Source of the DNA: Sphyrna mokarran
Lineage: Eukaryota
DNA length: 64,000 bases
Direction: 5' to 3'
Assembly (NCBI GenBank): GCA_024679065.1
Contig: JAGIQG010000040.1
Location: forward strand, 10,416,001 to 10,480,000
This document shows, piece after piece, positions 1 through 64,000 of this stretch. The translations under genes were made by a program, and so were the position numbers. The notes under the pieces are model-generated. The model saw only the letters and a program-made list of their open reading frames with translations. It was not told the origin of the DNA and did no database searches. How positions within the stretch are numbered: position 1 is the stretch's first letter; the number at the start of each line of letters is the position of its first letter.

Positions 1-700
1 GTGGAATTCCCCTAGAGTGCAGCGTCTGGAACGCCGTCTCCCTGGTAACGCAAGATGGCCGCTGGCCGTCTCGCCTGGCAACGCAAGATGGCAGCTGGCC
101 GTTTCTCCTGGCAACGCAAGATGGCCGCTGGCCGTCTCGCCTGGCAACGCAAGATGGCCGCTGGCCGTCTCCCCTGGCAACGCAAGATGGCCGCTGGCGG
201 TGGGTGTGATTGTGGCGCAGGCGCAGTGAGGTCTGCCTGCAGCCCATTGTCCAGATTGCCCCCTAGTGGATGTGGTGGGGATGGTGCAGCAGATGGAGCA
301 ACAATCCCAGTTTCAATGGGGGGAGAGAAGCTGCAATGCTGCTCCCTGTTGTTCACTCCTCTCCCCAGTCTCAGCATTGCAGAGTGTTTAAACAAGAGGG
401 TGCATTGTCACAGCAGCACCTAGACCTGCAGTTTTAGTTTATTTATTAGTGTCACGAATAACTCGGGTTACATTAACACTGCAGTGAAGTTACTATATGA
501 ATTCCCTTCGTCTCCGTATTCCTGTTCGGGTAACACAGAGGGAGAATTTAAGCACAGCCCAATGCATCCTAACCCAGCACGTCTTTCAGACTAAGGGAAA
601 AAACAGGAGGAAACCTACACAGAAATGGGGAAAACGTGCAAATGACCCACAGGTCCCTAGCACAGTGAGGCTGCAGTGATAACCACTGTACCACCATGCT
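1..700. repeat. Inverted duplication arm; partner at about 11445-12035
   Basis: Bases 1-440 are the reverse complement of about 11690-12035 (ORFs 12..395- and 11740..12084+ share the N-terminal translation MFKHSAMLRLGRGVNNREQHCSFSP). The adjacent SINE is also mirrored. Confidence 0.85.
41..198 (+). repeat. 33-bp tandem repeat, 5 copies, each carrying a YY1-like motif (CAAGATGGC(C/A)GC)
   Basis: Unit cctggcaacgcaagatggccgctggccgtctcg starts at 41, 74, 107, 140 and 173, with no spacers. Confidence 0.9.
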
Positions 701-974
701 GACACGGGGGCAAATGTATTTGCGTGGAACAGGGGGCAGGTGGGAGTATCGCTGTCTCAGTTTGATGGCGGGGGAAACATCAGGAAAAATCAGCTTTGTC
801 TCAAAAAAATTCTGAGCTGCCCAGTTTCTGTACAACTGTAACAGAGACCAGAAAGAGAAAAAAACACAGCTCAACATCACGGGAAATGAACAATTGTGAA
901 TAAGGAATGAGAAAAGTTACTTGATTATACATGAAAATTATACTACAAGAAAACTATTAACTACAATTAATATA

Positions 975-3175
975 CTCTCGGTTATTACAGTCTGGGCCTT
1001 GTATAAGTAACCTCTGTCCTAAACCTCTCTCAGTTATTAGCGATCTATGCCTTATATCATTTATCTCTGCCCTATACCTCTCTGTTATCACAATCTGGGC
1101 CTTGTATCAATAATCTCTGCGCTAAACCTCTCCCATTATTACAATGTGAGTCTTGAATCAGTAAACTCTGCCCTAAATCTTTCTCTGTTATTAGAATCTG
1201 TGCCTTATGTCATTTATATCTGCCTTAAATACAGAGACATAGAAACACAGAGAGAGAAAAACAGAGATTCAGAGACACAGAGAGAAAAACACAGAGAGAC
1301 AGAGACACAGAGAAACACAGAGACACACAGACAGAGAGAAAGAATAACACAGAGAGACAGAGACACAGAGACAGAAAAACACAGAAACACAGAAAAACAC
1401 AGACAGACAGAGACACACAGACAGAAAAACACAGAGAGACAGACACACAGAGAGAAAAACACAGAAAGACAGAGACACAGAGAAACACAGAGACACACAG
1501 ACAGAGAGAAAAACACAGAGAGACAGAGAAACACAGAGACACACAGAGAGAAAAACACAGACACACAGACAGAGAGAGAGAAAAACACAGAGAAACACAG
1601 AGAAACGTAGAGAGAAAAATAGAGAGACAGAGACACACAGAGAGAAAACACAGACAGACAGAGACACAGAGAAACACAGAGACACACAAAGAAAAAAACA
1701 CAGAGAGACAGAGACACAGAGAAACACAGAGACACATAGAGAGAAAAACACAGAGACACAGAGAAACCCAGAGACACAAAGACACACAGAGACACAGAGA
1801 CACACAGAGAAAAACACAGAAATACAGAGATACAGAGAAACATAGAGACACACAGACACACACAGAGCAAAACACAGAAATACAGAGACACAGAGAAATA
1901 CAGAGACACACAGACACACAGAGAAAAAACACAAAGGCACATAGAAACACAGAGACAAATAGAGAAAAAAAACACAGACACAGAGAGGATAGAGACAGAG
2001 AGATATGAATATAGAGAAATACAGAGACAGAGAGAGAGACAGAGAGAGAGGCAGAGTGATAGAGACAGAGACATAGATACACAGACATAGAGAGTCATAG
2101 ATACAGAGAAATACAGAGACACAGAAAGATACACAGGTACAGACAAGGAGACAGAAAGAGACACAGACACAGAGAAATACACAGAACCACACAGATATGT
2201 AGAGACATACATAGAGACACACACACAAAATCATACTAACAGAGATATAGAGAAAAAGAGATGGAGATAGACAAAGTCAGAATTAGTCAATTTTGCACCC
2301 AATGTTTATTTAAATATTCAGAGAATATTTGACAGGAGAATTGATTTTAAAGTAAACACTGTGAATATGATCTTTGAGCTTCACACTGGAATCAGAACCC
2401 ATTCGATCTGAGCTGCCCAGGATCTGTACAACTGTAACAGAGACCAGAAAGAGAAAAAAACACGACTCAACAGCACGGATTGCCAATAAGGAACAAGAAA
2501 AGTTTTTTTATTCATACATGAACTTTAAACTACAAGACACTCCGCCCTAAACCTCTCTCAGTTATTACAATCTAGGTCTTCTATCAGTAATCTCTGCCCT
2601 AAACCTCTCTCAGTTGTGACGATCTCGATGTATGAGTAACCTCTGCCCAAAGTTTTCGTTAGAAAGGAGGCGGCTAAGAGGAGATCTTATAGAAACATAT
2701 AAGATGATTAGAGGTTTAGATAGGGTGGACAGTGATAGCCTTTTTCCTAGGATGGAGAAAGCTAGCATGAGGGGACACAGCTTTCAATTAAGGGGTGATA
2801 GTTATAGGACGGATATCAGAGGTAGGTTCTTTACCCAAAGGGTGGTTCGGGAGTGGAATGCCCTGCCTGCAGCAGTTGTAGATGCGCCAATTTTGGTGGC
2901 GTTTAAGAGGTTAGTTGATAAGTATATGGAAGAGAAGGGAATGGTTTAGTTTGGAGGGTCATTGCTTTTTATATTGGTCGGCGCAACATCGAAGGCCGAA
3001 GGGCCTGTTCTGTGCTGTAATGTTCTATGTTCTATGTTCTAAAGTCTTTCAGTTATTACAATGTGGGCCTTGTATAAGTAATCTGTGTCCTAAACCTCTC
3101 TATTATTGCAATTTGGGCCTTGTATCAGTAATCTCTGCTCTAAACCTCTCTCAGTTATTACAAACTGGGCCTTCA
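975..3175. repeat. About 50-bp minisatellite (ctctgccctaaacctctctcagttattacaatctgggccttgtatcagtaat-like), interrupted by a (CA/GA)-rich low-complexity tract (1228-2280) and a CR1 fragment
   Basis: The unit recurs at about 975-1225, 2540-2650 and 3045-3175. Confidence 0.75.
2652..3040 (+). mobile_element. CR1/L3 LINE 3' fragment
   Basis: FSLERRRLRGDLIETYKM...FFTQRVV..WN ORF2 C-terminus, followed by a (TTCTATG)n tail. Confidence 0.9.
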
Positions 3176-4789
3176 ATCTGTGTGAACCCCGCTTCCTGTC
3201 TCTGTTTGCAGGAAGCGAGCCTTCCCTGTCCATCCTGTCTTGGCCCCGCTTAGAATTTTAGACACCTCAGTTCGGTCACCTCTCAGCAAAACAACCCTTA
3301 CCAATCCAATCCTTTCCTCATAGCTGCAATTTCCCCAGCCCTGCTAATACATTTGCAAATCCAAATGGTTATCGAATCTGATTAAACTTTAACATTGCCC
3401 CATCGTCAACAGTGAACAATCAACAGATGCACAAACAAGAGGCAGAGACTGTGTAAATGTCGGGATATTTATTCAGAAAACAATGAAATATTTCTTGACA
3501 TGTTCAGATAAATCTCAATGATGGTCGTTGACCAGGTCTACATTCAAACAATGGTGTGGTCCAAGGTTAAATGTCATTGTAACAAAGTAGAAGTTTATCC
3601 TGAAATTGGACATTGCCGGTGACTCCCAATATAACAGAGAGATCCAAACTCACACTACACCCTGATGTGGCAAAGGGGACACCAGGCTGAGGTATGCACT
3701 TGGAATTAAAGAACACCGATGTATGTTTGATTCTGGTGATGCACCCACTCCGAGCCAGTATTGAGTAATTCTTAGGCAGAGAGACATAAAATCTCCTTCG
3801 GGTGCTCTGGTTTCCTCCCACACTCCAAAGATGTGCAGGTTGGGTGCATTGTCCATGCTAAATTGCCCTTAAGGTAAGATGTGCAGGTTGGGTGCATTGT
3901 CCATGCTAAATTGCCCTTAAGGTCCCAAGATACTTAGGTTAGGGGGGTTATTGAGCAAATACATGGAGTTACGTACTAAGCCTTGGTAAGAGTCAGTACA
4001 GATTTGAAAGGCCGAATGTTCTCCTTCTGCATTGTAAGAATTCTATGAGTCTATGAGCTGAAACTCTCTGGGCCAGGTAACGTCATGGGAAATCTCCTGT
4101 CACCCTTTCCAGTGCTATCACATCCCTCCGATCTCGTGGAGTCCACAACTGCACCATTTTTTCATAGAAGTGACAAGATTTGTAGAGAAGGATAATACAA
4201 AGATACAAAGATACAAAGAACAACACAGCACAGTTTCTGATAGACAATAGAATTAAAGGTTATGGGGAGAAAGTGGAAAAGTGGAACCGATCCACTTCAG
4301 ATCAACCATGATCTTATTGAATGGCAGGGCAGGCTCAATGGGCTCGATGCCTACTCCTGCTCCTTTTTTTTACATTCTTATGTTCAACCATTATCTTGTA
4401 AATTGAGTCTGTGTCTATGCATACCTTGTTTGTGAACAGATCTCTTCACTCACCTGAAGAAGGAACACTCTGAAAGCTTATGCTACCAAATAAACCTGTT
4501 GGACTTTAACCTGGTATTGCGAGATCTCTTACTATCCTTACCCCAGTCCAACGCCGGCACCTCCACATCACGATTGAACCCAGCCAGAGTCAGCATCATC
4601 AAGGAAGAAGTGAGAGGGGAAACAGTATAAGAGCTTTGATATTTCTCTGTGATCCATATTAAACTTACAGAAATGGAGCACAGCAGATCACCAATTCACA
4701 ACATTTTGTTAACTGATTTCAAATGTTCACAATTTTATTTTGTATTAACTGAGATTTCAGTGGCGCAGTTATCACCCAGCATTCGCTGC

Positions 4790-5125
4790 GGGTGTGAAAG
4801 TGCCCACTCCACAGGAGGCCAGTACGCAGGCGCGGTGCTGCCTCTGGAGCATGCGCACTGTCACTTCCCTCGGAGCCCTGCGAGTGCGGGAGCGGTTTGT
4901 TTTAGCGGGTGGGAATCAGTGGGGCGGAGGGAGAAATGGAGCCGGGAGCTGGGGTGGGAAGGGAGCGGGGGCTTCAAAAACACCCGCTGTAGACCGCAAG
5001 GCCGGAATCAGAGCCTGCGGCTCCCGGGTTTGCGGGGATTTTATCCGGGATCCGGCCCAGGGCCGCGGCCGCCATGTTTGTTCAGCGGGAAGTGGAGCGC
5101 ATGCGCGGCCAGTGGGCGGAGCTAA
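4790..5125. promoter_or_regulatory. CpG-rich promoter, probably of the zinc-finger gene
   Basis: CpG-dense, with NRF1-like GCATGCGC motifs (about 4849 and 5099), GC boxes (GGGCGG) and an ETS-like GGAAGT. Confidence 0.5.
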
Positions 5126-5329
5126 AGCAGACAATGCTGGAAAATCTCAGCAGGTCTGACAGCTCCTGGGGGAAGAGAATAGAGGCAATGTTTCCAGTCT
5201 GGATGAGCCTATGTCAGAGCTAAGGGTAAAGAGAATCAGAAAAGATTTATACTGTGGGGTGGAGTGGGATGAAGGGAATGTAAATGAGCATAAAGATGGC
5301 TGCGAAGTTGCTAAAAACCAGAGAATCAT

Positions 5330-5600
5330 AGAATCTTACAGTGCAGAAGGAGGCCATTCGGCCCATCGAGTCTGCACCGATCACAATCCCACCCATAACC
5401 CCATGTACTTATCAAGCTAGTCCCCCGAACACAAAGGGACAATTTAGCATAGCGAATCCACCTGACCTGCTTATCTTGGGACTCTGGGAGGAAACTGGAG
5501 CACCTGGAGGAAACCCACACAGAATCTGGGAGAATGTGCAAACTCCACACAGACAGTGGCCCAAGCTGGGAATTGAACCAGATCTTTGGTGCTGTGAGGT
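5330..5600 (-). mobile_element. V-SINE (HE1-like) copy; related copies at about 440-705, 3800-4055, 11445-11698, 37245-37560, 42910-43190, 46790-47060 and 53280-53420
   Basis: Reverse complement contains the V-domain (gtgtggagtttgcacattctccc...gggtttcctcc.ggtgctcc.gtttcctccca), a tRNA-like B box and a CR1-like tail. Confidence 0.75.
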
Positions 5601-6311
5601 ACCAGTCTTAGGGAAGTTTTGTTGCAACTGTACAAGGTACTGGTGAGACCATATCTGGAAGATGGTGAGCCGTTTTGGTCTCCTTATTTAAGGATAAATA
5701 TTATTTCCTTGAAGGCAGTTCAGGATAGATCCTCAAGGATTATCCCTGTTATGGAGGAATTGTTTTATGAGGATAGGTTATGACTCTCCTCATTGGAGTT
5801 TAGAAGAATGAGAGGTGATCTTATTGAAGCATATCGTATTCTTTAGGGACTTAAGGTAAATTCTGAGCAGATATTTCCTGTCATGGGAGAGTCTAGGACT
5901 AGAGGACACAGTCTCAGAACAAAAGGTGCTAATTTAAGACACAGATCAGGAGCAATTCCTTCTCCCAGAGAGTTGAGAGTCTTTGCAATTCCTTGCCACA
6001 GAGAGCTGTGGGGGCAGGGACTTTGTGTATATTTTTGATCAGGAAGGAAATCAAGGGTTACGGGGAAAGAGTAAGAAAGTGAACATGAGAAATGTCAAAT
6101 CATCCATGATCCTATTGAATGGGTGATATTCAGTCCTTTCTTTGCCAGACATCAGTGAATCAGTGGGTTTTTATGATACTCCAGTGATTTTTACATTCAT
6201 TTTTTTCCTAGTGCTAACCCCACAAATCACCAGATCTTTTCAGCTCAGTTTCAGAACCTGCCTTTGTGTTTCTGTGTATTCTTTTTCACTTTGTTTTTCT
6301 TTTACACTCAG

Positions 6312-6950
6312 GGTTTTAGAAGAGGAGGATTTGCAGTCAGGAATCTTCGAACAAACATCACATCAGGATCTGACAGAGCTTCCCAGTTAACGGTAAATTG
6401 ATTAACATTCAGACTTTAAACATTGAAGAATAAAGCATTGTTCACAGTGGGTAAAGCTCTTCTCTTTGTGGATGAGGATTCAGCTGATCATTTGGCCTCA
6501 GGAGCTACAAATATAAACATCCTGGGGAGGAACCATGTAAGAGTGAGGACAGTGAGGAGGGACTGAGTTACTTGTCTGAGCTGGAAGCTCATCGTGCAGT
6601 CACAGTGGGCAGAGGCCGTTCACCGGCTCCGTGTGTTGGACTGATTTCACTCCCATCATCCAACCTATTGGCTCACCGACATATTCACACTGACGGATTT
6701 TTGTTCAAATGCTCCAGAGATGGAAATAATTCATTCAGTCATCCCACCGCATGACACACAAACATGTTCACACTCTGGAGTGATTTTTGTAATTGCCCAG
6801 ACGACGAGAAGAGCTGGAAAAGTTCCAGGGAAGTGTTATCCTATCAATGTGTCCACACTGATGAAATACCGTTCAGGTTCTCTCACTTTTGGACCGTGCA
6901 AATTCACACTGGGGAGAGGTTATTCCTCTGCTCTGACTCAGTTGAAAAAA
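6312..6950 (+). pseudogene. Degenerate copy of a C2H2 zinc-finger exon
   Basis: The acceptor and exon start resemble the intact exon at about 7685. Broken finger linkers (cacactggggagagg, cacactgatgaaataccgttc) with stops and frameshifts. Confidence 0.6.
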
Positions 6951-6984
6951 TTACAACTAAATCACTATTTGCTATTGAATAAAA

Positions 6985-7330
6985 AAAGATACTTTATTAG
7001 AAGAGTAAGGGTTACAAGGTAAGTTCCAGAATATTAAACATTTAATAGAGTTCCAGAAATTATAAACAACAACAGAAACAAACGCAAATGATCAGAATGA
7101 ACAAAGTTCAGTTTTGAATGTCATTAACAGCAGCAACAACAGCAGAATCCAACCCCAGTAATCACTGCTGAACTCACTGGTGTGTCAGCTGATTAGATGA
7201 TCGAATGTATCTTCTCACACATGGAGAAGGAGTCTGGTCTCTCCCCAGTCTGAACTCGCTGGTGTGGGTCTTGGAGGTGATGGATTTCCCAGACACCAGC
7301 TGCTCTTGTCTTTCCAGTGAATGGAGATAT
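6985..7330 (-). pseudogene. Inverted 3' remnant of a zinc-finger gene
   Basis: The minus strand reads HQRVQTGERPDSFSMCE at about 7215-7265, followed by 3'UTR-like sequence and AATAAA at about 6993-6998. Confidence 0.5.
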
Positions 7331-7783
7331 GGGTTTCGATGATTATTTTGAAATTCAAATTCATTTGCAGATCTCTGAAGTTCATCTCTTTTACCTCTCC
7401 TTTGCCTCTCTCCCTCTTTTTTACCATTGCCTTTGCCTCTCTCCCTCCTCCCATGGAAACAGAGTCTTGTGTAAGCCCAGACTGGGTGGCAGGTTCCCTT
7501 CCCTTAGGAACATTAGTGAACCAGTTGGATTGTTATGAGATGCCAGCAGTTTTCAGGGTCACTTTTTCCTAGCACTAGCCCCACGAATTATGAGATTAAT
7601 TTAGCCCACATTTACAACCTGCCTTTGTGTTTTTGTGAGTTCTCTTTTATATATCCTTGATTCTGTCTTAAATTCATTTTACAGATTATTTGAAAGGTTC
7701 ACAGTCAGGAAAGTCAAACTAAACCTCAAAATCTGACACAGTCACTCGATTCATCAGGACTTGAATATCATCGGCCTTTAAAC

Positions 7784-8653
7784 ATGGAAGCAGGAAGTAC
7801 TGTTCAAGCCAGGGAGAAACCGTGGAAATGTGTGGACTGTAGAAAGGGATTCAGATCCCCATCTGAGCTGGAAATTCATCGACGCAGACACACCGGGGAG
7901 AGGCCTTTCATTTGTTCCATATGTGGGAAGAGATTCACTCAGTTTATCTGTCTTCAGCTGCATGAGCGACTCCACACCGGGAAGAGGCCGTTCACCTGCT
8001 CGGTGTGTGGAAACGGATTCACTCGCTCATCCCACCTACTGAAACACCAGCAAGTTCACACTGACAAGAGGGAGTTTCAATGCCCCAATTGTAAGAAGAG
8101 ATTTAAAAGCCCTCACGGACTGAGGGAGCACCAGCGCATTCACACCGAGTACACACTGTTCAGCTGCTCAAAGTGTTGGAAGAGTTTCAGGACAGCAACC
8201 CAGCTTCAGACACACCAACGAGTTCACACTGACAAGAGACCTTTTAAATGTCCAGAGTGTGAGAAGTGCTTCAAAAGTTCTGGTGAACTGATGTCCCATC
8301 AGCTTGTTCACACTGAGGAGAGACCGTTCCAGTGCTCACACTGTGGGACTGGGTTCAGGCGATCATCTCATCTCACTGTACACCAGCGAGTTCATACTGG
8401 GGAGAGGCCATTCATCTGCTCCAAGTGTGGGAAGGGATTCACTCAGTCCTCCAACCTGCTGACACACCAACAAATTCACACTGAGGTGAGGCCGTTCACC
8501 TGTCCTGAGTGTGGGAAGGGATTTGCGCGATCATCCCACCTGCTGACACACCAGCGCATTCACACTGGGGAGAGGCCGTTCACCTGCTCCGAGTGCGGGA
8601 AGAGATTTATCGAATCATCCGATCTGGTGAAACACCAGCGAGTTCACAGATAA
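7784..8653 (+). CDS. Tandem C2H2 (Krueppel-type) zinc-finger protein, 10 fingers
   Basis: 289-aa ORF with ten CxxC-x12-HxxxH fingers and TGERPF linkers. Splice acceptor tttacag at about 7684. No KRAB/SCAN domain seen. Confidence 0.9.
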   Translation: MEAGSTVQAREKPWKCVDCRKGFRSPSELEIHRRRHTGERPFICSICGKRFTQFICLQLHERLHTGKRPFTCSVCGNGFTRSSHLLKHQQVHTDKREFQCPNCKKRFKSPHGLREHQRIHTEYTLFSCSKCWKSFRTATQLQTHQRVHTDKRPFKCPECEKCFKSSGELMSHQLVHTEERPFQCSHCGTGFRRSSHLTVHQRVHTGERPFICSKCGKGFTQSSNLLTHQQIHTEVRPFTCPECGKGFARSSHLLTHQRIHTGERPFTCSECGKRFIESSDLVKHQRVHR

Positions 8654-11600
8654 CAGCTCTGCTCTGATTCTGCTGTTGTTCATCAGATTCAGGACTGAAC
8701 CTTGTTTGTCTTGACACTGGGTGAGTGTTGATGATGTTGCTGCAAAGTACAGTAACTGGGCTGGAGTCAACAGAATTTGCATTTATATAGCTCCTTACAC
8801 AACCTCAGTGCATCTTGGTGTGCAGTCAGCATCCACAACAGCAATGTGATTCTGCCAGTGTTCTGTTGTTGGGGAGAATGGGTGAGGGATAATATTGATT
8901 TCAGCGGGGTAAAGCTCAACAGCAATGTGATAATGAACAGTGTTCTGTTTTTCTGGAGGTTGTGTAAGGGGTAATATTGGTCTCAGCAGATTGTCTTTAA
9001 CTGACTTTATTACAGCACTGCTATAATACAGACAGAGTATAGTTACTTGTTCTGCAGAACAGAGGTAATATTCTAGATTCAGAGCCCTCTATCTGAGCAA
9101 GCTGCTCAGTTGTGTCATATTGTTACAGAAGAGTCAATGATAAAACCAGACAGACCACTCCGCGTTGACCTCGGTTCCAGAAATGATAAAAGCAAAACTG
9201 GTCCCAAGCTACTCCTACAAAGAATTCCTGGCTAACAGCTGGGTGTCTGTGCCAAAGTTGGCAGAGATTTTCTGAAAGATGTGGGTTCACTTCAACTTAA
9301 ATGTAAGACTTAAAGTCAATTACAATTGTTGGATTTAGTTGGGAGCTGATCTAAAAAGGACTTCCATTTACAACTAGCTACCGGACCATACTGGGTGCAA
9401 ATATTGTTACAGAATTTACTCAGTTAAACACACAAGTGCAAAATGCAAAACTTAACAAAGGCAGTGGAAGCAGTCAGTTCACTTTGTAACACTGGCCCCC
9501 ACCCTCCAGCCGACTGTGACACTGTTTCTTGTTCTGTTGACTGTTGTCTATCTTCTTCCTACTCAGCTTTTCTGAGCTGTGAACTGGGCAGCTGAAAGCT
9601 GATGGTTATTAACCATTTCTAGACACAGCCCCTGTACCTGATCCCTGGTGTTCCTGAACACTGGTTTGCATAATCAGTCCCTGACTTATTTAGGTGGTGT
9701 GTAATCAGTTTCTGATTGATTTCTTAATGGTGATGATCATCGACTGATCATTTCCTGCAATTTTGCGACTGGCTCTCCAATGTGTCAGTTACTTTCAGAG
9801 TTTGTCCCAAATGTCTTTTCTCTGATTTCATTAAACTGAGCTTTGTACTCAGATAATGGAGCTTCTTTGTCCGCTTATTTGAAATAAGAAAGCTTATGGT
9901 ATCAAATCCTAATGGTTAACATTTGGGTTCAGTATCTCAAATGTCTATTTGATGTGTAGAAACCTTGGGAGTTCTCACTGGGGCTGGTGACTATCAGTAT
10001 ATTTTGGTTAAAGAAAGTGTTTGTTGGTTTTTGTAGTGGTTGCCAGAGCTTGGAACACAGTGAATTAAAAGGACACATAGTGACACACAATCTTAAACTA
10101 ATACAGAAATTATGAAGTTATTTCAGATCTGAAATCCAAAGAAGGTGGACATTAAATCAGTGTAAAAAAGCTGAAACAGCAGGAAACACATATAAATACA
10201 ATAGAATACCTTCAATTAATAAAAGTTCAAAACTAATGAATCAGAATAACTTCTGAACTATAAAAATTAAACTGAAACCTTTAGTTTTTCAAACTAAATA
10301 TAATTATAGAGTGTGAAGGAAAGTGAGTGCTTCTTTTAAGATATTACAAGATAAAAGTTTAAACTAATTTACGACACAGTGCTGAAGTTTGAACCTTCAC
10401 AGCTGATTTCTTCACACAATATGGCCTGAAACTCAAATATAACTGTTATTGTCAATGGATGATGAGTTCACAGTTCCAGATCTTAGCTCATCCAGAGTTG
10501 ATGGGATCCACAGGACTCTGTAATTAAAGTATAAAAGTGTAAATTTACATTGGTCCACAGTCACGTGATATATTACACTTGTCAAATGAAAATGCAATTA
10601 CAGACAAAACCAGTGACATGATACTAATATATTATAATGAAGCACAATTTGACATCAGGTTAATTGATTAATAAGCTTCAATTATGAGATCATTACACAT
10701 GACTAAGCTACAAACGACTAAACATGAGCATTCCTGCAGTCGAACAACAGGCTAAGACAGTCACACATCTCAGTGCTAATGTTTTCACAGGAACAAGGAG
10801 TAGGATTCGACTATTTGACCCCTTGAGTCTGCTCCATCATTTAATCAGATCACGGCTGATCTGATTATAACTTTAAATCTACATCCTGCCTACCCCCAAT
10901 CATCTATTGCCAAGAACCTATCCTATAACAGCATTAAAAATATTCAAAGATTCTGCTCCCACCGCTTTTTCTGAAGAGCATTCCAGATGACTGTCTGAAA
11001 GAAGATATTTCACCTCCTCTGTTTTAAATGTGTGAACTTTTTTTTTAAACAGGAACCTCTATCTCTGGATTCTCACACAAGAAGAAACATCCTCTCCACA
11101 CCAATCTGTCAAGACCCTTCAGAATCTTCAATGTTTTGATCAAATTTCTCTCACTCTTCTAAACACCAGCAGACACAAGTCGAGCCTATTCAAGTTTTAC
11201 CCATAGTCCAATATTTCTGGCATTAGTCTGGTCAATTGACTGCTTCCAATGCATTTACATCCTTGCTTAAACAAGATGACCAATACTGTACACAATACTT
11301 CAGATCTGGTCTCACTGGTGCTCTGGGTAACTGAAGCATAACCTCCATATTTATGTAACCAATTCCCCTCAAATGATAGCTTTCCTAATTACTTGCTTTA
11401 GCTGCTTATTAGCTTTTTGTGATTCATGCAAAGAACAGCAAGGAAGCCAGGTTCGATTCCCGGTTTGGGTCACTAGCTATATAGAATTTGTGCATTCTCC
11501 CTGTGTCTGCGTGGGTTTGCTCCGGGAGCTCTGGTTTCCTTCCACAGTTTGAAAGACGTGCTGGTTAGGATGCATTGGTCATGCTAAATTCTTGAATGGA

Positions 11601-11899
11601 CCTGAACAGGCACGGAATGTGGCAACTGGGGGATTTTCACTGTGATTTCATTGCAGTGTTAATGTAAGCCGACATATTAGTGACACTAATAAATAAACTT
11701 AAACTGCAGGTCTAGGTGCCACTGTGACAATGCACCCTTTTGTTTAAACACTCTGCAATGCTGAGACTGGGGAGAGGAGTGAACAACAGGGAGCAGCATT
11801 GCAGCTTCTCTCCCCACATTGAAACTGGGATTGTTGCTCCATCTGCTGCACCATCCCCACCACATCCACTGGGGGCTAATCTGGACAATAGGCTGCAGG

Positions 11900-12520
11900 C
11901 AGGACTTCACTGCGCCTGCGCTGCAATCAAGCCCGCCGCCGCGGCCATCTTGCATTGCCAGGGGATACGGTCAGCGGCCATTTTGCGTTGCCAGGGAGAC
12001 GGCGTCCCACGCGCTGCACTCTGGGGGAATTCCACTGCCGCACATGCGCCCAGGCAGTTACATTTTAATCTTTTAATATTTTGAATCTTGATGATTATTT
12101 TTCACATCCTCACCCGACAGACTTTCGGTTCCTTCTCCATTCGGGAATATCGTTTCTTTTTTTTAATTACGTCTCTTTTTAAAACAATCACAAAGCGCGG
12201 TGTACGCTGGGAAAATACTACAGCACATGCGCAGTTCCACTACTTGCCTCTTTATAAAAATATGTATTTTGTTTAATTTTAATTCCGCTCCCGGTGGGAT
12301 TTCCGGGTGGGAATTTCTCTCACTTTCTACATTTCTGAACCGTCCTTTTTTCCTCGACCGGGGGGGGGAGGGGTTGATGGTGACGTCACGACAATATGGC
12401 TACTGTTCCCTCCTCTCTATAGGCCCCGTATGTTCCGCCAACGAGCAGCAATTCGGCCGAAGCGGGCAAGAGTTGACACTGGGCGGAGCAGTGCCCGGGC
12501 GTGTCACAACGACGACTGAT
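11900..12520. promoter_or_regulatory. CpG-island-like promoter
   Basis: YY1-like GCGGCCATCTTG and GCGGCCATTTTG (11941, 11974), two GCACATGCGC motifs, palindromic CRE GTGACGTCAC (12380-12389), and CCGGAA-type ETS motifs. Confidence 0.5.
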
Positions 12521-12989
12521 GGTCAGGAAGGGAAATAGCAGCAGCACCGTGTCTGCCCAAAGGCTTCCCCAGTTCAGCTGCTCAGAGACACTGGGAACCT
12601 CTTCAACTGGAAACTTCAGCTTCTTACATTCACCTCGATCCACTTGTCTACCCCTCCATCCATCTCACCCTCCCTCCTTCTTTCCATCCATCTCTCTCTC
12701 TCCCATCCACACATCCTTCTCTGCAATAAAACCATTCATTCGGAACAGCTGCTTCAATCTCATTACCTCAGTCTGTCTTCCAGTCTGTGTCAAATCGCTC
12801 TGTTCCCAGATACTTTATACATTAGATATTACTATTCAAATATTATAATCTTTCTAATTCTGTATTTGTTCAAAGATCACAGACAACAGAGAAATCATCA
12901 ATTGTACCCCCATTCTGAGCTATGAAAATTTATACATTTTCTCATTTCACAAACTTTTGATTTACTTCTGTTATGATTTTAGTGATGAC

Positions 12990-13878
12990 GTGGCGATGCC
13001 GGCATTGTACTGGGCTAAACATAGTCAGAAGTCTCACAACACCGGGTTAAAGTCCAACAGGTATATTTGGTAGCAAAAGCTTTTGGAGTACTGCCTTCGT
13101 CAGATAAGTGAGAGTTCCATTCATAAACAGGGCATATAAAATACAAGCTCAATTTGCAAAATAATGGTTGGAATGCGAGTCTTTACGGGTAATCAAGTGT
13201 TAAAGGTACAGTCTCACATAGAGCACCATCCACCCAGTACACGGTGCATATCCTTGCAACTTGGCCAACGTTGTCTACCTGAAATGCTGCAGGAAAGGAT
13301 GTCCAGAGCATGGTACATTGGAGAGACCATGCAGATACTACCACAACGGTTGAATGAAAACCAGTCGACAATCATGAGGCAAGAGTATTCTCTTCCTGTT
13401 GGGGAACACTTCAGCGGTCACGGGCAATCGGCCTCTGATCTTCAGTACACTTTGTCCAAGGCAGCCTTCACCACACACGACAGTACAGAATCACTGAGCA
13501 CAGACTGATAGCCAAATTCTAAACACATGAGAACGCCTGAACCGGGATCTTGGGTTCACGTCACGCTAACTGAAACCCCCATGACTTTCCTTGTTCTTGC
13601 CAAATCTCACTTACTGTCTCGGCTAGAGACAACGCACATCTCTTTAAACTTGCTGAACCCTCTCCGAACTCACATTATCTGTATGTTTAAGACCTGATAA
13701 CCTACAAAAATTTGCATTCCAGCCATTATTTTGTAAATTGAGTTTCTGTCATTATATGCCCTGCTTGTGAACAGAACTCCCACTCACCCGAGGAAGGAGA
13801 ACCTCTCTTAAAACTTGTGGCTTTTGCTACCAAATAAACCTGTTGGAATTTAGCCTGGTGTTGTGAGAGTTCTTATAT
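12990..13878. mobile_element. Penelope-like retroelement relic with inverted termini and GIY-YIG remnant
   Basis: Internal translation ...NVVYL.CC.KGCPE/AWYIGET...YSLPVGEHFSGHG. The two ends are inverted copies of each other (aagtctcacaacacc.ggttaaagtccaacagg / cctgttgga.ttta.cctggtgttgtgaga). Confidence 0.75.
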
Positions 13879-14389
13879 TATTTTAGTTTGCAGCAGGTGG
13901 ATTAGAGAATAACATCAACTGGTCATTGTCTCAGTTTATCTCTTTGTTTGTGAGAGTGTGTGTGATAGTTGTATGTCTGCGTGTGTCACTGCTTGTGTTT
14001 GTGTAAGTCTATGTTTTTGTGTGCATGTCTGTGTGTGTTCGTGAATGTGATTGTGTGTGCCAGTTTGTCTACAGCTATTTGTTTGAGATTGTGTATATCT
14101 GTATATGTTTGTGTGTGTGTGCCTGTGAGTTTTCCTGTGTCGGTTTGAGAGTGCATATCTGTGAATGTGTTCGTGTGTGTATGTCTTCGAGTTCACTGTC
14201 ACTGTTCCTGAGATTGGTATAGATTATGTGAATAGGTTCATCTGCATTAAATTATATTAAAATAAATACAATAGGAATAAGAAAAAAAAACACAATCCTC
14301 CAATACAATCCTTCATTTGTCTGAAGATATCCCCGTGATTCATATATCTAAAGCCCTTCCTCAAACACCCGGTCTTTAGCCACAGATTC

Positions 14390-16135
14390 AATTATACTAT
14401 CTCCCTTTTGCAAGCCTTACTAGCAAGTAGCATGGAGAATAATCCTGAGATTACTATCCCAGAGGTCCTGCTCTGTCTAACTCCCTGAGTTGTCTTCACA
14501 GGCCCTCTTCCCCTTTCATTCTTTCCCCTTTCCCCTCTGTCATTAATGCCAATGTGGACAATGACATCTATCTGTTCACATTCCCGTTTCAGGATGCCCT
14601 GTACCTGCTCAGAGACACCCAGGATTCTGAAACCATTGAGACCACACAACATCCTAGAATGTCGTTCGCTGCCATGAAAACGCATGTCTATGCTCCTGAC
14701 TATCGAGTTCTTCTACGACTTTCATTCACTTGGACCTAGCTCGATCCTTCTCTACAGTAGAACTAGTCATGGTGCCAGAAGTCTGGCTGCTGCTGGTATT
14801 TTCCCCTGAGAGGCTATTTCCCCTCCCCCAACATTATCCAAAACAGTATATCTGCATGAGAGGGAATTGTCACAAAACTGCTGCAATACATGCCTGTCTA
14901 TCCTGGCAGTCACTCTTCTATCTATCTGGATGTGGACTTGTGGTGTGACACCTTCTTGAAGCTAGTTCTATCACACTCACTTCTCCCTGTATGTTCGGCA
15001 GCCATAGAGTCATAGAGGTTTACAGCATAGAAACAGGCCCTTTGGCCCAATTTATCCATGTCACCCTTTTATTAAACACTAAGCTAGGCCCACTTGTCAT
15101 GTTTGGTCCATATCCCTCCATACTCATTTTACCCATGTAACTGTCCAAAATATTTTTAAAAATACAAAGTTGTACCCGCCTCTACTACTACCCTTGGTAG
15201 CTTGTTCCAGACACTCACCACCCTCTGTATGAATAAATTGTCCTTCTGGAACATCTTGTAACTCTCCCCTCTCAGCTCAAATTTACACACTTTAGTTTTA
15301 GACTCCCCTACGTTTTGGAAAAAATTTTGCCCATCAAACTGATCTATGCCCCTCATTATTGTATCGACCCCTTTAGGCGACATTCACCCCTATAAGATCA
15401 CCGCTCAATCTTATACAGTCCAGGGGAAAAAAAGCCAACCTTTCCTTATAACTCAAACCATTAAGTCCCGGTAGCATCCTAATAAATCTTTTCTGCATTC
15501 TTTCTAGTTTAATAATATCCTTTCTATAATAGGATGATCAGAATTGCACATAGTACTCCAGGTGTGGCCTTACCAATGTCTTGTGCAACTTCAACACGAA
15601 GTCCCAACTCTTGTATTCAGGTTCTAATGATTAAACGAAACATACTGAATGCCTTCTTTACCACTCTGTCCACCTGTGACTCCACGTTCAATGAGCTACG
15701 AACCCGCTACCGCTAGATCTTTTTGTTCTATAACTCTGCACAACACCCTGCCATTAAATGAGTAAGTTCTGTCCTGGTTTGATTGACCAAAATGGATCAC
15801 CTCGCATTTATCTAAATAAAACTCCATCTTCCGTTCATCAGTCCACTAGCCCAATTGATAAAGATCCCGTTGCAATCCGTGATAACCTTCTTCACTGTCC
15901 ACTATGTCACCAATCTTGGTGTCATCTATAATCTTACTAACCATGCCTCTAAATTTCTCATCCAAATTATTAATAAAAATGACAAATAACAGTGTACCCA
16001 GCACCGATCCATGAGGCACACTGCTCTTCACTGTCCTCCAGTTTGAAAAACAACTCTCTAGAACCACCCTCTGGCTTCTGTCATCAAGCCAATTTTGTAT
16101 CCATTTGGCTCCCTCACCCTGGATCCAGTGAGATT
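14390..16135 (-). mobile_element. Degraded CR1 LINE fragments (ORF1 esterase piece and ORF2 RT 3' part)
   Basis: VIVHIGIND and IVISGL esterase motifs; [24 protein letters not shown] motif; CR1 tail at about 15003. Confidence 0.8.
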
Positions 16136-16369
16136 GTTTCCAGCCGCTGCTCCAACAGGACCCTGCGGTCTGTGAAGAAGTGCAGATGATCACACTTCCC
16201 ACAAACAGTTACCAGGGATACTAGAAAGTTCCCTAATCTCCCACACCTAGCAGGAGGAGCATATCACAGCCCTGACTGCCATCTCTACACTTGGACACGG
16301 AAATAAAAGAAGTTTCCTTACTTTTGACAAAGAGGGACAATCACAAACCCTGAGAGACAACACCCAGAG

Positions 16370-16622
16370 GAGTGACGGGATCAGATTTTGGGGTTGGGAG
16401 CTCCGAGTCAGTGATAACTGTGGAGCCTCGACTGAATCTTCCCAGCTTTCTGTCACCTTTCCATTCTCGAGTTTTATTTTAAACAATGGGCGTGGCCTAA
16501 ATTAACAATGTCCAGGCCTGAGGTATTTCAGTTCAGTTCTGAGATCCAGTGTCCCAGAGCAGCCAGACTCTGCAGTCTCCAGCTCCCCGTCACATAAACC
16601 ATCAGCTCCGGGCAGCAGAGAG
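16370..16622 (+). promoter_or_regulatory. Candidate V-gene promoter
   Basis: CRE half-sites TGACG (16373) and CGTCA (16588), TATA-like CATAAA (16593), overlapping GATA/MYB TGATAACTG (16412-16420), SOX-type AACAATG twice (16482, 16504), and GGGCGTGGC. Confidence 0.4.
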
Positions 16623-16665
16623 ATGGGAATCCTTCTTGTTTTCACTCTGTGTGCCTGTTTACCCC
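16623..16665 (+). CDS. Leader (signal peptide) exon of NAR-TCR V
   Basis: Encodes MGILLVFTLCACLP, has a phase-1 donor GTGAGT, and is followed by a 148-nt intron to the V acceptor. Confidence 0.9.
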
Positions 16666-16813
16666 GTGAGTATCGATCAAACTAACCCACATTGTGTGGA
16701 TTGGATATAAAGCTGTCCCAGCCCATCCCAATTACAGACACTGTTTGGGGTTTTAGCCCCGTTGTGTGGTTCGGATCTGATGGTCCATTAAACTCTCTGT
16801 GTTTAATTTCCAG

Positions 16814-17103
16814 GATCTTTCAGCCAGTCGGTGGTACAGAGCCCAGAAGCGGTGACCAAGAAGGAGTGTCAGTCTCTCACCATCAACTGTGTTTTCTATG
16901 GCGGATTCTTTGCTCGCCCTTTGGTTAACGGCGAGTTCTTCAAACAAACCCAGCCCGGGAAGGAGTGGGAGCCGATCCCCAGCGGAGGGAGATTTATTGT
17001 TTCTGTGAACGAAGCAGGAAAGACATTTTCGCTGGAAATTCGGGATGTGAGAGTTGAAGACGCCGCCACCTATTACTGTAAAGCTCATTATAAATACAAG
17101 ACA
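16814..17103 (+). CDS. NAR-TCR (IgNAR-like) variable segment
   Basis: SFSQSVVQSPEAVTKKECQSLTINCVF...GGRFIVSVNEAGKTFSLEIRDVRVEDAATYYCKA. Short V lacking the C'/C'' (CDR2) region, with NAR-like SLTINCV and GGRF motifs and an extra FR1 Cys. Acceptor ttccag at 16813. Confidence 0.9.
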
Positions 17104-17141
17104 CACAGTGATGGGCCTCGGCTTCCCGCGATACAAAAAAC
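17104..17141 (+). other. RSS of NAR V (22/23-bp spacer)
   Basis: CACAGTG + 22 nt + ACAAAAAAC. Confidence 0.9.
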
Positions 17142-17503
17142 TCTCGCTGCAGATTCTCACAGAACCAAAGCAAAAACCGGAGTTTATCTACCCTGAACAA
17201 TCCCCCCACCCCCCACTACCCCTCCCACCTGCCAATTCCCACAATTGTACCTCACACTCTCGGTGCCACAGTTTATTTTTAATAAGACCTGATTATCACC
17301 GTTGCTATGTTGAGTTTTATAAAGACGGAGTGTGAGTGGATGGGGCTGTCATTCCCGGGAGTGCTGTCGGTGAATTGAGAATGGAAATGACTGATCCCAG
17401 TTACAAACCCTGACACCAGATGGGATCCTCGGCTCACAGCCGGAACTGGGAGCCACTTTCCGCGCTGTTTAATTCATGTTCCAACATCCCACCCAGTCCC
17501 CGA

Positions 17504-17575
17504 GGTTTTGATGCTGAATTGTAACACTGTGTAATATATGGGGAGGTCACGGTGGAAAGAAGCTGAACAAATACC
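17504..17575 (+). other. D segment (17532-17547, TAATATATGGGGAGGT) flanked by 12/12 RSS
   Basis: GGTTTTGAT-12-CACTGTG, then D, then CACGGTG-12-ACAAATACC. Open frames NIWGG and IYGE. Confidence 0.9.
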
Positions 17576-17887
17576 TGTGCACAATTACACTATCAATACT
17601 CAGTACCCAGAGAGTGAATCATTGGTTTGATGATATTATCGCTGTGATCGGGATTATTTCTAATGTAATCTCCACCATTCACATCTTTCCTTGATTTTTT
17701 TTGCTATATATAAAGTGAATATTTCCTTCCTGCGGCCATTTACTTAGAGCTAAGGCCTCAGAAAATTACAATTTGAACCGACAGAGACGTTAAAACCTTG
17801 AATATTATTTATTGATTTTAAATCTCCCGAATAATTGGACACTTCCGAATGTGTGGTGATGGTTTTCCGGCAGATTGAGATATCGGT

Positions 17888-17984
17888 GGTTTTTGTACCG
17901 GGGAAATTGAAGGCGGAGTCACTGTGTATGAATGGAAAAATGCTGATGCGGATGGACCCGGGACGGTGGTGACTGTCACAGCCG
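17888..17984 (+). CDS. NAR-TCR J segment (17927-17984) with perfect 23-RSS
   Basis: GGTTTTTGT-23-CACTGTG; encodes YEWKNADADGPGTVVTVTA; phase-1 donor GTATGT. Confidence 0.9.
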
Positions 17985-20900
17985 GTATGTGACTACAAAT
18001 CCCCTCTTGTTACAGTCTGTCTCGTTTAATGCCCCCCTTAACTTTATCATTGTGATCGGTCTCGTTACAATCCCATCCAATCTTCCTGTGGAAAATCATC
18101 TCTAACAGATTACGAGTTGGGAGCAGGGTGGGATTCTGGAACAGGCTCCATTTCAGTCTCGGGGAAAGTCTGTTTGAGAGCTGATGGAGTCGGCCGTCAG
18201 TGGGATAGGGATAGTGGGACAAGACTTCGAGGGGAGAGGGGTGCGGGGGCGGAGTGGCTTCAGGGGAGAGGGTGGTGAGGCACGGGGTGGGGGTGCCAGT
18301 GTTAGGTGTAATATGGGAGTTGAGAATCTGGATGATTATCGGTTTAAGGGGCATCTAGAACTCTGACACCTCTGACAGCTTTTAACACACTCAACACTCG
18401 GGAATCCACTCTGGATGTTAACTGTGACTGAGGGAGATCTGGCTGTCGCTTCCAGTCCGACAACAGGATCACAAAGCTCTCTCTCCTGGGCAGTAGATTA
18501 CAGTCCTAGCCCTGGAATGTCAATGAAATACCGGCTGACTGAGATCAGTGTCACTGCGGCCGGTTTATTTAACCGCAGCGACTCATTCAATACCTGAACC
18601 AGGAGACAAAAAAAGGAAAATGACACAACGGACCACAGGTGGGAATGAACTGATTGTTGGCCCGGAGGAAAGTTGTAACAGAGAAATCAATGACTGAATT
18701 TACTGACATTTGTATAAAATTAATCGACAGGGAGAGAAAGGTCGGATTATCTCTGGAGAATGCTAAAAATATAATTATCACGATTTGATAATGAGACTTG
18801 TGGAAGTTCGGAGTGAAATGGACTCCTGTGGGGAATACTGTGTAAAATTTGGTCTTCTTTGTTATAGAAAGGTCTACATACATTGGAGGGAATTTACATT
18901 GCCTCCGTTTAATTTTGTTTTCTTATTTCCCACCGCTAGTGGTTAGTTCTGGAGCATAGATCTTCAGTAATTTTGCCAGGATATTTTCAGGGTCCATAGA
19001 TTTTGCAGAATTCAGTACCTTCAGCCGGTGCTGAGTTTTGTGAATTAATTAAACTGGATAAAGACTAACATCACTGATGTTGGGGATCTCTGGAGGAATT
19101 CCAGATGGATCATCCAAAGGATTCCTGTGGAGGAAGAATATTGGCACTGATGTAGCTTTATCTTCAGCAGACTGACAACTCACTTATAGGGATACGGCTG
19201 GGATTGCTCCTGAAGTCTTCATTGAACAAGTGTTACTCTCTTGTTCGCTAATGTCAATGCAGGGGACATGCTGGGTCATGAGGTTACAGATTATGTCTGA
19301 GTACAATTTTGCTATGCATGGCCCACAGTGCCTCAGGTTGCCAAGCATCATGTTGCTAAATCTGCTGGAAATCTGATCTGAAGGCGATGCCACACTACAA
19401 GATGGAGTGTAGATCAATGTGAAGTTAGGACTGAGAGAGGGGGATGAGGTGGAAGTCGTTGAGGGAGAACAGGAGAATAGCAAAGAATTGTGAAGAGAAT
19501 TTCTTTGAACAAGCAATACATGATTAATCGACAGGGAGTGACAGACTGGATTATCTCTGGAGAATGCTAAAAATATAATTATCGCGATTTCATAATGAGA
19601 CTTGTGGAAGTTCGGAGTGAAATGGACTCCTGTCGGGAATACTGTGTAAAATTTGGTCTTCTTTGTTATACATACATACATACATATATATACATATCTA
19701 CATACATTGAAGGGAATTTACATTGTCTTTTGTGAAGAGATTGAAGACCCAGATTTTAATTTGAGGTTAGAGGAATTAGGAGTGATCTCATTAGAATTTA
19801 TCACATTCTCAAAGGACTGGACAAAGCAAATTTTAGGTGTTTGTTTTTTTTTCCTAGGCGGGTGAGTCTATAACTTGAGGTCACATTTTCAGATTAACAG
19901 TTCAGTCAGTTGGATTAAGAAGAGGAGAAATTTCTTCAGTCAAAGCCATTGTGGTGAATCTGAGAATTCTGTACAGCAAAGAGCAGTGGTAGTCAGTGTT
20001 AAACACATTCAAGGCAGCGTTTGTGATATATCTGTACCGTGAAATAGTCAGGGGGAATGGGTCAACGCAGGAATTTCTTGTTGAGGCAGAAGATAAACTG
20101 CAACATTACTGATCGATGGCGCAGCTTTGAAATGTGAAACGGCCGCTCTTGCTTCTATTAGTTGGAAATTTTGCTTCGATTTCTGCATTTCTCAAGAAAT
20201 CAATCCGCAACAATGTCTGGGGTCTCTTTACATCTAGATATTAGAGAACAGTGAAGAGGATTCATGGAAATGGTTCATGTAATGAACATGTTAATGAGAT
20301 GGATGTCACCAAATTATTTATTTTTGGGTGTGTCTGGAGCAAGGGGCTATTAATATCTGATAGTGTTACAATCCCAGTTGATGTTACTATTGGATGGGAA
20401 GCTCCCAGATGAAAATTTGACTGGAAATAATGTAGTGTATTCTCCTGTTTTAGAACAATGGGGGGAATTGAATAATTGGATGGCCAATTAGATTTTAGTA
20501 ATAGAAGATAAAAACATTTATCAATCATGAAAAAGTTTTCTTTGACACAATTTACTATGACAGCCCAACTCTTCAAGACTGTACACAGACTTTAAGGATA
20601 ACACAGATTGCAAAATAAATCTTTGCTATCATGTACCCTGTAAATGCAATCCCTGTAAAACAAAAGGTCATTGTCTTCAGCTACACCCCATTCCAATACC
20701 CAGTGGTAGATACCATCCAATCAAATTTCTGTGAATTGCCCCTCAAAACCCCACAGATCATTAAAAGCTGTGAGCCAACTGGCCTCTCCAGACTCTCACA
20801 TAGACACGAGTGTTTCCCATTCCCCACGTTTGAAAAGTCATGTCTTTGGTAAATTCTACCAAATAACTCTTTGCCTGCTCTACTTTCATCAAGGATCCAC

Positions 20901-23323
20901 TTCCAGAATTTCGCATTTTGTTTTCACTATTCCTCTGTCTTGAATTCCCATATGAATTCAAGTTTCCATACAAGCTCAGAGGTGTGTCGCCATGCCAATA
21001 CTGCTTCACTGGCCTCACCAATATTATGATTATATCTGAAAGCTGGCTGGCCAACTTCACCAGGTCTGTGCAGTTCAGCTCTGCATTTAGCTGGGGTCCT
21101 TTGTCTCTGCCCCGTCTTCAACTTTGAGAATCAGTACATAGTTCAGTTTCGAGTTCCTTTGCCCCCCCAACCACCCCCACCCTCTCAGTTCAGTTGTCCT
21201 GGAACGTTTTCATTTCAGTTCCTTGGTTTCCAAAACTATGTGTTTTTTTATTATCTGGGATTTTTTTTTCTTCTTCTCCTTACTCCACTTATTGTTTCTG
21301 CTTTGACAGAGCAGGTGTTTTTTGTCTCATTGCGTATCTCCTAAAGCCTTGGGCCCAGTTAAACGCCTTCCTAATACAAAGGTGGCTCCTGGTTCCCAAG
21401 GAACAGCCTATTCCTACTTTACAGCGTTTTATTTTTCATGTCATTAACTCCCTCGGCATAATACAGACACCGTTTAAAATGAACGAAAAACCCGAAACAC
21501 ATTTGTTTGATATCAAGCTAACTAGAGTTTTACCCTAACTTATACAGAAACACTAAACTAAACTCAATTAAATCTATACCTCATTTCTAATATTCAATAA
21601 TACAATCACAGATTGCAGAAACCACCTCTGCCTCCTGACAATAGTGATTCAGAGAAAATCTAAATATCAAGAAGCAAAATTTAAAGTATCAGCCAGGATG
21701 TGAAACTCACTGTCATTTTGAATGTTTGGAGCAGCAGGTACTGATACATCTATAGGAAAACTTGAAAATATCAGAGGGAGAAGAGATCAGACTGACACAG
21801 GGAGCTGGATGGGAAAGATCAATTAGAAAACGGCGGGTTGAGGTTGGTCTGGAATATTTACACAGACATATCTGTGTAGGTCGAATTGTCTCTTCTTCTG
21901 CTGCTGTCCTATAAAAATTATAACTTATAGGAAACTCTGCCCAGAGACGCAGGGAAAGAGTCAGTTAATGAGCAGAAAAAAATGAAATAGTCAGAGATCC
22001 AGTGAGTCACAGTAAAACCACTGCGGAAACTGAACAGAATGAACACAACTGACAACAAGTATGAAATTTTCGGGCATGTTTCCACAACACAAAAAACGCG
22101 AACAACAAAAAGTAAATGAAATGCATCTGATTAGAGATTTCAATGTAAAGTGAAGGAGGGAAAACAATAGACTGACAGAAAATAAATAAATAGATTTAAA
22201 AGAAAGGCTTCCAGAAAGTGTTAAATTCAATTAAATGTCTGTACATTTGGCCACCGTTGTTCGGCATGTTTCTGCCCTGTTGAAGCTGATTAATCACAAT
22301 CATTTTTGTTGGATCTTGCTGTGCATTGTGATGTGAGCAGTTGGGTTACGCTTTGACAAGCATTTCTAGAAATGGATTGCGTCACTGATAATAAAATATT
22401 CCCTCAGTTTGTGTCCCAACATGGAACTGGAAGCTGAAATCGAGTATATATGGTAGAATCATTTAGCATGGAAGGGTGACATTCGGCCCCTCGGGTAGAT
22501 GCTGTCCCTTTATAAATGAAATCTAATTCTTCCACAAACTATGAATATTCCTGATAAACCTGTTGTTTTCCTGTTCATGTATGTGATCATTCCTCATTCA
22601 TAATTGACTGTTAAACCAGCTCTTACTAAGCTGACAGTGTGTTCATAAATTCACAGAATTTACAGCAAAAAAACAGGCCCTTCTTTCCAAACTGATCCGT
22701 GTGCCGATCAAAATGCCCATCTAAGCTCAACCATTCGCCTGCTTTTGGCCCATACCCTTCTAAAACTTTTCCCTCCATGTGTCAGTCCAAATGTCTTTTA
22801 AATGTTGTCAATGTCTATGCCTCAACCACTTCCTCCGGCAGCTCATTATACGTATCACCCTTTGTGTAAAAAAAGTTTTCTTCCCTGCAGAGTCCCGTTA
22901 ATTCCTTCTTGTTCTCGATTCTCAACCCTGGGAATAAAATTGAGTTCATTCGCTCTATCAGTGCCTCTTATGATCTTGTACTCTTTTACAAGCTCACCTG
23001 TCTGTCTCCTATGTACCAAAGGAAAAAGTCCAATCTCTGCCTGTAACTCAGTCCCTTGAATCCTGACAACATCCTTGTTAACCTCTTCTGCAATCTCTCC
23101 AGTTTAATAACATCGTTACAGATCATTTGTGCATTTGTGTTTGTTTGCGCAAAATAGAATATCATCTCATTGTACACTGGTTTATAGAGTAAATGAATCT
23201 CGTTCCATTGGAATTAAAATAATAACAACACCGCACAAAACTGAGCTACTCCCGCAACTGTCACAATCCCTGGGTAAAAAGTGGTAAGGCCTTAAAAAAA
23301 AGTGTTTTTTTTTAATCTGGCAG

Positions 23324-23628
23324 ATTCCCTGGTATCCAAGAATCCGCCTCTCCAAATCTCTGCTGCCGATGACACGGTTACTTTAAGCTGTGAATATTCA
23401 GGAATCTGTCAGTACACAGTGTACTGGTACAGTCAGTCCCCAGGACAGGGTCTGAAATACTTGCTTCAGAAAGACACTTCCGGACGGAACAATAAAGAAA
23501 ACGCTGCCGGAGAGAGAATTTCTGCTTCTATCGATTCTGTCGAGAAAATCAGCCGGTTAAAGATCTCCGAACTGCAACTAAGCGACTCGGCTACCTATTA
23601 CTGCGGACTGAGTCGGCACAGCCTGAAC
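23324..23628 (+). CDS. Leaderless supporting TCR-delta-like V segment
   Basis: DSLVSKNPP...VTLSCEYSGICQYTVYWYSQSPGQGLKYLL...LKISELQLSDSATYYCGLSRHSLN. Full V fold with WY and YYC motifs and an extra CDR1 Cys. Phase-1 acceptor is in frame with the NAR J donor; no leader exon found nearby. Confidence 0.9.
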
Positions 23629-23667
23629 CACGGTAGTTGAATCTCCCTTAACACCCGTACAATAACC
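23629..23667 (+). other. 23-RSS of supporting V
   Basis: CACGGTA + 23 nt + ACAATAACC. Confidence 0.8.
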
Positions 23668-23866
23668 TCCCAGCATCACGGGAGAAAACCAAGCTCTCTA
23701 AATAACACCCTCCCAACACCACTCCCACCACCATCTTCCATCTCCACCGAGTGTACACAATTATTTATCCCCCACCCTCTTCCCCCGTTCCCCACCCCAC
23801 CCCATCCACCCATTCCCGGTGCTGGGACACGGCAGAAGGACAGAGAGAGGTGGACAAGATCACAAC

Positions 23867-23955
23867 AGATCTGGTTATGGAATCAAACAGCGTGTAACAT
23901 GGAGAGACTAGAAAGCTCATCTTTGGCAATGGAAGCAGGCTGATTGTGGAACCCA
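23867..23955 (+). CDS. TCR alpha/delta-type J segment (23895-23955) with 12-RSS
   Basis: AGATCTGGT-12-CAGCGTG (weak nonamer); encodes *HGETRKLIFGNGSRLIVEP; donor GTAAGT. Confidence 0.85.
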
Positions 23956-24063
23956 GTAAGTAACTAATCCTGGATAATGATTACTCAACATGTTAGTTCC
24001 CCTCCGTGACTTCATGGAGCCATACAGTCACTGCGTTATTTCAATTAACACTATTTTTATATG

Positions 24064-27000
24064 GAACATAGAACATAGAACATTACAGCGCAGAACAGGC
24101 CCTTCGGCCTTCGATATTGCGCCGACCAATTAGGAAAAAGCAATGACCCTCTAACCTAAACCATTCCCTTTTCGTCCATAAACTTATCTACTAACCTCTT
24201 AAACGCCACCAAACTTGGCACATCTACAACTGCAGCAGGCAGGGCATTCCATACCTTACCACCCTCTGGGTAAAGAACCTACCTCTGACATCCGTCCTAT
24301 AACTACCACCCCTTAATTTAAAGCTATGTCCCCTCATGCTAGCTTTCTCCATCCTAGGAAAACGGCTATCACTGTCCACCCTATCTAAACCTCTAATCAT
24401 CTTATATGTTTCAAAAAGGTCTCCTCTTAGCCGCCTTCTTTCTAACGAAAGCAACCTCAAATCCTTCAGCCTCTCTTCATAAGACTTGCCCTCCATACCA
24501 GGCAACATCCTGGTAAACCTCCTCTGTACCCTCTCCAATGCCTCCACATCTTTCTTATAATGCGGGGGCCAGAACTGCACACAATACTCCAAGTGCGGCC
24601 GCACTAGAGTTTTGTACAGTTTGCAACATGACGTTGCGGCTCCGAAATTCAATCCCCCTACCAATAAAAGCTAAGACTCCGTATGCCTTCTTAACAACCT
24701 TATCAACTTGATTGCCAACTTTCACGGATCTATGCACATATACACCAAGATCCCTCTGTTCATCAACACTATTAAGAGTCCTACCATTAGCCCTATACTC
24801 TACACATTTGTTATTCCTGCCGAAGTGAATTACCTCACACTTTTCCACATTAAACTCCATTTGCCACCTCTCGGCCCAGCTCTGCAACTTGTCCAAGTCT
24901 CTCTGCAAACTATAACACCCCTCTTCACTATCTACCACTCCACCGACTTTAGTGTCATCTGCAAAATTTACTAATCCATCCTTCAATACCCTTATCCAGA
25001 TCATTTATAAAAATTACAAACAGCAGGGGCCCCAAAACAGACCCCTGAGGTACACCACTTGTCACCGTACTCCAAGATGAATATCTCCCATCAACCACCA
25101 CCCTCTGTCTTCTACCTGCTAGCCAATTCCTAACCCAATTAGCTAAATCACCCGCTATCCCATACATCTGCATTTTCTGCAGAAGCCTTCCATGGGCCAC
25201 CTTATCGAACGCCTTACTAAAGTCCATATATACCACATCAACTGCCTTACCCCCATCCACCTCTTTGGTCACTTTTTCAAAAAACTCAATAAGGTTAGTA
25301 AGGCACGACCTACCCTTCACAAAACTATGCTGACTATTCCCAATCAATTCATTTCCCTCTAAATAACTATAAATCCTATCCCTAATAATTCTTTCCAATA
25401 TTTTGCCCACAACAGAAGTAAGACTCACCGGTCTATAATTCCCAGGAAAGTCCCTATTTCCCTTCTTGAACAATGGGACCACATTCGCTATCCTCCAGTG
25501 TTCCGACACTATACCAGTAACCAACGACGACCTGAAGATCAGAGCCAGAGGTTCTGCAATTGCCTCTCTCGCCTCCCAGAGAATCTTAGGGTAAATCCGT
25601 CCGGCCCAGGGGGCTTATCTAACTTCAAACCCTCAAGAATATCTAGCACATCCTCCTTATCTACTTCAATACTTTGAAGTTTACAACCCTGTATCCCAGT
25701 GTTCTCCACTACTACATTTGCATCTCCCTGCGTGAATACCGAAGAGAAATATTTGTTCAGTGCCTCTCTAATCTCTTCAGGCTCCACGCACAACTTCCCA
25801 CTGCTGTCTCTGACTGGCCCTAATCTTGCCCTAACCAATTTTCTATTCTTAACATATCTAAAGAAAGCTTTAGGATTCTTCTTGATCCTATCAGCCAAAG
25901 TCTTCTCGTGTCCCCTTTTAGCTCTTCTCAACTCACTCTTCAGCTCCCTCCTGGCTAATCTATAGCTAACCAGTGCACTAACTGAGCCTTCAAGCCTCAT
26001 CCTGACATAAGCCTCCTTTTTCCTTTTAACCAGCGAATTAACTTTTTTAGTACACCACGGTTCCCTTACTCGACATTTCCTCCTTGCCTGACAGGGACAT
26101 ACTTATCAAGGACTCGCAGTAGCTGCTCCTCGAATAAGCTCCACATTTCAGATGTTCCCAGTCCCTGTAGTGTCTAGTCCAATCTATACACCCTAATTCC
26201 CTCCTTATGGCCTCATAATTACCATTCCCCCAGCTATAACTACTGCCCCCAGGTTCATGCCTATTCCTATCCATCACTAAGGTGAACGTAACCGAATTGT
26301 GGTCACTATCACCAAAATGTTCACCAACTTCCAAGTCTAACACCTTGTCTGGCTCATTGCCCAGCACCAAATCCAATGTAGCCTCACCTCCAGTTGGCCT
26401 ATCTACATACTGAGTCAAAAAACCGTCCTGCACATTTTGTATAAAAACTGACCCCTCTAACGAGCTAGAGCTATAGCTATTCCAATCAATATTAGTAAAG
26501 TTAAAGTCCCCCATAACAATTACCCTATTCCTTTCATTCCTGTCCAGGATCGACTTTGCAACCCTTTCCTCTACCTCTCTAGAACTTTTAGGAGGTCTAT
26601 AAAAGACTCCCAACAGGGTGACCTCTCCTCTCCTGTTTCTAATCTCAGCCCATACTACCTCAACAGACAAGTCCTCATCAAACTTCCTTTCTGTCACTGT
26701 GATACAGTCTTTGACTAATAATGCCACTCCTCCCCCCTTCTACCTCCTTCTCTACTCTGACTGAAGCATTTGAACCCCGGAACCTGCAACAACCATTCCT
26801 GTCCCTGCTCTATCCATGTCTCTGAAATGGCCACAACATCGAAGTTCCAGGTACTGATCCAAGCTGCAAGTTCCTCCACCTTATTGCGAATACTTCTTGC
26901 ATTAAAGTATGCGCATTTCAAACCATGCTCTACTCCACCCGTACGCTGCTGTGCTTTACAGTTCTCATTTATGACCCCCCCATTCTCGTCCCTCTTAACA

Positions 27001-28000
27001 TCCAAGCTACTCAGGATCCCACCCTCCCTCTGAATCAGTTTAAACCCCCCCTGCATAGCCTTTGCAAATTTTCCCTCCAAGATATTGGTTCCCCTCTGGT
27101 TCGGTTGTAGACCATCTCTCTTGTAGAGGTCCCACCTACCCCAGAATGAGCCCCAATTGTTCAAGAACCTGAACCCCTCCCTCCTGCACCATCCCCTCAG
27201 CCACGAGTTCAAACATTCCCTCTCTCTGTTCTTCTCTAAACTATCCCGTGGCACAGGCGAGAGTCCAGAGATAACCACTCTGTCGGTTTTGGCCCTAAGC
27301 TTCCACCCCAACTCCATAAATTTCTGTTTAATATCCCCTTCCCTTGTCCTACCTACATCATGTGTCCCTACATGAACTATGACTTGGGGCTGACTCCCCT
27401 CTCCCTTAAGAATCTTGAAAACCCGCTCTGAGACGTCCTGGACCCCGGCCCCTGGTAGGCGACACACCAGCCCTGAGTCCCGTTTATTACTATTTACTCT
27501 TCTATCTGTCCCCCTAACTATGGAGTCTCCAATTACCAGGCCCAATCTCTTATTTCCCCTACCCACCTGAGCCTTCCCAGCAGACTCACCCCCAGAGACC
27601 TGCTCTCTTTGGCTATCCGAGTTGATTCTTCCTGAACTGTAGCCTCCAGGACAGAAAACTTATTTTGGAGGGGAACAGCCCCAGGGGATTGTCTCCCCGA
27701 TTGCTTCTTACCCCTCTTCCTAATAGTTACCCAAGAATCTCTTTTAGGAGTGACTATCTCTTTGTAACTCCTGTCAATATCAGCCTCAACCTCCCGAATT
27801 ATCCGGAGTTCCTCTAATTCCAGCTCCAGCTCCTTAACATGATCCTCAAGGAGCTGCAAATGGGCACACTTCCTGCAGGTATGTTCAGCAGGAACACTAC
27901 TGGTGTCCCTCACCTCGTACATACCGCAGGGGGTGCAATGTACTGCCTGCACTGCCATCCCTGATACTTTAATTTCTAGGAGAAAAAAAAACTTCCCACA
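24064..28000 (-). mobile_element. Near full-length CR1 LINE (ORF1 zinc finger/coiled coil + SGNH esterase; ORF2 APE-RT), frameshifted
   Basis: ORF1 from ATG at 27958 (CTPCGM...CRKC, LVIGDSIVRG); APE (YFNARSI, MGDFN, SDHN); RT ([21 protein letters not shown]); (CATAGAA)n tail at 24064. Split over about 7 ORFs. Confidence 0.92.
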
Positions 28001-28588
28001 CACGGGGGAAGCACACGGGGAAACGGGTGAGCAGTTCTCATTGGGAATCCAAAGAACAGCTTCACTGGGCATTGAGATAGAGCAGATGAGAGCTTTATTT
28101 CCACAATTCAAGATTGTTTCCTTAAAACATTTAACTGGCCTTTATCATAAAACCCACCTGATAGCTGGCAAGGAGATGTATTGATGAAATTGTTGTTTGT
28201 AATGCAATTAAATGAGAATGAGAGATAGAGATAGAGAGAGAGAGAGAGACTCCTGCTCAGCCACGCCTAATATATAACATGGCTTTCTCAAGCTTTCAGC
28301 TCTTCACAAAAAAATCTAGCGTCTTCGTCCAAAAATAGCTATCACTGAAAGCAGAGCAATTCTTTCACTGGGCGAAGCGAGGCAATTTGGTTTTTAATTT
28401 GTGCTTGGCTGTGCATATATTTGAAGGATTTTATAAGATCCATTGTCCCTCTCTTGGTGGTAGATAATTTTTAAGGTTTACTATTCGCATACGATGGCAG
28501 TTGTCGAAGCTCCCACTCACATTTATGAACATGCCAGTATCCTTATTTTCAATATTGGTTGGAATCTGAATAAGTTGCTGCGCTTGTA

Positions 28589-28681
28589 GATTTCTGCTGG
28601 TAACTGTTCACAGTGCTCATTACTATGACGGTACTTAGAAACTCAACTTTGGGTGCGGGAACTAACTGAATGTTGTACCAA
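28589..28681 (+). pseudogene. Pseudo-J segment
   Basis: AGATTTCTG-12-CACAGTG, then YDGT*KLNFGCGN*LNVVP; the GT donor is lost. Confidence 0.65.
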
Positions 28682-29302
28682 TTAGATGCCAGCTGATTTA
28701 TCTTTACCCTTCGATGGACATTTCTGGTAAACCCGTGTCTGGCGAATGGTGACAAAAAGCGAAGGCAATGCTTAAAATTAAAAGCAAACCGTTAGATGGA
28801 TTAATGCATCATTAGATATTTAATTAGAACGGTAGAGATCCAAAGAATATAAATCAGTAAATTCGTAGATATCACACAAATTGGTGTTGTGATGAGTAGC
28901 GAGGAGGAAAACCTTACATTATAGATCGATATAGAAAGTTTGGTTAAATGGACAGAGAAGTAGAAAATTGAAAGTGAACCTTTAAAAGTGTAATGTGGTG
29001 CATTTTGGCAGGACTAACAGGGCAAGGATATATACAGAAATTAATGAAAACTGCATGGAAGGGAAGTTAAACTGCTGGCTATGTCTTCAACTTTTTTGAA
29101 ACAGAGAAAAAACAAATAAAACAAAATACCTAAATGGGGATGGGTTTCAGGGAAATGAATAGTTGCATTTCTTCTTTGGAGATCACCTGGCATTATAATT
29201 TGAATCCTAATCTATGGTCAAATCACCAAGCAGGTCAAAAACAACCTCTTGCATTACTGTCAGCACGGGACTAATAGATTTGTGTAGCGTCTGTTATGAT
29301 TG

Positions 29303-29946
29303 CTCAGACATTGAATACAAGAGTTAGGGCGTTTTGTTGAAGTTGTACAAGGCATTGGTAAGTTCACACTTGGAATATTGTGTACAATTCTGGTCACCCT
29401 ATTATCGAAAGGATATAATTAAACGAGAAAGAGTGCAGAAAAGGTTTACTAGGATGTTACCGGGACACATGAAGGTTTAAGGCTGGATAGAGCGGGACTG
29501 TTTTCTATGGAGTGTACAAGGCTGAGGGCGGTCTTATAGAAGTCCGTAAAATAATGAGGGTCTCAGATCAGCGAGATAGTCAATACATTTTCCCAAAGGT
29601 AGGAGAGTCTAAATCTCGGGGTGGAAGGCTGGGCAGGGGAAGGGTGAGGGGGGACATAATTTACGGGTAGAGTGGAAAGACACAGAAGTGTCCAGAGAGG
29701 CATTTTTTATATATACAGAAGGTGCTGAATGTAACAACTTGCCAGAGGTAGTAGCAGAGGCGGGTACAATTTTATCTTTTAGAAAGCATTTGGACAGTTA
29801 CATTGGGTAAGGTGGGTATACAGGGAAATGGGGCAAGTGTGGGCAATTGGGTTTAGCTTATGGGTTTAAAAAGAAAGTCTGTATGAACAAGTTAGGCCGA
29901 AGGGCCTGCTTCCATGCTGTAAATCTCTATGATTCCTTGACTCTAT
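29303..29946 (+). mobile_element. 5'-truncated CR1 LINE inserted into a J RSS
   Basis: ORF2 3' motifs (HLEYCVQFWSP) and a CTATGATT tail; flanked by TATGATTG on both sides. Confidence 0.8.
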
Positions 29947-30013
29947 GATTGTGTCATCCCCACAACTGAAAGATTGATCCTTGGTACTTGAACAAAACTC
30001 ACTGTGGAAAGTC
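29947..30013 (+). pseudogene. Pseudo-J segment
   Basis: Heptamer GATTGTG, then IPTTERLILGT*TKLTVES and donor GTATGC. The nonamer and spacer are stranded at 29277-29297. Confidence 0.75.
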
Positions 30014-33000
30014 GTATGCATCTTCACAAAGTTACATTACAAAGCACTTATATAGCTCGTCCCTAAATGTGGAAGGCAGTGGGGTGTTGCCTTGTTGAAT
30101 CTGCTGCACTCATCCACGTGTTGTGTGTATTATTCCATCCTGCCTATAAAACATTTCCATTGTGTGGAGAGATTGAGGGGAGTGCGGTGGCCAGTTGTTA
30201 TTTGAGGTTAGCAAATGCATTAAGATTCTGATCATTCTTCCCCTCAAAGTTCTTTTTTACACGATCCCAGTAAATAATGTATTGGCCTGTTACGTTCAAA
30301 TGGATGGGAAGTGAGAGCGTTTATATTCTTACCTGGATATAACCTGCCCTGGCTATTGCAGTCAGCAAAATCTGAAATTGAATTCGAACTCACTTAGGAG
30401 AGATATATAAATAAATCATATTTCTGCTCATGTGGTTGGGTTTAGTTTTTTTTATCCCATTATGTACAGATGTGCTGGCACCAAAACTTTAAAACGTGTC
30501 TTTGGCAAATTCATTTCACGACCTAACAAGACGTTTAAAAACGTCAGCTTGGATCTGGTTGGGACTTAAGTAATTGGCGTTCCTTAAAGATTCTCAAGGA
30601 CTCTTCCTCATGTGAACTTTGTGTATTCCCTGCCTCTGAATTATTGAGTATGTTTCATCAATACTAAATGACACTGCAGTTTCACTCCAATGGAAGGTGC
30701 TTTTTATACAGGATATTATGACTTTACTGTGAAGCTGCGGCAGCGAGTTGACAGTTTTGCCAAGTGAGGACGATTGGAAATTACTGCCATTCTCCTTCAT
30801 GTCGATTATTTTTTCGCTGTATTGTGTCTGACAACTAGCAAGCGGGCAATGATACAAAGTATTATATGAAATACAAGTTAAGGCATTCTGTCCGTAAAAT
30901 GAACTTCAGAAAGATAGATGGATAACGAGCTCAGGTCTCAATGTTCAGTTAGACATTCCGCAGGTGGCAGACCAATCTCTGGGCTTCAGCAATGTGACAG
31001 ATATTGATGCGTGACTTACTGGTTGACCTTGCATCATGGTGATGTTGTGTAACTGGGGGGGAAGCGATGTCCTGGTCGTATTATCGCAAAATTATTAACC
31101 CAGAGACACAGCGAATATTTGAGGGACCTGGGTTCGAATTCCATCACAGCAGATGGTGGAACTTAAATTCAATAATCTGGAATTAAGAATTTACTGGTAA
31201 GCAGGAAAACAATTATCGATTGTTGGGGAAAAAAAAGCTGTCTGGTTCTCTCTTGTCCTCTGGGAAGGAAACATAGCAACATTGAAGATGGGAGCTGGAA
31301 GAGGGGTTTGGCCTTTCAAGCATGATCTGCCATTTATTATGATCATGATTGAACATCCACTCAATAGCCTAAACCCACTTTCTCTCCATAACCTTTGATC
31401 CCATTCGCCCAAGTGCTATATCCAACCGCTTCTTGAACGCATTCAATCTTCTGGCAACCACTACTTCCTACTTTCACAGGCTCATCACTTTTTGGGCGAA
31501 GAAATGTCTCCTCATCTAATATATCTTGTCCTGTTCGAATTTTATAAATCTCTATGAAATCCATTGTCATTCCTTTCAGTCAGTCTCCCGAATATATGAA
31601 AGTCAAATCTCGCCTCATACCTTCATAATCTCCTTTATTAAGATTCAGCACAGTAATCTCTGAGTCAACTGCTTCACTCTCACCTTGATTAAAAAAAATC
31701 TCATGTTATGTTCACTCATCCCCCAAGGGGTCACACGCAGCTGGATTGGCAATTATCACTTTCTCACTACACAGTACACAGTCCAAGATGGTCTGCTCTC
31801 TAGTTAGTCCTTCACATATTGATCAGGGAAACCATCCCGTATCAGATTCAGGAAATCCTCCTCTACAGCATTGCGCTAATTTGATTTGCTCAATCAATGT
31901 GCAGATTAAAATCACCCTTTATCACCGATATTTCCTCATCACATGTATCTCTAATTTCGTGTTTAATGTCATTTCCAACATCACCACTGCATTTTCGTTG
32001 CCTGTATATGACACTCACTGATATTTCTGCCCGTTGGTGTCTCTCAAGTCTACTCATATAGATTCCACATTATCAAAACTAATATCATTTCACACCAGTT
32101 TGCTAATTTCCTCTTTACCAGCAGTGCCACTCCAAAAACTTTTCCTTTATGTATAATATATATTATATATTTATCCTAAATATTGAATACTCTGGGACAT
32201 CCTTGGAAACCCTGCAGCCATGTCTCCGCAATCCCAATTATAGCACGGCCATTCACATCTATTTGCAAGATTAGTTTATCCACTTTGCTGCAAATGCTCT
32301 GTGCATTAAGACAGAACCTTTAAGTTTTTGTTTTCACTTTGATTGTCTCATTCTCAGTATTTTTCTCTATAGCCCTTTACAAGTGTTGTCTTTGGTTTCT
32401 CTGCCTATCATGTTTTTAATCCCTTTTCGACCTCTTGTTCATTTTATCCTTGTTCCCTCCTTCCCTGACTCCTTACATAGGTTCCGGGTCTCTGGTTTCC
32501 TCCCACATCCCAAAGATGTGCTCTTAGGCTGATTGGCAGAACAAATTCTCCCTAAATTGTCTCAAATTTGGTTTTTAATCCATAGATCTATAAACACGGA
32601 CAGGGATTGCGGGTAGAGATGGGAACATGGTGGGGGGGGGGGGTGCGGCGCGGGCTCTTTGGGCCGAAGGGCCTGTTTCCCGTGCTGTTTTGTTCTTTGA
32701 TCTTTAACCACCTGGAATATTAGATTTATTTGCGTGACCTTGTAGTATTGTGAGGTGGTGAGACTGAAAGGAGGCAATGCTCGAGTGGTGTTTTCCTAGA
32801 TTATTAATCCGCAAAGTCAATCAATGTTCTGGGGATCCTGCGTTCGAATCCTACCATGGTAGATGGTGGAATTCGAATTTAATAATCTGGAATTAAGAAT
32901 CTACTGCTGACGATGAAAGCAAATGTTGGAAAATCACATCTAGTTTAGGAATATCCTTTACAGAATGAAATCTGCCATTCTGATCTGACCTGGCCTATAT

Positions 33001-33688
33001 GTGCAATTTGCATGACTCTCAAGGGCAGTTGGGAATGGATAATAAATTCTGGCCAGACAACGGTGCCTATGTCCCACGACCAAATATACATCTCTCTCTC
33101 TCTTTCTTTGAAAATAAGTCCGAGTAACAGTTGATGCAACTAAATGTAAACGCATCTTTCAGACTCAACATGTCTGCTTACCTCTTCGGAATCTAACAGG
33201 ATTATGAAAATAAGAACAGATAATACTGGTTAAAACCCCAGCAGGTCCGGAAACATCTCAAAGGAGAGAAAGCTTAGCTAACAAATTAAGTATTATTCAT
33301 TGAATTGTATTTATTTTCTACCAGATGTTGAGGCACCACAGGCAAGACCATATTACAAATTGCTGTTAAGCCATTTCAGAGATCGGCAGAGCAGGAGCGA
33401 AGGGCTGAATGGCCTTCCCGTGTTCCCATGGTTCCTAACAAAAGTTCAGAGTTCTGTTGCAGGGGGAGGACATGGATTGCTTTATTTGACCAGTGGCTAC
33501 CCTGGCTCAGAAATTCTTCACATTGGTAGAATTCTAAAGCATCCAAGGAGGCCTTTCGGCCCACTTAGCCTGTGATGGTGGGAAGGGATAAGATATGCAA
33601 TATCTGTTATCTGCAGCGAATCAGTGATTGTTCCAACTTTATCTTTGCCGTGAATTGTCTGAAATCTGTAACAGCTATCACAATAGAA

Positions 33689-33766
33689 GGTTTCTGTCTG
33701 AGCAATTGTTTCTGTGATATGAAAAGCTGACATTCAGCAGCGGCACCCAGGTGACAGTTATACCAA
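33689..33766 (+). CDS. TCR J segment (33717-33766) with 12-RSS; FGxG motif altered to FSSG
   Basis: GGTTTCTGT-12-TTCTGTG; encodes YEKLTFSSGTQVTVIP; donor GTGAGT. Confidence 0.8.
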
Positions 33767-34139
33767 GTGAGTGGGAAGTCAGTGTGTTATTATTCTTTCA
33801 CTCCACATCTCCTCTGTGATCTACTTTTCTGTTGTAAGTAGTCTAGTCAAGTTGGGCAGAGTGCCAACATGACATGTGGCATGCAAGCGAGGAGATTGGT
33901 TAGTTTTGAGTCAGTTTTGATCTAGCTCAGTTTACCCAGGCATTAGAGGCACATTGGAAAGGAGTTGGGACTGCACGCCTCAGTAATATGGTATTGAACT
34001 GAGAAACAGATTTGTGTCGTGTGAACGGGATAGGAAGATTCCATTCAGAGAGTTGATTTAAATGAGAGAGGGGAGACGAATAAGCATCATTGTTCTGTTT
34101 AAACCGTTGTAATTGTGAATTACACAGGCTTTTCATTCT

Positions 34140-34920
34140 CTTGGCGAAAAATGAACTTTCCTCATATCAGTCCCATACTACTTGAATATGAACCCTGGTT
34201 CTGGACCCTGCCTCCACTCTGCATCTACCCTGTCTAATCCTACATTATATGTTTTAGTGACATCTTCTCCTCCTGTCTTCCTTCTTCTGAACCCCAGACA
34301 ATAAAATCCTAACTGGCTCAATCTCCCCTCATATGTCAGTCCTGCCACTCCAGAATCTGTCTGGTGAACTTCTGTCCACTCCCTCTTTAGCATCAACTGT
34401 ACTGCACTAGTCTACCTTTTTGGCTATGCCTTCAAAAATTCATTCAAATTTATGAGATACGATTTTCCACTCACAAATCCATGTTGAATTTCCCTAATCA
34501 GTCCTTGCATCTCTAAATGGCTGTAAATCCTGTCTCTCAAAATATATTTCAACAATTTACCCACCACAGATGTGAGGCTCACTGGCCTGTAGTTTCCAGG
34601 CTTTTCCCTGTAGCCCCTTTTAAACAAAGACACAACATTTGCCACTTTCCAATCTTCAGGTACCTCACCTGAGTCTAACGATGATCTAAATATCTCTGCG
34701 CGGGAACCCGCAAATTTCTCCCTTGCCTCCCATAATATCCTGGGATACACCTCATTAATTTTCGGGGATTCATCGATCTCAATGCGCTGTTAGACTTCCA
34801 GCACCTTTTTCTCTGTTATATTTACACTCCCAAAGACATCAGTATTTTTTCCCCAATTTCCCTAACAACGACGCTTCTATTAACAGTGAATACTGGTGAG
34901 AAATATTCAATTAGGATCTC
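34140..34920 (-). mobile_element. CR1 LINE RT fragment
   Basis: PEDWKVANV...[15 protein letters not shown] motif. Confidence 0.8.
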
Positions 34921-35275
34921 ACCCGCGTGTGTTCGTGTATGTGTGTGTGTATGTGTCTGTGCATGTATGTGTGCCTGCTTGTGTGCACAGGCATGTGCGC
35001 ACGTGTGTGTGTGTCTGTGTGTGTGTGTGTGTCTGTGTGTGTGTGTGTGTCTGTGTGTGTGTGTCTGTGTGTGTGTCCGTAGCAGAGAGAGAGAGGGCGT
35101 TTTCTGTGCCAGGGGAAAAGGATTATTCATCCAGTCTCAGCATTCGGTAAGTTAATGGAGAAACTTACGTAGGGTTAAGACACAGGAAAAATGCGGTCTA
35201 ATCGAATGGCACAGCAGGTTGGGGGATGTCACCCTGTTGGATTCTGATTTTTTTTCCTTTTATTTTCATTTTCAG

Positions 35276-35587
35276 AGGCGAAAGGCCCGGAAGAACCAAA
35301 ATTGAGCGTCTTTTACCCGCCAGTGCCACCGGGAGCCACCAACACCAGCACCGCTGCAGTATGCTTGGCCTCGGACTTCTCCCCCAAGGCAATCCAGCTC
35401 TCCCTGTACACGGGATCCGGCCAGGAGGTCAATGTGACAAGATCCAGTGTCCCATTGGAGAGTGGGAATTACAGGAGCTCGGGTTTCCTCTCTTTCCCCA
35501 AATCCGGGAAATCACCAAACATCACGTGCAAGGCATTTCACAATAATCAGATTTACTCAATAAACGTCCTACCCACAGCTGAAATTG
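35276..35587 (+). CDS. TCR-delta-like constant C1 domain exon
   Basis: (K)AKGPEEPKLSVFYPP...AAVCLASDFSPK...NVTRSS..LESGNYRSSGFLSFPK...NITCKAFHNN. Two canonical Cys, three N-glycosylation sequons, phase-1 AG/GT boundaries. Confidence 0.88.
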
Positions 35588-48581: not shown

Positions 48582-49509
48582 TATGCACGCACTTTCAGAC
48601 AATATATAAAGACATAAAAACACTCAAACAAGGACACAGAAACACGGATACACAGAGGAGACACTAATGCTGAGACAAACTCAGACACACATACACACAC
48701 ACACTGCCTCTCAGCTAAATACACACATTCAGATAAACAAACAGGCACAGACACACAGAAGCAGAGCTTCCGAAATAAATTTCAGCCAGGATGGGATGGT
48801 AAACCTGGCTCAGGATGACACTCTTGAACCCCATAGGCGTGTGCCATCTTCCACAGTCAGCTGCTCTCTGTCTCTCCAATACGGTACAATTCCGGCTGTA
48901 ACAGCCTTTTGGATTCCCCCATCAGCACGAGCTACTTCAGTTTATTCAGGACTGGGTATTTTTTCCCTCGACAGCTGAATATTATTGGCTGTCATTGGGA
49001 GACTTTTGATAAAGTTCATGATTAACGTCTCTTCCATTGGGAATACAAGTGTCTGTTAATTGTAACCAACTCAAGGCATCTGCCTTCGCAATTCGGCCGC
49101 CTAGTTGCCCGTGTTCAGAAGGCAATTAAGCGTCCTGGAATCACGGTTAGGCCTGACCACAGAACGACTACAGATTCCCTTCCCTGGGACATTGGCGAAC
49201 CAGAATTTTTTTTGAAAATTGACAATGTTGTTTTATGGTCACCAGCGGATTCTGAATTCCAGATATATTTATTCAAATTCTGCCGAGATAGGATTGGAAC
49301 ACGGGTGCCCAGAACATTAGCTGAATTTTTGTATTATTGATCTAGTGATAAAACTACCAGTCTGCACCCTGAGTGTACGCACCCTGAGTTCCCGTAACCA
49401 AGACACACTAAGTTATAAAAGCCTGCAGGGCCACCGGATTGGACAGCATTAAATACTCTCAATCAGGGAACTCATATTCCAATAACTCCACCTGATGGTT
49501 ATCATTAAA

Positions 49510-50905
49510 TATGTCTCCGCGCCACTTTCTGTGTTTCTTTCTGTCTGTCTGTCTTTCTCTTTCTCTTTGTCACTCTTTCCTTGTTTCTCCCTGTGCCTCT
49601 GTCTCTCTTTCGATGTTTCTCTCTGTATCTTTCTGTCTGTCTCCCTTCCCCCCACTCCCCCTCTCTCTACTCTGTTCCTCTGTCTCCCCTGCTCCCTCTC
49701 AGTCTCACTCTCATTCCCCCACTCTCTGCCCCCTTTTACTAATTTGTCTGTCTGTCTCTCTCGCCCTTTCCCCCCTCTCTCGCTCTGTCTCTTGTTTTTT
49801 TTTGTTTTTATTATACCCATTCATTCTCACTATTTCCCTTTTGTTCCCGCTCTCTGTCTCTATATCTCTGTTTCTCTCTGTCTTTGGCTATTTCGCTCTG
49901 CCTCACTTTTTGTCTCCCGTTTTCTCTTCATCTCCCTTTCCTCTCTTATTACAACTTCCAATCTGTCTTCCTTCTCATTCCCTGTATATCAACGTTGGCA
50001 TTTTCTCCACTCTTTATCCCTGTATCTCTCACTCTGTGAGAGCCACTCTCTGTCTCTGTTCTTTCTCTCTGTCTGTCTGTTTCTTTCCCTGTACCTGTTA
50101 GAAACTCTTTAAAACTCTGCTGTCTTCCATGTCTTTGTGTCTTTCCCTCTCTCTCTGCCAGTCTCTCTCTCTCTCTCTCTCTATCACGCTCACTGTTGCT
50201 AACACTGTCCTCTTCCTCTCTATCTGTAACTATTTCTGATTCTATGAGGGTGTTTTGGAGTTTAAGCGTGAATGCCCGACAGAAAGAGTCAGGAGTTTTG
50301 TATTTGTTGTTTCCTGTCAGGGTGTATTGAGTTGAATTGTATTGCTTCTTTTTTGTGTTTCTGTGCCTCCCCCCCTCTCTCTCTCTGTCTGTCTTTTGTT
50401 CTTTTTGTTTCCATTATACTCATTCAGTCTCACTCTATCCCATTCTCTCCCACTTCGTATCTCGATATCTTTATTTCTATCTGTGTCTGGCTATTTTCCT
50501 CTGCCTCACTTTTTGTCTCCTATCTTCCTTCCATCTCCCTTTCCCTCTCTTATAACAACCTCCAGTCTGTCTTTTTCTATCTCCCTTTCTCGTTCCCTGT
50601 GTATCACCCTCACCATTTTCTCCACTCTTTATCCCTTTCTCTCTCGCTTTGTGAGAACCTCTCTCTGTCTGTGTTCTTTCTCTCTGTCTATTTCTTTCTC
50701 TGTATCTGTTAGAAATTCTTTCAAAATCAAGTTATCCTTGTTTTTGTACCTTTCCCTCTCTCTGCCAATCTCTCTCAATCTCTCTATCACTCACATTGTT
50801 TCTAACACTCTCCTCCCTCTGTCCCTATCTATAACTATTTCTGTTTCTGTGAGAGTGTTTTGTTGTTTACCGTATGAATGCCCAACAGAAATAGTCAGGG
50901 GTTAA
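49510..50905. repeat. CT-rich low-complexity tandem duplication (two diverged units)
   Basis: Shared blocks, e.g. ggctatttt..ctctgcctcactttttgtctcc and cgt.tgaatgccc.acagaaa.agtcagg, near 49890/50490 and 50270/50880. Confidence 0.7.
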
Positions 50906-51234
50906 AGAACAAAGAACAAAACAGAACGGGAAACAGGCCCTTCGGCCCAACGAGTCCGCGCCGCCACCTCAATGTTCACACTTCTACCCATGATCCCTGT
51001 TTATATTTATAGATCTATGTATCAGAACTAAATTTGCAAGACAATTTAGGGAGAAATTGTTTTGCCAATCAGCCTAAGAGCACATCGTTGGGGTGTGGGA
51101 GGAAACCGGAGCCCCTAGAGAAAACCCACGTAACACGGGGAGAATGTGCAAACTCCCACAGACACGGGCCCAAATCCATGTATTTGCACAGCACAGCGAT
51201 AGTCACTGAGCTGTCTTGTGGTTGTAGTTTCCTG

Positions 51235-52136
51235 TCAAGGTGTCTTGAGTTGAAGAATAGCAGTAAGGGGATATTGCAGTAGATCTTTTAGCTGCTGTCT
51301 GAAGAGAGTCTGTGTCACAGCATAAATGACAGTGTTTGTGCAGCAACTTGTGAGTTGTAGTATGAAGCCCAATTCCATTACAAAAAGATGCAACCTGATT
51401 GACTGATAGCCCAAATTATACATCCGAATCCATATTGAATAAACCATTAATATCGACCATAAGACGATGAAATTGGCTGAGATAACAAACAGTAAAATGA
51501 TGGATTTCCTTCGACTCTCCATCTCTGGATCTCTGGGATTCTCCCCATTTTTGTGAGCCTGGAGTCTCCTGCGGGCTCTGCTGCTCACTAAAATGTGCCT
51601 GATGGTGAGAGCATTGAGCAGCAGAATCAGGGCAAATGGGACACACGGGGTTATAATGTTGTGGAGAAATTCGATTGTTCCCCAGACAGGAGATTCTGCA
51701 GCTTCCCATGTGAAACCACAAAACCAGGGGTTGTTCACCAGTTCATAGCGATTTAATAACATAAAATACCAGAAAATGTTCTTTAAAAAGCTCAGCGCCG
51801 TCACTGTTCCCAGAACCACAGCCGCTGATTTCTCAGTGCAATATTTACTTTTCAGCTTGGGGCAGCAAATGGCCACAAATCGATCAAAGGTGAAAGTGAC
51901 AGTGAACCAGACAGAACAGTCAGTGGCTGCATAAAGCAGGACAGCGTGGATGTTACACACGGGGACTGATAGCAGAAAATAAAACTTTCTCCAATAAACG
52001 ATGGGAATGTGTCTCAATATCAGGTCGAGGATAACAACTAGCAGATCCCCCGCTGACATGGCCACCAGGTAACGAGTGACACATCTGGACAGACCACAGT
52101 TTCTGCTCATCAATGTCACAATTGTGATTACATTCA
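51235..52136 (-). CDS. GPR139/GPR142-like class A GPCR, exon 2
   Basis: TM1-end to TM7: NVITIVTL, YLVAMSAGDLL, SVWFTVTFTFDRFVAIC, PFALILLLN, CCTNTVIY. Acceptor ttcctgacag. Confidence 0.88.
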
Positions 52137-52264
52137 CTGTCAGGAAGGAAATGAAGAACAACATTAGATATGATTCAGGGGAATAAGTCACCATTTCAAC
52201 TGCAGATGGAACAAAAATTTTTAAAAATGATTACACAAACTGAATCATTTAAATCTCTTTTGAT

Positions 52265-53240
52265 AGAACACAGATCATAGGACACTACAGCACAAACAGG
52301 TCCTTTGGCCCACAGTTGCACTGATTCTATCCCTACCTACTAGGTCTACCGATAAACCTCAATCCCATTAAATCCCATGTACACATCCAAATGTCTCTTG
52401 GAAGACCCCAAAGAGGTCGCCACCACTACTACTGATGGCAGCTGATTCCCTTACCCACCGCCCTCTGAGTGAAAAACCTACCCCTGACATCTCCAATGTA
52501 CTTACTCCCCAGCACCTTAAACCTGAATCTTCTCACAGCGACTATTTCAGCCCTGGGGAATAGCCTGTGAATCCTCCCTATCTATACCTCTCAACATTTT
52601 ATAAAACTCTATCAGGTCACCTCTCATCCTTCGTCTCTCCAGGCAGAAAAGACCGAGCCCCCTCAACCTACCCTCATTAGGCATGCCACCCAATCCTGGC
52701 AACATCCTTGTAAATCTTCTCTGCACCCTTTCAAAAGCTTCCACATCTTTCCTGTAAAGAGGCGACCAGAACTGCTCACGGCACTCCAAGTGGGGTGTGA
52801 CTACAGTCTTATAAAGCTGCAGCCTTATCTCCTGACTTCTAAACTCAATTCCTTGATTGATGAAGGCCAGTACACTATCTGCCTTCTTGACCACACCCTC
52901 CACCTGCAATGCTGATGTAAGAGCCCTATGGACCCGGACCCCAAGGTCTTTCTAAACCTCGACATTGCTAAGAGGCTTACCCTTGATATTATATTCCTTC
53001 ATCCCATTGGATCCGCCGAAATGGACTTCTACACATTTGTTCGGGTTGAAGTCCACCTGCCAGTTCTCCGACCAATCATGCATTCTATCTATGTCACGTT
53101 CAACCTCTGACATCCCTACAGACTATCCACAACATCACCAACCATAGTGTCATCGGCAAACTTACTAACCCATCCCTCCAATTCCTTGTCCTGGCCATTT
53201 AGAAAAATTACAAACAGCAAGAGTTCCAGAACAGGCCCCT
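52265..53240 (-). mobile_element. CR1 LINE 3' fragment in the GPCR intron
   Basis: SKFADDT, PHLEC.EQFWSP and RMRGDLIE motifs. Confidence 0.8.
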
Positions 53241-55651
53241 TGTTTTTAATCATCCGGTGCATCTTTTGAATCATGAGAGGAAAGTGTAACATTTGGAGGA
53301 AATCCACCCAAACACGGGAAGAATGTCCAAACTCTCCACAGACAATGACCCAAGCCTAGGATTGAAGCCAGGTCCCTGATGCTGTGAGTCAGTAGTGCTA
53401 ACTACTGTGCCACCGTGCTGCTCCATGCTATTTTGGAAAGAGTTTTCCAGGGGTCCTCAACATTGACCCTCACTCAGCTACAGGTAAATAGTCTCTCTAC
53501 TTGGTGGGGGATTTGGAGAGTGAGAAGATTTTGGGGGTAACCCTGACAAAAAAAAAATCCTGTGAAATCCTGTAGGTAGTAATCTGTCACTTTTCAGACA
53601 GCTTATTGACAATCCCTGCAGCAGAGCTCGTACCAAACAGTGTTGATTTCTCCCATTCCTCTGGAATCTAACAGCAGTTGGCAGAGAGAGAGAGAAATCC
53701 TAATGCCTTGACAGCTCAGAATCTCTATTATACTTACAAAAGCCTGTACTCTGGAGAGGAGACCACAGAGTTGTGGCTGCTGTTCGCATAACACAGGAAG
53801 AAACAGTAATCTCACACTCGAATGACGCAGAGCACAACTATCAGGGTTTGCTTTCAATGCTTCAGGGTTCAGTGTTTAGCACAAGCCATTGTGCCCAGTG
53901 TATTTGCAGCTGGTCCACTATGACCTGCTGGACCATGAAGCTCAGTGAGTCTTCTCTCAGTAGGAAAGTTGTTGATCGATGCACCAAGTAAGAAAAACTC
54001 AAACCAAGGCCACTACCAAAGGAAAACCAATCAGCCTGCCTTAATGAATATTGTTCACTGACACATTTGTCCAATATCATGTGATGCAGCAAAAGAATAG
54101 TTATGACATGAATCAGTTCCAGCCTCCCAGATTGCCTGGATTCACTACAGTTCACCTGTCTCTGCAACAATCCACCGATACCATCGCCCTGGACCTACAG
54201 TCAACAATGTGACACTGACTCTTATTTATCGAGCACAGCTCAACCATTAACAACATTAATCCAATGAAACTCATGTACAAAGTCAGTGGCCTGGGGGCTA
54301 TGCTCATCCCACTGCAATTTGATCCTGACAGACAGCAATAAATAAGGACAGTCAAAACACCTCCTCCACAATCATTTTCATAAGCGGTGTCCCACAACAC
54401 GGTGTCCTCAGCCCCTTACTATACTCCTTATAGACCGATGACTGTATGACCAAATTCCCCTCCAACGTGATATCCAAGTTTGCTGATGACACCACTGCAG
54501 TGGGTCAGATCTCAAACAATGTTGACAACAGGAACAGGGAAGAGACGGAGAATCTGGTAAACTGGTGGGAGCATAATAACTGGAAAGTGACTGGAAAGTG
54601 ATGGGTTTGGGTTGGTTGCGTTGTCAGGGATCAGATTGAGGAGGAGGCGGGTTTGAGTGGAATGTTAGAATGGAACCAATGTAACAACCAAAGGAATCAC
54701 ATTAGATGTGTTACAGTGGCCAATGGGAACAAGCTGTAAGCTATCTGACCAATGAGAAAATGGTGTGGTGATCAGATGACTCAATTTCAGTCGGAAGCTG
54801 CTGGTGTTTGTGGGAGTTTGGACTGACCCAGGGTGAGGCCTCGAGTAAGAGTTATGAAGTTTCTTTATTAAAGCTTTTTATTTGTTTTACAAGTTGGAAA
54901 AAAGTTTTGTTTCATTTCATTGTCAGGAACTAAAGAATCCCTTCTACTGAATGTGCACAGAATACTGAGGATGGGGGAGGGGAGTAGTGTGGGGATGGGG
55001 GGAGGTTAGGGCGTGTGGCGCTGTCCCATAGGGGCATGGTCTGCACCTTTAAAATAAAATCCAAAGTCACCAGAGTTTTCCCCACTATTTTGTTTTAGTG
55101 AATCTATGATCTGATGTAAGTTGGCCGGGTGGTAGCAGGCACAGCAGAATTCTCCAGTGGAATAGGCCTTCTGGACAATTGCCAAGTGAACCCTTAACTA
55201 TCAGAGGCACAACAAGTACAATACTACCCAATCCACTCTTCCCCCTTTCCATTACCAAGCATCCTCTCCCCACAAGCCGCACCCCCAGCCCATGCTCTAA
55301 TCTATCACTATTCAAAACTCTGTCTCCTCGAGTTCATCAAGTCCTAACATCCACCACACTCTCAGGTAATGAATTCAACAGATTCATCACTCATTGAGAG
55401 AAGTGATTTCTCCCCATGTCTGTCTTAAATCTAACTGTTTCAGGTGATCGGGCCCTGCTTCTGGTTGTACTCCTGGCTCAAGCACTGATGGATCTGCCCT
55501 GAAGGCAGTTGCGTTTTTTAAATATAATCTTAATGACCCATCAACAACCCCGGACTCAGACTGGCTTGAGGTTGGCAACAATAACTTCAAATAGGTCCCC
55601 TTAGCTGTGTGTTTTATTTAAATTCATGGGCTGGCACAATGCAAAACCAAG

Positions 55652-56482
55652 ATGTGGAGATGCTGGCATTGGACTGTGATAAGTACAGTAAGAAATCTCA
55701 CAACACCAGGTTAAAATGCAACAGATTTATTTGGCAGCAGAAGCTTTTCGAGCGCTGCTCCTTCATCAGGTGAGTGGAAGTTCTGTTCACAAACAAGGCA
55801 TATAAAGACACAAATTCAATTTACAAAATAATAATTGGAATGTGAGTCTTTATAGGTAATCAAGCCTTAAAGATACAGACAATGTGATTGGAGAGAGCAC
55901 CAAGTGCAGGTTAAAGAGTTTTGTATTGTCTCCAGTCAGGACAGTTAGTGAGATTTTGCAAACCCAGGTTTGTCGATCACCAGGAGCGTTCTCTTCCAGT
56001 TGGGGAATACTTCAGCAGTCACTGGCATTCGGCCTCAGATCTTCAGGTAAGCATTCTTTAAAGAGGCATTCAAGACACACGGCAGTGCAGAATCATTGAA
56101 CAGAGACTGATAGCCAAGTTCCGCACACATGAAGACAGCCTCAACCCTGATCTTGGGTTTAAGTTACGTTATCTGTAATTCCCACGACTTGCCTGGACTT
56201 GCAAAAATTTCACTAACTGCCCTGGCTGGAGACAATACACACCTCTTTAACGTGTGCTTAACCCTCTCTCCACTCACATTGTCTGTATCTTTCAGACTTG
56301 CTTACCTGTAAAGACTCACATTCGAACCATTATTTTGTTAATTGAGTTTGTGTCTTTATATGTCCTATTTTTGAACACAACTCCTCACTCGCCTGAAGAA
56401 AGAACAACATTCCAAAAGCCAAAGGTGCCAAATAAATCTGTTGGACTACAGTGGTGTTGTGTGACTTCGTACTGTGCTGACC
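55652..56482. mobile_element. Penelope-like relic with inverted termini (same family as 12990-13878; fragment also at 4385-4570)
   Basis: Same terminal sequences and GIY-YIG remnant; hammerhead-like CTGATGA..GAAA on the minus strand at about 55741-55775. Confidence 0.75.
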
Positions 56483-56868
56483 ACAATGCAAAACATACCA
56501 TGCCGGTTACCAAGGCAACTCCTTTGTTTTTGGCCCCTGGAATAAATGTTGCAACTTAAAGTTTCTGTGTACTCTGCAATTTAAACATCTCAGCGTCAAA
56601 CAAAAACAAAATTTTAAAGAGATCGCATACTTTTCCCCTTCCTATCGGTTTTCACAATTCTTTTTCATCTTTCTAAACATCTTTTCCATCTTTACAAACT
56701 CAACTGCACAACACAGGCATCATTAGGACAGTGATCAGCGCTTTGTACATGTGATAACTCAATAAGGACGCAGACCATAAGCAACAGTAGCAAACAGGGT
56801 AGAGCAGACGGCAAGAGTGGCAGAGTTAAATACAGTCGACACCATTAATAATCAGTGGAGATACTTAC

Positions 56869-57043
56869 CAGGGACACCAACAATAGCCAGGATTGGATAG
56901 TAAAAGTATCGAACCAGTTTCAGTACATATCCAACACGCTCAGTTGTAGACAGCCAATCTTGAGAAAGAATGTGAAGTATCGAAGATAAACTCCTCTCAA
57001 TTGTTGTAACATTCTGATCTGTGTCCCTCAGATGCTGAACCAT
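56869..57043 (-). CDS. GPR139-like GPCR, exon 1 (alternative upstream ATG at 57085)
   Basis: MVQHLRDTDQNVT...YFYYPILAIVGVP; phase-1 donor GTAAGT splices in frame (GVP-V-NVIT) to exon 2. Confidence 0.8.
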
Positions 57044-58399
57044 TGTGGGAACATCCAGATCTACTTTTTGTGGATTCAGATCCATTTCCGAAAGCTTGCA
57101 ATTTCTTTCTCCCAACTTCGATACCTCGACTCCTTCTCTGTGGAGTTGCTTATCACTGTGACGCTCCCACTGACACCGTCCATAACTCCTTTATGAAGCA
57201 TGGATGGGAATGCTCCAGAGACACGATTACTACTGTTGAATTAATTCCGACATTAATTACAGTCACTGAACAAACAGGTTAATATTTTCCATCCAAAATA
57301 TTTTTTGTAAATGCATCACAAAAAAAGTCAGGGTTTGTGTAAGCGTTCCAGACAGAAGGAATTTTGGGGAAAAAAAATCGGAAGGATTGACCAGTATCTT
57401 TCAATGCTGCTGGGAGATAGGATTGTGACAAAAAAAAAAGAAACACATTATGCAAATGTTCCCCTAACCTGGGAGAACATTTTAAACCTGGAAATGTAGA
57501 GCTGTCAGCATCGCATCAGTGAAAAAGTGGGGAAAGTCTGAACCCAAAATCTTGGAGAAAATAACTTGTGATTTCTAACACCATGGGTGGATCCATTGTG
57601 ATTTGTCATTTATATTAATGATTTGGATGAGAATTTAGGAGGTATGGTTAATAAGTTTGCAAATGACACCAAGATTGGTGGCACAGTGGATAGTGAAAAA
57701 AAAGTTATCTCGGATTGTAAAGGGATCTTGATCAATTGGGCCAGTGGGTTAATGAAAGGCAGATGGAGTTTAATTTGGATAAATGTGAGGTGATGCATTT
57801 GATAGACTGAACCAGGACAGCAATTAGTTAATGCTGAGGTATTGGGGACAGTTAAAGAACCAAGAAATCTGGGAGAGTACAGGTTCATAGCTCCTTGAAA
57901 GTGGAGTCACAGGTGGCTACAGTGGTGAAGAAGACATTCGGTATACTTGTTTCATTGGTCAGAACAGTGAATAAAGGAGTGACGACAAATATTTCACATC
58001 AATAATAAAAAATAAATGGTGATGATCATGGCTAAGAAGGGAGCTGCTGGCTGCGTATTAAGAGATCAAAATATGCAAATTCCAGGTGAAAATAAATGTA
58101 AGGGACAGTGTGATGAAAGCAGAGCTGTGATAAGCTGATGTTGGTCAATAGATTTACCACAGTAAGGTCCAGATCAGTTCTCTGCTAACATTGCTTTTTG
58201 AATGTGGGCAGCTACAGTGAAATTTAATGCAGTTGAAGGCAACTTACTCAGTTTTTACAAGAGAAGCCAGCAAGGGCAATGTAAGTATGAATTGGTGTTG
58301 GTCATTGACGGGATTGTTTAACGGGACTCACATTTCTCTCTTCTTATTTATGGTGGCAGAAACATTGAATCACGATTTTCAGGCTATTACTGCGTATTG

Positions 58400-58471
58400 G
58401 GTTCCGTGGTGTAATGGTGAGCATTCTGGACTTTGAACCCAATGATCCGAGTTCAAATCTCGGTGGGACCT
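58400..58471 (+). tRNA. tRNA-Gln(TTG), variant or possible pseudogene
   Basis: GGTTCCGTGGTGTAATGG...CTTTGAA...GTTCAAATCTCGGTGGGACCT; two mismatches in the anticodon stem. Confidence 0.8.
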
Positions 58472-58741
58472 CGTTTTCATATGCAGATGGTTGATTTACT
58501 GAAGAGTGTTTCGTTTAAATTTATTACAAAGCACCAAAGGAGAGCATAATTTGTCAGCCAGTTCAATTGGTATGAGAATGCACAGTATGATAATCCTCTG
58601 GTGCCTGCTGCGTGCAACGTCAGTGTTTTTCGTGCATTCGCTGCTCTTTAACTTCTCTGTTGCAAAAGAAAAGAAGCGGTTGGTGTCACACAATAACAAT
58701 TCGACTCGAGCCTGGCAATTATCGAGAAAGTGTGTGTGTGC

Positions 58742-58781
<40 letters not shown>

Positions 58782-59452
58782 CAGGGAGAGAGAGAGAGTA
58801 AGTGTGTGTGCATGTGTGATGCCCCCGCCTTGCCCCAAATCTTATAAATTGCCGCCCCTCTTCTAAACTTGCCCTAATCTCGTCCGCCTTGATTAAATCA
58901 CTCTTCAATTTCCTTCGCTCCAATGGACAAGAATCCCAGCATCGCAGACCAGAAACTTCTGGCTAATTTGAACTTTTTTAAATAAAATTTACTCCAAAAA
59001 GTTCCTCCATTTGTTTTAACTGAAACTTTTAAAAAAACAATTCTGTGTATTTTGCTTCTTAAAATTAAACATGTTTAAAAGAAATTCTTCAACAGATTTC
59101 GTCAACTTTTTTTTAGGAACAGTTTTCACCATTCTGAAAAAAATGTAGTTTCCATTTCTTTTCGAGAAATTTCCAACTTTTTAGAAGGTAACTTAAACTT
59201 GCTGAAGTATTTTTCCCAAATACTTTAACGAGAATTTGTCATTTTAAAAAATCTTTTTTTTTCAAAAGGACTTAAAGTATTTCAGTCTTTTTAGTCAACA
59301 TTGTTTTTGAAAAATAAGTAACTAAGATAAATATCTTCATAGAAGCTGACTGCATTTGGTCAACATTTCTTTGAATTGGTTGAAAATTAGTGGAAATATA
59401 CTTTTCATCAACAATACTATGGAGTTTATGAACTAATGTGAAAATTACACAA

Positions 59453-59525
59453 CGAGCCAACCAGGAGTCGAACCTGGAATCTTTTGATGCGTAGTCAGAC
59501 GCGTTACCCATTGCGCCACTGGCCC
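59453..59525 (-). tRNA. tRNA-Arg(ACG), variant
   Basis: GGGCCAGTGGCGCAATGG...CTACGCA...GTTCGACTCCTGGTTGGCTCG; C at position 37 and one anticodon-stem mismatch. Confidence 0.85.
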
Positions 59526-59829
59526 ATAGTGAAAAAACACTGCAGCAATATTTACATACTGGTCGGACGCTTCAAAATTGGCAGAAACATGGTCAAAATA
59601 TATTCGATCTAATGAGGAAATGTTGCATAATTGAAATTTTCTATTCTCACTCACAGTCATTCTACTTTGCCTTGAATTCAGTTAACTTGCTGTGTTGGAA
59701 TTCGAACCCTGGTTCTCAAAGCTTCAGCCTACTTCTCCACGTTATCAATCCAGCGTCAACAACATGACTTGAAACTGTACCTCCCGCCAGTGAATCCACG
59801 ACTGAATATTACCTGAATATAGTATCTTA

Positions 59830-61195
59830 CAAAGAACAAAGAACAAAACAGCACGGGAAACAGGCCCTTCGGCCCAACGAGCCCGTGCCGTCACCCCGAT
59901 GTTCCCACCTCTACCCGTGATCCCTGTCTATGTTTATAGATCTATGGATTAAAAAACAAATTTGAGGCAATTTAGGGAGAATTTGTTTCGCCAATTAGCC
60001 TAAAAGCACATCTTTGGGATGTGGGAGGAAACTGGAGCACCCGGAGAAACCCCACGCAAGCACGGGGAGAATGCACAAACTCCCACAGACACAGGCCCAC
60101 ATCCATGTATCTGCACAACACAGCAATAGCCACTGAGCTGTCGTGTTGCCCATCAAATGGTCCAGGTCAAACGTGCACTAACGACGTGAAGCACTAGGAT
60201 ACTCACGAAAAAAATCCAAGAGCAGCCCTCTCACGACCCATTGCTGTATGCCCCTCGTTACACAACAAGGTGAACCAAAGCACGTATAGGATAAAAACAA
60301 GTACATCAATATCATCATCTATTTACACACTTCCCAAGATTCATAATCCCTATTTTAAATCAGTTTTCTATACCCGTCCATTTCCATTCTGTTCATGTGC
60401 CCATCTAAGTATTTCTTAAATAACTCCAGAGTGCCTGCCTCCCCCACTTTACTTGGCAGCGCATTCCATACCCCCATTGCCCTCTGTGTGAAAAAGCTCC
60501 CTCCAGTATCCAAATTATTCCTTACCCCTCTCACCCTAAGCCCGTGACCCCTCGTGCTATTCGAGTCCTTCCTAGGAAAAAGCTTAACCCTGTCTACTCT
60601 ACCTATACCCGTCATAATCTTGTACACCTCTATTACATCTCCTCTAAGTCTACGTCTTTCTAAGGAAAACAGTCCCAATTTGCCTAAACTTTCCTCGTGA
60701 CTCAGACCTTCCATACCACGCAGCATCCTGGTAAACCTCCTCTGCACTCTCTCCAGAGTCTCCACGTCCTTCCGGTAGTAAGGCGACCAGAACTGGACGC
60801 AGTATTCCAAATGAGGTCTAACCAAGGTTTTATACAACTGCAACATTAAAGGCCAGCTCTTGTACTCTATACCCCTTCCTATAAAGGCTAACATACTATA
60901 TGCTTTCTTCACAACCTTCTCCACTTACTCTGCCACCTTCAGAGACTTGTTCACCTGCACCCCCAGGTCCCTCTGCGTTTCTGTACTCTTAATAGGTCTA
61001 ACCTTTATCATATACCTCCCCCCCACACATTCTTTCTCCTGAAATGCATCACCTTGCATTTATCAGGATTAAATTCCATCTGCCATCTGTCTGCCTAAGC
61101 TACCAGCCTATCTATGTCCTGCTGCATCGCCTGACAATGCTCCTCACTATCCGCAAGTCCAGCCATCTTTGTATCGTCTGCAAACTTGCTGATCA
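59830..61195 (-). mobile_element. CR1 ORF2 3' part with V-SINE-like 3'UTR
   Basis: ORFs 60355..60924 and 61095..61295 (SKFADDTK); UTR homologous to 48100-48510. Confidence 0.85.
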
Positions 61196-62221
61196 CAATC
61201 ATGTAACATTGGCTCTTACTTGGGCCTGAAAATACATTCAGAAAAAGACAAAAGTGCTGAAAATTCACGACAAAAATGAGGAGGAAAGAAGACAAACCTA
61301 TTTCGACTCAGCACACATGTTATTAGTTCGTTCAGTGGCTAAAAGAGCAGGACAGAGGCTGGGAATGCTGCGGGAGTAACTCAGCTCCTGACTCCCAAAA
61401 AACATAGAACATAGAACAGTCCAACACAGTACAGACCCTTCGTCCCACGGTGTTGTGCCGAGCTTTGTCCGAACCCAAGACCAAGATCAAGCTATCCCAC
61501 TCCCTATCATTCTGGAGTGCTCCATGTGTCTATCCAATAACCGCTTGAATGTTCCTAAAGTGCCGGACTCCTCTATTACAGCAGGCAGTGCATTCCACAC
61601 ACCAACCACTCTCTGAGTAAAACATCTACCTCGGACATCCCTCCTATATCTCCCATCATGAACCTGGTAATTGTGCTGCCGAGTAACAGCTACATCCATC
61701 CGAGGAATCAGTGGAACAGTCAGGAGTGCGATAGAATATTCTCCACTTGTTTGCCTGATGCAGGAATTCACCAAAGGCCCTCAGACAGCACCTTCCAAAC
61801 ACAAGACCACTTCCACCTGGCAGCATCCACCGCATCCCTCCAGCGCCACACAGACAACAGCACCATCAAGCCTCTCAGCATTCTGTGTGGCGCCAATGTT
61901 ACTTGTCATTTGTCAGCTCAAAACATAAAGGAGCCGACTGCGGACTTTCCAAATCTGAAATCAAAACAGAAAACACTGGGCGATGTCAGTACTTGCGGCA
62001 CTATCTGTGGAGCGAGAATCAGAACTAACTTGTCCCGTCCAGATATCGCATGGCAGGCGCGGACAGGATGGGTGTGCCCATCTGCCCTGTGGGTATGCGA
62101 GTGGGATCTTTCCGTGCTCTTAAACTCTGCCTTTTTCCGGAGCCAGTCACAGAAAGCCATCCTGCCATTTTCACCTCAAACAAATCGCAATATTTGACTT
62201 GGCCAAAAGGAAACCAACGAA

Positions 62222-62311
62222 GGGCTCGTCCGGGATTTGAACCCGGGACCTCTCACATGTTAATGGGCTGAGATACCGTAAGCGAGGATCATACTCCTAG
62301 ACCAACGAGCC
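62222..62311 (-). tRNA. Intron-containing tRNA-Pro-type gene with ACG anticodon (possible pseudogene)
   Basis: GGCTCGTTGGTCTAGGAGTATGATCCTCGCTT-ACG-G[18-nt insert]TGTGAGAGGTCCCGGGTTCAAATCCCGGACGAGCCC. Confidence 0.8.

Positions 62312-64000: not shown

Follow-up and report, generated by a model that had tools for sequence, protein, structure and literature searches.

The window, a 64,000-nucleotide stretch of the Sphyrna mokarran genome, contains a whole gene consisting of two RSS-bearing V modules followed by private exons for C-delta, hinge and transmembrane segment, and every exon of this copy is open and in phase (Table 1). The RSS order of module 1 is NAR V(22)-(12)D(12)-(23)J, which agrees with the IgH-style V-D-J arrangement given in a preliminary description of this DNA and fixes the V spacer at 22. 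The NAR V ends at 17103 with C-KAHYKYKT and lacks the canonical Trp (GEFFKQ). In a PDB search its best hit had an E value of 2.8e-17, and 28 of the 30 best hits were VNAR-type by name or length. Run X3, which comes from a related species, includes a contig with a GT..AG splice from leader to V (16665->16814). According to the available text of PMC1845163, an a-b loop Cys and a missing canonical Trp are hallmarks of the NAR V of NAR-TCR; the window's NAR V has both, and is an IgNAR-related N-terminal V with a leader, as in NAR-TCR.

Table 1 Features of the gene in the window
Feature	Position	Strand	Remarks
Leader exon	16623..16665	+	MGILLVFTLCACLP
NAR-type V	16814..17103	+	Cys in a-b loop (KKECQ); Phe replaces canonical Trp
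RSS of NAR V	17104-17141	+	CACAGTG-22-ACAAAAAAC; spacer 22, not 23
NAR D with RSSs	17504..17575	+	D 17532-17547, 16 nt, 12-RSS on each side
NAR J with RSS	17888..17984	+	perfect 23-RSS 17888-17926; J 17927-17984 YEWKNADADGPGTVVTVTA, YEWKNADA-DGPG
Supporting V-delta, leaderless	23324..23628	+	CDR1 Cys (YSGICQY)
Putative fusion scar	23622-23628	+	CCTGAAC, last 7 nt of supporting V
23-RSS captured from D-delta 3' side	23629..23667	+	CACGGTA-23-ACAATAACC
199-bp D-less interval	23668..23866	+	homologous to ordinary D-delta-to-J1 interval
Degenerate 12-RSS	23867-23894	+	mismatches to consensus: heptamer 2, nonamer 4
J-delta 1 (J1)	23895-23955	+	*HGETRKLIFGNGSRLIVEP; germline codon 1 is a stop
Pseudo-J	28589..28680	+	11-bp spacer; stop or frameshift in every frame
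Pseudo-J	30712..30763	+	without FGXG and without a good RSS
Open J-delta with 12-RSS	33689..33766	+	RSS 33689-33716; J 33717-33766 YEKLTFSSGTQVTVIP; FSSG replaces FGXG
Private C-delta exon	35276..35587	+	C1-set above cut-off
Connecting-peptide exon	38463..38510	+	with Cys; 15 nt shorter than that of ordinary C-delta
Transmembrane exon	39118..39228	+	conserved Arg and Lys (LRILFLK), stop
Likely poly(A) signal	41024..41029	+	flanks collinear with the 3' ends of the two ordinary C-delta; use inferred
D-delta cores, for comparison			GGTATACGCTGGGAC, TGGGATATAGCTGGGA

In module 2 a supporting V(23) that lacks a leader is separated by a 199-bp gap from a (12)J-delta. The intron before the supporting V contained no leader homologue, and none of the nine ATG frames in the 620 nt upstream was leader-like. 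The supporting V-delta of NAR-TCR is likewise described in the available part of PMC1845163 as leaderless with a CDR1 Cys, and both traits were found here. Because the first germline codon of J1 is a stop, trimming is required for its use. The 12-RSS of the open J at 33717-33766 is better than that of J1, and the J1 RSSs of the ordinary units are degenerate as well. The preliminary description had correctly placed a J in module 2, but had listed neither its weak RSS nor the two pseudo-J and the further open J.

We found no RSS-flanked D in module 2 up to the constant exon. Scoring RSSs by mismatch counts instead of the RIC score once proposed for a scan of 23.6-35.3 kb, we scanned 23600-23900 and 23668-35275 at three thresholds, none of which gave a facing RSS pair (shuffle means 0.00, 0.03 and 0.87 for the second interval). 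The strictest setting was enough to recover the D of module 1 as well as the two ordinary D-delta segments. With three empty thresholds and a window without a match to the D-delta 5' RSS, a hidden module-2 D was ruled out. The two modules carry separate 12/23-compatible RSS sets, as in NAR-TCR, and two RSS-guided rearrangements are predicted to use them. At the 3' side the gene has a TCR-delta constant region and a transmembrane segment with charged residues, again as in NAR-TCR. Its C-delta is 87-90% identical (89-90% at the nucleotide level) to the shark's own two ordinary C-delta exons and bears the marks of the cluster type, AKGPE.. and a short hinge.

Across the genome we counted 13 C-delta exons, two of them ordinary and 11 in stand-alone clusters or their fragments. 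These 11 all lie outside the array and fall into a single group (98/95 with protein, 98/97 with DNA), and the shortened hinge is present in all ten cluster copies that have a hinge exon. The window, at 10.42-10.48 Mb, lies 4 Mb past the TCR alpha/delta array, whose V array stops near C994:6.3 Mb, and its paralogues stand 4-6 Mb outside the V-alpha/delta array amid other C1-set-domain genes. J-alpha-like arrays were found at 3.08-3.11 and 4.39-4.45 Mb (60 pattern matches versus 23 in the reversed control); a PF09291 profile search for C-alpha gave no match. Ordinary in-array NAR cassettes with native RSSs coexist in the same genome. Neighbouring clusters include incomplete ones: one without hinge and transmembrane exons, one without C, and one orphan J-C.

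The RSS of the supporting V revealed its origin. Its 23-RSS matches the D-delta 3' RSS at G000:C994:3851834 in 36 of 39 bases, versus a spacer identity of only 7-9/23 to the RSSs of seven native supporting Vs. From 23627-23629 onward the window is collinear with both ordinary D-J-C-delta units, and the D-delta 5' RSS has vanished from the join without trace. A genome-wide DNA search with 23629-23960 returned 13 places: seven fused clusters, four sister clusters and the two ordinary D-J1 intervals. The D-delta-type RSS together with this collinearity indicates that the supporting V was fused to D-delta, and the sharing of the fusion by seven paralogues at ~90-98% DNA identity places that event in the germline; the heptamer is weaker (CACGTTA) in two of the copies. 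The preliminary description had recorded a V(23)-(12)J module with RSSs about 200 bp apart and no flanked D. That anatomy holds, but module 2 is not a plain V-J unit, since the RSS and spacer derive from the D-delta-J1 interval, which also explains the ~200-bp spacing.

We therefore read the window, with a probability of roughly 0.7, as a complete stand-alone gene for NAR-TCR (doubly rearranging TCR-delta) in which the supporting V was germline-fused to the D-delta 3' signal, likely by RAG, so that the tip would be assembled by V-D-J joining and the support by one V-J join. RAG is the likely agent of the fusion. A germline join made by RAG would be expected to have its two breakpoints at RSS coding ends, excised signals and N or P bases. 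The left breakpoint lies at the V end, at or near the coding end of a 23-RSS, the right one falls in the 15-16-nt D core in both subtypes, and the D 5' RSS is missing; the 7-nt scar is ambiguous. An identical anatomy and function produced by an ordinary or microhomology-mediated deletion is rather unlikely, although the scar lends it some weight. CCTGAAC fits a D remnant loosely and the supporting-V RSS repeat exactly (the end of the repeat nonamer plus 5 nt), which leaves room for a later deletion, and clear P nucleotides are absent. Set against this, both subtypes have their breakpoints in the D core and at or near a 23-RSS coding end even though 146-451 kb separate native cassettes from the nearer D-delta, and RAG needs the 23-to-12 pairing seen here. 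For shark Ig genes, the available text of PMC2193156 documents germline VD, VDD and VJ joining through RAG-like activity.

A sister subtype, represented by four copies, also has a V(23)-(12)J module, but it kept the native RSS of its V and its D RSS decayed. The D-delta at which the sister subtype is joined (C994:5380996-5381011, ..GTGGGATATAG..) is similar to the tandem-RSS repeat of native supporting Vs (..GTGGGGATTATAG..), which makes a microhomology-mediated deletion possible there. The D-J1 intervals of fused and sister subtypes are 72-74% identical to each other and 70-78% identical to those of the ordinary units. On the question of one or two origins, the C exons of the subtypes group together and the D-J1 intervals are as distant from each other as from the ordinary units.

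We then considered how variable the supporting domain would be. The preliminary description had called it near-invariant, with diversity focused on the NAR CDR3, and near-invariance of the kind seen in marsupial V-mu-j would fit a domain with one joint instead of two, a choice among one or two J rather than about five, and supporting Vs that are 91-100% identical among the seven fused clusters. We regard it as unlikely. The RSSs are retained, leaving the joining somatic, and J1 has to be trimmed because it opens with a stop. In the single junction-bearing contig of run X3 (a related species, with 15 differences in 200 nt, and a run whose RNA nature is guessed), V 23622 is joined in frame to J1 23908 with GCGG inserted (C-GLSRHSAARKLI-F) and no D core; relative to the window's germline, 6 + 13 nt were lost and 4 gained. 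This in-frame join makes "limited diversity" a better fit than the earlier, too strong wording, given one remaining somatic joint and two open J. A concentration of diversity on the NAR CDR3 is plausible. Its long germline V and J parts are confirmed but not peculiar to it, as the supporting CDR3 has similar germline codons (8 + 9 versus 8 + 8 plus D).

The X3 junction could also come from an ordinary-locus cassette whose D was trimmed away. In a second X3 contig J1 is spliced to C-delta, and the related species' C start, VKDPEKPK, is an exact match to neither C type. A search for expression found no RNA of Sphyrna mokarran itself; the five runs listed contained 5-12% of the words, four were compared, over 16550-24100 only, and run X1 covered no V exon.

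Could the clusters instead be decaying duplicates of a NAR cassette and J-C-delta, rarely or never used? The weak J1 RSS (6 mismatches), the FSSG of the other open J, the two pseudo-J, the truncated neighbours and the failure to find a same-species transcript all point that way, but we judge this improbable. The window's exons are open and in phase, and no stop codon interrupts any of the 11 cluster C exons or the 11 cluster supporting Vs despite 26-28% D-J1 divergence between subtypes; J1 RSSs are degenerate in ordinary units too, and a relative has comparable multi-copy gene models. In that relative, Mustelus asterias, known from gene predictions alone (for example XP_078059098.1, XP_078059177.1 and XP_078056650.1), nine C-delta-bearing models lie on nine contigs, and five of the nine combine NAR V, supporting V and C. 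Among its nine supporting Vs, four fall with the fused type (95/92). Orthology to the clusters is nevertheless unsupported, as the Mustelus C-delta sequences fall outside the cluster group and lack the 5-residue hinge deletion.

An assembly artefact, or a lymphocyte's somatic V-D join caught in the assembly, is hardly credible: several copies share 98-100% identity and may be haplotype duplicates, and three sit on small unplaced contigs, but a somatic join would occur once only, and the fusion is carried by seven paralogues down to ~90% identity with RSS substitutions private to each.

Under the germline-fusion reading, the first step would have taken place in a germ cell, where an ancestral NAR cassette and a spare D-J-C-delta unit became joined, after which the fused cluster was presumably amplified, lost most of its J segments and had its hinge shortened. 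In a T cell, V-D-J joining would assemble the tip domain and a single V-J join the supporting domain, and splicing would then yield leader-NAR V-supporting V-C-delta-TM. As expected of an NAR-TCR, the three-domain chain would be expressed and paired with TCR-gamma, with the two extra Cys likely linking NAR V to supporting V. Antigen binding would fall to an unpaired NAR V; for the supporting V a mainly structural role is expected, with a single variable joint.

In the available text of PMC1845163, PMC5931798, PMC3149040 and PMC12227049, NAR-TCR of nurse shark and elephant shark lies in the TCR-delta locus, uses TRD C regions and has "two diverse V domains". The window departs from this published layout of an in-locus cassette with shared D-J-C-delta: its J and C-delta are private and outside the V array, making it a variant NAR-TCR layout, and its supporting V comes already fused to the D-delta RSS, a free D being absent. 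A stand-alone D-less NAR-TCR cluster was not found in print by a search that excluded key primary NAR-TCR papers, and a review describes cartilaginous-fish TCR genes in translocon form (PMC6795676, available part).

The closest parallel is TCR-mu, and the likeness to the rearranging V-J domain of platypus TCR-mu pointed out earlier holds. As far as PMC3457774 and PMC7615758 are available, platypus TCR-mu shares with the shark gene [V-D-J]-[V-J]-C clusters with their own delta-derived C, a diverse tip and a D-less support. It has VH-like Vs and multiple tip D, whereas the shark has a NAR tip, one D, a V-delta-type support and a D loss traceable to V-D fusion. Marsupial TCR-mu also has tandem clusters with their own C, some of them partial, and germline joining that touches the supporting V; its V-mu-j is fully pre-joined and invariant, whereas the shark keeps a somatic V-J join. 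The marsupial chain takes a restricted V-gamma. Tandem clusters with their own delta-derived C are common to all, and a support that is D-less in platypus or pre-joined in marsupials is reached here via V-D fusion. TCR-mu, however, has two VH-like Vs and mammalian TRM orthology, whereas the shark tip is VNAR-like and C is of the shark's own C-delta type; the shark cluster works like TCR-mu but is separately evolved and is not TCR-mu. With the VD/VDD/VJ shark Ig clusters the minicluster shares a partial germline join at RSS borders that became fixed and amplified, but those described in the available text of PMC2193156 are Ig genes, and here the join affects a TCR-delta supporting V. This suggests that germline RAG activity can remodel TCR as well as Ig loci.

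Convergence of NAR-TCR and TCR-mu in protein shape has been described (PMC7615758, available part); here it reaches the genome, with stand-alone clusters, a private delta-derived C and a one-joint support. Two shark subtypes arrive at V(23)-(12)J along different routes, and the clusters preserve an intermediate that the available text of PMC3457774 only postulates in models of TCR-mu origin. We tentatively propose, at somewhat worse than even odds, that some sharks hold a separate TCR-mu-like isotype. NAR-TCR would have left the translocon by germline RAG joining to become antibody-style miniclusters that have a private short-hinged C-delta and define a separate T-cell subset. In sister clusters, stacking of 1-4 additional pre-joined NAR domains would give chains of 4-7 Ig domains. 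Since ordinary and cluster C-delta sequences differ, a single animal permits a direct test for any pressure towards diversity loss in the supporting domain.

We scanned the entire window for RSSs and mapped the exons, which confirmed both rearranging modules (see table). The two RSS grammars proposed in the preliminary description were recovered: module 1, which encodes the NAR (tip) domain, is V-D-J, and module 2, which encodes the supporting (membrane-proximal) domain, is V(23)-(12)J. Under the 12/23 rule, a 22-RSS V and a 23-RSS J cannot join each other, so D is obligatory in module 1. The 23-RSS and 12-RSS of module 2 are separated by 199 bp, and a search for facing RSS pairs across 23668-35275 at three thresholds found no D, as had been proposed; the scan recovered the module-1 D and both D-delta segments of the two ordinary D-J-C-delta units inside the TCR alpha/delta array. 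The D-less two-module feature is real and germline. The 12/23 rule also permits the NAR V 22-RSS (17104-17141) to join directly to the 12-RSS of J1 or that at 33689-33716; either join would delete the supporting V, predicting a two-domain NAR V-C-delta chain.

Features of the window gene and related loci. Bare coordinates are window positions; C994 is the contig carrying the window (at 10416001-10480000), and C47, C180 and C1271 are small unplaced contigs of the same genome.
Feature	Position	Remarks
Leader exon	16623-16665	exon mapping
NAR V	16814-17103	22-RSS behind V; RSS scan and exon mapping
NAR D	17532-17547	12-RSS on both sides
NAR J	17927-17984	perfect 23-RSS in front
Supporting V, leaderless	23324-23628	exon mapping
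23-RSS of supporting V	23629-23667	RSS scan
Degenerate 12-RSS of module-2 J	23867-23894	
Module-2 J (J1)	23895-23955	
Open J-delta, FSSG	33717-33766	downstream of pseudo-J segments
C1-set exon (C-delta)	35276-35587	
Connecting-peptide (hinge) exon	38463-38510	
23-RSS tandem repeats	C994:3400624-3401270, 3406661-3407263, 3607276; C1271:53493	
Apparently duplicated alpha/delta core	C994:3.08-3.11, 3.85-3.87, 4.39-4.45, 5.36-5.38 Mb	
Germline-joined NAR VDJ exons	C994:10976518-10988818; also C47, C180, C1271	

The supporting-V RSS matches the D-delta 3' RSS at C994:3851834 in its unusual heptamer, CACGGTA, and nonamer, ACAATAACC. Their spacers agree at 20/23 positions, compared with 19/23 for the second D-delta and only 7-9/23 for seven native supporting-V RSSs. 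Homology with the ordinary unit begins at 23627, two bases 5' of the heptamer, and remains collinear through J, C, TM and the 3' end. RSS identity and collinearity together indicate that the native RSS array of the V, the DNA between V and D, and the D 5' RSS were all lost, and that the V took over the D-delta 3' signal; the 199-bp spacing is the former D-to-J1 distance. Used as a genome-wide DNA query, 23629-23960 returned 13 matches: seven copies of this fused type, four of a sister type and the two ordinary D-J1 intervals. In the sister type, V keeps two to three tandem native RSSs, the last merging into a D-like remnant with a decayed RSS; the layout is also V(23)-(12)J, and only J1 is left. 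The V-D fusion as cause, together with the cluster organisation, is the more notable outcome.

The breakpoints are consistent with a germline RAG join, in which the V 23-RSS would have paired with the 5' 12-RSS of D-delta; we assign this origin a probability of about 0.6-0.7. The fusion resembles the germline VD, VDD and VJ joins with RAG signatures reported for shark Ig in excerpts of PMC2193156. An ordinary deletion is less likely. Two observations speak against RAG: the 7-nt scar, CCTGAAC, is an exact match to the native RSS repeat but fits the D end only loosely, and the sister join sits where repeat and D resemble one another.

No run recorded as RNA matched the window C exon. Four weakly matching runs were compared with 16550-24100, of which X3, presumed RNA contigs from a related species, contained a leader-to-NAR V splice, one contig with an in-frame junction of V 23622 to J1 23908 with GCGG between, and another with J1 spliced to a C-delta start. 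The junction reads C-GLSRHSAARKLI-F, spans 12 residues and lacks a D core. Its trimming and insertion show that the supporting CDR3 is not fixed, and the earlier term near-invariant is overstated; this is a single junction, which may derive from a different type of locus.

All sequence features tested identify the window gene as a NAR-TCR. Its transmembrane exon has Arg and Lys, a TCR-delta signature, splice phases are all compatible, and the nearest named proteins are from Mustelus asterias (89-91% identity), which makes a carcharhiniform shark the likely source. The first V is VNAR-like in a PDB search and lacks Trp, and both Vs carry an extra Cys, as excerpts of PMC1845163 describe for NAR-TCR. 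Platypus TCR-mu works in a similar way, but the window gene is not a TCR-mu. Two pseudo-J segments lie 3' of J1; in the second open J-delta, FSSG replaces FGXG in 7/7 cluster copies that keep that J. The hinge exon is 15 nt shorter than that of ordinary C-delta, with the gap between two GACAGA/CCCAGA-like words, implying a stalk five residues shorter in cluster copies.

The layout differs from the published one. Excerpts of PMC5931798, PMC3149040, PMC2275272 and PMC12227049 place NAR-TCR, with two diverse V domains, in the TCR-delta locus, whereas the window gene has its own J and C-delta outside the V array. In PMC12227049 table S1, the NARTCR entries for great white shark and stingray are V cassettes, and no such entry has a C of its own in its label; the table also includes 'NARTCR V(gj)V(gi)V' and a 'TCRa VVCtm' model of 152 kb. 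Among the matches listed by full-text literature searches, none describes NAR-TCR clusters that stand alone or a supporting V fused to D, although primary NAR-TCR papers or supplements may mention them.

The C exon had 13 genome matches (67/67 candidates scored). Two are ordinary C-delta exons (C994:3.87 and 5.36 Mb); their units each have a single (12)D(23) followed by five J segments that look intact, and both units lie within a dense V array (about C994:3.3-6.3 Mb) that also contains two J-alpha-like arrays. The alpha/delta core looks duplicated: J-alpha-like arrays and D-J-C-delta units each occur twice. A PF09291 profile search did not locate C-alpha. A VH-like V lies 8-19 kb upstream of each unit. 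In-array NAR cassettes have supporting Vs with native RSSs and no J nearby. Native supporting Vs, one on C1271 included, are followed by 61-bp tandem 23-RSS repeats (up to seven recognisable copies). Four in-array NAR Vs (C994:3397420, 3411668, 3418529, 3602317) are joined with their own D, whose 12-RSS they bear, which makes the cassettes V(12)-(23)J.

The other 11 C exons lie outside the array, eight at C994:10.4-12.3 Mb and one each on C47, C180 and C1271. Ten have a NAR V-D-J, a supporting V and a J of their own upstream, and the remaining one is an orphan J-C. Window-type supporting Vs number seven (five in complete genes, one without hinge and TM, one without C) and sister-type four. The 11 exons form one group (support 98/95 protein, 98/97 DNA), are 87-90% identical to ordinary C-delta, and all 10 hinge exons present match the window's short form. 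Identity to the window spans about 90% to 98%, so haplotype duplication may account for some of the copies but not for all of them. Among predicted Mustelus asterias proteins, nine on nine contigs have C-delta (8/10 search matches plus one cluster member); five unite NAR V, supporting V and C, one with a cluster-type J1, TRKLIFGNGSRLIV.

A roughly 4-kb insertion after J1 (24064-28020), likely a retroelement, is shared with the two closest paralogues and absent from more distant ones; 3.2 kb of it is 92% identical to a copy near ordinary C-delta, and it could date cluster duplications. Between array and clusters (C994:6962702-6964780) lies an IgNAR-like V that has a J and several D-like RSS sites. 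In sister clusters, the rearranging NAR module and the supporting V are separated by one to four germline-joined NAR VDJ exons that are leaderless, the leader start being lost and the donor GT either missing or replaced by AT; these predict chains of 4-7 Ig domains. Their joined CDR3 resembles that of a model from great white shark, XP_041031384.1, which PMC12227049 table S1 lists as 'NARTCR V(gj)V(gi)V'.
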